Positions 1 through 61,346 of a stretch of DNA of 61,346 nucleotides are shown here, in pieces (position 1 is the first letter of the stretch; every line of letters begins with the position of its first letter). The stretch covers positions 1 to 61,346 of the forward strand of contig JALSYX010000038.1 in NCBI GenBank assembly GCA_027071805.1. The letters are read 5' to 3'. This stretch comes from Sulfurimonas sp. Lineage in GTDB: Bacteria > Campylobacterota > Campylobacteria > Campylobacterales > Sulfurimonadaceae. Made by a program: the position numbers and the translations under genes. The notes under the pieces were generated by a model. That model worked only from the letters and a program-made list of their open reading frames with translations, had not been told where the DNA came from and ran no database searches.

Positions 1-67
1 CACCGCCAATTCCTTTACCTGCTTTAATATCTTGAGCAAATTGCTCAACATCTACTTCTATCTTCAT
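1..67 (-). CDS. IS256-family transposase, N-terminal fragment (runs off window)
   Basis: ATG at 67 gives MKIEVDVEQFAQDIKAGKGIGG, which I recognise as an IS256 transposase N-terminus; not in the ORF track because it is open-ended. Confidence 0.7.
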   Translation of the reverse strand, partial: MKIEVDVEQFAQDIKAGKGIGG

Positions 68-126
68 GTGTCTTTCCTTGGGTATTTGTTATTTTACCCG
101 ATTGACACAGAATTTTGAACGGTCCC
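1..126 (-). mobile_element. Left end of an IS256-family insertion sequence (terminal inverted repeat ~102-126; rest outside window)
   Basis: Minus strand reads GGGACCGTTCAAAATTCTGTGTCAA, resembling IS256-family ends, followed by an SD (AAGGA) and a transposase-like N-terminus. Confidence 0.75.
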
Positions 127-137
127 AGTAAATCCTT

Positions 138-176
138 TTTACATAGCTCTCATCAGAGATGATGAGGCTATGTAAA
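138..176. repeat. 17-bp hairpin (one bulge) overlapping the nfo stop codon
   Basis: TTTACATAGC-T-CTCATCA-gaga-TGATGAG-GCTATGTAAA. Confidence 0.7.
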
Positions 177-1058
177 GCTATATAAAAGTTCTATCTCCTC
201 TTTCCATATAGTTTCATCAATTGTTTCTAAAATCAAGGGAATATCATCCATTCTTGCATCATTCATAATAAATCCAAATGCATCAAGTCCGATTTCTCCT
301 TTTCCAAGCGAATGGTGTCTATCGATGTGCGAGCCTAAAGGTGGTTTTGAGTCATTTATATGCATTCCCATCAAGTACTCAAAGCCGACTATTTTTTCAA
401 ACTCGTTCCAAGTGTTTTTATAAGTCTCTTCTGTTCTTATGTCGTAGCCTGCTGTAAACATATGACAAGTATCTATACAGACACCTATGCGAGATTTATC
501 CTCAACTTTATCAATAATATGTGCTAAATGCTCAAAACGCCACCCGAGGTTACTTCCCTGTCCTGCAGTGTTTTCCAAAACGGCACTCACTCCCTGCGTT
601 TTATCAAGAGCGATATTGATAGACTCTGCAATCGTATCTAAACAAACATCCTCTATGGGTGCCATCACTTCACGATTTTCTTTATCTTTTTTCGCTACTT
701 TTGCTAAATGACTTCCCGGATGGAAGTTGAGTCTATCAAGTCCTAACAGCTCACAACGTTGGAGCTCATCCACAAAAGCATTACGTGATTTTTCCAACTT
801 TTCCACTTCTGGATGCCCAAGATTGATGAGATAACTATCGTGTGGTAATATATGTTTTGGTAAAATTCCACTATTTTCTAACATACTTTTAAATGTGTCG
901 ATTGTCTTTGTATCTAACTCTTTTGCAACCCATTGGCGCTGATTTTTTGTAAAAAGGGCAAAGGCTTTGGCACCGATTGCTTCCGCATTTGCAACCGCAT
1001 TAAAAACACCCCCACTCGCACTTACATGTGCCCCTACAAATTTATTGCTTGTTTTCAT
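168..1058 (-). CDS. nfo: Endonuclease IV (AP endonuclease)
   Basis: [40 protein letters not shown] and ET motifs. Confidence 0.97.
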
Positions 1059-1531
1059 AAACTGTTTGTATCCTTTATCTTTATAAGTATATGCTTTTTT
1101 CTATCTTTAAAGTATGTCTGCTTCGCTGTTACTTCATAGTAAATATCTACATCATCCGTCTGAATTTTTTGGGAAAACCCTTTATTTGTAAGCACCCTGT
1201 TTTTCCCCTCATAAATTGCTTTTGATAAAAGAATATTTTGCAAAATATCATCTGGATAAGCTCCATTGAGATACTCTTTGTTAAATGTACTTTTAGGCAA
1301 ACATGCACCATCTACACAAATAAAATGATCTATTGTGATTGTTTTTATAGCCTTGCCTGCAACAAAAAGTTCGAGGGCAATATCGTTTTGATTGTTACGA
1401 ATATAGGCTAAATCTGCAAATTTTATGAGGGGAGATTTCAGAATAAGCAGCTTTGCTTGCGTTTGTTGATAGCTTTTGGTGCTGCATGCACTCAGTAGAA
1501 GCATCAAAGCTATAACAAAATATTTCATCAC
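1055..1531 (-). CDS. Putative lipoprotein
   Basis: Hydrophobic signal with lipobox LSAC; overlaps nfo start. Confidence 0.8.
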
Positions 1532-1690
1532 TTATTTTTCTAAAAATTTCCCGCATTTTTTCTCAGGTGTTCCACCAAAACTGCCAACTTCTACTGCTGA
1601 ACCATCTTTTGCTATTACCTGTCTCTTACATATATCTTTTGCTATACAATTTGGATTTTTACATCCTATATTTGTCGGAAAGCCCGCCAT
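1532..1690 (-). CDS. Small 52-aa four-cysteine protein (not in ORF track)
   Basis: AAAGGA SD, ATG at 1690, MAGFPTNIGCKNPNCIAKDICKRQVIAKDGSAVEVGSFGGTPEKKCGKFLEK, TAA abutting the lipoprotein start. Confidence 0.8.
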   Translation of the reverse strand: MAGFPTNIGCKNPNCIAKDICKRQVIAKDGSAVEVGSFGGTPEKKCGKFLEK

Positions 1691-1761
1691 ATTTTTTCCT
1701 TTAGTATTTCTATTTTTGAAATTTTATCCAATTTTTTATAATCTCTCATAAAAGTACTGCA

Positions 1762-3456
1762 CTATGAAGAGCAACTTATATGAGAGACACCAGCGACATG
1801 AAACAATTCACTTGGTTTTTTTCTATAATACTTCTTTTGCATCGCTTCTGATTGCTCGGAGTATGGGTCATTCATAAGAGCTTGCAACTCTTTTACAAGT
1901 GTATAATCCCCCTGTTCTGCAGCTTTATATGCAGAGACTAAATGCCACTCTCGCAATGTATATTTTGGATTCACCTGCTTCATTTGAGCAGAGAGCTTTT
2001 CTCTTGCATTTGCATCATCTGCTGGATTAACATAAAGTCTCCATTTTTCCAACCACTCTACCCATAACAGAAGCAATTTTTCATTCAAAACAGCATCACC
2101 ATAAAAGCTCTTTTTGAGTTCACTGATAGTCTCTGGAATATTTGAGAGTTCTCTAAAAAAGATTGTATAATCTACCTTTGTTTGCATCATCAGTGCCATC
2201 AATTCATTAAAAATACCTGCATGAAACTGAGTAAACCCCAATTTTGATGCCCACATTTTTATCATTTTTGCTTGCATCACCCTTGGAAAGTTCTCTCTTA
2301 TTTTCTCTAACTCTCTTTGGGCATCTTTATTTGAATCTAACAAAGGTAAAAGTGCAGTGTAAAACATATGAAAATTTTTCTCAGCCGCTTGAGGTTGATT
2401 TAAAAATGAAAAATGCTGCCCGCCTCCAGTCCAGGGCTGGTAGTGTGGGTCAAAATCGTCTATAAAACCAAAGGGACCATAATCGAGTGTAAATCCTCCA
2501 ATGGCACAATTATCACTGTTGAAATTCCCCTGACAATAGCCCACACGAATCCACTCAGCAACAAGTGTAGTGATACGATTTTCAAAGGCTTGAGCCAAAA
2601 GAATAATTTTTTCTTCCAATGCCAAATCTGGAGCAATCTCTTCACTATATTCACGTTCAATAGCATATACAACAATTTGTTCCAACTCTTCTCGTGCTTG
2701 TGGATGCTCCTTTTTACGGGCACGACGAGCAAAAAGTTCCAATTGCCCTACTCGTAAAAAAGAAGGAGCTACCCGTGTTGTAATGGCTATATCTTCTTCT
2801 ATCATCACTTCCGGATCTTTAGAGTACGAGCCATTTCTAAACCATGGTCTGGCTACCTTCTGCGTTTGTGAAGTATAGAGTGTGAGCGAACGGGTTGTTG
2901 GTACACCTAAAGCATACATATGCTCTTGTGCTAAAAATTCACGAACACTTGAACGCAACACTGCCCTGCCATCTGCTCCACGGCAATAGGGAGTTTTTCC
3001 TGCACCTTTGAGTTGCATCTCCCATCGCTTATTATTGGCAAAGACTTCAAGAATAGAGAGTGCGCGTCCATCACCATAGGCATTGCCTGTGTGAAAAGGG
3101 CACTGCTGATAATATTCAGTCCCATAAATTGAGAGTGCATACCCTGTCGCCCATCCCAGCTTTTGATATGGTGTTGGCAAAGCACTTAAATCTGCTGAAA
3201 ACATTTTCATAAAATCATCCGATGTAGCCAAAGTATCTGCAAATCCCAACTCTTTAAAGAGTGTGTGACTATGTGCAATATAGATAGGATTTTCAAGCGG
3301 TGTTGGCTTTACTCTAACATAATGCCCACGAAACACTTCCCTTGGCATATAGTCCCTGCCATCTTCTCGTGCATCAGGATCACTTTGCAGTCTCTGCACA
3401 AGTGAGTAATCAATAATTTTTGCTAAATCATCTAAATTTTTTATATTTGCCTCCAA
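1762..3456 (-). CDS. selO: SelO/YdiU family protein adenylyltransferase
   Basis: [50 protein letters not shown] motifs and C-terminal CSS; TTG start at 3456 after AAGGAG. Confidence 0.93.
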
Positions 3457-3517
3457 ATGAGACTCCTTATATCTATTTTTTTGTATAATTGGCACCTCTA
3501 AAATACGGAAAAGAAAT

Positions 3518-3862
3518 ATGAACCCACAAGAAAAACAACTGCTTAAACAAATCATGAAAGAGAGTATAGCAACACTTACACAAGAAGTTGCCACGCTTCA
3601 AAAAGGTCTCAAGCCAATCAAAAAAGATTGTTCCCTCGATAGCATCGATCATAAAATGCTCAAACAAGCACAAGATATTAACATCCAAAGGTATGAAGTT
3701 GCCAAAAAACGGCTCAACAGACTCCAAGTGACTTATACCCATATAGACACCAAAACATATGGTATCTGTCAAGAGTGCGAGGAAGCAATTCCATTTGAAC
3801 GTTTAAAACTTATGCCCGAGTCCAAGTACTGTGTAGCATGTATGAATGAACTTGGATTATAA
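3518..3862 (+). CDS. TraR/DksA C4 zinc-finger protein
   Basis: Coiled coil followed by [28 protein letters not shown]. Confidence 0.9.
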
Positions 3863-5677
3863 AGAGGCTCTCACCTTTTGTGCCAACTGTGCTGGTAGAA
3901 GTTCTAAAGACTCCTCAACAAGTTTTGTATTACCATGAGTGATAAACGCATCTTCGTACTCAAAACTCTGCACACAAACATCTAAAATATGTTCTTGTGC
4001 TAAAAATTCTAAAAGAGCAGAACCAACCCCACCCATTTTAGCACTATCAGAAAAAACAAACCATTTTTTATGTTTTTGTGCCATTTGACGAAGCATCGAA
4101 ATATCAAGCGGTTTCACAAAACGCAAATCGAGAATACTCACAGCTTCTTCAAGTAATTGTGCTGTCTCATAAGCTCGTCCAACCCCATTACCATAGCCTA
4201 TAAAGAGTATATCTGAATCATTAGAGACAAGTAACTGTGATTTTCCCAACTCAAAAGGGAGAGATTCTGGCAAATCAGTTGCAACAAAAGAGCCTCTTGG
4301 GTAACGCAAAGAACAAGGAGACTGATATGCAGCAGCAAAGGCCATCGCTTGATGAAAACTTTTTTCATCCCGTGGTGCAAAAAGTGTCATATTTGGAATA
4401 GCTCGTAAAAAACTAATATCAAAAACACCTTGATGTGTTTCACCATCTTCTCCCACAATCCCAGCACGGTCAAGTGCAAAAACAACGGGTAAATCCATCA
4501 AACAGGTATCGTGAATTACCTGATCGTACCCACGCTGTAAAAAGGTAGAATAAATTGTACAAAAAGGTTTAAAACCCTCTTTTGCCATAGCTGCCATAGA
4601 AGTGACAGCATGTTGCTCAGCAATGGCAACATCCCAAAAACGATTTGGATACTCCTCTATGAGTTTTGAGAGTCCTGTTCCACTTGGCATTGCAGCAGTA
4701 GCACCCACAATTTTTTCATTCTCTTTTGCAAGATGCAGCAAAGCATCTGTATAAATTTGTGTCGCACTTTTTGCAGATGATTTTTTTGCACTACTGCCGT
4801 TATCTAAATCAAAAGGTCCCACACCATGCCATTTTTCTTCCTGTCCCTCTGCTAGTTCATAGCCCTTGCCTTTGAGTGTTTGGGTATGAATAATTACCGG
4901 TCTTTGCATGGTTTTTGCTGTTTGAAAAATATCAACAAGTTGTGCCATATTATGCCCATCTACAGGACCGATATAATCAATTCCCATCTCTTCAAAAAGG
5001 AGTCCCGGAGTGATTAAACGCAGAGATTCTTCCATGCGTTTTGCGATATATTTTGCACCATCTCCAAAGTTTTCAACAAAACTCTCTGTTGTTTTTTTAA
5101 AACGTTGGTAAAAGGGTGAAGCCATGGCAGAACTGAGCATACGACTCACAGCCCCAATAGGTTTTGCTATACTCATCTCGTTATCATTTAAAATGATAAT
5201 CATTGGGTATTTTCTATCGCCTAATTCATTTAAAGCCTCATACACCATTCCTGCTGTCATTGACCCATCACCAATCATCACCACAGGAATACGAGATTTT
5301 TCTTCCCCTTTTAAGGCAATAGCCTTCGCTGCACCTACACCTAAAGAAATAGAAGTAGAACTATGCCCCGCAACAAAAAAATCATCTTCACTTTCACTTG
5401 GTTTTGTGTATCCGCACACACCATTAAACTGCCGCAAGGTATCAAAAGCTTCCCATCTTCCTGTAAGTAATTTATGTGCATAGGCTTGGTGCGACACATC
5501 AAAGATAAAAGGGTCTTTTTTACTGTCAAACACTTTATGCATTGCAACGATTAAATCCGTTGCCCCCAAGGTAGAACTCAAATGTCCCCCATTTTTACTC
5601 ACAACTCTTAAAATTTCAGCTCGTATATCTGCACTGACTGCTTCTAATTCTGCAATCGATTTTTCTTTTATATTCAT
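3857..5677 (-). CDS. dxs: 1-deoxy-D-xylulose-5-phosphate synthase
   Basis: GGHLSSTLG, DVSHQAYAHK, GHSSTS, GDGSMTAG, IAEQHAV, DRAGIVGEDGETHQG. Confidence 0.98.
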   Translation of the reverse strand: MNIKEKSIAELEAVSADIRAEILRVVSKNGGHLSSTLGATDLIVAMHKVFDSKKDPFIFDVSHQAYAHKLLTGRWEAFDTLRQFNGVCGYTKPSESEDDFFVAGHSSTSISLGVGAAKAIALKGEEKSRIPVVMIGDGSMTAGMVYEALNELGDRKYPMIIILNDNEMSIAKPIGAVSRMLSSAMASPFYQRFKKTTESFVENFGDGAKYIAKRMEESLRLITPGLLFEEMGIDYIGPVDGHNMAQLVDIFQTAKTMQRPVIIHTQTLKGKGYELAEGQEEKWHGVGPFDLDNGSSAKKSSAKSATQIYTDALLHLAKENEKIVGATAAMPSGTGLSKLIEEYPNRFWDVAIAEQHAVTSMAAMAKEGFKPFCTIYSTFLQRGYDQVIHDTCLMDLPVVFALDRAGIVGEDGETHQGVFDISFLRAIPNMTLFAPRDEKSFHQAMAFAAAYQSPCSLRYPRGSFVATDLPESLPFELGKSQLLVSNDSDILFIGYGNGVGRAYETAQLLEEAVSILDLRFVKPLDISMLRQMAQKHKKWFVFSDSAKMGGVGSALLEFLAQEHILDVCVQSFEYEDAFITHGNTKLVEESLELLPAQLAQKVRASL

Positions 5678-5685
5678 ACTACTTT

Positions 5686-6477
5686 CTACTCACTTAATGC
5701 TACTTTTTTTACTTTTTCAAATCGCTTACGTATTTCAGAATCAATATTGCCTGCATCACTCATAGCAATAACACCGCCTTGGCTTACAGCACTGTCTGAA
5801 ACAACTTCTACATGCTTCAATGTGCCAACTTCTTCAGATACTACACCATGATCTCTTGGATTAACTTTTAATATTACTTTAGATGCACTTTGTAATTCTT
5901 TTATAAGTTCTAATGATAACACTTTGGCTATATTTGCAGAGTTTTCACTCACTTCAACATGCACAACTTCTTGGGCAATATCAAGTGCTGCAGCTATGAG
6001 ATTTTCTTTTATTTTTTCTAAACCATTCTCAAACGCTTGTGCACTCGCATCCAGTTTTTTTACAGATGTAGCAAACAAGGACAAGGCTTCTGATTGATGT
6101 AATTGTGCTTCTTCTACTGCTTTGGCTTTTCCTGCCTCTATTCCCTCTGCAAAAGCTTCCTCTTTTGCTTTTTTTAATTCCTGTTCAAACTCTTCTTCTT
6201 TGGATTCAAGTTTCATTTGCAATTTGATAAAATTTGAGGACATCTCATCTGTTTTTTTCATTAAAGACTCAATCAAAGACTCTTTAGAGGAGTTGCTTAG
6301 GGCACTTGAATCAACACTATCACTTTTTCGTGCACTTGGATGATGCTCTTGTGAAAAAGTTTCTTCTGTTTTTGAGGTTTTCTCTTCTACTTCATTCTGA
6401 GTAGAGGCAAGCACTTTAAAGTTATATTTCTGAATATTATGATTGTCAATGATTTCATTTTGAATTATTTTTGCCAT
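5686..6477 (-). CDS. fliH: Flagellar assembly protein FliH
   Basis: AxxxG-type repeats (AFAEGIEAG), VNPRD; follows fliF-fliG. Confidence 0.9.
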   Translation of the reverse strand: MAKIIQNEIIDNHNIQKYNFKVLASTQNEVEEKTSKTEETFSQEHHPSARKSDSVDSSALSNSSKESLIESLMKKTDEMSSNFIKLQMKLESKEEEFEQELKKAKEEAFAEGIEAGKAKAVEEAQLHQSEALSLFATSVKKLDASAQAFENGLEKIKENLIAAALDIAQEVVHVEVSENSANIAKVLSLELIKELQSASKVILKVNPRDHGVVSEEVGTLKHVEVVSDSAVSQGGVIAMSDAGNIDSEIRKRFEKVKKVALSE

Positions 6478-6478
6478 T

Positions 6479-7507
6479 TTATTCTATCATCTCTTCTGTT
6501 GATCCCATTTGAATAGTTCCCGCTTCTGCAAGGGCATTTACCACTTCAACAATCTTTCTTTGTGCTGCTTCCACATCTTTCATTTTTACAGCACCCAAAA
6601 ACTGCATCTCCTCTTCAAACGCATCACGTGCACGCTCACTCATTGCCGAGAAGAATTTCTCTTTAAGCTCTTCAGGAGAAGATTTCAGTGCGAGCATCAA
6701 GTCTGGTTTTTCAACCGCTTTGAGTGTCTCAGTAATTGCTGTTTTATCAAGAGAAACAATATCTTCAAAGGTAAACATCATCTCTTTAATTTGTGTTGCC
6801 AAATCTTCATCCACTTGTTCAATCGTTGCCAAAGTTGCTTTGGAACTTTTCGCACCAAGACGGTTAAAGATATCTGCTACTGCACGTGTACCACCTACTT
6901 CTACTTTATACGAAGCGAGTGATTCAAGTTTTGACTCAAGTACAGCAGAAACACGCTTAATGACTGAAGGAGAAATGTCTCCAAGTTTTGCCATTCTCAT
7001 TGCTATCTCACTTCGCAGTTCATCAGGGAAGTAGCTGATAGTATCCGCTGCTTCTGTGGCTTCCATATGGGCTAAAATAAGGGCTATTGTTTGTGGATGT
7101 TCATGTGCAATAAAATCTGCAAGTTGTTGTGGTTTGATTTTTGAGAGATATGCAAAGTTTTGTGTATTTTGCATACTTCTTGAGAGTTTATCAAGTACTT
7201 TTTTTGCCTCTTCTGGCCCAAGAGTACGGTATAAAAGTTCGCGGGCATACTCTAAACCACCCGAGGTCATATACTGTCCTGATTGAAAAATTGCATGAAA
7301 CTCTTCAAGAACTGCTGTTGCCACTGCCCTGTCTATAGTTGAGTTTGTCGCAATATATTTTGATATTTCTGTAATAGAGTCTATGTCCATATTGGAGAAA
7401 ATTGTCGCTGTCTCTTCTTCGCCAATCTGTAAAAGTAGAATAGCAATCTTTTCCGCCATATTCATTTCATCAAAGAGTGCTTGTTGTTGTGGGTTCAATG
7501 TTGCCAT
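6479..7507 (-). CDS. fliG: Flagellar motor switch protein FliG
   Basis: GGLEYARELL, EHPQTIALILAH, GGTRAVA, MFTFED. Confidence 0.97.
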   Translation of the reverse strand: MATLNPQQQALFDEMNMAEKIAILLLQIGEEETATIFSNMDIDSITEISKYIATNSTIDRAVATAVLEEFHAIFQSGQYMTSGGLEYARELLYRTLGPEEAKKVLDKLSRSMQNTQNFAYLSKIKPQQLADFIAHEHPQTIALILAHMEATEAADTISYFPDELRSEIAMRMAKLGDISPSVIKRVSAVLESKLESLASYKVEVGGTRAVADIFNRLGAKSSKATLATIEQVDEDLATQIKEMMFTFEDIVSLDKTAITETLKAVEKPDLMLALKSSPEELKEKFFSAMSERARDAFEEEMQFLGAVKMKDVEAAQRKIVEVVNALAEAGTIQMGSTEEMIE

Positions 7508-7510
7508 GTG

Positions 7511-9229
7511 CTACATTCTCTCCTGTTTAGAATTTGCTGGTGCGCCTGCTTCTTCCATTAACAGTGCCTGTAAAAGTGCTGCAATCTCTTCTGGAGTATC
7601 ACTAGCCATTGTTTTAACTTTTTCTAAGATGACTTCATATTTGAGTTCATCTTCATTAAAGTTTTGCCCGACACCAAGTTGTTCTTCTACTTTTTTACGC
7701 ATTGCCTGTACTTTTTCTACAAGTCCATCATCTTCTTCCTCTTCTACATCCAGACTTGGACGTTCAAGTTCCTCTTCTTCTTGAGAAACTTCAAGCATTT
7801 TCTCTGAAAATGGCACAATCACTTTTTTATACAGAACAAATAGTAAGAGAAGCACAAACAGATACTTAAAGAGTCCAGAAAAAGGAGCTAAGTAAGTTTC
7901 ACTAAATTGCATCGCCTGAGAAACACCATCAAGACTCGGCAGTTTCGAGTTGCGTTGAAACTGTAAATTTTGCACACTAATAGCATCACCGCGCGCTGTA
8001 TCAATACCAATCGAACGACTCACCAAAGATTTTAAGGCTGTAATTTCAGCAGGATCAAGTGGTGTATATTCTAATTCACCCGTTTCCTCTTTTTTATCAT
8101 TGAGTTTTGGTTTATATTTACCATCAACAACAACAGCAGCACTAATGCGTTTAATCCTCGCAAATTGTGATTTTGTCGTGCTGACAGTCTTACCTATTTC
8201 ATAGTTTGTTGTTCCCGTATTTTTAGAATACTTCTCTTTTGTTTGTGTTGATTTGAGTCCTTGAACGGGGCCAATATTGCTCACAGTTCCGGGAACTCCG
8301 CCAACTTGTTCAGGTGCACCACCCTCACGTTTCTCTTCACTCACTTGTTCACTTCGCACAACACTTTCAGGATCATAAGTCTCAGAAGTAGAGTTTTTTA
8401 CAGAAAAATCATACTCTATAGTAACCTGAGCAACCACTTTTTTTTCACCCCCAACAAAAGGAGCAACCACTTCAATAATTTTCTTTTGTCGTTTTTTCTC
8501 TTCTTTTGTTTTATATTTTTGCTGTGCTAAAGACAAATCACTCATTTGTATCATTTCATCTTCATCGCCAAGTGTCTCACCATCACTATCGATGAGCATA
8601 ACATCATTGGCTTTCAGGTTTGGTACTGCGGCTGCAACAAGATTTTTAATCCCTCGAATTTGCTTACTTGAGAGATGTCGCTCATCTGCAAGGACTATCA
8701 TAACCGAAGCAGTAGGCTTTGCTTTTTGTGAAACAAAGAGTGTCTCTTTTGGTAGGGCTAAACTAACCGATGCACTTTTAATCGGTCTCAAAGAGACAAT
8801 GGTGCGAGAGAGTTCTCCCTCTAATGCGCGCAGATGTTTGATTTTTTGATCAAAACTTGTTGCTCCAAACTCCTGTTTGTCAAAAAGTTCAAAACCGACC
8901 CCACTGTTTTTAGGAATTCCTAACGCAGCAATGGCAATTCGCTGTTTATAGACAACACTTTTTGGGACTTTAATAATATTGTTGTCTTCAAGTTTATATT
9001 GTATATTCTCTTTTTCAAGCTTGGCAATCACTTTGGCTGCATCTTCTGAACTCAAAGAGTTAAAGAGTGTTTCATAATTATCGCTTGCTTGCTTTTGGGC
9101 ACTATAGACAACGAGAAAAATCAAAAATGCAACAATCCCTAAAACAGCAAAGGCGATAATCATCTTTTGCTGTTTTGTAAGCTTGTCATATAAAACGACT
9201 AATTGAGAAAAAAGTGCCTTAAAATCCAT
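7511..9229 (-). CDS. fliF: Flagellar MS-ring protein FliF
   Basis: Two TM helices, GFELFD, RALEGELSRTI, PTASV. Confidence 0.97.
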   Translation of the reverse strand: MDFKALFSQLVVLYDKLTKQQKMIIAFAVLGIVAFLIFLVVYSAQKQASDNYETLFNSLSSEDAAKVIAKLEKENIQYKLEDNNIIKVPKSVVYKQRIAIAALGIPKNSGVGFELFDKQEFGATSFDQKIKHLRALEGELSRTIVSLRPIKSASVSLALPKETLFVSQKAKPTASVMIVLADERHLSSKQIRGIKNLVAAAVPNLKANDVMLIDSDGETLGDEDEMIQMSDLSLAQQKYKTKEEKKRQKKIIEVVAPFVGGEKKVVAQVTIEYDFSVKNSTSETYDPESVVRSEQVSEEKREGGAPEQVGGVPGTVSNIGPVQGLKSTQTKEKYSKNTGTTNYEIGKTVSTTKSQFARIKRISAAVVVDGKYKPKLNDKKEETGELEYTPLDPAEITALKSLVSRSIGIDTARGDAISVQNLQFQRNSKLPSLDGVSQAMQFSETYLAPFSGLFKYLFVLLLLFVLYKKVIVPFSEKMLEVSQEEEELERPSLDVEEEEDDGLVEKVQAMRKKVEEQLGVGQNFNEDELKYEVILEKVKTMASDTPEEIAALLQALLMEEAGAPANSKQERM

Positions 9230-9243
9230 TCAATGTCCGTGTG

Positions 9244-10338
9244 TTAGAGTAATTCATTCATAAGTTCAAAAAAACGGCTATTCTGCTCTTTTGTTCCAAC
9301 TGTTACACGGATTGCATTCATTCCATAGCCTTTGAGGTCTCTCACAATCATTCCTTTTTTCAAAAGTGCATTAGAGATTTCTTGAGAATTTTGACTTACA
9401 TTGAGCACTAATGTTACAAAATTTGTATAACTGTTAATTATATCAAGTTTTTTCTCATTTGCAAACTCTTCGTAGCGTTTCATCTCATCAAAACACGAAG
9501 CGATACATTTCTCAACAAAAGCTTCATCTTCCAAGGCAACTGAGGCAGCCTCTAAAGAGAGTGTCGTGATGTTAAAAGGCGGTCTGAGTTTATACAACTC
9601 TTGAATAATAGTTGCATTTGCAACCCCATATCCAACTCGCATACCCCCAAGTCCATAAGCTTTAGAAAATGTCCCTAAGTAGATAACATTTTCAAATTGT
9701 TCTACCAGTTTTGCAGGAGCAATTTTTTTTGCCACATCTTTAAAACCTGCATACTCCATATAAGCCCCATCTATAACCACCAAAGTATCTTTATCTATTT
9801 TGTGTAAAAAGTCAAAAAGTGCAAGGGTGTCAATAGCATCGCCTGTTGGATTATTAGGGGTACATAAAAATATAATCTCTGGATTTTCTTTTTTATAGAG
9901 TGCATAAAACTCCTCTAAATCATGCTCTTGTGAAACGGTACGAATCACCTCTGCACCAACATGTTTTGCATAGATCTCATACATAGCAAAAGTAACAGAG
10001 TTGATGAGAATTTTTGATGCCTTATTTGCTTTTGCATGCATAATAAACTCTATGACTTGGTCACTCCCACTCCCTATAATCAAGTTTTCTGTTTGCACAG
10101 CAAATTTTTGGCTCAATCCATCTAGTAGTTTTGTCATACTATCATCTGGATAGAGTGCCATATTGGCTACTATGTTCCCTACCGCTTCTTGCACTTTTGG
10201 TGAACATCCATACGGATTTTCATTAGAGGCGAGTTTGACTATCTCCTCTGGTTTGATGCCAAATTCTCGGACAACAAGCTCTATAGGCTTGCCTGCTTCA
10301 TATGTTTGTATATCTTTTAAAGTTGCATTAAAATTCAA
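9244..10338 (-). CDS. hisC: Histidinol-phosphate aminotransferase
   Basis: [36 protein letters not shown]. Confidence 0.95.
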
Positions 10339-11417
10339 TTCTCACCCTTTACATAACTTCCAAGCCATGTCACTTCGCCTGTGTGTTTTGCAAGTACTTT
10401 TTGTACATTTGCATCGTCAATATGCCCATAAAAATCTATATAAAACCAGTATGCAAAACTCCCTTTATCTTTAGAAGGACGCGACTCAATTTTAGAGAGG
10501 TTGATTTTTTCTTTATCAAAGTCTTGTAAAAAATGTACTAAAGAGCCAGGTTCTTGTGCATCTTTGAGTTTTACCAAAATAGAAGTTTTATCTTCTTTGC
10601 TGACACCATTTTTAAAATCACTCAAAATAATAAAGCGTGTCGAACTGTCATGCTCATCTTCAATATTTTCAAACATTGTCGGCACACCATAGAGTTTTGC
10701 CGCAATATGCGAACAAATAGCCGCAGCACTTGCATCTTCTGCAGCAAGAATTGCCGCTTTTGCAGTTGATTCAACAGGAATTTGTTCAACATTTTGAAAA
10801 CCATGTTCACTTAAAAAAGCACGACACTGTCCAAAACCTTTGTCTTTGGAGTAAATTTTCGTAATAGCATCCAAACTTGTTGCCTTTGTCGCAAAAGAGG
10901 CATGAATCGGCATATAGAGTTCAGAGACTATTTTCACAGAACTTTTTGCTAGTAAATCGAGTGTTTCTCCGACAATTCCATCTTTAGAATTCTCTATAGG
11001 CACAACTCCAAATTTTGCACGCCCTGCTTCCAAGGCTTGAAAAACAGAGTGAATAGAGTTTAAAGATAAATAATCACTCATCCCCCCAAAACGGCTCTCA
11101 GCTGCTTGGTGTGTAAAGGTACCCTCTGGTCCAAGATATGCGATACGCTCTGGCAACTCAAGGTTACGTGCAACTGCAAAAATCTCTAAAAAGATAGCCT
11201 CAATCGCCCCTCGGTTGAGTTTGCCTTTTTGGGCTTCACTCAACTGCGTTAAACGCGTAATAATCTCTTTTTCACGTTCAGGTCTATAAATAGCTGTTGC
11301 ACTCTCATGTTTAATCTCTCCAACACGTTCAACTACCTGCATACGTCTGTTTAAAAGCTGTAATATCTCTTCATCTATACCATCAATCGAATCTCTACAC
11401 TCTTGTAATGTTTTCAT
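10335..11417 (-). CDS. pheA: Chorismate mutase/prephenate dehydratase (P-protein)
   Basis: N-terminal AroQ domain, [22 protein letters not shown]. Confidence 0.96.
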
Positions 11418-12190
11418 AAACTCTCCAATATTGCTTGCATATTTGAAAATACAAGGTCTGGTTTTAAATCTGTTTGTAAAGAAGGAACAATCTCCTCAGC
11501 GCTCTTATACTTCCCGCTTGTCACAAAAACAGTCTCCATGCCTAAAGCCTTTGCCCCACCTAAATCACCTTTGACATCATCACTCACAACGGTTATTGCA
11601 TCAAAGCTTGCATTGCTTGCTTGCTTTTGTAACCGTGCTAAGCCCTCTTTGTAAAAAGCCTCACTCGGCTTTCCAACAACACTGTAAGGCACAGAAGTTG
11701 CAAATTCTAAAAGCTTTAAAATAGCACCAACACCCGGGTAGCGTTTAGAATTTTTTGCATAAATAGATGTCTCATGCATACCTACTAAGCGTGCTCCTGC
11801 GAGTAAAAAGTCAATCATTTGTGCATATTCTTCAGAAGAAAAATCCTCTTTTATGCCAATGAGTACCGTTTTTGGATTTGTGTAATCCAAAGTATAACCC
11901 ATTGTCCGCAGTGTCTGTAAAAAGGCTTCAGAACCATAAGCTGCAACAGCCTCTTTAGAAACATTTTTTTCTAAAAGCATTAAAGGGTCTAAATATTTCT
12001 CAAAATCAAACACAAGTCCAATACTTTGCAGGTATTGATAAAAACTATACGAGTCTTGCTTTGTGTTGTTTGTAATAATCATATAAGGTGTGTTATTTTC
12101 ATTGAGCATCTGCAAAAATTCTCTACTTCCTACAATTGGCTGCTTGTCGCTGTCACTGATTAAAGTACCCTGTACATCAAGAAAATACAC
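11414..12190 (-). CDS. HAD-IIA (NagD-like) hydrolase
   Basis: FLDVQGTL, TNN, GKPS, SDDVKGDLGGA, VTSGK. Confidence 0.88.
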   Translation of the reverse strand: MYFLDVQGTLISDSDKQPIVGSREFLQMLNENNTPYMIITNNTKQDSYSFYQYLQSIGLVFDFEKYLDPLMLLEKNVSKEAVAAYGSEAFLQTLRTMGYTLDYTNPKTVLIGIKEDFSSEEYAQMIDFLLAGARLVGMHETSIYAKNSKRYPGVGAILKLLEFATSVPYSVVGKPSEAFYKEGLARLQKQASNASFDAITVVSDDVKGDLGGAKALGMETVFVTSGKYKSAEEIVPSLQTDLKPDLVFSNMQAILESL

Positions 12191-12200
12191 ACCCTTCTCC

Positions 12201-13409
12201 TTAATCTAAATACGCTTCTTCTAAGGCAATAAGGTCTTCAAAATTCTCACGTCTTCGAATCAGTTTTGCCTTTCCACCCTTGAGTGCCACTTCTGCACTT
12301 CTTCCGCGGGTGTTATAGTTACTTCCCATGCCAAAACCATAAGCCCCCGCACTATGCACAACAATTAAATCATTATGATTTAGAGCTGGCAACGGATAAT
12401 CTTTTGCAAAAAAGTCACCACTCTCACACACAGGACCAACAATATCTACAGCTCGCTCTTCACCTTGTGCATCTGTAATCGCTTCTATTTTATGGTATGC
12501 CTTATAGAGTGCTGGGCGAAGTAAATCGTTCATTGCACCATCAACAACAACAAATTTCTTCTCTCCATTTTGCTTTTCATACAAAACTTTACTCACAAAG
12601 TAACCTGCGTTTGCTGTTAAAAAACGACCCGGTTCGCACAAAATTGTCACATCAAGTGCTGTTAAACATCCCAAAATGGCTTGTGCATAATCATAAGGCT
12701 CTATCAAAGTTTCATCATCATAGCGAATACCTAAACCCCCACCAATATCAAAAAATTTCAAATCAATTTTAATCGTTGCAAGTGAACGTACCAAATCTGC
12801 TACTATCTCTGCTGATTCTCGAATAGGTGTCAGTTCTGTAAGTTGTGAACCAATGTGAAAATGGATGCCTACAGGGTCTAAATACTCTGAGTTATTTGCC
12901 ATAATATACATACGTTTTGCCGTGTTTAAATCGACCCCAAATTTATTGTCATGCAAACCTGTTGAAATATACGGATGTGTTTTTGGGTCAATATTTGGAT
13001 TGACTCGTATGCTAATGCGAGAGACACGTCCTAACTCTTTTGCTATCATCTGCACACGACCAAGTTCTGCTTCGCTTTCTACATTGATATAGAGAATATC
13101 TTTTTCTATCGCTTCACGAATTTCATCATCACTTTTGCCGACACCAGAAAAAATGATTTTATAAGCAGGAATACCTGCTTTAAAGGCACGACGTACTTCA
13201 CCGATAGAAACACAGTCTGCACCACTTCCGAGTTTTGCAAAGTGCTGCACTACACTCAAATTTGAGTTTGCTTTTACCGCATAGGCAACAATTGATTTTC
13301 GACCTTTAAAGGCTTCTTTGAGTTTGTTATATTGTTCTGTCATATAATCTAGGTCATAGATATAGAGGGGAGTTTTAAATTCGTCTGTTAAACTTCTAAA
13401 ATCAATCAT
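12201..13409 (-). CDS. lysA: Diaminopimelate decarboxylase
   Basis: YAVKAN, HFHIGSQ, DIGGG, EPGR, GPVCESGD, GAYG; ATG at 13409 preferred over TTG at 13421. Confidence 0.97.
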   Translation of the reverse strand: MIDFRSLTDEFKTPLYIYDLDYMTEQYNKLKEAFKGRKSIVAYAVKANSNLSVVQHFAKLGSGADCVSIGEVRRAFKAGIPAYKIIFSGVGKSDDEIREAIEKDILYINVESEAELGRVQMIAKELGRVSRISIRVNPNIDPKTHPYISTGLHDNKFGVDLNTAKRMYIMANNSEYLDPVGIHFHIGSQLTELTPIRESAEIVADLVRSLATIKIDLKFFDIGGGLGIRYDDETLIEPYDYAQAILGCLTALDVTILCEPGRFLTANAGYFVSKVLYEKQNGEKKFVVVDGAMNDLLRPALYKAYHKIEAITDAQGEERAVDIVGPVCESGDFFAKDYPLPALNHNDLIVVHSAGAYGFGMGSNYNTRGRSAEVALKGGKAKLIRRRENFEDLIALEEAYLD

Positions 13410-13463
13410 AAAATTGTCCAAAATATTTTTGCTTGATTTTATCTAAAAAGTGCTTATAGCTCG

Positions 13464-14537
13464 CTAAGATTTTCTTATATTATAATGTCTATACTGATGA
13501 AGAGCAATCAAGAAGAGCACTATTATAGGTGCAATAATCCCCACTTCACTAGAAATCGTTTTATTTATAGCAAGTTCTGTGAGCATAAAGAGGATGCCCC
13601 ACACCAAAAGTGTAGATAAAATAGCCACAAAACTAAAAATAGAAACATTTAAAAAACGCACACTAATCGGTACAAAGAAGAAAATAATGACGACAAGAGA
13701 AGGCACAAAAAATGGATAAATAAATATCTTATAGAGAGCCCCTTTGATACTCGTTGTATCAATATTTTGATTCTTTAAAAGCATCACAGCATCAAAGGCA
13801 TTTTTGATGGTGAAGTTTACTTTTCCTTCATAGACCTGATCGAGCATTTTTGGTCTAAAGCCTTTTAAAAGTGTTAAATCTTTCTCTTCACTCACTGTAA
13901 TCCCTAAAGAATTAAAATCTAAATCAACAGGTTTTTTAATAACATCTGCCACTTTAATATGCCATGCCTCATTTCTATACACTGCTTCTTTAGCAACAAT
14001 CACCTCTTTAAGTGAGTCATTTTTGACACTAAAAATCCGTACATTGAGGGCTTTTTCTTGCAATGGAAGCAGTTTGGAAAAGTAAATATATTTTCCTTCA
14101 TAGGTGAAAAAAAGGTCGCGTGTCGGGCTTAAATACTGCGAATAACTCCGAATATTATCTGAAAATTCATTTGCCCGTGCAAAACTTGAAAAGGAGTGAA
14201 AACTAATATAGAGCATTGTAATCAGTGTTGAAACAACAACAAAAGGGCGCAGAACATCGACTCGTGTATATCCTAAAGCATAAAAAGAGACCAAAGCATT
14301 GGAGCGGATTAACAAAATTTTCGTTGAAATCATCGAAAAAATCAAGGACAGAGGCACAAGCATATCAATCGAGTAAAATGTTTTATACACCAAATAAATC
14401 AGTAATAAGTTTGCAGATGAGGAGAGCTGCTCAGAGTACTGCATATAATCAAACCCTACCATAAATAGTAACAGTGCGGTGAGAATGATAAAAAAATATT
14501 TTAAATAGTGTAAAGAGATATACTTAAATAACAACAT
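13464..14537 (-). CDS. LptF/LptG family LPS export permease
   Basis: 3 TM + periplasmic beta-rich domain + 3 TM; RSNALVSFYALG resembles the LptF/G coupling helix. Confidence 0.85.
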   Translation of the reverse strand: MLLFKYISLHYLKYFFIILTALLLFMVGFDYMQYSEQLSSSANLLLIYLVYKTFYSIDMLVPLSLIFSMISTKILLIRSNALVSFYALGYTRVDVLRPFVVVSTLITMLYISFHSFSSFARANEFSDNIRSYSQYLSPTRDLFFTYEGKYIYFSKLLPLQEKALNVRIFSVKNDSLKEVIVAKEAVYRNEAWHIKVADVIKKPVDLDFNSLGITVSEEKDLTLLKGFRPKMLDQVYEGKVNFTIKNAFDAVMLLKNQNIDTTSIKGALYKIFIYPFFVPSLVVIIFFFVPISVRFLNVSIFSFVAILSTLLVWGILFMLTELAINKTISSEVGIIAPIIVLFLIALHQYRHYNIRKS

Positions 14538-14541
14538 AGGC

Positions 14542-15099
14542 TTATTCTAGCTGAAATTTTTTAATAGTGTGCATAGAGCTTGTATCATCTAAAGAATTTG
14601 TGAGATAAAATTCTATTGCTACACAAGCTTTTTCTATCCATGCATTTAAATGTTTCGCTTCATCTTGTGTAAATTTTCCTAAAACATAAGAAGTTATTTC
14701 TCCCCGATGTTCTGGTTTTCCAATGCCCATCCGTACACGGGCATACTCTTTAGAAATCTTCTCATCAGTAGAACGCAGTCCGTTATGCCCGCCATGTCCG
14801 CCACCATATTTAAAACGCAGGGTACCAAAGGGCAAATCTAAATCATCATGTATAACAACAACTTCTTCTATTTTATAAAATTTTTTCACCTTGGCAATAG
14901 AGTTGCCCGATAAATTCATAAATGTCAGTGGTTTTAATAAAAAATGATTTTGAAATTTAAAAAGCTCGCCTTCAAATGAGGCAGAGGAGAGTTTTTGTGC
15001 ATTTTGACGCTCTATAAGAGCATCAATCACCATAAAACCAATGTTATGGCGAGTGAAAGCATACTCCGAACCAGGGTTTCCTAGTCCGACAATAAGCAT
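14542..15099 (-). CDS. pth: Peptidyl-tRNA hydrolase
   Basis: LIVGLGNPG, TRHNIGF, FMNLSG, HDDLD, GGHNGLRS. Confidence 0.98.
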   Translation of the reverse strand: MLIVGLGNPGSEYAFTRHNIGFMVIDALIERQNAQKLSSASFEGELFKFQNHFLLKPLTFMNLSGNSIAKVKKFYKIEEVVVIHDDLDLPFGTLRFKYGGGHGGHNGLRSTDEKISKEYARVRMGIGKPEHRGEITSYVLGKFTQDEAKHLNAWIEKACVAIEFYLTNSLDDTSSMHTIKKFQLE

Positions 15100-15111
15100 C
15101 TTAAAAACTAC

Positions 15112-15648
15112 TTATTTAGCTTTAATGATACTGATAAGTGCTACACGTGGTGCATCTGCAACAGTAACATTTGGAATCTCTTCTAAATCACGAACGAGTT
15201 TAGAATCACCAACATCCATAGAAGTTACATCAACTTCAATGCTGTTTGGAAGATTTTCTGGTGTACATTTTACAGTTAAACGAGGTTTCGCCATATGCAC
15301 AAGACCTTTGTTTTTCAGACCAATCGCTTCACCAACAGGAATAACAGGAACATTGAATTTTGTTTCAACACCTGGTTGTGCGACCATTAAATCTACATGC
15401 AAAAGATTAGCAGTAACAGGATGTGATTCATATGATTGAACAACAACATTCATCTCTTTTCCACCAACACTTACTGGGAATGCTATAGTCTCTTTATTAC
15501 GAACTGTACGGACATACTCATTCATTTTAAAAGCAGCATTGATATTTTCAAGCCCTTTTCCATAAATGTTCGCAATTAGATAACCATCACGGCGAAGTGC
15601 TTTTGTGCCCTTTTTGCCAATACTCTCTCTAACGATACCTTCTAACAT
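15112..15648 (-). CDS. rplY: 50S ribosomal protein L25/Ctc
   Basis: [24 protein letters not shown]; adjacent to pth. Confidence 0.96.
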
Positions 15649-15706
15649 AATTAATCCTTCTGTTTTTAAAAAATAGATGAAATTCTATCTAAACTAGCAT
15701 TAAAAC

Positions 15707-16870
15707 TTACTTTAATTCAAAAACATCTTCTTCTTGCATCGATTGGGTGTTTCCACTTGTTGATGCATGTGCGGCTTTACCACTTGAGAGTCCACTCATT
15801 TTTAACTCTAAATCAGATGGACTTGTTGCATTGCTAAATGCCTCCTCTTTTGTGATAATGCCTTCATTATATAAATCTAAAATAGACTGATCAAAACTTT
15901 GTGATTTATAATGTTCTTTCCCATTTTCAATCGCATCTTTAATCTCATAATCTCGATTTTCCATAATCAACTTCTCAATGGTAGGTGTGCGTACCAAAAT
16001 CTCCATGCCTGCACGACGTCCCCCCTCTTTTGTTTTCACAAGACGCTGTGAAATAACCCCTTGCAGGACACCAGCGAGTGAAATCCGTACACGATTTTGC
16101 TCTTCAGTTGGAAACTGTGCGATGATACGGTTAATGGTCTCTTTTGCATCTATGGTGTGCAGTGTTGAGAAAACAAGGTGCCCTGTATCTGCTGCGTGCA
16201 GGGCTAAGTTAATCGTTTCTTTGTCCCGCATTTCCCCTACTAAAATAATGTCAGGGTCTTCTCGCAGTGCCGCACGCAAAGCTGTTCCAAAGGAGAGTGT
16301 ATCTTGCCCAACGGAGCGCTGATTGATGATACAGCCTCTATCTTTATGCACAAATTCTATCGGGTCTTCAATGGTAATGATATGCTTTTTTTGTGTGAGA
16401 TTGATTTCGTTGATAAGGGTTGCAAGTGTGGTTGATTTTCCACTTCCTGTCACACCTGTAACAAGCACAAGCCCCCGCTCTTTTTGTGTAAATGTTCTTA
16501 AAACTTCTGGAAGTTGTAATTCAGCAAACTGTGGAATTCTCACAGGAATGACACGAAAAACAGCCGAAACTCCATCCATTTGAAAGAAGATATTGACACG
16601 AAAACGGTTGTTCTCATCAAAAGGGTAAACAATATCTAACTCCCTTTTTTCTACAAACTCCCCATAGCGACCTCGTAGTAACTCTTTTGCAAAAGTAAGG
16701 GCATCTTCAGGGGTTAAGATACCTCCTGAAAACTGCATAATTTTCCCTTGTATTCTCGCACGGACAACTGCGTTTGCCTTAATGTGCAAATCACTCCCGC
16801 CAACTTCTATCATCTTTTTGAGATAGACTCTTACCTTTTTGAGTTGTTCAAATGTTAAATCTTCACTCAT
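15707..16870 (-). CDS. PilT/PilU family retraction ATPase
   Basis: SDLH, GVTGSGKSTT, TIEDPIE, ALREDPD, GEMRD, TGHLVFSTLH. Confidence 0.93.
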   Translation of the reverse strand: MSEDLTFEQLKKVRVYLKKMIEVGGSDLHIKANAVVRARIQGKIMQFSGGILTPEDALTFAKELLRGRYGEFVEKRELDIVYPFDENNRFRVNIFFQMDGVSAVFRVIPVRIPQFAELQLPEVLRTFTQKERGLVLVTGVTGSGKSTTLATLINEINLTQKKHIITIEDPIEFVHKDRGCIINQRSVGQDTLSFGTALRAALREDPDIILVGEMRDKETINLALHAADTGHLVFSTLHTIDAKETINRIIAQFPTEEQNRVRISLAGVLQGVISQRLVKTKEGGRRAGMEILVRTPTIEKLIMENRDYEIKDAIENGKEHYKSQSFDQSILDLYNEGIITKEEAFSNATSPSDLELKMSGLSSGKAAHASTSGNTQSMQEEDVFELK

Positions 16871-17853
16871 AAACTCTCCAATATATCTGCAAAAGCCACT
16901 TTAAAAGCTTCGAGTCCATCTGCAATTTGTCCATCCAAAACAGCCTCAAAATCAATGCCGATTTTTGCTATTTTTTCAAAATGTGCTTTTCTTACTTCAG
17001 AAGATATTGGTAGTTTTTTCTTTTTTTTCCCATTTTGTTCAAATGCTAAAATAGTCTCAACCGGAGCGGTATTGACACTGTTATATGCTAAAAGATTTTC
17101 TATATAGTAATGTGGTGCTAAATCATCGCCTTTAACACCCGTACTTGCAAAAAGTATGCGACACCCTGCAACTTTCATCGCTTCTAGCGCTTCATAAATC
17201 TCGGCACTATTGTATATCCCACTGAGTGCTGTTTGGATGCCATTTTTGACAAGCTGTGCATCAAGGACTCTATCCACTCTACTTACAAATACACTAATGA
17301 CGGTATCGACAACTTTTTTACCCTCTGCCATCCCCTCTTGAAAAGCTTTTGCACAGGCAAGAGCTTGCTCTTTTTTAAAAATGAGTGTCGCATTGACAGG
17401 AATACCAAAAGCTGTTAAGGCTTTCATAGCACGGTAGCCTGCGTTTGTTGCAGGCACTTTTATCATCACATTTGGTCGATTTATACTCTCAAAAAGGCGA
17501 CGACCCTCTGCAATGGTTGCATCTGCATCATCACATAAAGAGGGATCAACTTCAATGCTTACATACCCATCATCTTGCTTATCAAAAAGTGGTCGTAAAA
17601 TGTCTGCTGCTTTTTTTATATCGTGCATCGCTAATGCTTCGTACTTCTCTTTTGCACTCAAATGCGTTAAACTGCGCAGTTGCTCTTTATACGCAGGCGA
17701 ATTTAAAATGGCATTTTTAAAAATAGCGGGGTTAGAAGTCGCCCCATTGATAAGTCCATCTTCTATCAATTTTTTAAACTCATTATCAAGATAATCTCGC
17801 TCTATAAAATCCGCCCACAATGAAAACTTTAACTCTTTTATATACATCCACAC
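16867..17853 (-). CDS. tal: Transaldolase
   Basis: GATSNPAIF, SIEVDP, MIKVPAT, NATLIF, SVFVSR, ASTGVK. Confidence 0.95.
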   Translation of the reverse strand: MWMYIKELKFSLWADFIERDYLDNEFKKLIEDGLINGATSNPAIFKNAILNSPAYKEQLRSLTHLSAKEKYEALAMHDIKKAADILRPLFDKQDDGYVSIEVDPSLCDDADATIAEGRRLFESINRPNVMIKVPATNAGYRAMKALTAFGIPVNATLIFKKEQALACAKAFQEGMAEGKKVVDTVISVFVSRVDRVLDAQLVKNGIQTALSGIYNSAEIYEALEAMKVAGCRILFASTGVKGDDLAPHYYIENLLAYNSVNTAPVETILAFEQNGKKKKKLPISSEVRKAHFEKIAKIGIDFEAVLDGQIADGLEAFKVAFADILESL

Positions 17854-17857
17854 ACCC

Positions 17858-18190
17858 TTAAAATAATTTTTCTTTATTATAGCCCAATAAAAATAAAATC
17901 AAAAGATGTATAAAAAGTAAACTATAAGCGACTGTAGCATCTCCATAAAATAGGGGAAATTGTAAATCATAATCTATGTATATGTCATACCACTGCTCAC
18001 CTATAAACATATATCCAGCACTGACAATCATCACAAACAATGCAATTTTTTTGTAACTTGGAAAATAAAAATATTGATACAAAATAGCAATAGCAAGACT
18101 TAAAACAAAAAAGTAAAGCAGATAATAGCCCTGAGTAAAGAGTCCTAATAGCAGTAGATGTAAGACAAAAAGTACAAATAAAACACGCAC
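17858..18190 (-). CDS. Hypothetical membrane protein (~4 TM)
   Basis: Hydrophobic 110-aa ORF filling the gap between pabB and tal on the same strand. Confidence 0.65.
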   Translation of the reverse strand: MRVLFVLFVLHLLLLGLFTQGYYLLYFFVLSLAIAILYQYFYFPSYKKIALFVMIVSAGYMFIGEQWYDIYIDYDLQFPLFYGDATVAYSLLFIHLLILFLLGYNKEKLF

Positions 18191-18192
18191 AA

Positions 18193-19140
18193 TTAAGGAA
18201 GATAGACTTTATCAAGCAGTTCTTGGTATTCAGAAGCTGCATTGCTATCAAGGGTGATGCCTCCACCACTTTTATAAACAAGTCCCTCTTTGGTGTTTTC
18301 AATGAAGCGTATCATCACCCCACTGTCGAGTGTTCTACCATCATAGACACCAAAAACACCACTAAAAAAACCTCTTTCATAGGCTTCGACCTGCTTTATA
18401 ATCTCTAATGTACTTTTTTTCGGTGCGCCGCTAATACTCCCAGCAGGAAGAAGCTTGTGTAAAATTGTTCCAATATTTTCATGCCAATCTTCCCCTAAAT
18501 ATGCACTAATATGTGAGCTTACTTGCAGCAACTTTTTCTCTCCTGCTGCTATTTCAGAAATATAACGAAACTTTTCTACTCGTACATCTGTTGCAACTAT
18601 AGACAAATCATTGCGCAGTAAATCAACAACCATAATATGCTCGGCAAGTTCTTTTGTATCTGCAAGTATTTTTTCTCTTGCATTTTCTATACTCGCATCT
18701 ATAGTCCCTTTCATAGGAAAAGTATGGATTTTATTTTCCTTTATCTCTATAAATTGTTCAGGAGAAAAACAGAGGAACTCCTCTTTAAAACGCAATTTAT
18801 AGGCGGCGTTTGCTAAAGAAAACATCTCTTGCAAAGTTTTCTCTGATTTAATAGGAGTTGTTTGCGTCAAATTTAAAATATAGGTTTCCCCTGCTTTAAT
18901 TTTTTCAATCACACTCTCAAACTTGCGTTTATAGGCTTCAAAAGAACTTGCAAAGGGGTGTAAAAAATGAGGATGGGGTTTGTAAGTATAGTTTTTATCA
19001 ATCTGATACTCTATATCTTCTTTATATAAGCTATTTAAGGAAAAAGCTTCAATTCGTTTTGCTTCAAAATCACAAATAAATAAAAAAGCTTCTCTTGCCG
19101 CTCCAAGTTTGTTTAAATCTTCAAAGCTCATTTTAGGCAA
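18193..19140 (-). CDS. pabB: Aminodeoxychorismate synthase component I (short form)
   Basis: [43 protein letters not shown]. Confidence 0.9.
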
Positions 19141-20002
19141 TAAGCTTCTTTAAAATGGCCATGCGAATATTGACACCATTACTCACTTGTTCAAGCACTT
19201 TACAACGTGCATCAGCAAGCAATTCATCGGAAATATCAATATTTCTATGCACAGGTCCTGGGTGCAAAATAATAATATCTCGTTCTCCAACAAGCTCTTT
19301 AGTAAGACAAAAATCACTTGCATAATCTTTTAAAGAGGCATAATTTTGTGAAGAGTGGCGTTCTGTTTGAGTACGCAAACTCATAATCGCATCTACCTCA
19401 TCAATAATTTCTTCAAGGTAGTGTGTCGTTTGCAGTGTTGTTTTTGGCAAAAATTGTGGTGGTGCCACCAAAATCACCCGCATCCCAAAACGCGATAACA
19501 ACTCAATATTTGAATTCGCCACACGCGAATTTTTTATATCCCCAACTATCGCTATTGTTTTTCCAAAAACTGAACCAAAATGCTCCGTGAGTGTATATAA
19601 ATCTAACAATGCTTGGGTTGGATGCGCATGTGCACCATCACCTGCGTTTACGATACTCGCTTTTGTATTGTTAGAGAGAATTTTTGGTACTCCTGCGTTT
19701 TGATGGCGTACAATGATAGCATGTGGACCCATCGCATCAAGATTCATCGCAGTATCAACAAGTGTCTCGCCCTTTTTTGTAGAGCTTTTTGAGACATCTA
19801 AATGAACCATATCCGCCCCGAGTCGTTTAGCTGCTATTTCAAAAGAACTTTTAGTACGTGTAGAATTTTCAAAAAACAGTGTAATAATTATCTTATCTTG
19901 TAAAACTCTCTCATAACGTCCATCACTAAAACTCTTAGCATCTGCTAAAATAGCTTCTATCTCTTCTTTAGAAAAATCATCGGTTCGAATTAGGTGTTGC
20001 AT
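19133..20002 (-). CDS. pyrB: Aspartate carbamoyltransferase catalytic subunit
   Basis: [29 protein letters not shown]. Confidence 0.97.
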
Positions 20003-20022
20003 AGCTCTTCTTTTATTTTAAT

Positions 20023-20667
20023 TTACAAATTATACAAGACATCACAAATCGTGTCAATATTATCACTCGTTTTCAAAATCTTTTTTTGGGTATCTTCAAA
20101 ATAGGGTGCTGAAATATCTGCAAAACTTGCATCTTCGGCTCTACAGTTAAACGCAGTCACATAAGCAATTTGCTTTGATTCTAATGCTTTTTGACTCAAG
20201 AGTGTGTCATTAATACAGCCAAGTGCACAGTGTGTCACCAAAAGTGCCTTCGCTTGAAAATGTGTAATCATATCTATCATCATATACTTTGCATCAAGAG
20301 GAACATACAAGCCCCCTGAGCCTTCTATAATAAGAACATCACATAAAGACTCAAGTTTGGCAACAGCTTTGTCTAATTTGGCAATATCAAGTGCTTTTTT
20401 ATTGGATGCTATGTAAGGAGCAGCAGGGAGTTCATAAGTAAGTGGCACAATATCTTCTATTTTTACATCTGCAAATGCTGGGTTCAAGCTTTGGACTGTT
20501 TGTAAAAGAGCATGTGCATCAGGAGCAAAATCTTTCACCCCTGTTTCTACCAACTTGATAGCACCTACCCTATGTCCTTTGCGAGCAAAAGTTTCAAGTA
20601 AAAGTTTCGCTGTGTATGTTTTACCGATGTCCGTGTTGGTTGCACTTACAAATATTCTTTTCTTCAT
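20023..20667 (-). CDS. bioD: Dethiobiotin synthase
   Basis: ATNTDIGKT, EGSGG, LGCINDT; start placed at 20667 (see promoter). Confidence 0.94.
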   Translation of the reverse strand: MKKRIFVSATNTDIGKTYTAKLLLETFARKGHRVGAIKLVETGVKDFAPDAHALLQTVQSLNPAFADVKIEDIVPLTYELPAAPYIASNKKALDIAKLDKAVAKLESLCDVLIIEGSGGLYVPLDAKYMMIDMITHFQAKALLVTHCALGCINDTLLSQKALESKQIAYVTAFNCRAEDASFADISAPYFEDTQKKILKTSDNIDTICDVLYNL

Positions 20668-20674
20668 AAGAGAC

Positions 20675-20683
20675 ATTATAGCA
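20675..20683 (-). promoter_or_regulatory. Extended -10 (TGcTATAAT) 7 nt before bioD ATG; probable leaderless transcript
   Basis: Minus strand TGCTATAAT-gtctctt-ATG with no SD. Confidence 0.6.
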
Positions 20684-20749
20684 AAAATAAATGGTATCTT
20701 TCTTGCTTATTTTGCTATACTACAGGAGAAGAACTTATAAAGGGAGCCA

Positions 20750-23092
20750 ATGGCTGAGGCACAAGAAGAGATAATTATCATTCAAGAGAATGATGTTGCA
20801 GATGAAGCGAACACACAAGAGACAGAGCTTGATACAGAAGCAGCCAAAAAGAAAAAAATTCTTCTCTTTGGTGGTATTGCCATCATTCTTGTACTTATTA
20901 TTGTCATTAGTCTGCTCTTAGTTTTAAAAGCTTCCCAAAAAAAAGAGAAATACTCCATGGACAATCTTGAATCTTCTCTTACAAAAACAAAAAAAGAAGT
21001 TGTTCAACCTAGTAAACTTGAAAACATGATAGCCAAAGCAAACTATCTCTACAGTAATGGTTCAAAAAATAAAGCACTCTCTTTATATGAACGCATCGCC
21101 CAATATAGTGAAGCCATCTCTTTATACAATCTCGGAGTTGCTCAACTCAAAAACAAACAGTACAAACAAGCCCAAAAAACCTTTGAAAAAGCCATTCAAA
21201 ACAATGATAAACGCTGTGTCAGTGCCATTAATGCAGCGGTCTGTTCCCTGCATCTCAAAGAGCAGGAAAATTTTCAATACTATCTTGATTTAGCCTATGC
21301 TTACCTGCCAAGTGAAGCAAATTCACCGCTGTATCATTACTATTATGCGCTTATTAACTACTACAATAAAAACTATCTTGAAGCTTTAAGTGCACTTCAA
21401 AATTCCAAAGATAAAATGGTGTACCCACTTATAGAAAATGACCTCAAAGCAAAACTCCATGCCCTTTTTGGCAATAATTATGCAGCAATTGAGGCGATGG
21501 AAAATAAATTTCAAGATGGCGATGATTTGAGTCTTGCACTGCTTTATGCTCGTGTAGGTGAGTATAACCTAGCCATTTCACACCTGCAAGAGAGTATTTT
21601 AAAAAACATCCAAGCCGTGAGAGCACAACTCGCACTCGGACTCATAGATTTAAAAGCAGGAAAAATCATCGATGCAACACGAGAAATAAAAAATGTTACC
21701 GATATGTTTCCCAAACAAGTTGCCAAACTCTACCCTATAAAAGTCAAACTCCAACAATCACTCTTTGATGCAAAGGTAGCACAAAAGAATTATCTTAAAA
21801 ATATTACAAATTCTCGATCACTTATCTATCAACGAATTTTTTATTTTTCTCCCTATAAAGTCTTTAATGCCAACAAAACCATAAGCTATATTCGTCGAGG
21901 GAATGCCAATATTTATATTGATGATGTTGCATCTGCTAAAGGCTACCTTGCCAAAAGTGCCACCGTTTCCAATGTCAATATCGGCATCACAACAGCCATC
22001 AAACAAGCCCTCTCTTTTAAAATACGTCAAGCAAACAGCACTTTAAAAACATTAGTCAAACGCCAGCCAAAGCACTCAATTTTGCAGTATGATTTAGGAC
22101 TGAGCTATGCACAAATGGGAAACATGGAGTTAGCACATAAACATTTTCTGCGTTCTTATTATCTTGATGCCAAAAATTATCTCTCTGGAATTTATGCACT
22201 CTTAAGCGCACAACTCATCAATAAAGAGAGTAAAAAACTCAAATCAATCATCAAAGATTCCCTTGCAGATGAACCAGAGAGTGAAGAGAAACAATTTTAC
22301 ATGACACTTTTACATATTGCACAAAACAACTATATCTCTTCTATTGATTGGCTTGATAATAACTATAAACAAAAACCAATTTATCTCGCCCTCAACTTTA
22401 TCATCGCAATGAAACTCAACAAAATGCAAGCAGCACAAGAAGCATCTCAAAAGCTTACAACACTCCTACCACACGACATTTTGCCACATCTTATGTATAT
22501 TGATGCCCATTTTTATGACTTAGAGGAGACAAAATATGCTGCAAAAGTTTTAAACTACCTCAAAAAACAGCAATTTGATTTTACTGATTTGTATTATGGT
22601 CCAAACATTACACGCTTTTTATACATCAAAGAAAACCTCATTACAGGAAAACTCTATTTTTTAGCACAACAACTTGAGAAGAAACTACAAGAGTCTCAAA
22701 CGCAGACAGCAGATATGATGAGTGCACTTGCTATGAGTTATCTCTTTGGGCAGCAGTATGAAAAAGCCTACACTTTGTACAATACCCTTATAGACGAAGT
22801 GAAAATGCGCGATGTGAATACCCTCTTTTTAGGGGCTATCGCTTCAACAGCTGCAGAACATCATGGCAATGCCATCGCACTCCTCGAGCTTGCAAACTTA
22901 AAAAACAAAAATTTTGCACAGAGTCGTTATGCCTTAGGGCTCCTCTATTTAGAGCTCAAAAATAATGAAGCGGCTGTAATTCAATTTGCACATATCAATA
23001 CAAATAGTTTTCAATCACAATACTTTGATTTTACCATTGATGGAGATAAACTGCTCTTTCTTAAATCTCACCATGCGTCCAAGCAGCAATAG
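20750..23092 (+). CDS. pflB: Flagellar motor scaffold TPR protein PflB
   Basis: Acidic N-terminus, one TM, then TPRs; MIAKANYLY...YNLGVAQ...AINAAVC...YYLDLA resembles Campylobacter PflB as I recall it. Confidence 0.85.
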   Translation: MAEAQEEIIIIQENDVADEANTQETELDTEAAKKKKILLFGGIAIILVLIIVISLLLVLKASQKKEKYSMDNLESSLTKTKKEVVQPSKLENMIAKANYLYSNGSKNKALSLYERIAQYSEAISLYNLGVAQLKNKQYKQAQKTFEKAIQNNDKRCVSAINAAVCSLHLKEQENFQYYLDLAYAYLPSEANSPLYHYYYALINYYNKNYLEALSALQNSKDKMVYPLIENDLKAKLHALFGNNYAAIEAMENKFQDGDDLSLALLYARVGEYNLAISHLQESILKNIQAVRAQLALGLIDLKAGKIIDATREIKNVTDMFPKQVAKLYPIKVKLQQSLFDAKVAQKNYLKNITNSRSLIYQRIFYFSPYKVFNANKTISYIRRGNANIYIDDVASAKGYLAKSATVSNVNIGITTAIKQALSFKIRQANSTLKTLVKRQPKHSILQYDLGLSYAQMGNMELAHKHFLRSYYLDAKNYLSGIYALLSAQLINKESKKLKSIIKDSLADEPESEEKQFYMTLLHIAQNNYISSIDWLDNNYKQKPIYLALNFIIAMKLNKMQAAQEASQKLTTLLPHDILPHLMYIDAHFYDLEETKYAAKVLNYLKKQQFDFTDLYYGPNITRFLYIKENLITGKLYFLAQQLEKKLQESQTQTADMMSALAMSYLFGQQYEKAYTLYNTLIDEVKMRDVNTLFLGAIASTAAEHHGNAIALLELANLKNKNFAQSRYALGLLYLELKNNEAAVIQFAHINTNSFQSQYFDFTIDGDKLLFLKSHHASKQQ

Positions 23093-23318
23093 CATCGACT
23101 AAGGTATCAAAGCTCTCTCCTTTGCCTATGATAAATACCTCATCTAAAATATAACACGTGACTTTGGTACTCGCTTCAAGCAAAAACACAGCATACTCAC
23201 CTGGAGTATTAGACTGCACAGAGAGAACTTTCATTCCATCTACTATATCATTAACTTCTACAATATCATCATACTCCGCATTGATAAGTTTTTTCCCATC
23301 ACTACTATAAATTTTCAT
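23061..23318 (-). CDS. Hypothetical acidic protein (85 aa)
   Basis: AAAGGTG SD; natural-looking composition; convergent 32-nt overlap with pflB. Confidence 0.7.
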   Translation of the reverse strand: MKIYSSDGKKLINAEYDDIVEVNDIVDGMKVLSVQSNTPGEYAVFLLEASTKVTCYILDEVFIIGKGESFDTLVDAIAAWTHGEI

Positions 23319-23377
23319 TATGTCACCTTTTGTTAGTCAAGTTTAGTGTAAAATTATTTTTATAAAGGAAAGTTTAC

Positions 23378-24301
23378 ATGAATATAGCAAATAACATCAC
23401 AGAACTCATAGGAAATACTCCACTTGTACGTTTAAATAAAGCCTCTGCAAAAACAGGAGCAACTATTTTAGGCAAATGTGAGTTTTTAAACCCCACAAGT
23501 TCCGTCAAAGACAGAATTGGTTTTAATATGATTCGCCGTGCACAAGAAGCGGGCAAAATCACACCAGAGACAACCATTATAGAACCAACCAGCGGTAACA
23601 CAGGAATTGCCTTAGCAGCAAACTGTGCAGCACAAAACTTAAAGCTGATGTTAACTATGCCTGATTCTATGAGTGTAGAGCGTCGTAACATCTTAAAAGC
23701 ACTTGGAGCTGAGCTTGTTTTAACCCCTGCAGCAAAAGGAATGAAAGGCTCTATTGCCAAGGCACAAGAGATTCAAGCTGCTACTAAAAACGCAATCATC
23801 CTCCAACAATTTGCAAACCCTGCAAACCCTGAAATCCACCGGCTTACAACAGCACAAGAAATTCTAAGTGATACAGACGGCAAACTCGATGCCTTTGTTG
23901 CCGCAGTTGGAACAGGCGGTACACTCACAGGAACTTCTGAAGTTTTAAAAGAAGCCAATGCCAACATAGCTATTTTTGCCGTTGAGCCTGAAGCTTCAGC
24001 TATTCTCTCAGGAGAGTCTCCATCACCGCATAAAATTCAAGGTATCGGTGCAGGTTTTGTACCTGATATTTTAAATACGAATGTGTATGGAGAGGTCATT
24101 AAAATTAGTAATGAAGAGGCATTTTCCACAGCAAAAATGCTCGCCAAAGAAGAGGGCTTACTTGTGGGTATCTCTGCGGGTGCTAATGTAGCAGCAGCAA
24201 TGAAAGTTGCCTCCCGTCCAGAGTTTCAAGGTAAAACAATCGTGACTATTTTATGTGATACAGGAGAGCGTTACTTAAGTACCGAGCTTTTTAGTGAGTA
24301 A
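23378..24301 (+). CDS. cysK: Cysteine synthase A
   Basis: NPTSSVKDRI, EPTSGNTG, GTGGT, HKIQGIG, GISAGA. Confidence 0.97.
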   Translation: MNIANNITELIGNTPLVRLNKASAKTGATILGKCEFLNPTSSVKDRIGFNMIRRAQEAGKITPETTIIEPTSGNTGIALAANCAAQNLKLMLTMPDSMSVERRNILKALGAELVLTPAAKGMKGSIAKAQEIQAATKNAIILQQFANPANPEIHRLTTAQEILSDTDGKLDAFVAAVGTGGTLTGTSEVLKEANANIAIFAVEPEASAILSGESPSPHKIQGIGAGFVPDILNTNVYGEVIKISNEEAFSTAKMLAKEEGLLVGISAGANVAAAMKVASRPEFQGKTIVTILCDTGERYLSTELFSE

Positions 24302-24884
24302 AACATTTCTTGAAACCATAAAGTCCCAAGATGGAAGGCTCTTTCATCTTGCCTACCACCAAAAACGCTTTAAGCGAACACTTTTTGCACTTGGCTGCAC
24401 TACTGTTGCACAACTGCATTCTCTACTCAACCCTCCACAAAAAGGTCTTTACCGTTGTCGTGTTCTTTACTCTAAAAACACCCTAGAAGTCAGTTATCAT
24501 CCTTATGTCAAACGCAGTGTGCATTCACTCAAACTCATATATGATGACACCATAGAGTATGCTTTGAAATATGCCAATAGAGAAAAAATTAATGCTCATT
24601 TTTCACAAAAAGAGCAAGCAGATGATATTTTAATCATTAAAAATCATCTTGTGACCGATACCAGTATCGCCAACATCGCCTTTTTTGATGGGGAAAAATG
24701 GTTCACTCCAAAAAAGCCTCTACTAAAAGGGACAACACGAGCAAGACTTTTAGATTTACATCAAATTTATGAAAAAGATATTGCTGTAGATACCCTCAAA
24801 AAGTACAAAAAAGTCGCACTGTTGAATGCGATGATAGATTTTGATATAATTTCAGAAGATAAACACAAAGGACTCTATTGTTAG
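24294..24884 (+). CDS. pabC: Aminotransferase class IV, probable aminodeoxychorismate lyase
   Basis: LETIK, YHQKR, KYANR, TDTSIANI, LLKGTTR. Confidence 0.75.
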   Translation: MSKTFLETIKSQDGRLFHLAYHQKRFKRTLFALGCTTVAQLHSLLNPPQKGLYRCRVLYSKNTLEVSYHPYVKRSVHSLKLIYDDTIEYALKYANREKINAHFSQKEQADDILIIKNHLVTDTSIANIAFFDGEKWFTPKKPLLKGTTRARLLDLHQIYEKDIAVDTLKKYKKVALLNAMIDFDIISEDKHKGLYC

Positions 24885-25336
24885 AAACAGTCATAGAAGA
24901 TATTGATTTTGCAGAATTAATGCAAAAAAATATTCAAGATTTAATCATACATTTTTTTGAAAAAGAGCAAAATTTTGGTATATTGTGTAAAATTGAAGAG
25001 GTCTCTTTTGATCCCGAACTTCCACAAGAAATCAACAGAGAGTTTCGTCCTTTAACACTCTTCTTTTTAGCAGGATATACCTTTGAAACTGCCCGTATAG
25101 AAGACGATATGCTCATTTTTGAAGCTGGATTTGGGGCAAATAACATAGGGAGTATTGTCACTGTTCCTCTTTTGAGTATCATGCAAATCATCATTGATGA
25201 AACTCCTATTTTTATCAATCTTGCGACTGTAAAAAAGGTGCCAGAAAATTCTCAAAAAGAGATAGATCCAAGTGGTGTAGAGAACTCAATGGCTTCATTT
25301 TTATCAAACCCTGAGAACTCTAAATTTTTAAAGTAG
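24878..25336 (+). CDS. Hypothetical protein, possible SspB-like fold
   Basis: AAAGGA SD and TTG start; LIFEAGFG..VTVPLLSIMQI resembles the SspB core. Confidence 0.75.
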   Translation: MLETVIEDIDFAELMQKNIQDLIIHFFEKEQNFGILCKIEEVSFDPELPQEINREFRPLTLFFLAGYTFETARIEDDMLIFEAGFGANNIGSIVTVPLLSIMQIIIDETPIFINLATVKKVPENSQKEIDPSGVENSMASFLSNPENSKFLK

Positions 25337-25337
25337 T

Positions 25338-26237
25338 TTATATTTTATGTAAAGAGAGTAAATAGCTTACAACATTCTCCACGAAGGCATCATGTTTTCT
25401 ATCTTTAGAGTAAGCAATATAAAACTTTCTTACCATTTTATGATTTTTGAGTTTTGATTCATAGAGTATTCCATTTTCAACCTCTGTTTGTGCCACATGC
25501 TTTGACATGATGGATACAAGTGGTTTTTCTCTGTTTTGTGCTCGCATAATAGACTCTTTAATTGCTGTTGTACTTGCAAGCACACCAATAACATTAAAAT
25601 GATTACACTGCACACCAATCTCTTCAAAAGCTTCTGCTGTTAATTTTCTCGTATGCGACTCTTCATTACGACAAATCCAATCAAATTCGAGCAAATCATC
25701 GGCTGCAAGTTGTTTTTTAATCGGTTGATTGGAAATCACAACAAGTTCATCTTCCACCCATTCTCTATAAATCAGTCCATCTTCCATAACGGGAGATTCT
25801 ATCAAAGCAATGTCAATTTTTTTATCTAAAAGTTGTTCAATGATTTTTGCAGACCAATCAACATTCATAAATACTTCATTTGCAATACGCTTTTTAATCT
25901 CACCCAAATAATTTGGTAAAATATAGTTTCCAATCGTAAAAGAAGACCCCATCACAAATGTAAAATCTTTGTTAATAATTTTGAGTAAATCTTTTTCGCT
26001 TGTCATAATTGTTTTTTCAAGTCTCTGTGCAATACGAAATAAATCTTCACCCTCTTTTGTAAGCAAAATTCCATTTTTCTTTCTATCGACAATTTTCGTG
26101 TCTAAATAATCTTCTATAAATTTGATTTGTTGTGTTACCGCAGGTTGTGAGATTCCTAATTTTGCCGAAGCCTTAGAAAAACTTTTTTCTTTGATAACCA
26201 TCAAAAATGTTTGCAATTTTGCAAAATCTTTTAACAT
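25338..26237 (-). CDS. LysR family transcriptional regulator
   Basis: SFSKASAKLGISQPAVTQQIK HTH plus substrate-binding domain. Confidence 0.95.
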   Translation of the reverse strand: MLKDFAKLQTFLMVIKEKSFSKASAKLGISQPAVTQQIKFIEDYLDTKIVDRKKNGILLTKEGEDLFRIAQRLEKTIMTSEKDLLKIINKDFTFVMGSSFTIGNYILPNYLGEIKKRIANEVFMNVDWSAKIIEQLLDKKIDIALIESPVMEDGLIYREWVEDELVVISNQPIKKQLAADDLLEFDWICRNEESHTRKLTAEAFEEIGVQCNHFNVIGVLASTTAIKESIMRAQNREKPLVSIMSKHVAQTEVENGILYESKLKNHKMVRKFYIAYSKDRKHDAFVENVVSYLLSLHKI

Positions 26238-26269
26238 AATAATTCCTATAAGTATAATTGATAATAAAA

Positions 26270-26288
26270 TTATAACCGAGAATTATAA
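26270..26288. promoter_or_regulatory. Putative LysR autoregulatory box
   Basis: Dyad TTATAA-ccgagaa-TTATAA containing T-N11-A, ~33 nt upstream of the LysR start. Confidence 0.55.
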
Positions 26289-26361
26289 TTAAATCAAGTG
26301 TTTTCTTATAATATATTACAATTTGTAAAGAGAATTTATGATATTATGCGAACTACAAAGA

Positions 26362-26437
26362 CTCCTCATCGCTTAACTGGATAAAGCAGGGCCCTCCTAA
26401 GGCCTAGCTCGAGGTTCGAGTCCTCGTGGGGAGACCA
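26362..26437 (+). tRNA. tRNA-Arg (anticodon CCT)
   Basis: Acceptor CTCCTCA/TGGGGAG, D-loop TGGA, anticodon arm GGGCC-CTCCTAA-GGCCT, T-loop TTCGAG, encoded CCA. Confidence 0.96.
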
Positions 26438-26443
26438 AAATAC

Positions 26444-27184
26444 CTACGAATTTATCTCATTTTTAATTATTTGTGCAAGTGCACTGCATTGTTTGATTTT
26501 TTGGGCATAGTTCAAATCTTCTTGTAAAAGTATATCTATAAATGCACTGCCAACTATCACACCATCGGCTCCTTTTACTTTTGCTTTTGCTGTTTTTGCA
26601 TTCACACCAAACCCGACATATACAGGGGTTTGTGTATATTTTTTTATAGAAGCTAAAAAAGGTTGTAAATCTTCAGCTTTTCCAGAACCTGTAATACCGG
26701 TATATGCTACCATATAAATAAATTTTTGTGCATCTTGCACCACTTCTTGTATACGCGCTTCGCTGTCCGTAGGTGCTACAAAACTAATGTTTGAAAGAGA
26801 ATTTTTGGCAAATAAATCTTTATACAGCAGTGCCTCTTCATGTGGAACATCAGGAATAATTAAACCATTGACTCCAATTTCACGAGCCAAAGGCAGAAGT
26901 TTTTCCATTTTTTGCTGGTAGAAGCTGTTAAAATACCCCATCCATAAAGTATCTACTTTTGGAGCGACCGCTTGTGAGATTTCGAGTAAATCTTGAAACT
27001 TGAAACCTAGTTCAAGTGCTTTATGGTTTGCTTTTTCTATTAAAGGTCCATCCGCAACTGGATCGGAGAAAGGAACACCGAGTTCTAAGGTATCTACACC
27101 ATTTTCACCTAAGGCCAAAGCCAAATCTATAGTAAATGCTTTTTCAGGATAGCCTGAAGTAATGTATGCAACTAAATTTTTCAT
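26444..27184 (-). CDS. trpA: Tryptophan synthase alpha chain
   Basis: ELGVPFSDPVADGP, IIPDVP, GITG, VGFG, ADGVIVGSA. Confidence 0.97.
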   Translation of the reverse strand: MKNLVAYITSGYPEKAFTIDLALALGENGVDTLELGVPFSDPVADGPLIEKANHKALELGFKFQDLLEISQAVAPKVDTLWMGYFNSFYQQKMEKLLPLAREIGVNGLIIPDVPHEEALLYKDLFAKNSLSNISFVAPTDSEARIQEVVQDAQKFIYMVAYTGITGSGKAEDLQPFLASIKKYTQTPVYVGFGVNAKTAKAKVKGADGVIVGSAFIDILLQEDLNYAQKIKQCSALAQIIKNEINS

Positions 27185-27190
27185 ATTGTA

Positions 27191-27595
27191 TTATTTTTCC
27201 AAGTCAGGTATTTTTAAAAGAGCATATTTTATTTTGCTCAGTTCATTGTCTAATTTCAAATCATCTTGCCATTGGGCGAACATATCATTGATACTCAAAA
27301 GCCAATCAATTGTTTCTGGAGAAACAGGGGGTTGCATTTTACGTAAGCTTTCAAGTGCATCTTCTACAAATGAAGCAAGCTTAAACATCGTGGTAATTTT
27401 TAAGTAACCAGAAGCTGATTTTATATTGTGAAAAACACGAAAAAGTTCATCGACAGCTCTTTTGTACATCGCTTCATTATAAGAAAGGTCCATAATCATA
27501 ATTTCCATACTCTCAACCATAATAGCAAAGTGGTCTAAAAACTCATCAACTATTTCAAAATCAAAGTCTGCTTCTAAATCGCTTCTTATGCCCAT
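27191..27595 (-). CDS. Stand-alone Hpt (CheA-P1-like) phosphotransfer protein
   Basis: LFRVFHNIKSASG motif; ATG at 27595 follows GGAG. Confidence 0.88.
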   Translation of the reverse strand: MGIRSDLEADFDFEIVDEFLDHFAIMVESMEIMIMDLSYNEAMYKRAVDELFRVFHNIKSASGYLKITTMFKLASFVEDALESLRKMQPPVSPETIDWLLSINDMFAQWQDDLKLDNELSKIKYALLKIPDLEK

Positions 27596-27638
27596 AAAAT
27601 AATTCTCCAATGTTGCCACAATTATAGCAATTTTTAGT

Positions 27639-27644
27639 TAAAAT
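27639..27644 (+). promoter_or_regulatory. -10 hexamer (TAAAAT) 6 nt before panB ATG; probable leaderless transcript
   Basis: TAAAAT-accact-ATG, no SD. Confidence 0.5.
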
Positions 27645-27650
27645 ACCACT

Positions 27651-28445
27651 ATGAATAAAAAACTGACAATTTCGACAATAAAAAAACGTAAAGGACAAGA
27701 GCCTTTAGTCATGATTACAGCATACGATGCACTCTTTGCAAAGCTCCTTGAGCCGAGTGCCGATATGATTTTAGTTGGTGATAGTCTCAACATGAGTTTT
27801 GCTGGAAAAAGCGATACAGTGAGCGCAACTTTAGAACAAATGATTTACCATACAAATGCCGTTTGTAGAGGAGCACAGAACAGTTTTGTTATCACAGACA
27901 TGCCCTTTGGAACCTACACAAACAAAGATTTAGCCCTGCAAAACGCAATACAAGTCTTTCAACAAACGCAAGCCGATTGTATAAAAGTTGAAGGAGGAGA
28001 AGACAAAGCCGCGATTGTTGCACACCTTACAAGTAATGGTATTGCAGTATGTGGACATATTGGTTTACTCCCCCAATCTGTACGTAGTGAAGGTGGCTAC
28101 AAGGTGAAGGGCAAAACAGAAGAAGAGGCATCACAACTCATCAAAGACGCTCAAGCAATAGAAAACGCAGGTGCTTTTTGTATGGTCATAGAGGGTGTTA
28201 AGTCCGAGGTTGCAAAAGCTGTTGCCGAATCTGTTTCTATTCCTGTCATAGGTATAGGAGCAGGAAAAGATGTTGATGGACAAGTGCTTGTCTTTTCAGA
28301 TATGTTAGGACTTTTTGAAGCCTTTACACCAAAATTTGTCAAAAAGTATCTTGATGGTGCGAGCTTAGTAAAAACAGCACTCCAAGAGTATGCCAAAGAG
28401 GTACAAACAAAAACTTTTCCACAAGAAGAACATACCTACTCATGA
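27651..28445 (+). CDS. panB: 3-methyl-2-oxobutanoate hydroxymethyltransferase
   Basis: [33 protein letters not shown]. Confidence 0.97.
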
Positions 28446-28455
28446 GAAGCATCTA

Positions 28456-29469
28456 ATGGAACGAATGGTTGAAATTGAAACTTTTGATTCTGAAGAAGCT
28501 TCTAGTGAAGTGACTCTCAGACCAGATGCTTGGAGTGAGTACATTGGGCAAGATCAAATTAAAAAAAATCTTGGTGTTTTTATAGAGGCAAGTAAAAAAC
28601 GCCAAGAAGCCCTTGATCATGTCCTTTTCTTTGGACCTCCAGGGCTTGGAAAAACCACACTGGCACTCATTATTGCCAATGAAATGCAAGCAAATATCAA
28701 AGTCACCGCAGCACCTATGATAGAAAAAAGCGGTGATTTAGCAGCAATTTTAACAAACCTTGAAGAGGGAGATATTCTCTTTATAGATGAAATTCATCGT
28801 CTTTCTCCTGCTGTCGAAGAGATTCTCTACTCCTCTATGGAAGATTACCGCATAGATATTATTATAGGGAGTGGTCCAGCGGCACAAACCGTCAAAATTG
28901 ACCTCCCCCGTTTTACTCTTATAGGGGCAACAACACGAGCAGGTATGCTCTCAAACCCACTGCGTGATAGATTTGGTATGAGTTTTCGTATGCAGTTTTA
29001 CACGGCTGAGGAACTTGCCAAAATCATTGTCCAAGCAGCAAATAAACTCGACAAAGAGATTGTCAAAGAAGCAGCCTTAGAGATTAGTAAACGCAGTCGT
29101 GGTACACCCCGTATTGCACTGCGTTTATTACGTAGAGTCCGTGATTTTGCCGATGTAGCAGATGAAAAACAAATAAACCATACAACAACACAATATGCAC
29201 TTGATGAACTTGGCATCAATTCGCATGGTTTTGATGAGATGGATTTGCGTTTGCTCAAACTGCTTGCACATGCAAAAGGACGGGCAATGGGGCTTAGTTC
29301 TATTGCTGCTTCACTCAGTGAAGATGAGGGAACAGTGGAAGATGTACTAGAGCCCTACCTTATAGCCAATGGCTATTTGGAGCGAACCGCCAAAGGAAGA
29401 AAAGCAACACCAAAAACATATGATGCTTTGAGTTTAAACTATATCAACGAGGATGGGACACTTTTTTAA
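28456..29469 (+). CDS. ruvB: Holliday junction helicase RuvB
   Basis: [35 protein letters not shown]; start at MERMVE. Confidence 0.98.
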
Positions 29470-30521
29470 TGAAACCACAATACTTTACAGCCATACTCTT
29501 TGCCACTGCCTTATACTGGATGTACCTGCTTTATGCACCTTTTCTTTTACTCATTACTATTGCCGCACTCCTTGCTATTTCTACTGCAAACATCCAAGAT
29601 TATTTTGAAAATGTTTTCAAAAACAAGCTCTTTGCAGCCGCTCTCTCAAGCCTGCTTTTAGCCATTTTATTTTTTGCTCCCTTAGGGTATTTTTTGGCTA
29701 CATTAACCATAAAACTCAACTCGGTAGAACCAGAAGTCTTACAAAAGATGCAAGTTTATATTACATCAATGGTGGCAAATCCGCCTGAATATCTGCTGTT
29801 TTTAAAGCCCTACTTAAATGATGCCATGCAAGAGTTTGACACAAGACTCTTAACCTCAAGTGCCTTAAGCAGTGCTGCAAAAGTGGGAGCTTTTAGTGCA
29901 GGCTTTTTAAAAAATGCCTTTCTTATCATCATCTTTTATTTCTTTGCTCAGTATAATGGCTCTGCAATCATTGCGTTTATAAAACGCATTGTGCAAATGT
30001 CTGTCGATGAAAGTACTTTAATGGTAAAAGAACTCTCTGCTGTAATGGGAGTTGTTTTTTACTCCATTATAGCAACGGCTATGTTTGAGGGCATGCTTTT
30101 TGGTTTAGCAATCTCCTACCTTGGATATAATGGTATTTTATTTGGTGTCATGTATGGTTTTGCTTCTTTAATTCCCGTTATTGGCGGGATTATTATGTGG
30201 TTGCCTTTTATGCTCTATGAACTCTCTTTTGGCAATACACAAGAAGCAATTTTCATTGCTCTGTATTCTGTTGTCGTTATCTCAATTGTTGCTGATACCT
30301 TTGTGAAACCACTCATCATTAAAGAGATTAATAACAGAGTTTTACAAAACAATCAAACACAGATGAATGAACTTGTTATCTTTTTTGCCATCATCGCAGG
30401 ACTTACAACCTTTGGTTTTTGGGGTATGATTTTAGGACCTGCCATCACTGCGTTTTTCTTAACCATTTTAAAACTCTTTGAAGATAGGAGCAAAGAGTTG
30501 GAAATGAGAAATATCAACTAA
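29469..30521 (+). CDS. AI-2E family transporter
   Basis: Multi-TM; SLIPVIG, DTFVKP, FGFWGMILGP. Confidence 0.9.
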   Translation: MKPQYFTAILFATALYWMYLLYAPFLLLITIAALLAISTANIQDYFENVFKNKLFAAALSSLLLAILFFAPLGYFLATLTIKLNSVEPEVLQKMQVYITSMVANPPEYLLFLKPYLNDAMQEFDTRLLTSSALSSAAKVGAFSAGFLKNAFLIIIFYFFAQYNGSAIIAFIKRIVQMSVDESTLMVKELSAVMGVVFYSIIATAMFEGMLFGLAISYLGYNGILFGVMYGFASLIPVIGGIIMWLPFMLYELSFGNTQEAIFIALYSVVVISIVADTFVKPLIIKEINNRVLQNNQTQMNELVIFFAIIAGLTTFGFWGMILGPAITAFFLTILKLFEDRSKELEMRNIN

Positions 30522-31402
30522 TTCTGATAAATCTCCGGCTTATCATTCTTCCAACGTCGATGGAGCCAAAACCAAAATTTTGGCTCTTTACTTATAAGTG
30601 AAGTAAGCCAATCTGCTTGGAGTTGTGTCGCTTTTTGTAAGTCTGCTGCTTCATCTTCGGTTTTTTCAACAGGGATTTCATCAAACAGCATCAGCGTATA
30701 ATGCTCTTCATCATCCGTTCTTATAGCAACAGGAATAATCGCTGCATTAAATTTTCTCGCAAGATAAGCAGGTGTTGTTACTTGGCGGATAGGTTTACCC
30801 ATAAAGTTTACAATTGTTCCTTCTCTTTCATTAATGTTTGTATCTATCAATAAACCAGAAGCTTTACCAGCTTTTATGAGTTTAATGAGCGGTTTAACCA
30901 CCTTCTCTTTTTCTAGGTTTGTGTTACCAAAACGGGCACGGGCTTCAAGTACCCAATCTTCATACTCTCTGTTTTTCATTTTTTTATAAACAGCACCCAG
31001 TGGTTCTATCATAGCCCCAATAGCTGCACCGCCTAGCTCCCAAGAGGAATAATGTGTCGTCACATAAATAACAGCTCGACCCTCTTTATGTACTTTTTCT
31101 ACTGCTTCTGCATTTTCAATTGTGATTTTTTTTGTCAATGCTTCCTTACTAATATGGCGCAATTCCATCAAATGTAAAAAATTAAACAAGAGATTTTTAA
31201 AACTATATTTTGTAATGGCTTTGATCTGAGCATCACTCATTGTGCCATCAAAAGCATAATTGAGATTTTGCCGTACAATTTTTCTATATTTTGGTGCCAA
31301 AATATAAGCTATTTTTGCAAGGAAGGCAAAAAACATTTTTCTCATACTTTTTGGAAGTACCATTAAAAAAGACTCCAAAATAAGTAGTATTTTATAACCC
31401 AT
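30518..31402 (-). CDS. htrB: Lipid A acyltransferase (HtrB/LpxL family)
   Basis: HYSSWE, LIDTN, PKFWFWLHRRWK. Confidence 0.9.
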   Translation of the reverse strand: MGYKILLILESFLMVLPKSMRKMFFAFLAKIAYILAPKYRKIVRQNLNYAFDGTMSDAQIKAITKYSFKNLLFNFLHLMELRHISKEALTKKITIENAEAVEKVHKEGRAVIYVTTHYSSWELGGAAIGAMIEPLGAVYKKMKNREYEDWVLEARARFGNTNLEKEKVVKPLIKLIKAGKASGLLIDTNINEREGTIVNFMGKPIRQVTTPAYLARKFNAAIIPVAIRTDDEEHYTLMLFDEIPVEKTEDEAADLQKATQLQADWLTSLISKEPKFWFWLHRRWKNDKPEIYQN

Positions 31403-32393
31403 ATAAAAGTTCCTTTGCACTGCTTATGATTTTTTCTGGTGCTATTTCTCGAATGGAAAAATCATTTTTATTAATTTTTAAAATATCAACTTCCGAAGGA
31501 GAATGCAAAGCAATATTTTTACTCGTCTCAAAAATCATCCGCTCATTCGTTGGTCCAAAAAGTGTAATAGAAGCAATATTTTGTGCCCATGCCATATGGG
31601 TAGGGCCTGTATCGTTCCCTATAACTAAATCCATATGCGATATAAAAGAGACGAGTCCATCTAAGGCAAGTTTTGGAGCAAGCAGTGCATTTGCACACTC
31701 TTTTTCAAGCCATAAAGCCGCCTCTTTTTCTTTTTCACTGCCCCAAATAACATAAAATTGTGCATCTAAGCCTTGACACACTGCTGCTAAAAGTTCCTTT
31801 GGATAAATCTTCGACTCCCAAGAAGCGCCAATCACCAAAGCAATATTTTTGTGCTCCTCTGGAAGTTTAAAATGCTCTCTCACTGGAAACACTGCCTCTT
31901 TATGTAAAAGCATTGTATCGCTCACTTGAAAGCCCAAAGCATCACCAACCACAAAACAGTTGCGTTTGACGACACTTGTTTCATATGCAATCTTTGAACT
32001 TGTTTTATACAACAAGGCAGCCAAAGATTCACGTGTTGAAGATTTGTCAAAACCATGTGTATTTTTCCCAATAACACGTGCAACAATAGCGGACTTTATA
32101 AGCCCTTGCATATCAATAATCATGTCATAAGAAGGAAGCAAACGCAAGTTTTGAATCATTTGCTTAAGGAGTGAAAAACTTTTTTCTTTCTTTATCTGTT
32201 TTATATCTATGCTGTGTACGGCATTTATAAGAGGATGTGATTCTAAAAGTGGAGCAAACACGGCTTCTGTAATCCAGTCGATTTTGACATCTGGATAGTA
32301 CTGTTTTATAAATTGCAATACAACAGCACTATTGACAATATCACCCAATGCGGAGAGTCTAACAATGGCAATATTTTTTATATTTGTATTCAT
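31392..32393 (-). CDS. waaC: LPS heptosyltransferase I
   Basis: IVRLSALGD, DMQGLIKS, GNDTGPTH, LFGPT. Confidence 0.93.
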   Translation of the reverse strand: MNTNIKNIAIVRLSALGDIVNSAVVLQFIKQYYPDVKIDWITEAVFAPLLESHPLINAVHSIDIKQIKKEKSFSLLKQMIQNLRLLPSYDMIIDMQGLIKSAIVARVIGKNTHGFDKSSTRESLAALLYKTSSKIAYETSVVKRNCFVVGDALGFQVSDTMLLHKEAVFPVREHFKLPEEHKNIALVIGASWESKIYPKELLAAVCQGLDAQFYVIWGSEKEKEAALWLEKECANALLAPKLALDGLVSFISHMDLVIGNDTGPTHMAWAQNIASITLFGPTNERMIFETSKNIALHSPSEVDILKINKNDFSIREIAPEKIISSAKELLYGL

Positions 32394-32400
32394 TGATGAC

Positions 32401-32409
32401 ATTTTATCA
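32401..32409 (-). promoter_or_regulatory. Extended -10 (TGaTAAAAT) 7 nt before waaC ATG; probable leaderless transcript
   Basis: Minus strand TGATAAAAT-gtcatca-ATG. Confidence 0.55.
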
Positions 32410-32476
32410 AAGAACTGCTTAAGCACTTGTAAGCAAAATTTCGTTACACTATCTTCACAAATTAAGAGGTGGCACC

Positions 32477-32971
32477 ATGGAATTGAGTTTTCAAACTGTA
32501 GTATACATTATCGTAGGTTTTATTCTTGGCTGGTTTTTGAGTTATATTAAAAGCCGATTTGAGATTTACAGACATAAAAAAGAGCTCAAAGAGTACAAAG
32601 AACATCTCAATCGGCAGATGAAAATCACCAATGAAGGCAACCAAAGTCTTGAGAGAGAACTGTATGACCTCAAAAAAGTCAATGAAAACTTACGAGCCAC
32701 CATACAAACACTCAGTAACAAACCCGGCCGTGCCGAGATTAAACTGCTCAATATTTATGATGCCACTTTAAGAAAAATGATGCAAAAAGCACCAGGTTTT
32801 TCTGGGGCATGGGAAACCTCGCTCCAAGAAGTAGAAAAAGATTATGAAGAACGAGAACAAGGTTTAAAAACAGTTGTCAAAAAAGTCTTCACAAACCCTT
32901 TTGCAAGCCATACACCAAATAATGAAACAACAGAAGATACACAAATTTTAGAAAACAAAGAAGGTAAATAA
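32477..32971 (+). CDS. Hypothetical protein (N-terminal TM plus coiled coil)
   Basis: GAGG SD, single TM, heptad-rich region. Confidence 0.8.
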   Translation: MELSFQTVVYIIVGFILGWFLSYIKSRFEIYRHKKELKEYKEHLNRQMKITNEGNQSLERELYDLKKVNENLRATIQTLSNKPGRAEIKLLNIYDATLRKMMQKAPGFSGAWETSLQEVEKDYEEREQGLKTVVKKVFTNPFASHTPNNETTEDTQILENKEGK

Positions 32972-33870
32972 TGTCCCATTCAGATATGCAAAGTTTTATA
33001 GATGGACGAGAGAAAGCAAGAAACTATTTTTGTAACAAGTTTGAAAAAGATGTTCCAAACAGATCTTCCGCTGTAGAAAAAGAAAAAATTTTAAGTGCAC
33101 TTATCAAAATAAAAGCAAGTGTTAAAAACTGTGAGGGTGTCTATGTGCTCGATGCCAAAGGTACACAAATCACAGATACATACACAGCCTACAAAAGAGA
33201 AAAAGCAGAAGGAGAAGATAGAAGTGATAAATCCTACTACTACCGTGCTATTCGCGATACACGCTGTAACCTTACAGACCCCTACCCATCACCAACAGGA
33301 GGCTTACTCGTCACCATATCTAAACCCTTATACTCGCAAGATAATAATTTAGAGTATATTGCCTGTTTGGATATGCCTTTAGAAGAAGTGGTGCGTATCT
33401 CTCACCTTGACAAAACGGAAATATTTTTTAAATACTTTTTTAAATTCTCATACTCTATTTTTGCATTTGCGCTTATAGCTGTCTCTCTTTTACTTTTTGT
33501 TGAGGGAACACAAAGTTTTTTCTCGAATGAAATCACCCCTGACAACTTTAAAATTAAGTATGTTTTTGAAGCCACGATTTTAATTACCTTAGCACTCGCC
33601 ATCTTTGACCTCTCTAAAACACTCATTGAAGAGGAGGTTCTCGGTTGGGTAAAACATAGTGAACTCTCAGGACCACACAAAACAATGGTGAAGTTTTTAG
33701 GTTCTATCATCATTGCTCTTTCTATTGAGGCACTTATGCTTGTTTTCAAATTTGCTATCACAGATCCAAATCAACTTGTTTTTGCGATGTATATTATTGC
33801 CGGTGTTGCGTTTTTACTCGTTGGACTTTCAATTTACATCAAATTTACAACAGAGAGTGCGCATAAATGA
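32971..33870 (+). CDS. Cache/PDC sensor domain protein with C-terminal 4-TM region
   Basis: YVLDAKG, DRSDKSYY, TDPYPS, VTISKPL Cache signatures followed by four hydrophobic helices. Confidence 0.8.
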   Translation: MSHSDMQSFIDGREKARNYFCNKFEKDVPNRSSAVEKEKILSALIKIKASVKNCEGVYVLDAKGTQITDTYTAYKREKAEGEDRSDKSYYYRAIRDTRCNLTDPYPSPTGGLLVTISKPLYSQDNNLEYIACLDMPLEEVVRISHLDKTEIFFKYFFKFSYSIFAFALIAVSLLLFVEGTQSFFSNEITPDNFKIKYVFEATILITLALAIFDLSKTLIEEEVLGWVKHSELSGPHKTMVKFLGSIIIALSIEALMLVFKFAITDPNQLVFAMYIIAGVAFLLVGLSIYIKFTTESAHK

Positions 33871-34478
33871 TAGGTATCGTTGATTATAACATGGGAAATC
33901 TTGCAAGTGTGCAAAATGCCTTTGCAAAACTTGGCTGTGAAACAGCAATAGTAAGTCACCCCGAAGCATTTCAAACATATGACAAACTTGTTTTACCTGG
34001 CGTTGGTGCATTTGGCGATGCCATGGAGCATTTACGAGAACGTCACATGATAGAAGCTTTACAAAAGTATGCACAAAGTGGCAAGTATATGCTTGGTATC
34101 TGTCTTGGTATGCAGCTGCTTTTTGAGAGTAGTGAAGAGTTTGGAAAACATACAGGACTAGGACTCATAAAAGGAAAAGTAACTGCGTTTGATACAACAA
34201 AATTCAGCGAGCCGCTTAAAGTGCCACATATGGGCTGGAACAGAATGTTTACAAAAAATCATCCGCTTTTTCAAAATTTAGACGAAGAACATTACCTCTA
34301 TTTTGTGCATACATTTCATGTAAACTGTACAAATGAAGCAGATATTATAGGAAGAACCAATTATGGCTATGAATTTACTTCTGCTGTAGCCCATCAAAAC
34401 ATTTTAGGTATCCAACCCCACCCAGAAAAAAGCCATGATAATGGTATGAAAATTTTAGAAAACTTTATAAACTTATAG
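33867..34478 (+). CDS. hisH: Imidazole glycerol phosphate synthase glutaminase subunit
   Basis: [31 protein letters not shown]. Confidence 0.97.
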
Positions 34479-34492
34479 GACATAAAAAGACA

Positions 34493-35203
34493 ATGACATT
34501 ATACCCCGCAATAGATTTAAAAGATGGACAGGCAGTACGACTCACAAAAGGACTCATGGAGAGTGCAAAAATTTACTCTAATGAACCCTATGAACTTGTA
34601 AACAAGTTCGAAACTATGGGTGCTGAGTGGGTGCATTTAGTAGACCTTAATGGTGCATTTGCAGGTGAGCCGAAAAATTTAGCACAGATTATCAAAATTC
34701 GTCAAAATTCAAAGGTAAAACTTGAACTTGGTGGGGGCATTCGTGATGAGGCAACCATTCAAAAGATGCTTGAAATTGGTATAGATAGAATTATTTTAGG
34801 CTCTATTGCCGTCAAAGAACCCCAATTTGTCAAAGATATGGCAGCCAAATACCCCATAGCTGTTGGCATAGATGCTATTGATGGCTATGTAGCCGTTGAG
34901 GGCTGGGGTGAAGTAAGCCAAATGAAAGCAACTGATTTAGCTCGTGAATTTGCAAATGCAGGGGTTGAAGCCATCATTTGTACAGATGTTGGACGCGATG
35001 GAACACTCAGTGGGGTCAATGTTGATTTTACTTTAGATATTGCTCGTGCAAGTGGGATTAGCACCATAGCAAGTGGTGGTGTTAAAGATGCCAGCGACAT
35101 TGAAGCACTCATTGCGACTAAAGAAATTGATGGTGTTATTATAGGAAAAGCATACTATGAGGGACGCTTAGATCTCGAAAAGATGTTTAAACTGCTTGAT
35201 TAA
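34493..35203 (+). CDS. hisA: ProFAR isomerase
   Basis: [32 protein letters not shown]. Confidence 0.97.
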
Positions 35204-35269
35204 TAGTAAAGAAAACAAAAATTCGCTATTATTAGAGACAAATTTGCAAATTATTGAAAAGGATTTCCA

Positions 35270-35644
35270 TTGAAATTACTTGTTGTTGATGACAGCTCTA
35301 CAATGCGTCGTATTATTAAAAATACTTTAGCTCGTCTTGGATATAAAGATGTCTTAGAGGGTGCTGATGGTGTCGAAGGTTGGGCTCAAATGGATGCAAA
35401 TCCAGATATTGACATGCTCATTACAGACTGGAATATGCCAGAGATGAATGGTCTTGAACTCGTACAAAAAGTACGTGCAGATGAGCGTTTTGTAGATACC
35501 CCTATTATTATGGTTACAACAGAAGGTGGAAAAGCAGAAGTCATTACTGCACTCAAAGCTGGTGTAAATAACTATATAGTAAAACCATTTACACCGCAAG
35601 TACTTAAAGAAAAGCTAGGTGCTGTTATGGGTGTTGCTGAGTAA
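35270..35644 (+). CDS. cheY: Chemotaxis response regulator CheY
   Basis: VVDDSSTMRRI, TDWNMPEMNG, VTTEG, KPF; TTG start after AAAGGA. Confidence 0.96.
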   Translation: MKLLVVDDSSTMRRIIKNTLARLGYKDVLEGADGVEGWAQMDANPDIDMLITDWNMPEMNGLELVQKVRADERFVDTPIIMVTTEGGKAEVITALKAGVNNYIVKPFTPQVLKEKLGAVMGVAE

Positions 35645-36477
35645 TGCAGCAACACTACTTTGAGTTAGTAGTCAAAGTCTCCTCGCACCATGCACTTTTT
35701 TCCGATTTTTTATCAGACACCCTGCCTCTTGGTTTTGAAGAGACAGATGATGGATTTATCGTTCGGAGTGAAGATGATTTAGAAACAATCATTTGGGGCT
35801 TAGAACAGTTTAATGAGGCCTTGCAAAAAGCACTCTCTACAAACATAGAACTTGAGTGCACACAGACAAAAAAAGAGAATAGTGACTGGGTAAAAAAATA
35901 CCAACAGAGTATAGAACCTATCGAAATAGAGCAGTTTTATATTCATCCAACGTGGAATGAACCTAAGGCAAATCGTATCAATATTGCTATTGACCCTGCC
36001 CTTGCATTTGGAACAGGACACCATCCAACTACAGCTTCTTGTCTCAAAGCAATTGCACACTATGTCAAAGAAGAAGATACCCTCCTTGATGTGGGCTGTG
36101 GCAGTGGAATTTTAGCTATGGCAGCAATGCAACTTGGTGCACGTGTTGATGCTTGTGACACAGACCCTATCTCTGTAAAAAATGCACAAGAAAATGCACA
36201 ACTCAATGGCTTAACATTTGCAAATATTTGGGAAGGATCTTCTAACAAAACGCAAGAGCAATACAATGTGGTTGTCGCCAATATTGTTGCAGATGTTTTA
36301 ACTTTTATTGCCAATGACTTAAAAAAAGCATTAAAAAACAGTGGTATCTTGATTTTATCAGGCATACTCAATCAATATGAAGATAAAGTTCTATCTTACT
36401 ATAAAAATTTAACCCTACTCGAGCGAATTCCACAAGAAGAGTGGATTACTTTAGTTTTAAAAAAAGAAGAGAAATAA
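35644..36477 (+). CDS. prmA: Ribosomal protein L11 methyltransferase
   Basis: DPALAFGTGHHPTT, LDVGCGSGIL, ANI, LSGIL. Confidence 0.96.
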   Translation: MQQHYFELVVKVSSHHALFSDFLSDTLPLGFEETDDGFIVRSEDDLETIIWGLEQFNEALQKALSTNIELECTQTKKENSDWVKKYQQSIEPIEIEQFYIHPTWNEPKANRINIAIDPALAFGTGHHPTTASCLKAIAHYVKEEDTLLDVGCGSGILAMAAMQLGARVDACDTDPISVKNAQENAQLNGLTFANIWEGSSNKTQEQYNVVVANIVADVLTFIANDLKKALKNSGILILSGILNQYEDKVLSYYKNLTLLERIPQEEWITLVLKKEEK

Positions 36478-38436
36478 ATGGCACAAAACAAACAAAATAA
36501 TAATAACAACAATAACAATAACTTTTTCAATCAAAACCCACTTATAACATTTGCAATCTTTTCCGTCGTAGTGATTTTACTTTTTAAGGTAGTTGTCGGT
36601 AATGGGGCAGGAGCAGATCTTGCAATGCAATCAAATACAAGTAGAATCAAGCAAGTGAGCTACTCTGAGCTCAAGGCACTTGTTGCTGCAAAAAGTGTAA
36701 GCAAGGTTGAAATAGGACAAAGTTACATCAAAGCAAAAGCAAATGATGGCACACTCTACACAACACGCATTGTCCGTGGTGACACTTCTTTGGTCCAAGA
36801 GCTCGATAAACAAGGCATTGATTATGGTGGTTTTAGTGAAACAAACTGGTTTACCGAGATGTTTGGCTGGTTATTTCCTTTTCTTATTATCATTGGTCTA
36901 TGGATGTTTTTTGCTGGACGTATGCAAAAAAGTATGGGTGGCGGTCTCCTTGGTATGGGTCAATCTAAAAAAATGGTAAACTCTGAAAAACCCGATACCA
37001 AGTTTGATGATGTTGCAGGTGTTGAAGAGGCAAAAGAAGAGGTGCAAGAGATTGTAGACTTTTTAAAATATCCTGGTCGTTATGTAGAAATAGGAGCAAA
37101 AATTCCTAAAGGAGTTTTACTTGTAGGCTCTCCTGGTACAGGGAAAACACTCCTTGCCAAAGCTGTTGCTGGGGAAGCGGAAGTGCCATTTTTCTCCGTA
37201 AGTGGTTCGAGTTTTATAGAGATGTTTGTCGGTGTTGGTGCTGCTCGTGTGCGTGACCTTTTTGAACAGGCAAAAAAAGATGCACCAAGCATCATCTTTA
37301 TCGATGAAATTGATGCTATCGGAAAAAGCCGTGCTGCAGGTGCCAACATGGGTGGCAATGACGAACGTGAACAGACACTCAACCAACTGCTGGCTGAGAT
37401 GGATGGTTTTGGTACCGATACACCGGTGATTGTCCTTGCTGCAACCAACAGACCAGAAATTCTCGATGCGGCACTCATGCGACCAGGGCGTTTTGATAGA
37501 CAAGTACTTGTAGATAAACCCGACTTTGAAGGACGTGTTAAAATTCTGAATGTCCATATGAAAAATGTCAAAATGGATGCAGATGTGGATGTTGAAGAGG
37601 TCGCACGCTTAACCGCAGGACTCGCAGGCGCTGATTTAGCCAATGTCATTAATGAAGCAGCACTCTTAGCAGGGAGAAAAAGTCAAAAAACAGTCAAACA
37701 AAAAGATTTGTTTGAATCTGTTGAGCGTGCAATCGCTGGACTTGCAAAAAAATCTCGCCGTATTAACCCAAAAGAGAAAAAAATTGTTGCTTATCATGAA
37801 AGTGGGCATGCTCTTTTAGCTGAAACAACAAGAGGAGCAAAAAAAGTCTCAAAAGTTTCCATCGTTCCGCGTGGACTTGCTGCTCTTGGCTATACACTCA
37901 ATAAACCAGAAGAAGATAAATTTATGATGCAACTGCATGAACTCTGGGCGGAAGTAGATGTTCTTCTTGGTGGTCGTGCGGCTGAGCAAGTTTTTATTGG
38001 AGAGATTTCAACAGGTGCTGGCAATGACCTTGAGCGTGCAACTGACATCATCAAATCAATGGTGCAAACCTATGGTATGAGTGACATTGCAGGGCTTATG
38101 GTTCTTGAAAAATCACGTCAATCTTTCTTAGGTGGCGGAGTGCAAGCAAGCCGTGAATATAGTGAAAAAATGGCTGAAAATATGGATGAGTTTATCAAAG
38201 CTTCACTCAGTGAACATTATGATATGGTCATCGCAAGACTTGAAGAGTACAGGGATGCCATCGAATCAATGGTAGCACTCTTGTATAAAAAAGAGAATAT
38301 CACAGGTGAAGAGGTTCGAGAAATTATTATCAAATTTGAAAAAGAACATGGCATAGACTCGAAAGTTGAGGAAGTCTCTGAAACTATAGAAGAAGAGCTC
38401 AAAGTTGATGCAACAATGGCAGACAATGAAAAATAA
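36478..38436 (+). CDS. ftsH: ATP-dependent zinc metalloprotease FtsH
   Basis: Two [29 protein letters not shown]. Confidence 0.98.
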
Positions 38437-39067
38437 TCTCTTTCCAATCTCCAAGAATGGCTTTCAATATATTTTATATGCCTTTATTGCTTCGATTGTT
38501 TTTGCAATTTTAGATTTAGAGTTTTTCTCTTTTCTCTCCTTTGTTCTAATTTTTGCACTCGTTTACTTTTTTAGAAATCCTGAGCGAGAAATTTCAATCT
38601 TTGATGCAGGGAGTGTCGTCTCTCCTGTAGATGGAGAAGTTATTTCCATAGAGGAGTTGTCACAATCTGAATATGGCTATAAAGTAGTAGTAAAAAGTGG
38701 CTATATGGATACTGGTGTACTTCGTGCTCCATGTGATGGCTATATCACAAAGGTAGCACTTCAAAATGGTGCGAGGCTCTCTTTTTCTACACCTACAGCA
38801 CAAGCCTTAAATGCACAACTTGAGTTGCTTTTTAAAAATGAAAAGTACAACACAGTAAAAGTAAAACATATACTCACACGAAGTTTTGCACCCTTAGCAC
38901 TGAGTATTTTCCAATCACAAAGTATTCGCCAATCCTCACGTTATGGCTTTATGCTTAAAGGTTATACAGAAATATATATTCCAAATAATTTCCGTCTCAA
39001 TATTCACAAAGGAAATAGGCTCAAAGCTTCTCAAAGTTTGCTAGGATTTTTTATAGCTATTCCTTAA
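38426..39067 (+). CDS. Phosphatidylserine decarboxylase-related protein, apparently lacking catalytic residues
   Basis: YFFRNPER, VVSPVDG and LRAP motifs present, but the GS cleavage site reads GY (RYGFMLKGYTEIYIP). Confidence 0.8.
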   Translation: MKNNLFPISKNGFQYILYAFIASIVFAILDLEFFSFLSFVLIFALVYFFRNPEREISIFDAGSVVSPVDGEVISIEELSQSEYGYKVVVKSGYMDTGVLRAPCDGYITKVALQNGARLSFSTPTAQALNAQLELLFKNEKYNTVKVKHILTRSFAPLALSIFQSQSIRQSSRYGFMLKGYTEIYIPNNFRLNIHKGNRLKASQSLLGFFIAIP

Positions 39068-39077
39068 AAAGCAAATC

Positions 39078-39109
39078 TTCATAAAAAGTTCATAATCTTT
39101 TGATACAAT
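39078..39109 (+). promoter_or_regulatory. TTCAT-N6-TTCAT response-regulator box plus extended -10 (TGaTACAAT)
   Basis: Direct repeat with 11-bp period at 39078-39093, 10 nt before TACAAT (39104-39109). Confidence 0.7.
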
Positions 39110-39139
39110 TAAATCATTAATTATCTAGTGGAGGAAAAG

Positions 39140-40222
39140 ATGTTTCATACTGCGATTCAAGCTTTAAAGTACAATAAACTCAAAACTTTTCTTATCTACT
39201 TGAGTTTAACTTTTTCTATTGCTTCTATCTTTCTCATCAGTTCCATTGCACATGGCATCATTGGAATGTATAGCACTATGCTTCAAAATGATGGCAATAT
39301 CATTGTCACACAAAAGAAAATTGCCGATACTTTTTTCTCAAATGTTGATATTCATCTCCTTGATGCTATTAATAAACTCGATAATGTCTCTTCCGCTTCA
39401 GGCATGATTTTAGGAGCTTCTCCTGTTGCCTCTTTACCTATTGTTGCCATTTATGGTGTCACACAAAATCGTTTTAAAAACTATAAACTCCTCAAAGACC
39501 ACTACCCTGCTCTTGGAGAAGCCCTTGTTGGTGCTTCTATTTACCAAAAATTACAAGACAAAAAGAGTATTCAAATTGCCAATAAAACTTTTAAAATCTC
39601 TGGTGTTTTCACAAGTGATATAGGCTTTGAAAATGGAGGCATTGTTCTCAACATCAAAGATGCTGGCACTATTTTTAACAAAAGTGCTTCCATCTTACTT
39701 ATCAACACTAAGCTCAATGCAGACATCCAAACAATTATCAAAAACATCAAAAAACTTGATGCAAACATCGATGTCAAATCAACACAAAATTTTGTAAAAA
39801 ATTACAATCAATTTAAGATTATTGAAACTTCAGCCCATGTTATTTCCCTTTTAGCCTTTATTATGGGGCTTATCAGTGTAGTGAGTATCATGAGCATTAC
39901 TGTGCATCAAAGACAAAACGAATTTGGTATCAAACGAGCATTGGGTATTTCTATGCAAAAAGTTATTTTCTCTTTACTCAGTGAAAGCCTTCTCTTAGCC
40001 TTTGTAAGTTTTTTCAGTGCTGCTCTGCTTGCACAAACACTTCTTAGTATCATCAAAGAGATTCCACAACTCCAAGGCTATGTCAATGGAAGCATCTCTT
40101 TGGAACTTTTTTTATGGATTTTTCTCACCTCACTTGCGATGACACTTTTAGGCTCTATTTTACCTGCCTTCAAAGCGGCAAAGACAGATCCTATCTTACT
40201 CATTCAAGGAAATTTTTCATGA
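39140..40222 (+). CDS. MacB/FtsX-type ABC transporter permease
   Basis: TM1, periplasmic domain, 3 TM; QRQNEFGIKRALG, LPAFKAAKTDP; GGAGG SD. Confidence 0.92.
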   Translation: MFHTAIQALKYNKLKTFLIYLSLTFSIASIFLISSIAHGIIGMYSTMLQNDGNIIVTQKKIADTFFSNVDIHLLDAINKLDNVSSASGMILGASPVASLPIVAIYGVTQNRFKNYKLLKDHYPALGEALVGASIYQKLQDKKSIQIANKTFKISGVFTSDIGFENGGIVLNIKDAGTIFNKSASILLINTKLNADIQTIIKNIKKLDANIDVKSTQNFVKNYNQFKIIETSAHVISLLAFIMGLISVVSIMSITVHQRQNEFGIKRALGISMQKVIFSLLSESLLLAFVSFFSAALLAQTLLSIIKEIPQLQGYVNGSISLELFLWIFLTSLAMTLLGSILPAFKAAKTDPILLIQGNFS

Positions 40223-40839
40223 TAAGTGCTATAAACATTTCACACCGTTATCAAAATGACCTTGTCTTACACAATATCTCCCTACATATTTTCAAAGGAG
40301 AGTTTGTTGTCTTTACAGGTGAGAGTGGTAGTGGGAAATCTACCCTACTCTCCATTCTCTCAACACTTTTAACACCAAGTGAAGGGAGTTTACTCTTTTT
40401 AGGAAAAAGAGTAGAAGATATTGCAAATATTGATACCTTTCGAAAAGAAAACATTGGTTTTATTTTTCAATTTCATTATCTCATTGAGTATCTCACACTA
40501 AGAGAAAACCTCACAATCGCCAATGAAAAAGTTACAAATACAGACATTCATACACTCACCCAAAGACTTGGAATTACAGAACTTTTAGACAAATACCCTA
40601 ATGAAATCTCTGGAGGTGAGAGACAACGTGTGGCAATAGCCCGCGCACTCATTAACAAGCCAAAAGTCATCTTTGCAGATGAAGCCACAGGAAATTTAGA
40701 TTCACAAAATTCTCGTATTGTCTTTGAACTTTTTCAAGAACTTGCACAAGAAGGAACAACTATTATTGCAACAACACATAACAAAAAACTCGCAAAATTT
40801 GCAGATACACGCTACGAGGTTACCGATGGACAACTTTAA
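40219..40839 (+). CDS. ABC transporter ATP-binding protein (LolD/MacB-type)
   Basis: GESGSGKST, GFIFQ, ISGGERQRVAIARAL, ADEATGNLD, TH; ATGA overlap with the permease stop. Confidence 0.95.
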   Translation: MISAINISHRYQNDLVLHNISLHIFKGEFVVFTGESGSGKSTLLSILSTLLTPSEGSLLFLGKRVEDIANIDTFRKENIGFIFQFHYLIEYLTLRENLTIANEKVTNTDIHTLTQRLGITELLDKYPNEISGGERQRVAIARALINKPKVIFADEATGNLDSQNSRIVFELFQELAQEGTTIIATTHNKKLAKFADTRYEVTDGQL

Positions 40840-42382
40840 TACTTTTATACACAGACATTTTATGTACTCTGTAAATTTTTTACTTTTAGGCATTTTCTTT
40901 GGGTTTATCTACTCCATTAATCTTTTAGGTTATTTTATAGATGCCCCTACTTTAAACCCCTACAACATGCGAGCCCTGCATATCTCGCTTATGCTCTATG
41001 GGTTTATTACACTCATGCTCTCCATGTTACCTTTTTTACTCATCAACAAAGAGGTAGGCAGCTCAAAAGAGGGTTTGCATTTTCTCAATCTCTTTTTTAT
41101 ATTTTGGTATATATTTTTAGTTTTTATGGTGGTTTCACTCCTTTTTGGCAATCATCGAGGCCTCGCATTTTATGATTTTAATTATATTCTTAACTTTATT
41201 CTTGCGTTTGCAGGACTCTTTTATGCCATTGCTCTGTATAAATTTATCCGCCTCTACAAAAGCATTCCTTTGTGGGTCAAAGTCTCTTTTCGTATTGTAC
41301 TCATCTCGCCGATTGCTTTGCTTATTCTCATGAATCCTATCATTGGTCAAGTGGAGCGAACTGTCACAGGTCCTCATGGAGACAACACTTTAGGCATGAG
41401 TTTTGCCCTCATTCCACTCTACTACCTCATTATTAAACTACTCAATACAAAAGAGTTTACTCCAAGATGGAACATCCTCTGGATTATCCCTCTTATTTAC
41501 TATATTGGGACTGTTTTGTACCGTACTTTCATAGCTGATCTCACCTATAATGAAGAGTGGGTCGCACAGTACATGACACTTTTATATATTCCTATTCTCT
41601 ACCGTTGGTACAAAGATTCCGATAGCACGGGTTTTGCAAGAAAAGCCCTGCTGACTTCCATTCTTGGATTTTTATTTGTTGATATAGAGGGCAATATTCT
41701 TTTTATTCCCTCTATCCGTTGGGTTTTTCACAGAAATGATTTGGTTGTTGCCCATTCACACATTGCCCTTGGAATTGGGGTCTTTTTTATGGTGATTGCT
41801 ATGTTTTCTCAACACATACAAAGCCTGCATAAAAAATCTTTTTTTAATCTTTTTGTGGGTGGACTTGTTGGTATTTTCTTTGTTTTAACCCTCAGTGGTT
41901 TTGTGCAAACAGATATGCTGCATTTTACAACTACACAAACAATGTGGCACTGGAGAACTTTTTTTGGCATTTTTGTCTTAGCCAGTATTTTTCCACTTAT
42001 ACAGTGGAAAAAACACTATACAAAACAAGAACTTTATAATCTTTTTGGATTTTTCAATGATGGAGTGGGTGGCATTATTTTACTCCTCCTCGGTTCTTTT
42101 CTCTATAAAAAACTTGGATTTCATTTCGATAGTAGCTACAGTTATGTTGTTTTTGCATTTGTAAGTATGACCGGGATGATTCATTTTCTTGCCCTTTACT
42201 ATAAAGACCATAGTGCTATTTTAACTTTCGTCACAGCAGTGATTCGCATGAGTATCAGCAGTATCTTTTTTGCACTTTATGTGACACACTCGCTTGGTAT
42301 TGAAGCAGCTTTGATTGCCCTTTTTGATTTTACTTATGCAAGTATCTATTTTATCTTTTTTCATAAGGAGGAAATATTATGA
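40826..42382 (+). CDS. Divergent heme-copper oxidase subunit I-like (CcoN/NorB-related) membrane protein with extra C-terminal TMs
   Basis: RALH (H52), G-LAFYDF loop, H184...YY, EG..FHRNDLVVAHSH (H310/H312) align by eye to CcoN; no HH motif. Confidence 0.75.
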   Translation: MDNFNTFIHRHFMYSVNFLLLGIFFGFIYSINLLGYFIDAPTLNPYNMRALHISLMLYGFITLMLSMLPFLLINKEVGSSKEGLHFLNLFFIFWYIFLVFMVVSLLFGNHRGLAFYDFNYILNFILAFAGLFYAIALYKFIRLYKSIPLWVKVSFRIVLISPIALLILMNPIIGQVERTVTGPHGDNTLGMSFALIPLYYLIIKLLNTKEFTPRWNILWIIPLIYYIGTVLYRTFIADLTYNEEWVAQYMTLLYIPILYRWYKDSDSTGFARKALLTSILGFLFVDIEGNILFIPSIRWVFHRNDLVVAHSHIALGIGVFFMVIAMFSQHIQSLHKKSFFNLFVGGLVGIFFVLTLSGFVQTDMLHFTTTQTMWHWRTFFGIFVLASIFPLIQWKKHYTKQELYNLFGFFNDGVGGIILLLLGSFLYKKLGFHFDSSYSYVVFAFVSMTGMIHFLALYYKDHSAILTFVTAVIRMSISSIFFALYVTHSLGIEAALIALFDFTYASIYFIFFHKEEIL

Positions 42383-43350
42383 GACAGATGGCACTGATCC
42401 TTTTTGTAGGATTTGAACTCTCTTACTATTTACTAATTATTCAAACAGGAGTTACGGAGTACTTACACTCTGACTTAATCCGTATTGCTCCTCTTGCGTT
42501 TGGTGGTATTTTGGGTTCTTTTTTTATCTCTTTTTTAAAAAATCAGACAAAAAACACAATCACCCTCATACTTCTTATACAGTTGCTTATCAGTTACTTT
42601 TACCCAAACCTCTCTGGGCTCATGCTTTTTATACTTGGGCTAAGTGCAGGAGCCATTGCTCCTTTAATGCTTCAAATGCTTAAAAGAGCTTCACTTGTTG
42701 GACTGGGTGCAAGTCTTGGACTCTCTTACAGTCTCTCTACTGCACTTTTTAATTTTGATGTCAGTGCAAGAGGCACCCTTGCCCTTGCTCTTACTGCACT
42801 GGTCTTACTCACTTCTCGATTTTTACCAAAAGAAGCAAAGAAAAGTGCATTCCAAGGCGAGCACTCTTTGCTTGTGATGTCTTTATGGATATTTTTAGAC
42901 TCTGCACTTTTTGAAACACTCTCACGAGATACCTTTATCCCCATTTGGCGTTTAGATATGAGTGCCGAGATTATTTTCTTTCATCTTTTAGGCATTGTTT
43001 TAGCCCTTACACTCAAAGTCTCTCAAAGAAACAGAGAAATAGTGACATTTTCGCTCTTTGCTTTGAGTTATTTTCTCTATTTTACCAAAGAGGCACTGCT
43101 TTTAGCAGCTATTTACCCTCTTGTAATTTCATATTACAATGTGCTTATTTTACAAACATTACGACAAAAGGAGTTCAAAACCATTAGTATTTCTATGATT
43201 TTTATCGCTTGGATCGCTTCAGGTGCAGGATTGTTTGTTGCACTACAAAACGCAACATTTATCATGCCAATTTTTATTATCTTCATGCTTGCAAGATATA
43301 TTTACACAACATTTTTAAAGGATTACCAATGTTTAAATTATTCATCATAG
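42379..43350 (+). CDS. Polytopic membrane protein, MFS-like
   Basis: ~11-12 hydrophobic segments in two similar halves; ATGA coupling to the upstream gene. Confidence 0.65.
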   Translation: MRQMALILFVGFELSYYLLIIQTGVTEYLHSDLIRIAPLAFGGILGSFFISFLKNQTKNTITLILLIQLLISYFYPNLSGLMLFILGLSAGAIAPLMLQMLKRASLVGLGASLGLSYSLSTALFNFDVSARGTLALALTALVLLTSRFLPKEAKKSAFQGEHSLLVMSLWIFLDSALFETLSRDTFIPIWRLDMSAEIIFFHLLGIVLALTLKVSQRNREIVTFSLFALSYFLYFTKEALLLAAIYPLVISYYNVLILQTLRQKEFKTISISMIFIAWIASGAGLFVALQNATFIMPIFIIFMLARYIYTTFLKDYQCLNYSS

Positions 43351-43850
43351 CCCTCACATCAACACTCTTAAGTGCAGGGGCACTCACATTTACCCAGGGA
43401 ACTATCAAAGCACATACAGAAGTTTTTGGTGATAGCGGTATCGACCCATTTACCACACAAATCACCTCTGATTTAACACTTGGCACAGACCCGACACAGC
43501 TGCGTGGAACCATCAGTGTACCAAGTATAAGTTTAAAAAGTGAAAATGAGGGACGAGATGAACACATGCACGAAGCAATGCATTGTGATACACAAAAACA
43601 GATTACAGTGCACATCAATAGTGTTAAAAAACTCCAAAACAACTACCAAATCGCTGCCGATTTAACACTCAATGGAGTAAACAAAAAAATTGTCTCTCTT
43701 GCAAATATCAAAGAAGATGCTGGCTCACTTGTACTCGATGGAAACTTCACTATCAAGATGACTGATTACAACATAGAACAACCCTCTATGCTCTTTTTTA
43801 CAGTTCGTGATGCAGTAGATGTACATTATAACTTAGAATATAAAAAATAA
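43329..43850 (+). CDS. YceI family periplasmic lipid/quinone-binding protein
   Basis: Signal peptide, RDEHM, LTLNGV, TDYNIEQP, VRD motifs. Confidence 0.9.
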   Translation: MFKLFIIALTSTLLSAGALTFTQGTIKAHTEVFGDSGIDPFTTQITSDLTLGTDPTQLRGTISVPSISLKSENEGRDEHMHEAMHCDTQKQITVHINSVKKLQNNYQIAADLTLNGVNKKIVSLANIKEDAGSLVLDGNFTIKMTDYNIEQPSMLFFTVRDAVDVHYNLEYKK

Positions 43851-43851
43851 T

Positions 43852-44301
43852 ATGCATTATATATTTTTAATCTTACTCTTGTTAGGTTCATTAGATGCAA
43901 ATGATTTTGCAAAAAATGAGCCAATACAAGCATTTACTCTTCTTGATCAGTTTGAAAAACCACATACTGTAGATAGTCATATAAAAACCATTATTATAAG
44001 TTTTGAAAAATCAACAGGGGCAGATATGAATGCATTTTTAAATGCACATCAGCCAGACTATTTACAAAAACATCGAGCTGTTTTTATTGCCAATATTTCA
44101 GAAATGCCCTCTTTGATTACAAAACTTTTTGCTATGCCAAAAATGAGAAAATATAAACATACCATTTTGATTATCAATGATGAAGAGAACCATCAATTTG
44201 CATATCAAGAAGATAAAATCACAATTTATAAAATTGAGGATGGTAAGGTAAAGTCCATTCATTTTGTCAATACTTCAAAAGAAGTAGAAAAACAATTATA
44301 A
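43852..44301 (+). CDS. Secreted thioredoxin/AhpC-like fold protein without cysteines
   Basis: Signal peptide, FTLLDQFEK N-terminal redoxin-like motif, zero Cys. Confidence 0.6.
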   Translation: MHYIFLILLLLGSLDANDFAKNEPIQAFTLLDQFEKPHTVDSHIKTIIISFEKSTGADMNAFLNAHQPDYLQKHRAVFIANISEMPSLITKLFAMPKMRKYKHTILIINDEENHQFAYQEDKITIYKIEDGKVKSIHFVNTSKEVEKQL

Positions 44302-44302
44302 T

Positions 44303-45019
44303 ATGGAAATCCCTCCAATTACAACTCTCAATGTGCCTATAAACCATCCTTCTTTGGATGGTTTTTCTCTTTTACACTTAAGTGATTTGCATATCAACAA
44401 AAAGACAAGTTTCGAGTATATGCAAGCACTTGTAAACAAATGCAAAGAGGTTGATTGTGAATGTATTATCATCACTGGCGATATTATTGACACACAAGTA
44501 AAGTTTATTACTCCACAACTCCACATTCTCAATCAACTTTCAAATGTTTACTATATCAGTGGCAATCATGACATTTTTTATGGTTTACATGCACTCAAAA
44601 AAGTCTTAGATAATTTTACTTTTTTAGATAATGCTTTAGCAAAAATTCGCTTTAAAAATAGAGATATTTATATGGTAGGTTTAGCAGATAGATTCTCAAA
44701 ATTTTTTCATGTCAAAAGAGATGTTGAAAAAGTACTCCAACTTGCAAAAAACAAAGAGCCACTTCTATTTTTAGCCCATCAACCCAAAGATTATAAAATT
44801 GCCTTACAAACAAAAGCTTCACTTCTTTTATGCGGTCACACCCATGGCGGACAAATTTGGCCTTTTCACTACCTCGTACGACTTGTGCAACCCTACCTCA
44901 GTGGTTTACACTACAAAAACAAGATGGCAATCTATGTCAATTCAGGCTTAGGAACATGGGGCATAGACTATAGATACAAAGCCCAAAGTGAAATAACTCT
45001 TTTGCAGTTTAAGACTTAA
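44303..45019 (+). CDS. Calcineurin-like metallophosphoesterase (YkuE-like)
   Basis: SDLH, TGD, GNHD, AHQP, GHTHGGQ, VNSGLG. Confidence 0.92.
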   Translation: MEIPPITTLNVPINHPSLDGFSLLHLSDLHINKKTSFEYMQALVNKCKEVDCECIIITGDIIDTQVKFITPQLHILNQLSNVYYISGNHDIFYGLHALKKVLDNFTFLDNALAKIRFKNRDIYMVGLADRFSKFFHVKRDVEKVLQLAKNKEPLLFLAHQPKDYKIALQTKASLLLCGHTHGGQIWPFHYLVRLVQPYLSGLHYKNKMAIYVNSGLGTWGIDYRYKAQSEITLLQFKT

Positions 45020-47033
45020 AACCTTTCAGCTTTTTCACAAAAGAATGATTTAAAATCTTTTCATGGTATTTTTTTTCTTTCTCTTGTACTTGTATATCTT
45101 TTTCTTTATGTAAAACACACTGTGTAAGTTCATCTAGTTTTGCTTTTCTGTGTGTTAAATTTTTATACTTTTGTAGAATTTTTTTCACATTTTGTATATC
45201 ATTATTGATACAAAAAATTTCCGTTTTCATAATGAGTTTTTTCCAATATGCTTCAAGTAATAGAGTAATTTTTGCATTTTGCACACTCTCATGTGTGTCA
45301 ATGAAGTTAAAACACTCTGCAAACTCTTTTTTTTCATATAACACATACAATTTTTTTGCATCTTCTAATCGTCTGCTTAAGTGCTCTACTATCTTTTCAG
45401 AGAGATACTCTTGCATCTCTTCAACGGCTTCTTGTGCTGCATCAAAATCTTCATTGTCTATCAAGTTTTCAATAAAGACGCGTTTTTCCGCTCGAATATC
45501 TCGTACATTTAAGTCTATTCCAAGTGAATTAACATATTTTGCAAAGTGTTTATCTTGGCGGATAGCTTCTTGCAAACCCTCTACATCTTTTTTCTTGAGT
45601 AAATCAAGGTAGGGTAAAAAACTCTCTCCATGATTTAAAAAAAGTTTCACAATGCTATTTTTTGATTTTACTCGTATATAGGTACTCAGTTGTACATAAG
45701 CACCCTCTTTATTGCCATGAATAAGTAGCTCTTGTGCCTGTGCCATCTGCTCTTTAAACTTTGCTTCCATCACCCGAAACTCTTTTGTCTTTTTCAAAAT
45801 AGGGTAACGCTCTACCAAACTATAAGCAGGAATATAATCTCTTTGTATCACTAAACCTTGAAACTGTTCATACCTGTCAAAGGCTTCCAAAACTAGCTGT
45901 ATCTCTTTTTTCTTTACATGAATATCTTTAAAAAAATCCACTGTTTGTAAGGCAAATTCTTTATTGCCTGAGGGTATCTCTTCGGCTACCCGATTTAAAA
46001 TATTTTCGTAAGTCGCTTCTAGTTTTCTATAGGCAGCGGAGTGTAAAAGTTGTGGCTCTTTGCGCACAAGTTCATATGCCTGATCAAAAGCTCCGTGTAA
46101 AATAAGTGATTCAAGCTGTTGGGGTGTTGCCAAGTTCACTCGTACTATGCTGTTATCAACCAAAACAACTACTAACACAAAGGAAGAGACAAGTACCATA
46201 GACTGCACTTCATATTCAAAAGAGAGATAATTTGTACGGATATTTTTCTGCGTTTTGACATTGACAAGACTTATATACTCTTCATTACCGCAAACGAGCA
46301 TATATTCCCTATTGTCCAAAAAAAGCATTTGTTTTATTTTTGTTAAAGGAATATCAAACTTTTTATAGTCATTTAAAGCATTTATATTCACAATTCTGCT
46401 ATCGCCATTTTCATGGGCTGTGAGGACATATGTATCATCTATAAATTGAATATCATTAATGGTCGTGCTTGCATTTACAAATATTTTCTGTGTGATTTTT
46501 GTATAAATATTGACTTGTGAGAGATCCCCTCTATTTCCTGAAACTATCATTGTGGCATCTCTAAAGGCTATTGCGGTTATCCCTTTTGTTCTTTTTTTAA
46601 AAGTCTCAAAAAGTGTATATGTTGCCAGTAAAAAATTGCTATTGTAGGTGTATTGTAAAACAGTATTATCCAGCATGCCTACAAAAACATAGCGTCCACT
46701 TGCATCAAAAGAGAGGAGTGTCGCTTCTGATGGTAAACGGACACGATTAAAGACTTTAGCAACAACTTGACGACTTCTGTTTTGTAACAAGGTGTCAACA
46801 ACCACTAAAGTATCATGATCAATATAAGCAAGTTTTCTTTTGTCTTGAGAAAATGCGAAAATAATGCTTTTTTCTTTTTTTGCTGTACGAATAACAGTGC
46901 TTGTTTTTAAGGTCTCAATATTAAGAAGTTTTAATTCATTGCTTAATGTCGTGTAAGCAATAGTATCTTCACTGACAGCTTCAACACGAGTAACACCCTC
47001 TTGAGTACTTCTTATTATTGTTTTTTCAAACAT
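45009..47033 (-). CDS. WD40-like beta-propeller plus helical-repeat protein
   Basis: N-terminal ~300 aa of blade-like repeats (FAFSQDKRKLAY, LSFDASGRYVFVG), C-terminal all-helical repeats; no signal peptide. Confidence 0.7.
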   Translation of the reverse strand: MFEKTIIRSTQEGVTRVEAVSEDTIAYTTLSNELKLLNIETLKTSTVIRTAKKEKSIIFAFSQDKRKLAYIDHDTLVVVDTLLQNRSRQVVAKVFNRVRLPSEATLLSFDASGRYVFVGMLDNTVLQYTYNSNFLLATYTLFETFKKRTKGITAIAFRDATMIVSGNRGDLSQVNIYTKITQKIFVNASTTINDIQFIDDTYVLTAHENGDSRIVNINALNDYKKFDIPLTKIKQMLFLDNREYMLVCGNEEYISLVNVKTQKNIRTNYLSFEYEVQSMVLVSSFVLVVVLVDNSIVRVNLATPQQLESLILHGAFDQAYELVRKEPQLLHSAAYRKLEATYENILNRVAEEIPSGNKEFALQTVDFFKDIHVKKKEIQLVLEAFDRYEQFQGLVIQRDYIPAYSLVERYPILKKTKEFRVMEAKFKEQMAQAQELLIHGNKEGAYVQLSTYIRVKSKNSIVKLFLNHGESFLPYLDLLKKKDVEGLQEAIRQDKHFAKYVNSLGIDLNVRDIRAEKRVFIENLIDNEDFDAAQEAVEEMQEYLSEKIVEHLSRRLEDAKKLYVLYEKKEFAECFNFIDTHESVQNAKITLLLEAYWKKLIMKTEIFCINNDIQNVKKILQKYKNLTHRKAKLDELTQCVLHKEKDIQVQEKEKKYHEKILNHSFVKKLKGFKS

Positions 47034-47054
47034 TACCTGCTCACTTTCACTTCA

Positions 47055-49082
47055 CTACAATAGTAGTCTAAACAACACCAAACTTGCTCGTGTTCCCGAA
47101 CCTAAACCCTCACTCTCTAAAATAACATCAGCATCAAGCAACTGTGCCAATTTTTTACTCAAAGAGAGTCCTAAACCACTGCCCTTATATCTGTTTTCAT
47201 TCTCTGTATTTACCTGTGTAAAATCATCAAACAAAGCGGATAAGTCTTCTTGTTTTATTCCTATACCACTATCTATAATTTCAAGAGCTATTGTATCATT
47301 TTTTACACCAAGTTCTATGCGAACAAACCCTTTTTCTGTAAATTTTATCGCATTGGAGAGTAAATTAATCACAATTTGCTGCACAATTTTCGCATCTGTA
47401 TACAGATGAAAATCCTGTTCTTTTTGTATACTTATTTCAAAGGCTAAGTTTTTATCTTCAGCAAGTGGCTGGAGCATACTATAACTGTTATGTACTACCT
47501 CTTGAAGGTCTGTTTGCTCACAATGCACTTGCATCTTCCCTGATTCTATTTTTGCAATGTCTAAAATCTCATTAATCATATTGAGTAAATAATGTGCAGA
47601 AGATTCAATATTGGCGATAGTATCTTGCTGTGCTTCACTCATATTTTCATAAGTTATCAAAAATTGACTCGAACCAATGATAGAGTGTAAGGGTGTACGC
47701 AACTCATGCGACATATGGGAAATAAAAGCAGACTTTGCATTTGAGACTGCTGTAGTTCTTTGAATCAAGGCTATTTTTTCAAGTTGCAGCATAATCATAT
47801 TTGCAATAGAGTGATAAAATTTTTCTTCATTCGTATCATCAAAATTCTCTAAAGCAAGCATAAGTGTTCCAAAATAATCTTTTTTATTGGCTTCATAATC
47901 TTTAACATACAAATCAATCCCATTGGATACCTTTGTTGTGACAAATGCCAAATCATGCCCTAAGTTCATTTTCCTAATCTCCTGCATCGCCACATCAATA
48001 CACTCTTTGGCATCCTGCGTTTGTATAATGCTGTTAAAAACTTCTATGAGTTGTATAAAACGCTCTAAACGCACCCTGTTTTCTCGTTCCAAAGCTTCTA
48101 AAGCCTCAGATGTCACAAAGAGCATATCATTAAAAGAGTCTGTAAGTGTCCCTATTTCATCGCTTGATTCTACAGCTAGAGTATGCGAGTAGTCTTGCGT
48201 TTGCTCTATATGCTGGAGTGCCTTTGTGAGTTTTTCTATAGGATGCACAATACTTTTTGAGTATCTTAATGCCAAAAAAATGATAACAACAATACCAAAA
48301 AGTGCCACATAAAGCATAAAAGAGATGAAATCATACATAAACTTCAAAGCCAAACTCTTATCAACACCATAGACAAGATAGTAATGTTCAAGCATGCCAC
48401 TGAGTTGCTCATAGACAATCACATGCTCTTTTGTAATCACATCTGCACTCTCTTTTTCTAAATGTACCTGTAATTTTGTTGTATCACCCAGGTAAAAATC
48501 TGACTTGTTTGTAATATAAGAGTGCATATATGCTTCATGTGCGAGATATCTATCTAACTGTGTTAAATCATAGCGAAGGAGCAAATAGCCTACAATTTTT
48601 TTTGGATTAAAGGAGGCATGTATTTGTGTATAAAGAAAGAGTTTCCCCTTTTCAATGGTAAAATTCTTTGCTTTATCAAAAGAAAACATAAACTGTGTGT
48701 TGCGTAAAGTATCTTTACTTGCAGCCACAATCTCACCAGAGGGGCTCACCGCCATCAAGCTTACACCTGCTCCTAAATCACTCGCTTTTTTTGCGAGTAA
48801 AATAGAGACACGTTTATCAATATCTTCTGCTAAGATATCATCCATCAAATCTAAAGATGCCAAAAAATGCAACTCTTTTTGTAAAGATTGTAGATGCCCA
48901 TCCATCAAACCTGCAATGGTTTGCACCCTTTTATACTGTTGCGTAATGGATTGCTGGACAATCTTACTTTGCATAGAAACAACCGTGTACGTAAACAGCA
49001 GTGCAAAAGGGAAAAGACTCACAAACAAAAGATTAAAAAGGAGTTGTAAACGCAGTGATTTTTTGATTTTAGCAAAAAACAT
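47055..49082 (-). CDS. Sensor histidine kinase (periplasmic sensor, HAMP, HisKA, HATPase)
   Basis: Two TM, DEIGTL HAMP, SHELRTPL, NLLSNAIKFT, DSGIGI, GSGLGL. Confidence 0.95.
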   Translation of the reverse strand: MFFAKIKKSLRLQLLFNLLFVSLFPFALLFTYTVVSMQSKIVQQSITQQYKRVQTIAGLMDGHLQSLQKELHFLASLDLMDDILAEDIDKRVSILLAKKASDLGAGVSLMAVSPSGEIVAASKDTLRNTQFMFSFDKAKNFTIEKGKLFLYTQIHASFNPKKIVGYLLLRYDLTQLDRYLAHEAYMHSYITNKSDFYLGDTTKLQVHLEKESADVITKEHVIVYEQLSGMLEHYYLVYGVDKSLALKFMYDFISFMLYVALFGIVVIIFLALRYSKSIVHPIEKLTKALQHIEQTQDYSHTLAVESSDEIGTLTDSFNDMLFVTSEALEALERENRVRLERFIQLIEVFNSIIQTQDAKECIDVAMQEIRKMNLGHDLAFVTTKVSNGIDLYVKDYEANKKDYFGTLMLALENFDDTNEEKFYHSIANMIMLQLEKIALIQRTTAVSNAKSAFISHMSHELRTPLHSIIGSSQFLITYENMSEAQQDTIANIESSAHYLLNMINEILDIAKIESGKMQVHCEQTDLQEVVHNSYSMLQPLAEDKNLAFEISIQKEQDFHLYTDAKIVQQIVINLLSNAIKFTEKGFVRIELGVKNDTIALEIIDSGIGIKQEDLSALFDDFTQVNTENENRYKGSGLGLSLSKKLAQLLDADVILESEGLGSGTRASLVLFRLLL

Positions 49083-49495
49083 TACTCATCACTCCATCTA
49101 TATAAAATATGCAAACCCTTTACTATGTTCTCAAACGAAACATAGCCTATGGCTCCATGCACATTTTTTATAAAAACCTGCATACTCTTTTGCGATTTCA
49201 TACTAATGGGCGGTCTATGCCCAAGGTAGTGTTGGCGTGTCCAGTAGCTTTTGAGATGCGAACGGTTCATATGCAACACTTTTTTCTCAAAACTACTACG
49301 AATAGGATTTCCTAAGGCAAGATTGAGTGGAACAATTTTTGTATCCCCAAGATACTCACTCTTTTTCAAAAAAAGTGCCCGTACTTGATTTTGTGTCAAA
49401 GGTGGTGTTGTAAAAGAAGCCACAACCGCATACTCTTTGGCACTCAAGTCTGTAACAAGCAAAAGAAAAAGGCAGTACTTGAGAAAACGCAGCAT
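49082..49495 (-). CDS. Small periplasmic binding-protein-like (half PstS-type) protein
   Basis: Signal peptide, LTQNQVRALFL, YW...G.RPP, GAIGYV. Confidence 0.75.
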   Translation of the reverse strand: MLRFLKYCLFLLLVTDLSAKEYAVVASFTTPPLTQNQVRALFLKKSEYLGDTKIVPLNLALGNPIRSSFEKKVLHMNRSHLKSYWTRQHYLGHRPPISMKSQKSMQVFIKNVHGAIGYVSFENIVKGLHILYRWSDE

Positions 49496-50496
49496 TAGAA
49501 GAGTACCGATATAGAGCATTGCACTTGATTATTTTGATGCAAGGAGTGCAACTGATACTCCACCTTAAAAGATACTGGATATAAAGGTCGATAGGAGTAA
49601 CCCAAAATCCCAATCTCCTCTTTGATGCCATGTACACTATCATCGTATGATTCCAAACGTAAAACAGCTGCATGCTTTTGGGTGAGTTTATAGACACCTT
49701 GCAAATAGCCTGCATATTTTGTAGTATACACATGGGTTGATTTTTGCGAACCAAGTTCTGCTAAAATTTCCACACTATTTGTCGCATACTTCAGCGATGC
49801 CATATAGTAGTACAGTGATTTTGAAACATTATTAGCAGGGCGACCATCAAAAAAACCAAAATTTACTTTCAGTGCCAAATCATTTTTCTCATAACTCAGC
49901 CCCAATGCATAATGTTCATCAAGTTTATAATTATTGTATGTCGGGTCTAAATCGGCATTATTTTGTGCGATAACATCCACTTTGAAGGTAGCATTGCCAT
50001 AATTTTTATAACTCCATAACAGACCTGTCGTAAATTTTGGAAACAGAAGATTTGTACTTTGTGGTATAGATGTCGTTTCGCGTAAAACATTTATGGGCAA
50101 CAAGTTCCAAAAACCTGCGGGAGTGCTGTATTTTCCTAAAGTAACAGCACTGTTTTCATTAAAATCATAATGCATATAAAGTCGCTCTGTATGCAATGTC
50201 CTATCTTGTGAGCTTGTATGTTTACCTGCGTTTTCATTGTAAAGATAAAAGTTTTTATACTCTATCTCTGCAAGATAAGAAAATTTACTATAAGCTCCAT
50301 AAGAGAGCAGTGCCAAATCATTCAAACGGTATGTGTTGTTCCCATCTATTCCCCGATAATCTGCTGAAAAATAACCCCCAACATAGAGTGGTAACTGAGC
50401 AACCTGCACTCCTTCTCCAAGTATGTATTTTGAGGAAGATGTCTCTGCAAACAGGCTTGAGAGAAGCGAAAAGAGAAGAAGTAGTTTCACAAACAT
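49495..50496 (-). CDS. Outer-membrane beta-barrel (porin-like)
   Basis: Signal peptide, amphipathic beta strands, ERLY..Y, LGKY.TP.G.WN, C-terminal Phe. Confidence 0.8.
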   Translation of the reverse strand: MFVKLLLLFSLLSSLFAETSSSKYILGEGVQVAQLPLYVGGYFSADYRGIDGNNTYRLNDLALLSYGAYSKFSYLAEIEYKNFYLYNENAGKHTSSQDRTLHTERLYMHYDFNENSAVTLGKYSTPAGFWNLLPINVLRETTSIPQSTNLLFPKFTTGLLWSYKNYGNATFKVDVIAQNNADLDPTYNNYKLDEHYALGLSYEKNDLALKVNFGFFDGRPANNVSKSLYYYMASLKYATNSVEILAELGSQKSTHVYTTKYAGYLQGVYKLTQKHAAVLRLESYDDSVHGIKEEIGILGYSYRPLYPVSFKVEYQLHSLHQNNQVQCSISVLF

Positions 50497-50521
50497 ATGG
50501 CAATTCCTTACTATTTTGACT

Positions 50522-50553
50522 ATCCTAACTTTCTAAAATGAAGATATTATGAA
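50522..50553 (-). promoter_or_regulatory. TTCAT-N6-TTCAT box plus -10-like hexamer (TAGGAT) for the porin operon
   Basis: Minus strand TTCAT-aatatc-TTCAT-tttagaaagt-TAGGAT; same geometry as the 39078 box. Confidence 0.7.
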
Positions 50554-51215
50554 GATTTATTTACTTTATACCCAACACCGCGTACATTTTGTATAAACTC
50601 TTTGTTGCCTAATTTTTTACGCAGGTTTTTAATGTGCACATCTACAAGATTGCTATGTTTGACACTATAATTATCTTTATTGATATGTTCACTCAGCTGG
50701 TAACGGGTAAGGACTTGATTTGGGTTTTGCATAAAAAGTTCTAAAAGGTCAAATTCTGCAGCGGTGAGTTGTACCTCTGTATCATCCATAAAAACAACTC
50801 TTTTGACTAAATCAAGCTTGCAGGGTGCTATCTCAATGAGGCTCACTTTTTGTGTACTCTCACGACGAAGTAAAGCTCGAATGCGGGCTAACAACTCCAC
50901 AGAGGAGTAGGGTTTACATAAGTAATCATCTGCCCCACTATCTAAAACAGCCACTCTATCATCGACAGCAGCATTTGCTGAGAGCATTAACACCGGTGTT
51001 TTAATCTCCAAATCACGCAGTTCTTGCAAAAGTGTATGCCCATCGCCATCACCCAAATTCCAATCAAGTAAAATCAAAGCATACATATTTTTATCGATAC
51101 ACTCTTGAGCTTCTTTATAGCCAAAGGCAATATCACAACGATACTTTTCACTCTTTAAAAGTTGGGCTAACTGCTTTGCACTCACCGCATCATCTTCTAC
51201 AATTAAAATATTCAT
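50547..51215 (-). CDS. OmpR/PhoB family response regulator
   Basis: VEDD, LDWNLGDGDG, GADDYLCKPY, winged helix ending VRGVGY. Confidence 0.96.
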   Translation of the reverse strand: MNILIVEDDAVSAKQLAQLLKSEKYRCDIAFGYKEAQECIDKNMYALILLDWNLGDGDGHTLLQELRDLEIKTPVLMLSANAAVDDRVAVLDSGADDYLCKPYSSVELLARIRALLRRESTQKVSLIEIAPCKLDLVKRVVFMDDTEVQLTAAEFDLLELFMQNPNQVLTRYQLSEHINKDNYSVKHSNLVDVHIKNLRKKLGNKEFIQNVRGVGYKVNKSS

Positions 51216-52090
51216 ACCATTCCCTCCAAATCTTCAAGTGGTGCACTTATAAGCTCACGAAACTGTGTTTTATTAAATGTTTGTTGGCGTTTTGCAAGCT
51301 GGGCAGTATGGGTAATGATGTTTTCAAGCATCTGCTCTTTGCTTACTTTTGCATCCAAATACTCCAAAACCTCAACAATCCCAATCGCTCCCATTGCATG
51401 GGGTAAACGGGTATATTTTTGCTCCAAAAAACTCACCTCATCTACTAAACCCATCGCAAACATTTTATGTGTGCGTTTACGAATGCGTTCGCGCAAAACT
51501 TCTCGTGAGACTTCTATGTTGTATATCGGCAGGTTTTGTATAATTTTTTGTGGAGGATTTTGTAAAAACCACGCAGAGGGAGCAAGACTCGATGCTTCAT
51601 AAATCAAAAGTGCTTTTTCTATTCTATACCTGTCGCTGGAGGCAATTTTATGCATATAGGCACTATCTATTTGCACCAACTCCTTATAAACAGCTTGCAA
51701 ATTGTGCATTTTTTGTTTCACGCGTTTTTTAACATCTTCAGATATAGCGGGTATTTTAGACAAGCCATCGATTAAAGATTTAAGATAAAAGGAAGTCCCC
51801 CCAACAATCACAAGGTTTTTACCATCTGCTTGGCATCTTTGCAAGCTTGTCTGGTACAAATCTCGAAAAATATCCACACTAAAATATGCATCTGGGTATA
51901 ACTCATTTATGCCAAAATGTTTTACACTCAAAAGTTCCTCTTGTGAGGGTTTGGCACTCACGATATCTATCTCTTTATAGATGCTCAAAGAGTCTATAGA
52001 GAGAATGTACGCATCCATTTTTTGTGCAAATTGGATGGCTAAATCACTCTTTCCTGATGCTGTTGGTCCTATTATTGCCACTTGTTTCAT
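51212..52090 (-). CDS. miaA: tRNA dimethylallyltransferase
   Basis: GPTASGKS, DSLSIY, VGGTSFY, LAKRQ. Confidence 0.96.
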   Translation of the reverse strand: MKQVAIIGPTASGKSDLAIQFAQKMDAYILSIDSLSIYKEIDIVSAKPSQEELLSVKHFGINELYPDAYFSVDIFRDLYQTSLQRCQADGKNLVIVGGTSFYLKSLIDGLSKIPAISEDVKKRVKQKMHNLQAVYKELVQIDSAYMHKIASSDRYRIEKALLIYEASSLAPSAWFLQNPPQKIIQNLPIYNIEVSREVLRERIRKRTHKMFAMGLVDEVSFLEQKYTRLPHAMGAIGIVEVLEYLDAKVSKEQMLENIITHTAQLAKRQQTFNKTQFRELISAPLEDLEGMV

Positions 52091-52096
52091 AGCACT

Positions 52097-52105
52097 ATTA
52101 TATCA
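52097..52105 (-). promoter_or_regulatory. Extended -10 (TGaTATAAT) 6 nt before miaA ATG; probable leaderless transcript
   Basis: Minus strand TGATATAAT-agtgct-ATG. Confidence 0.6.
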
Positions 52106-52158
52106 TTTTAAAACAACTTTGGGTAGAATAAGCCAAAAGAATAGCCAGAGGAAAAAAC

Positions 52159-53019
52159 ATGGATAGATTCATCAAAAAAGCCAAAGATTTTAATGAACTC
52201 GTAATGTTTGAGCACTCCATATTTTCACTCCCTTTTATTTTTATTGCGATGGTCGTTGCTGCAGATGGTTGGTTTGGCTTTGGGCTTTTCGTGCTTGGTA
52301 TTGTCGCAGCCTTAAGTGCCCGTAACTTTGCCATGGGGGTCAATCGCTATGCCGATCGTGACATTGATGCACAAAACCCCCGCACAGCAAACCGCCCCAA
52401 TGTAGATGGGCGACTCGACAGTACGAGCATTCTTATTTTTATTGGGGTCAATGCCCTGCTTTTTATTGTCGCTGCGTTTATGATTAATGCTCTTGCGTTT
52501 GCTTTGAGTATTCCTATTTTAATTGTTTTAGGTTCTTACTCTTATTTTAAACGTTTCTCCTCTTTAGCCCATGTTATTTTAGGTATTTCCCTAGGGCTTG
52601 CCCCTATCGCTGGGGTCGTGGCAGTTTTAGCAACTATTCCTCCGTGGTCGGTGCTTTTGAGTTTAGGTGTTATTTTTTGGGTGGCAGGTTTTGATTTACT
52701 CTACTCTATGCAAGATATGGACTTTGACAAAGAAAAAAATCTCCACTCCATCCCTTCAAAATTTGGTGCAGAGGCGGCACTCTTTATCTCTGCTCTTTTT
52801 CATGGGCTGAGTGTCATCTTTTGGATTTTGTTTGTTTGGGTTGCAGGGCTTGGTTTTTTTGCCTTTGTCGCTGCGTTTGGCAGTGGTTTTGTTTTAGCCT
52901 ATGAGCAGTACTTAGTCCGTAAAGATTTTACAAAAATAGACCGTGCTTTTTTTACCATCAACGGCTATTTAGGCATTGCATTTTTTGCTCTCATTATTTT
53001 AGATAAGGTCTTTGCATGA
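52159..53019 (+). CDS. mqnP: UbiA-family prenyltransferase of the futalosine menaquinone pathway
   Basis: EHSIFSLPF, NRYADRDIDAQNPRT, YSYFKRF, GFDLLY..QD. Confidence 0.88.
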   Translation: MDRFIKKAKDFNELVMFEHSIFSLPFIFIAMVVAADGWFGFGLFVLGIVAALSARNFAMGVNRYADRDIDAQNPRTANRPNVDGRLDSTSILIFIGVNALLFIVAAFMINALAFALSIPILIVLGSYSYFKRFSSLAHVILGISLGLAPIAGVVAVLATIPPWSVLLSLGVIFWVAGFDLLYSMQDMDFDKEKNLHSIPSKFGAEAALFISALFHGLSVIFWILFVWVAGLGFFAFVAAFGSGFVLAYEQYLVRKDFTKIDRAFFTINGYLGIAFFALIILDKVFA

Positions 53020-53540
53020 GCCAGCCGCGTTTAGTTCCTGCTCCGATTAGTCTTGTTTTTAGTGAAATTTCGCAAGATAAAGAACTTTTTGAAAGAGAGT
53101 ATCACCAACTCAGCGAATCTGATGAAAATGCCATCCAACAATGGCTCAAACTTGCCAAAGCCAAAGGGGAAACTGCCGACACAGACCCTGTTTTACTCCA
53201 ACTCATCGTCGAATTACACAACAAAATAGATGCCCTTGAAATGTTCTTAAAAAATGAACAGCCAAAACGCGTCTCACTCACAGATGCCGCAAATATTGAT
53301 GCCATTGGTTTTGAACATTTTCGCATTGAAGAGCCGCTTTTTGTCAAAGGCACTACGTATTATGCGCGTATTGAAATGCCTGTGCACCCTAAACGTGATG
53401 TCGGTGTCTTTTTTACAGCACAGAGTGAAACACTCGCCCAATTTAGCAAAATTCATGAAAGAGATGAAAAAGAGTGGGCTGCTTATATGACGGCACGCGA
53501 GCGTGTCCTTATTCGTGAGATGAAAGAGAAAAAATCATGA
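53016..53540 (+). CDS. Hypothetical protein, possible degenerate PilZ-like fold
   Basis: Helical N-half (KIDALE), beta-rich C-half, terminal helix; coupled to mqnP. Confidence 0.75.
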   Translation: MSQPRLVPAPISLVFSEISQDKELFEREYHQLSESDENAIQQWLKLAKAKGETADTDPVLLQLIVELHNKIDALEMFLKNEQPKRVSLTDAANIDAIGFEHFRIEEPLFVKGTTYYARIEMPVHPKRDVGVFFTAQSETLAQFSKIHERDEKEWAAYMTARERVLIREMKEKKS

Positions 53541-54070
53541 ATATCCCCCAAATAGACCTCTCACAATTTCATATTGAGTATATTATTGTCCTCATGGCAG
53601 GCATTATTCTCTATCTTTTGTATTATGTTTTTACAAAAGATGCCAACTACACCAAAAATATCCGCTCAGTTGCCTCTGCAGCAGAAGAGCTCAATCGAGA
53701 AATTTTTTATCTGAAAAAAAAGCTTGAAGAGACACAAAAAAATATCAGCAAAAATTCCCAACGCATGAGCGATAGAGAGATATACGAAGAGATTGAACGC
53801 AGTGTCTATGACATGATTAACCCTTTTTCACAAGGGATGAAACAGCTCCAAGAAAACATCAATTATATAGAAGCAGAACTCAACTCCCGAGTCGCCAATC
53901 TAGAGAGTGGTGTGAAACAGATTTCCATTCCCTCCTCTATCCATGGCAATGATGATGAAAAAATCATCTCTTTATTTAAGCAAAGTGTCTCTGTAGAGAC
54001 TATTTCAAAAGAGTTACATATCTCCAAACCTGAAGTAGAATTTGTCCTTAAAATCAACCAACTCCAGTAA
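53537..54070 (+). CDS. Membrane-anchored coiled-coil protein with C-terminal HTH-like motif
   Basis: One TM, coiled coil, SVETISKELHISKPEVEFVLK. Confidence 0.8.
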   Translation: MNIPQIDLSQFHIEYIIVLMAGIILYLLYYVFTKDANYTKNIRSVASAAEELNREIFYLKKKLEETQKNISKNSQRMSDREIYEEIERSVYDMINPFSQGMKQLQENINYIEAELNSRVANLESGVKQISIPSSIHGNDDEKIISLFKQSVSVETISKELHISKPEVEFVLKINQLQ

Positions 54071-54081
54071 GGTGTGAATCT

Positions 54082-55260
54082 ATGGCAGATAGAAAATTAT
54101 TTACCCTTGTTGCCATACTCATTGGAATAAGCATTATTCTCTCTTACTCCCTCTCTGTCTATGTCACCCTGCTTTTTCACACCAACGAGTTTCACTTTGC
54201 CCTGCGTCAAGCCATTTTTGGTGTTTTGAGTTTAACCATTATGTTTACCCTCTCCCTGCTCAACCCTGACAAATGGCTCAGTCCCATAGGTTTTACCCTC
54301 TTTTTAGGCTCTTTAGCACTCATGATTGCTATGCCTTTTTTACCCACAAGTTTAGTCTCAGAAGTAGGCGGTGCCAAACGCTGGATAAAAGTCGCAGGCT
54401 TCTCTCTTGCCCCTGTAGAGTTTTTTAAAGTCGGCTTTATCTATTTTTTAGCTTGGAGTTTTTCGCGCAAACTCGGGCACCATCAAGGGATGGGACTCGT
54501 TAATGAGTTTAAGCGTTTTATCCCCTATGGTGTTGTTTTTGTAGGAGCGATGTTTATCATTGCGTTTTTACAAAAAGATTTAGGGCAAGTGGTTGTTTTA
54601 GGTTTAACACTTCTATTTATGCTTATTTTTGCAGGGAGTAGTTTTAAGTTTTTTATTAGTATTCTAGGAGGAATTTTTACCGCTGTAGTCATATTTATTG
54701 TCACTGCACACCATAGAATTTTGCGTATAAAATCGTGGTGGTCGCTTGCACAAAACTCCGTTCTTGGACTTTTGCCTGACTCCATTGCAGACAAACTCAG
54801 AGTCCCAGTAGAAGTCGAACCCTACCAAATAGGACACTCCCTCAATGCCATTCATAATGGTGGGCTCTTTGGAGTGGGTCTTGGCAATGGTACTTTTAAA
54901 CTTGGATTTTTATCAGAAGTGCATACCGACTTCATCTTAGCAGGACTCGCTGAAGAGTTTGGTTTTTTTGGTGTGCTTGGTGTTGTTGTACTTTTTTTGC
55001 TCATTTTACACCGCATCTTTAAAATTGCCAACCGTTCCAAAGAACAGACTCTCTATCTTTTTAGCATTGGTATTGGGCTTATTTTAGCCTTCTCCTTTCT
55101 TGTGAATGCCTATGGTATCAGTGGAATTACTCCTATTAAAGGACTCTCTGTTCCCTTTTTAAGTTATGGTGGCTCTGCGATGCTTGGTGCTGCGTTTGGA
55201 GTGGGAATGATACTCATGGCTTCTAAAAAAGCTCAAATGGAAAAAGGAATAGACAAATGA
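54082..55260 (+). CDS. ftsW: SEDS family cell division protein FtsW
   Basis: GAKRWI, PVEFFK, QKDLG, EVHTDF, EEFG, PFLSYGGS; adjacent to murG. Confidence 0.93.
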   Translation: MADRKLFTLVAILIGISIILSYSLSVYVTLLFHTNEFHFALRQAIFGVLSLTIMFTLSLLNPDKWLSPIGFTLFLGSLALMIAMPFLPTSLVSEVGGAKRWIKVAGFSLAPVEFFKVGFIYFLAWSFSRKLGHHQGMGLVNEFKRFIPYGVVFVGAMFIIAFLQKDLGQVVVLGLTLLFMLIFAGSSFKFFISILGGIFTAVVIFIVTAHHRILRIKSWWSLAQNSVLGLLPDSIADKLRVPVEVEPYQIGHSLNAIHNGGLFGVGLGNGTFKLGFLSEVHTDFILAGLAEEFGFFGVLGVVVLFLLILHRIFKIANRSKEQTLYLFSIGIGLILAFSFLVNAYGISGITPIKGLSVPFLSYGGSAMLGAAFGVGMILMASKKAQMEKGIDK

Positions 55261-56282
55261 AACTCTGTATAACAGGCGGTGGAACAGGCGGGCATCTTAT
55301 GATAGCCGAGGCTCTCCTTGAGGCGGCAACAAAAGAGGGACACCAATGCATATTTATTGGCTCCACACATGGGCAAGATAGAAAATACTTTGCGCATAAC
55401 AGTGGCTTTGAAGCAGTCTATTTTTTACAAACAACAGGGGTTGTCAATCAAAAAGGTTTTGGCAAAATCAAAGCCCTACTGAAAATTTTCAAAGCTTTTT
55501 TCCTCTCTCGCAAACTCTTAAAAAAACACAAAATAGATGCGACCTACAGTGTTGGCGGTTTCTCTGCCGCTCCTGCTGCGTTTGCCACCCTCAGCCGTAA
55601 AATTCCGCTCTATATTCATGAACAAAATGCCCTCACAGGACGACTCAATGCCCTCTTAAAACCCTATGCAAAAAGTTTTATCTCTGCTTATGATACAAAC
55701 TCGTCCATCAAAGGCTATCCGGTCAAAGAGGTTTTTTATAAAAACGCAAGAGTAAGAGAGAGCCTCCACACTATCATCTTTTTAGGAGGAAGCCACGGGG
55801 CAAAAGCTATTAATGACTTAGCACTCAGTATTGCCCCTGAGTTAGTCAAACGCAAAATTAGCATCATACATCAAGCAGGAGAAGCAGATTTTCAACGGGT
55901 GCAAAATGCCTACAAAACACTCGATATAGCAGTAGAACTCTATGCCTTTACACAGGAACTTGACAAACTCATTAGCCGTGCAGATTTAGCTGTGTCTCGT
56001 GCGGGTGCTTCTACACTTTGGGAACTCACAGCCAATGGATGCCCTGCACTTTTCATCCCCTACCCTTATGCTGCAGGGGATCATCAGTTTCATAATGCTG
56101 CGTTTATTTTAAAAAATGAAATGGGTTGGTGCCAACGACAAAAGAGTGACTTACAACAGCAACTTCTTACAATTTTAGACGAACCTTTAGAAGAAAAAAG
56201 CAAAAAATTACTTTCCTATGGTACAATAAATGTCGCTTCTCAAATGATACAAGAAGTACAAAAGGATTTTACACATGCATGA
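55257..56282 (+). CDS. murG: Lipid II GlcNAc transferase
   Basis: GGGTGGH, HEQN, GGSHGA, SRAGAST, DHQFHNA. Confidence 0.97.
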   Translation: MKLCITGGGTGGHLMIAEALLEAATKEGHQCIFIGSTHGQDRKYFAHNSGFEAVYFLQTTGVVNQKGFGKIKALLKIFKAFFLSRKLLKKHKIDATYSVGGFSAAPAAFATLSRKIPLYIHEQNALTGRLNALLKPYAKSFISAYDTNSSIKGYPVKEVFYKNARVRESLHTIIFLGGSHGAKAINDLALSIAPELVKRKISIIHQAGEADFQRVQNAYKTLDIAVELYAFTQELDKLISRADLAVSRAGASTLWELTANGCPALFIPYPYAAGDHQFHNAAFILKNEMGWCQRQKSDLQQQLLTILDEPLEEKSKKLLSYGTINVASQMIQEVQKDFTHA

Positions 56283-56877
56283 ACTCGCACAACTTTTAGT
56301 AGATGCCATCTTTGATTGGGGTTATCTTGGTATTTTCATAATGATGGCTATTGAGTCCTCTTTTATCCCTTTTCCAAGTGAAATAGTCCTCATTCCTGCG
56401 GGGTATTTAGCCTCTCAAGGAGAGATGAGCATAGCACTCATTATGCTCTCAGCTCTAGCAGGTTCGATGATTGGTGCTTTTATAAACTACTATTTAGCCT
56501 TGACCTTAGGACGAAAATTTCTTCTGCGTTATGGAAAATACTTTTTCATTAAAGAAGAGGCCCTTTTAAAAATGGAAAACTTCTTTGAAAAACATGGGCA
56601 TATTTCTACCTTTAGTGGTCGTCTCATTCCCGGAATTCGCCAGCTTATCTCTATTCCTGCGGGTTTAGCACGTATGAATTTAGCACAGTTTTCCCTCTTT
56701 ACTGCCTTAGGTGCTGGAATTTGGGCTTTAGTACTTGTACTTCTTGGCTACATCATTGGAGAAAATCAAGCTTTAATTGCAGAATATCTGCATGAAATTA
56801 CGCTTGGTGTTGTACTTACTTTAGTGTTTGTAGGCATCGGCTACTATTTTTATCAAAAAAGGAGAGATGAAGAATGA
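56275..56877 (+). CDS. DedA family membrane protein
   Basis: ESSFIPFPSE, GRLIPGIR, SIPAG. Confidence 0.95.
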   Translation: MHELAQLLVDAIFDWGYLGIFIMMAIESSFIPFPSEIVLIPAGYLASQGEMSIALIMLSALAGSMIGAFINYYLALTLGRKFLLRYGKYFFIKEEALLKMENFFEKHGHISTFSGRLIPGIRQLISIPAGLARMNLAQFSLFTALGAGIWALVLVLLGYIIGENQALIAEYLHEITLGVVLTLVFVGIGYYFYQKRRDEE

Positions 56878-57365
56878 AAGAAAATATGAGTTATATGTTC
56901 CAAGCGGGTTTTCTTGGAACTCGGGCACCATTTTTTATGGATTTTGTGACTTTGATTGTGGCAATTTTACCTTTTATTGTCTATGGTTCCATCATTTTTG
57001 CAAAAAAAAAGAATTACAAAATGCATATACTTTCTCAAAATATCATTTTTGTCGTTGCTGTAATCGTTTTAGGGTATTTTGAGTATGGTGTTCGTGTAGG
57101 TGGGGGTTTTGATGCCTTTATCAAAGCGAGTAACATTTCGCATTTATATGCAGGTGTTGTTTTAGTTGTCCATATTATTATATCACTTGTGATGCTTTTT
57201 TACTGGATTCGAACTGTTGTCAATGCAAATATCAACCGTTCAAAAGGTTTACTCCCCGGAAGCCATTCCAAACCACACAAACTCCTCGCGATGAAAACGT
57301 TTATAGGCATTATGCTCTCCTCTTTTACGGGAGTATGGGTCTATACCCTCCTCTTTATGAGCTAA
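56874..57365 (+). CDS. DUF420-like 4-TM membrane protein
   Basis: Four TMs with His residues (KMH, VHI, PHK) and TGVWVY ending. Confidence 0.75.
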   Translation: MKENMSYMFQAGFLGTRAPFFMDFVTLIVAILPFIVYGSIIFAKKKNYKMHILSQNIIFVVAVIVLGYFEYGVRVGGGFDAFIKASNISHLYAGVVLVVHIIISLVMLFYWIRTVVNANINRSKGLLPGSHSKPHKLLAMKTFIGIMLSSFTGVWVYTLLFMS

Positions 57366-57412
57366 GTAAGAGAGCATAAATAACTTCATAGTTATTTATG
57401 CTCTCTTACTTA
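57363..57412. repeat. Perfect 23-bp inverted repeat with 4-nt loop
   Basis: TAAGTAAGAGAGCATAAATAACT-tcat-AGTTATTTATGCTCTCTTACTTA. Confidence 0.95.
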
Positions 57413-57431
57413 AAAATACAAAGGAATTTAT

Positions 57432-57908
57432 ATGTTAGCAATCAACCAAGAAGCCCCTGCGTTTTGTTTACCAAACCAAGATGATGTCGAGATATGTTCT
57501 CGTGATTTACGAGGAAAATGGATTATTCTTTATTTCTACCCTCGTGACAATACCCCAGGATGCACCACCGAAGCCTGTGAGTTTACAGAAGCAGCCCCTG
57601 ATTTTTCAGACCTCGATGCCATCATTTTAGGTGTGAGTGCAGACAGCACAAAAAAACACCGTAATTTCATCGAGAAAAAAGCATTGGGTATCACCCTTTT
57701 AAGTGATGAGAGTACCAACATGATGCAAGAATATGGCGTTTGGCAACTCAAAAAGAATTATGGCAAAGAGTATATGGGCATTGTGCGAACGACCTTTATT
57801 ATAGACCCAGAGGGAGTTATTCGAGCTATTTTTGAAAAGGTACGTGTCAAAGAGCATGTCGCCAAAGTCAAAGAAAAACTCCAAGAATTACAAGGCAAAG
57901 GAGAATAA
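57432..57908 (+). CDS. bcp: Thiol peroxidase Bcp (2-Cys PrxQ)
   Basis: YFYPRDNTPGCTTEAC, GVSAD, RTTFIID. Confidence 0.96.
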   Translation: MLAINQEAPAFCLPNQDDVEICSRDLRGKWIILYFYPRDNTPGCTTEACEFTEAAPDFSDLDAIILGVSADSTKKHRNFIEKKALGITLLSDESTNMMQEYGVWQLKKNYGKEYMGIVRTTFIIDPEGVIRAIFEKVRVKEHVAKVKEKLQELQGKGE

Positions 57909-57909
57909 A

Positions 57910-60576
57910 ATGTCTCAAAAGAAGCAATTATTTTACAATATTGAACAACATATTTTTTATGTACTGCTTGCTTCTTTTTCTCTTTTGCTCTTTTTTTCTC
58001 TATATGCCCTTGCACAAAGAGAACTGGAGCAAACATCAAAATTTCAACTCGAATCATTGAAGCTTGCTCAAGAGTTACGACAATCTTCCGATGACTTAAC
58101 CCGCATGGTGCGTACTTATGTCGCAACAAAAAAGCCGATTTACAAACAACACTACCAAGAAATTTTAAATATACGCAATGGTCTGCAAGCGCGCCCCATC
58201 GACTATGACAGTATCTACTGGGATCTTGTCATGCTTGATGATAAACGCCCCTGTGCAAATGAAAAACAGCCACTCTCCCTCTTACAAAGAATGCGACAAG
58301 CTGGTTTTTCACACGAAGAGTTTGAAAAACTCCAAAAATCCAAAGAAAACTCTGATGCCCTCACACAAATCGAATACCAAGCAATGCAACTCATAGAGGA
58401 ACATCCAAATTCTCATGAAGCCCAAGAAGAAGCACTCCATCTGCTTTTTAACACAACATACCATCAAGCAAAAAAAGCTATTATGCAACCTATTGCAGCA
58501 TTTACACAGCTTCTCAACAAACGTACAGAAAAAAATGTTCAAAATGCAAAATTCTTTGCCAATGTAAGTAAAGTCCTCCTTGCCTTAAACATTCTTCTCT
58601 TACTCTTTACTTTATGGCGTTTAAAAAAAGTTGCCTTTAACATCTTAGGGGCTCCTCTGCATGAGGTGCATCACCAACTCTCTCAAATAGGACAAGGTAT
58701 TTTTCATACAGAGTTTACACAAAAGAAAAAAATTCCAAACAGTATTTATGCCCTGCTGAGTCACTCCAACCAAGCCATTATTCATGCAAAAACGCAAGAA
58801 GCACTCTTTCAAACAGTCTGCACAGATACCGTCAAATATGGAGAATTTACCCTTGCTTGGATAGGAGTACCAAACCAAGAGACTCAAGAGTTTGAAATTT
58901 GTAGTGTTGCGGGTGAAGCTGCGGAGTATATCAACTCTCTGCACCTTTCCATAGACCCACAAAGCCCTTTAGCCAAAGGTCCTGCAGGACAAGCCTACCT
59001 CACACGAGAAATTCAATACTTTATGGATTTTCAAAATTCTCTCAAAAGCACCCCTTGGCATGCAGCCGCCAAAAAATACAACTTAGCCAGTGCAGTGGGG
59101 ATTCCGCTGCAACAAGAGGGAAATGTCATAGCTGTTCTAGTCATCTACTCCCAAGCAGGTAAGTACTTCACAGCCAAAATTCGTAAACTCTTTGAAAAAA
59201 TGCAATCAGAACTCAATTTTGCCCTCGATAATTTCAAAAAAGAACAACGCCAACAAGAGAGTGATGCACACATTTACCAACTTGCAAACTATGACCCGCT
59301 CACACAACTTGCAAACCGTTCCCTTTTTGAAACCCACTTTACACAAATACTCAGCCGAAGTGAACGCTCCCAAGAACACTTTGCCCTCATGTTTATAGAC
59401 CTCGATAATTTTAAAGAAATTAATGACACTTTAGGACACTCTGTAGGCGATATTCTCTTACAAGAAGTTGCACGAAGATTTCAAACTGTTTCTCGTGATG
59501 AAGACATCATTACCAGACAGGGTGGTGATGAGTTTTTACTCCTTTTTCCAGACACAGATGCCAAAGCTGCCTCACAAATAGCACAAAAACTTTTAGAGGT
59601 TACAGCAGAAACTTTTTTCTATGAAGCACAAGAGCTCCATACCTCGCTCTCTATTGGCATTAGCATCTACCCAGAAAATGGAGAGAGCTTGGAACTCTTA
59701 GCCAAAAACGCAGACACCGCAATGTATAAGGCAAAAGAAGAGGGAAAAAACCGATACCATTTTTACACACAAGAGATGCACGAAGTAGCAAGCCGACACC
59801 TCCAACTCTCAAATGAGATGCATCATGCTATTGAAAACAAGGAACTCGAAGTCTATTACCAGCCACAAGTGGATGCAAAAACGCAAGAACTCGTAGGTGC
59901 AGAAGCCCTCATTCGCTGGAAACATCCACAATTAGGCTTTGTCCCTCCTGATGAGTTTATTCCTATTGCTGAAGCAAATGGGCTCATCATTCCTATAGGA
60001 GAGTGGGTGTTAAAAGAGGCAACACGACAGGCAAAAGAGTGGATCGATGCAAAACAGACACCACTGCTCATTGCTGTCAATATCTCAGCCGTGCAATTTC
60101 GCAATCCAAACATCGTGCAATGGGTTGAGGATATACTCAACGAGGCAGCATTAGCACCACAGTACTTAGAACTTGAACTCACAGAACGGGTTGCAATGAA
60201 AAATCCTGAGTATGTCATAGAGACTATGAATGCACTCCATGCAAGAGGGATTCGCATGTCTATTGATGATTTTGGAACAGGCTACTCTTCTTTAAGTTAT
60301 TTGAAAAAATTTAAAGTTTATAAACTCAAAATCGATCAATCTTTTGTTCGTGATATTCTCAACGATACAGACGATAAAGCCATTGTCAATTCTATCATCT
60401 CCATGGCAAAAGGTTTAGGACTCACAACCATTGCCGAAGGTGTAGAAACAGTAGAACAACTAGGCTACCTCAAAACGCAAGGCTGTGATGAGATACAAGG
60501 CTACTACTACTCCAAACCACTTCCAGCCAAAGAGTTTGAAAAATTTATGCAAGGTTTAAACAAACTTTCGATATAA
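57910..60576 (+). CDS. Membrane-bound GAF-GGDEF-EAL diguanylate cyclase/phosphodiesterase
   Basis: Two TM around a periplasmic sensor (LRQSSDDLTR), GAF, RxxD-x5-GGDEF, EALIRW, DDFGTGYSS, EGVE, QGY. Confidence 0.95.
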   Translation: MSQKKQLFYNIEQHIFYVLLASFSLLLFFSLYALAQRELEQTSKFQLESLKLAQELRQSSDDLTRMVRTYVATKKPIYKQHYQEILNIRNGLQARPIDYDSIYWDLVMLDDKRPCANEKQPLSLLQRMRQAGFSHEEFEKLQKSKENSDALTQIEYQAMQLIEEHPNSHEAQEEALHLLFNTTYHQAKKAIMQPIAAFTQLLNKRTEKNVQNAKFFANVSKVLLALNILLLLFTLWRLKKVAFNILGAPLHEVHHQLSQIGQGIFHTEFTQKKKIPNSIYALLSHSNQAIIHAKTQEALFQTVCTDTVKYGEFTLAWIGVPNQETQEFEICSVAGEAAEYINSLHLSIDPQSPLAKGPAGQAYLTREIQYFMDFQNSLKSTPWHAAAKKYNLASAVGIPLQQEGNVIAVLVIYSQAGKYFTAKIRKLFEKMQSELNFALDNFKKEQRQQESDAHIYQLANYDPLTQLANRSLFETHFTQILSRSERSQEHFALMFIDLDNFKEINDTLGHSVGDILLQEVARRFQTVSRDEDIITRQGGDEFLLLFPDTDAKAASQIAQKLLEVTAETFFYEAQELHTSLSIGISIYPENGESLELLAKNADTAMYKAKEEGKNRYHFYTQEMHEVASRHLQLSNEMHHAIENKELEVYYQPQVDAKTQELVGAEALIRWKHPQLGFVPPDEFIPIAEANGLIIPIGEWVLKEATRQAKEWIDAKQTPLLIAVNISAVQFRNPNIVQWVEDILNEAALAPQYLELELTERVAMKNPEYVIETMNALHARGIRMSIDDFGTGYSSLSYLKKFKVYKLKIDQSFVRDILNDTDDKAIVNSIISMAKGLGLTTIAEGVETVEQLGYLKTQGCDEIQGYYYSKPLPAKEFEKFMQGLNKLSI

Positions 60577-60725
60577 TTCCACGATTTTTCTTCTGTTACA
60601 CACAAGAAAATATTCACAGATTATGTCAAAAGTTAGTGCAACCCGCTTTTTAGTGGATCTTGTCCGACATTCTCGAAGCCAACTAGCAAATTTCTGGTTT
60701 GAAAAACAACCTTTAAGGATACCCT
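60572..60725 (+). promoter_or_regulatory. rpsB promoter (-10 TATAAT) and long structured 5' leader (t44/S2-leader-like)
   Basis: TATAAT at 60572-60577, ACACAC near the 5' end, stem-loops, AAGGA SD; S2 leaders are known upstream of rpsB. Confidence 0.6.
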
Positions 60726-61346
60726 ATGGTAACTATGAAAGACCTCTTAGAATGTGGTGTACACTTCGGACACCAAACACGTCGTTGGAACCCAAAAATG
60801 AAAAAATACATCTTTGGTGTTCGTAAAAACATTTATATTATTGATTTACAAAAAACTTTACGTTATTTCCGTAATACTTATAAAATCGTTATGGATGCTG
60901 CTGCTGAAGGGCAAACTGTTCTTTTTGTTGGTACAAAAAAACAAGCACGTAACTCTGTAAGAGAAGCGGCAATCGCTTGTAATATGCCGTATGTAGATAA
61001 CAGATGGTTAGGTGGTATGCTTACAAACTTCCCAACTATTCAAAAATCTATCCGTAAACTTGATGTGATTACACAAATGCAAGAAAATGGTCAAATTGAT
61101 CTTCTTACGAAAAAAGAAGCATTAATGCTTTCTCGTAAAAAAGAGAAACTTGAAATGTATTTTGGTGGTATTCGCAACATGAAAACACTTCCAGATATGT
61201 TATTTGTTGTAGATGCAGTTAAAGAGCACATCGCTGTTTTAGAAGCAAGATGTTTAAACATCCCAATCGTTGCACCACTTGACACAAACTGTGATCCTGA
61301 TCTTATTGATTACCCAATCCCAGGGAATGATGATGCAATCCGTTCT
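60726..61346 (+). CDS. rpsB: 30S ribosomal protein S2 (3' partial)
   Basis: [55 protein letters not shown]. Confidence 0.98.

Follow-up and report, generated by a model that had tools for sequence, protein, structure and literature searches.

Do the two convergent operons at a Sulfurimonas locus form one system, and what would such a system act upon? The window analysed here is the whole 61,346-nucleotide stretch of contig JALSYX010000038.1 (Sulfurimonas sp., GenBank assembly GCA_027071805.1), and the locus lies between positions 39,068 and 51,215. A first-pass annotation had proposed a self-contained regulon, in which an outer-membrane-to-kinase sensor activates a module handling a lipophilic molecule, possibly haem. 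With a probability of roughly 0.4, we favour the reading that a trans-envelope sensor and a conserved membrane operon for the repair or removal of envelope lipids that are damaged, likely by oxidation, meet at this locus.

Locus organization

Seven co-oriented forward-strand genes, A to G (39140-45019), overlap or abut and converge on four reverse-strand genes behind an OmpR regulator (Table 1). The block is flanked by the core genes ftsH-psd on one side and miaA-ubiA on the other. In this layout, as in the domain identities FtsX/MacB_PCD, ABC_tran, YceI, Metallophos, HisKA/HATPase/HAMP/dCache, REC/Trans_reg_C and WD40-like, our results agree with the first-pass annotation. The [ST]GA[ST] flavinylation motif is absent from A, C, D, E, F, the porin, the small protein, the kinase and the propeller, and generic sigma-70 and terminator scans gave chance-level results. 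A B-C fusion hinted at by long ORFs was an ORF-calling artefact.

The propeller, which had been counted as a system part, was rejected as a component. It stands beside C in none of 91 dereplicated loci and in none of the 20 loci of a fetched set, its family is found in 56 of the 61 genomes of the genus, and it accompanies the kinase in the nearest relative only.

Table 1. Features of the locus, with positions in the window.
Feature	Position	Strand	Basis
Effector operon box CTTCAT-N5-GTTCAT (39077-39093) and -10-like TACAAT (39104-39109)	39077..39109	+	position, conservation
A: MacB/LolC/FtsX-type ABC permease, 360 aa	39140..40222	+	domain and family alignment
B: LolD/MacB-type ABC ATPase, 206 aa	40219..40839	+	domain call
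C: haem-copper-oxidase-fold membrane protein (residues 1-397) plus 4-helix extension	40826..42382	+	predicted fold
D: minimal MFS-fold transporter, 323 aa	42379..43350	+	predicted fold
E: periplasmic YceI lipocalin	43329..43850	+	PF04264
F: secreted cysteine-free protein, likely thioredoxin-like; accessory	43852..44301	+	YtfJ/AhpC Atlas leads
G: calcineurin-like metallophosphoesterase (YaeI/LpxG-like), metal motifs intact	44303..45019	+	domain call
WD40-like propeller plus helical domain; passenger	45009..47033	-	domain call, gene neighbourhoods
Sensor histidine kinase: periplasmic dCache-like domain, HAMP, HisKA, HATPase	47055..49082	-	domain calls
Single-lobe half-PstS periplasmic protein; predicted porin plug and kinase ligand	49082..49495	-	PstS lobe match, complex prediction; longest ORF starts at 49519
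Outer-membrane beta-barrel, distantly OprO/OprP-like	49495..50496	-	Porin_O_P, complex prediction
Porin box CTTCAT-N5-CTTCAT (50554-50538) and -10-like TAGGAT (50527-50522)	50522..50554	-	top genome-wide score
OmpR-family response regulator, start overlapping miaA stop	50547..51215	-	REC/Trans_reg_C

Distribution of the two modules

After dereplication at 90%, 51 loci from free-living Campylobacterota were compared. C and D occur in all 51, A in 50, B and E in 48 each; three loci with gene misses, when rechecked, proved to have A, B and E. F is found in 35 of 51 loci. G occurs in 37, a count that includes one locus (L081) found by tblastn, and a NAPE-PLD-like hydrolase (E 6.7e-42) takes its place in nine; five loci have neither and none has both. 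On a weakly rooted tree this swap amounts to only about two changes, related loci not being independent. In one clade the NAPE-PLD gene is convergent and lacks the box. Among 1.84 billion representatives C has only 69 matches, with no member outside Campylobacterota identified among the named matches and no plasmid match.

Inheritance of the 12 kb block as one system, which had been assumed, is not supported. Among the 351 genomes of the class, C is present in 28 and the small protein in 24, with both in 7, and 6 of 91 dereplicated loci have the porin or the small protein no more than 6.5 kb from C. Nor is the block self-contained: a third box lies elsewhere in the genome, and most relatives pair each module with other partners. 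The Arcobacteraceae, for example, pair the operon with an unrelated CusR/HprR-type pair. We found no title or abstract describing the operon or the porin-half-PstS-receptor module in a search of mostly open-access papers; the datasets of PMC11214002 might list the C family.

Promoter box and regulator

Identical promoter geometry had been claimed for the two operons, and this is what we found: both have CTTCAT-N5-(C/G)TTCAT, with a -10-like hexamer following exactly 10 nt on. Of the 54 distinct sites in the fetched loci, 42 keep this offset, and the porin box overlaps the last codons of the regulator gene. A third box, stronger and of identical geometry, is found upstream of orf-apbE on contig C222 of this genome (G000) and is conserved in two others (G107 and G499). 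All 23 other loci have a TTCAT-type repeat ahead of gene A, and none ahead of any of genes B to G. Genome-wide, the bare TTCAT-N6-TTCAT pattern shows no enrichment, its 18 hits at spacing 11 being in line with those at other spacings; the argument for the box is therefore one of position and conservation. A matrix built from other genomes places the promoters of the porin, orf-apbE and the operon at ranks 1, 2 and 3 in this genome; with training on operon-lacking loci only, the operon promoter falls to rank 5. The real matrix gave four hits of at least 20 bits, as against 0-3 for column-shuffled matrices.

Upstream of the operon, the box occurs in 8 of 8 evaluable genomes with a regulator orthologue versus 1 of 21 without; left out of these counts, for a missing upstream region, were G082 (regulator present) and G035 and G021 (regulator not found). 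The box in G056, where no regulator orthologue was detected, counts against the link. In a quick tree, on which the phylogeny of the regulator relies, it belongs to a 13-row clade (SH-aLRT 99) tied to porin modules. Because the box tracks this clade, the original proposal that the adjacent regulator controls the two operons together is supported, and the regulator likely activates CTTCAT-box promoters. The box resembles, we presume, the TTCAC direct repeat of the Campylobacter jejuni DccR box. In relatives, the same box stands upstream of multihaem cytochrome lipoproteins and DUF3570-ApbE clusters.

These targets bear on the idea of a metal regulon for excess or limitation of Fe, Cu or Mn, in which D would transport metal, C would serve as a haem-based metal oxidoreductase and the sensor would detect a metal ion or mineral surface. 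The best NCBIfam matches of the Arcobacteraceae partner pair are heavy-metal kinase and regulator families; this pair comes closest to TIGR01386/TIGR01387, at 258 and 240 bits, still below cut-off, and the window's own regulator (167 against 279 bits) and kinase (123 against 293 bits) also fall below. The Arcobacter-type kinase carries an acidic ExxE-like motif, which we take to resemble that of PmrB, and D has invariant E13, D174, E179 and H202. However, the Arcobacter sensor has no conserved periplasmic His or Met, D lacks the copper motifs MxxxM/HxxxM, and the YceI protein, the membrane-extracting ABC and the phosphodiesterase swap would be left unexplained; we consider a metal regulon unlikely. 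The passages of PMC8238504 used here suggest that ApbE-DUF3570-DUF4266-thioredoxin-DsbD clusters, which share the box in related Sulfurimonas as orf-apbE does here, may act in iron assimilation. Unlike in those relatives, such a cluster is absent from the window, and DUF3570 was not matched in this incomplete genome, where the control also matched nowhere. A metal could still serve as the inducer and not be the substrate.

A predicted porin-adaptor-kinase sensor

The small protein, about 137 aa, corresponds to a single PstS lobe (E 1.7e-4) with an invariant W-x3-H-x2-G-x2-PP motif, and has no Pfam family at E 0.1, YfiR included. In the porin family a weak Porin_O_P match was seen in 7 of 16 members, and the porin has no sequence match in the PDB. 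The kinase has an invariant acidic patch, D81-D82..D89-R91. In the predicted complex the small protein plugs the porin and touches the kinase; its score of 0.76, compared with 0.53 for the best control (porin replaced) and 0.00 for unrelated partners, passes a mark that 116 of 157 solved pairs and 2 of 215 mismatched pairs attained, counts that apply only roughly to a three-chain job with self-made alignments. The runs share at least 91% of contacts, with partner pLDDT of at least 88. At the interface, the kinase residues show higher conservation than those elsewhere in the domain (0.90 vs 0.62, p=4.5e-5), whereas the interface residues of the porin and the small protein do not stand out in this way (p=0.17 and p=0.23). 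Moreover, two natural small protein-porin fusions exist, one of them a 5-member cluster, and the barrel and half-PBP pair adjoins EAL, MCP or PAS-kinase genes in Caballeronia and Pseudoalteromonas. The outer-membrane-to-kinase sensor of the first-pass annotation is thus supported by the complex prediction together with the fusions, and we regard the combination of porin, half-PstS protein and kinase as previously undescribed.

The arrangement recalls YfiBNR, as far as the consulted part of PMC3375315 goes, in combining a protein of the outer membrane with a small adaptor in the periplasm and a signalling protein of the inner membrane, and in having modular outputs (kinase, HD-GYP, MCP or EAL). 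It differs in that the outer part is a beta-barrel and not a Pal-like lipoprotein, and in that the adaptor is a half-PstS protein without YfiR Pfam match, predicted to touch both partners at once.

A phosphate-starvation module scavenging lipophilic organophosphates would account for the OprP-like porin, the half-PstS adaptor and the conserved phosphodiesterase. We think this very unlikely: the adaptor has one lobe where PstS has two and does not conserve the RAAGSGS stretch, the R..GSG phosphate-binding stretch of PstS, no box of at least 12 bits lies upstream of the pstS-like gene on C222, a separate OmpR regulator adjoins the pst genes, and MacB-type ABCs extract rather than import.

A haem-copper-oxidase fold with an altered metal site

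C had been described as a degenerate haem-copper oxidase (HCO) homologue, and its predicted structure confirms the 12-TM fold of HCO subunit I. The closest fold is cNOR (4xyd; Z 27.0, rmsd 4.0, 372 aligned), 3mk7 follows at Z 25.8, and Foldseek E is about 1e-5; the sequence match to COX1 is weak (E 8.8e-5, below cut-off). The low-spin and high-spin haem ligands H52, H310 and H312 align with CcoN of the same genome and are invariant in 88 of 88 C sequences, as are H184, D186, E244, Q248 and H302, while R233 is conserved in 87. The TM7 His-His pair aligns to Y232-R233, position 232 being Y in 51, H in 13 and T in 13 of the 88, and C does not have the three-His CuB/FeB ligand set of cbb3, cNOR and qNOR. 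The TM6 site is ambiguous, either H184 or D186: pLDDT is under 50 at residues 171-183, and a sequence search of the PDB with an HMM built from divergent C members yielded no HCO, so the TM6 register, which is uncertain, rests on one MAFFT alignment. For the four C-terminal helices, Pfam gave no match and the Atlas leads all score under 0.9.

Compared with CcoN/NorB and gNOR, as covered by the relevant part of PMC11214002, C shares the 12-TM fold, the haem histidines, the TM9 Glu and the pre-TM10 H..D motif. Unlike CcoN/NorB, it lacks the TM7 His-His, has its TM6 His shifted (H184) or replaced (D186), and has four extra helices and no subunit II; gNOR, in contrast, is described as replacing one His and is B-family-related.

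Could C be a divergent enzyme for NO, N2O or sulfide, assembled or protected by the other gene products? Its nearness to cNOR fits, D186, H184, E244 and E/Q288 could form a new metal site, and for gNOR the same part of PMC11214002 proposes that a site with Asp in place of His supports the reduction of NO. However, the TM7 His-His pair is missing, no cytochrome c or CuA subunit gene occurs in the operon in any locus examined, and the genome has separate cbb3, A-type and NorB-like genes. We judge such an enzyme improbable.

Cargo of the effector operon

A and B are of the four-TM type and have no adaptor or TolC gene in the operon. D was confirmed as MFS-like: its two-domain helical fold is predicted with pLDDT 91 and matches EfpA (Z 24.5, rmsd 3.3, 298 aligned). 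E matches PF04264 at 64.7 bits (cut-off 23.7) and is the only YceI protein found in this genome, whose assembly is 83% complete. F, previously termed a Cys-less redoxin, is indeed cysteine-free; its thioredoxin fold comes only from Atlas leads at 0.90, with no sequence match in the PDB. No signal peptide was seen in G. Lipid-A genes are rare beside the operon (eptA in 2 and arnT in 1 of the 51 loci).

Another conceivable cargo is free haem or porphyrin, removed from the membrane by an HrtBA-like pump; C would then serve as a sink for haem or degrade it, and YceI would be the acceptor. HrtBA extracts membrane haem, according to the section of PMC9271180 used here, and A and B resemble HrtBA/MacB/LolCDE in the four-TM permease with periplasmic domain and separate ATPase. 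Invariant Y222 and K226 of A lie near the outer leaflet. However, the PDB matches of A at E<=10 do not include HrtB, and the family alignment of A, which does not contain HrtB itself, shows no invariant Glu at the start of TM2 matching HrtB E219; A and B also have the obligate partners C, D and E. A search for C gave no match in either of the largest families sampled (0/104 and 0/141); from their sample size we guess these to be the host-associated ones, which meet most haem. The phosphodiesterase would be unaccounted for. A haem pump is thus decidedly unlikely. Of the cargo first proposed, the lipophilic nature is supported by the MacB-type ABC, YceI and the phosphodiesterase swap, whereas free haem is weakly opposed because no HrtB is found among the PDB matches and the TM2-start Glu is not invariant.

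For the envelope-lipid reading, the nearest parallel is LcoA-BcnA-PsrA, where, in the part of PMC9113575 cited here, the YceI and di-haem b561 pair BcnA-LcoA detoxifies lipid peroxyl radicals. In both systems a YceI lipocalin is genetically linked to a membrane protein with two b-haem sites. Here, in contrast, the haem protein has an HCO fold and not that of b561, a MacB-type ABC, an MFS protein and a phosphodiesterase are added, and there is no aldehyde reductase. No b561 gene is adjacent to YceI here; among the 51 loci b561 occurs only in neighbouring DHC clusters (8 loci).

Proposed mechanism

The small protein is predicted to put its W-x3-H-Y-x-G motif into the periplasmic mouth of the porin and to contact the invariant acidic patch of the kinase. 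An outside cue entering or reshaping the porin would shift the adaptor and alter kinase activity, in a manner like YfiB-YfiR-YfiN; extracytoplasmic redox or metal stress is the most likely inducer. Once phosphorylated, the regulator would bind across the -35 position. It would switch on the genes for its own porin, adaptor and kinase together with the operon and orf-apbE, and in relatives also multihaem cytochrome lipoproteins and TlpA-DUF4266-DUF3570-ApbE-DsbD. C, a two-haem-b protein without the normal CuB/FeB triad, may act on a lipid or quinone, as a peroxidase or reductase in the membrane. G, or NAPE-PLD, would cleave a lipid phosphodiester on the cytoplasmic side, D would flip the product, A-B would lift it from the outer leaflet and YceI would carry it through the periplasm.

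Implications

In a broader reading, which we hold as possible but doubtful, the porin plug represents a new and widespread signalling class, in which half of a periplasmic binding protein occupies the mouth of a dedicated porin and reports what enters directly to interchangeable inner-membrane receptors (kinase, HD-GYP, MCP, EAL), and C represents a haem-only oxidase branch with an Asp/Arg distal pocket in place of the copper site, working as a membrane lipid peroxidase in a repair line that cuts, flips, extracts and carries lipids. All HCO families in the survey PMC11214002, in the part drawn on here, retain a non-haem metal site, with gNOR presented as the first in which even one His has been replaced. 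A conserved C family without at least two of these histidines would extend the chemistry of the superfamily and would provide a natural experiment on what the two haems do by themselves. The likely job of the operon is envelope lipid repair or detoxification. The porin and half-PstS pair carries a phosphate-transport annotation in Proteobacteria; our data point rather to a relay that carries signals from the outer membrane into the cytoplasm and for which interface, operator and target set are defined.

Organization of the locus

The block lies on one contig of a source genome of 2.18 Mb (83% complete), whose nearest named kin is Sulfurimonas, and has a GC content of 0.32-0.38 compared with 0.38-0.41 in its flanks. 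Domain calls bore out the gene names of the first-pass annotation, and the gene map confirmed its two convergent operons. The overlapping or abutting genes A-G (MacB-type ABC permease, ATPase, haem-copper-oxidase (HCO)-fold protein, MFS protein, YceI, Cys-less, likely thioredoxin-like protein and metallophosphoesterase) face a propeller, a dCache histidine kinase, a small protein and a porin on the minus strand, behind an OmpR-family regulator gene, the start of which overlaps the miaA stop. The predicted fold makes D a minimal MFS protein. The matching promoter boxes were also found: CTTCAT-N5-(C/G)TTCAT and, 10 nt further on, a -10-like hexamer precede both the effector operon and the porin.

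Features and their positions (window coordinates unless a contig or locus is named)
Feature	Position	Strand	Remark
Effector operon A-G	39140-45019	+	seven genes
Extra helices of C	42008-42379		
First half-site of porin box	50554-50547		within the regulator's final codons
Third regulator box, before 125-aa Gln/Ser-rich orf and apbE	G000:C222:12760-14055 (L202:1261-2556)		source genome, another contig; box conserved in G107 and G499
ArnT-like gene, G039	L048:2650-4308		upstream of operon
Loci of G499, nearest relative	L001:5738 onward; L196; L197		
Multihaem lipoprotein genes	L061:5018-7297; L070:5366-7147; L198:10996-13257		directly behind box

The effector operon

The effector operon forms a conserved unit, present at 26 GTDB loci, in 32 of 151 genomes from the genus and in 28 of 351 from the class; it was not found in the two largest sampled families (0/104 and 0/141 genomes). 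Dereplication at 90% identity reduced 142 operon loci to 91, and 51 of these are flanked by 5 kb or more on each side. Among the 51, C and D always occur, A occurs in 50, B and E in 48 each and F in 35; A, B and E were present when three loci with apparent misses were rechecked. The five core genes stay grouped, though their order varies between loci.

Of the 51 loci, 37 carry G, nine a NAPE-PLD-like metallo-beta-lactamase (E 6.7e-42 to the human enzyme), and five neither. The two never occur together, a pattern that suggests, rather than proves, a phosphodiesterase function as part of the unit. The swap corresponds to roughly two changes on a tree whose rooting is weak. The NAPE-PLD-like gene is convergent to the operon in one clade. 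In G039 an ArnT-like lipid A transferase gene lies directly upstream of a D-E-A-B-C-F-NAPE-PLD operon. The G499 locus is without F and G, and the sensor of that genome is located elsewhere.

In the predicted structure, residues 1-397 of C adopt the HCO subunit I fold (Z 27.0 to cNOR, 25.8 to cbb3). Four extra helices follow, which match no known family and have their own invariant D412, R474 and D501 and a near-invariant H453. Alignment with the source genome's own CcoN and NorB-like proteins showed that H52, H310, H312, the H302..D305 motif and the TM9 Glu are kept, while Y232-R233 replaces the TM7 His-His pair. At the TM6 site D186 occupies the CuB-His column and H184 lies two residues earlier, within a low-confidence loop. 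Since all 88 C sequences have H184, D186, E244 and Q248, and 87 of them R233, the altered distal site appears to be a new pocket under selection rather than the product of decay. Its Asp/Arg pair presumably resembles that of DyP-type peroxidases. No subunit II gene accompanies C, and C falls outside the cbb3/cNOR group. Haem stripping is an unlikely task for the operon, followed by NO or sulfide chemistry.

The sensor module

The first-pass annotation had proposed an outer-membrane-to-kinase sensor. A three-chain prediction of porin, small protein (adaptor) and kinase scored 0.76; the best control, in which the porin was replaced, reached 0.53, and unrelated partners 0.00. Contacts agreed to at least 91%, and partner pLDDT was 88 or higher. 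Among solved pairs 116 of 157 reach the pass mark, against 2 of 215 mismatched ones; for a three-chain job these figures apply only roughly. In the predicted complex the adaptor inserts its invariant W93-H97-G100 motif in the barrel and contacts kinase residues 78-91 and 156-159 with another face. Together with two natural fusions, in which the small protein is N-terminal to the porin (P0317 and P0318, 477 and 456 aa), and with kinase contact residues far more conserved than the remainder of the domain, the model supports the predicted binding; the porin and adaptor faces, however, are no more conserved than the remainder of each protein. The barrel is distantly OprP-like. The small protein corresponds to a single PstS-type lobe, though it is not itself a PstS; phosphate scavenging is a very improbable role for the locus.

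The sensor forms a mobile module of its own. Its porin family occurs in 60 of 151 genomes from the genus, and genes A-E are absent from all of the best 17 porin-orthologue loci fetched, where the neighbours are multihaem cytochrome lipoproteins, TlpA-DUF4266-DUF3570-ApbE-DsbD, or REC-HD-GYP and EAL genes. The porin-small protein pair adjoins EAL, MCP or PAS-kinase genes in Caballeronia and Pseudoalteromonas (three of seven plasmid matches examined). The tabulated multihaem lipoproteins carry nine CxxCH, those of L061 and L070 also an NDLGMHC motif, and may resemble Methylococcus c553o. The propeller was rejected as a component, contrary to the earlier proposal; its family is genus-wide and accompanies the module only in G499.

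Regulation and linkage

In a quick tree the regulator falls within a clade of 13 rows that is associated with porin modules, and a CTTCAT box lies about 55-65 nt before whichever operon adjoins this clade. Orthologues of the regulator occur in 9 of the 32 operon-bearing genomes; the box precedes the operon in 8/8 evaluable genomes with an orthologue and in 1/21 without, although the kin are not independent. With a matrix from other genomes, the porin, orf-apbE and operon promoters ranked 1-3 in the source genome, and 1, 2 and 5 under stricter training. At the orf-apbE site a fatty-acid desaturase gene lies directly upstream, and pst-like genes follow after a few kb on the other side.

The porin box half-site is coded by the regulator's end, K-S-S-stop, and the same ending occurs in several orthologues (L060, L061, L062, L068, L070), so that the regulator gene would bear its own downstream operator. 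A second regulator copy in G499, on a 2.4-kb contig, possibly comes from strain mixing.

The block is not the self-contained system first suggested: a third box lies on another contig, and the modules are physically linked in 6 of 91 loci, across several clades and gene orders, with linkage lost in G499, where both halves retain boxes. The Arcobacteraceae operon has instead a CusR/HprR-like pair and an ATTCAT-type repeat. Given the shared boxes, yet rare or broken linkage and other partners, the modules are probably co-regulated here but are neither self-contained nor obligate partners. Upstream of gene A in Arcobacteraceae (L003-L026), up to three direct TTCAT repeats come after an inverted ATGAA-N6-TTCAT, a geometry like that of CusR boxes; DUF1924-DHC-cytochrome b561 and eptA-PAP2-dgkA clusters recur near these operons. 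Metal handling is a doubtful reading of the operon, though ahead of the other alternatives.

Proposed function

The sensor part would work like YfiBNR (PMC3375315) and the operon like LcoA-BcnA, but neither belongs to these systems. Among the mostly open-access papers searched, no title or abstract describes the operon or the sensor module. We consider two components of the locus to be undescribed.

A lipocalin, a membrane-extracting ABC transporter, a small MFS protein, an exchangeable phosphodiesterase and a membrane enzyme with two haems together fit damaged-lipid processing and removal best, a tentative reading to which we give a probability of roughly 0.4. Its model is the published BcnA-LcoA system, in which a YceI protein and a di-haem cytochrome are paired (PMC9113575). 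The sensor and regulon parts of the explanation, taken alone, are probably correct. The regulator would activate the operon through the CTTCAT box, and the operon may then process and remove damaged lipid.
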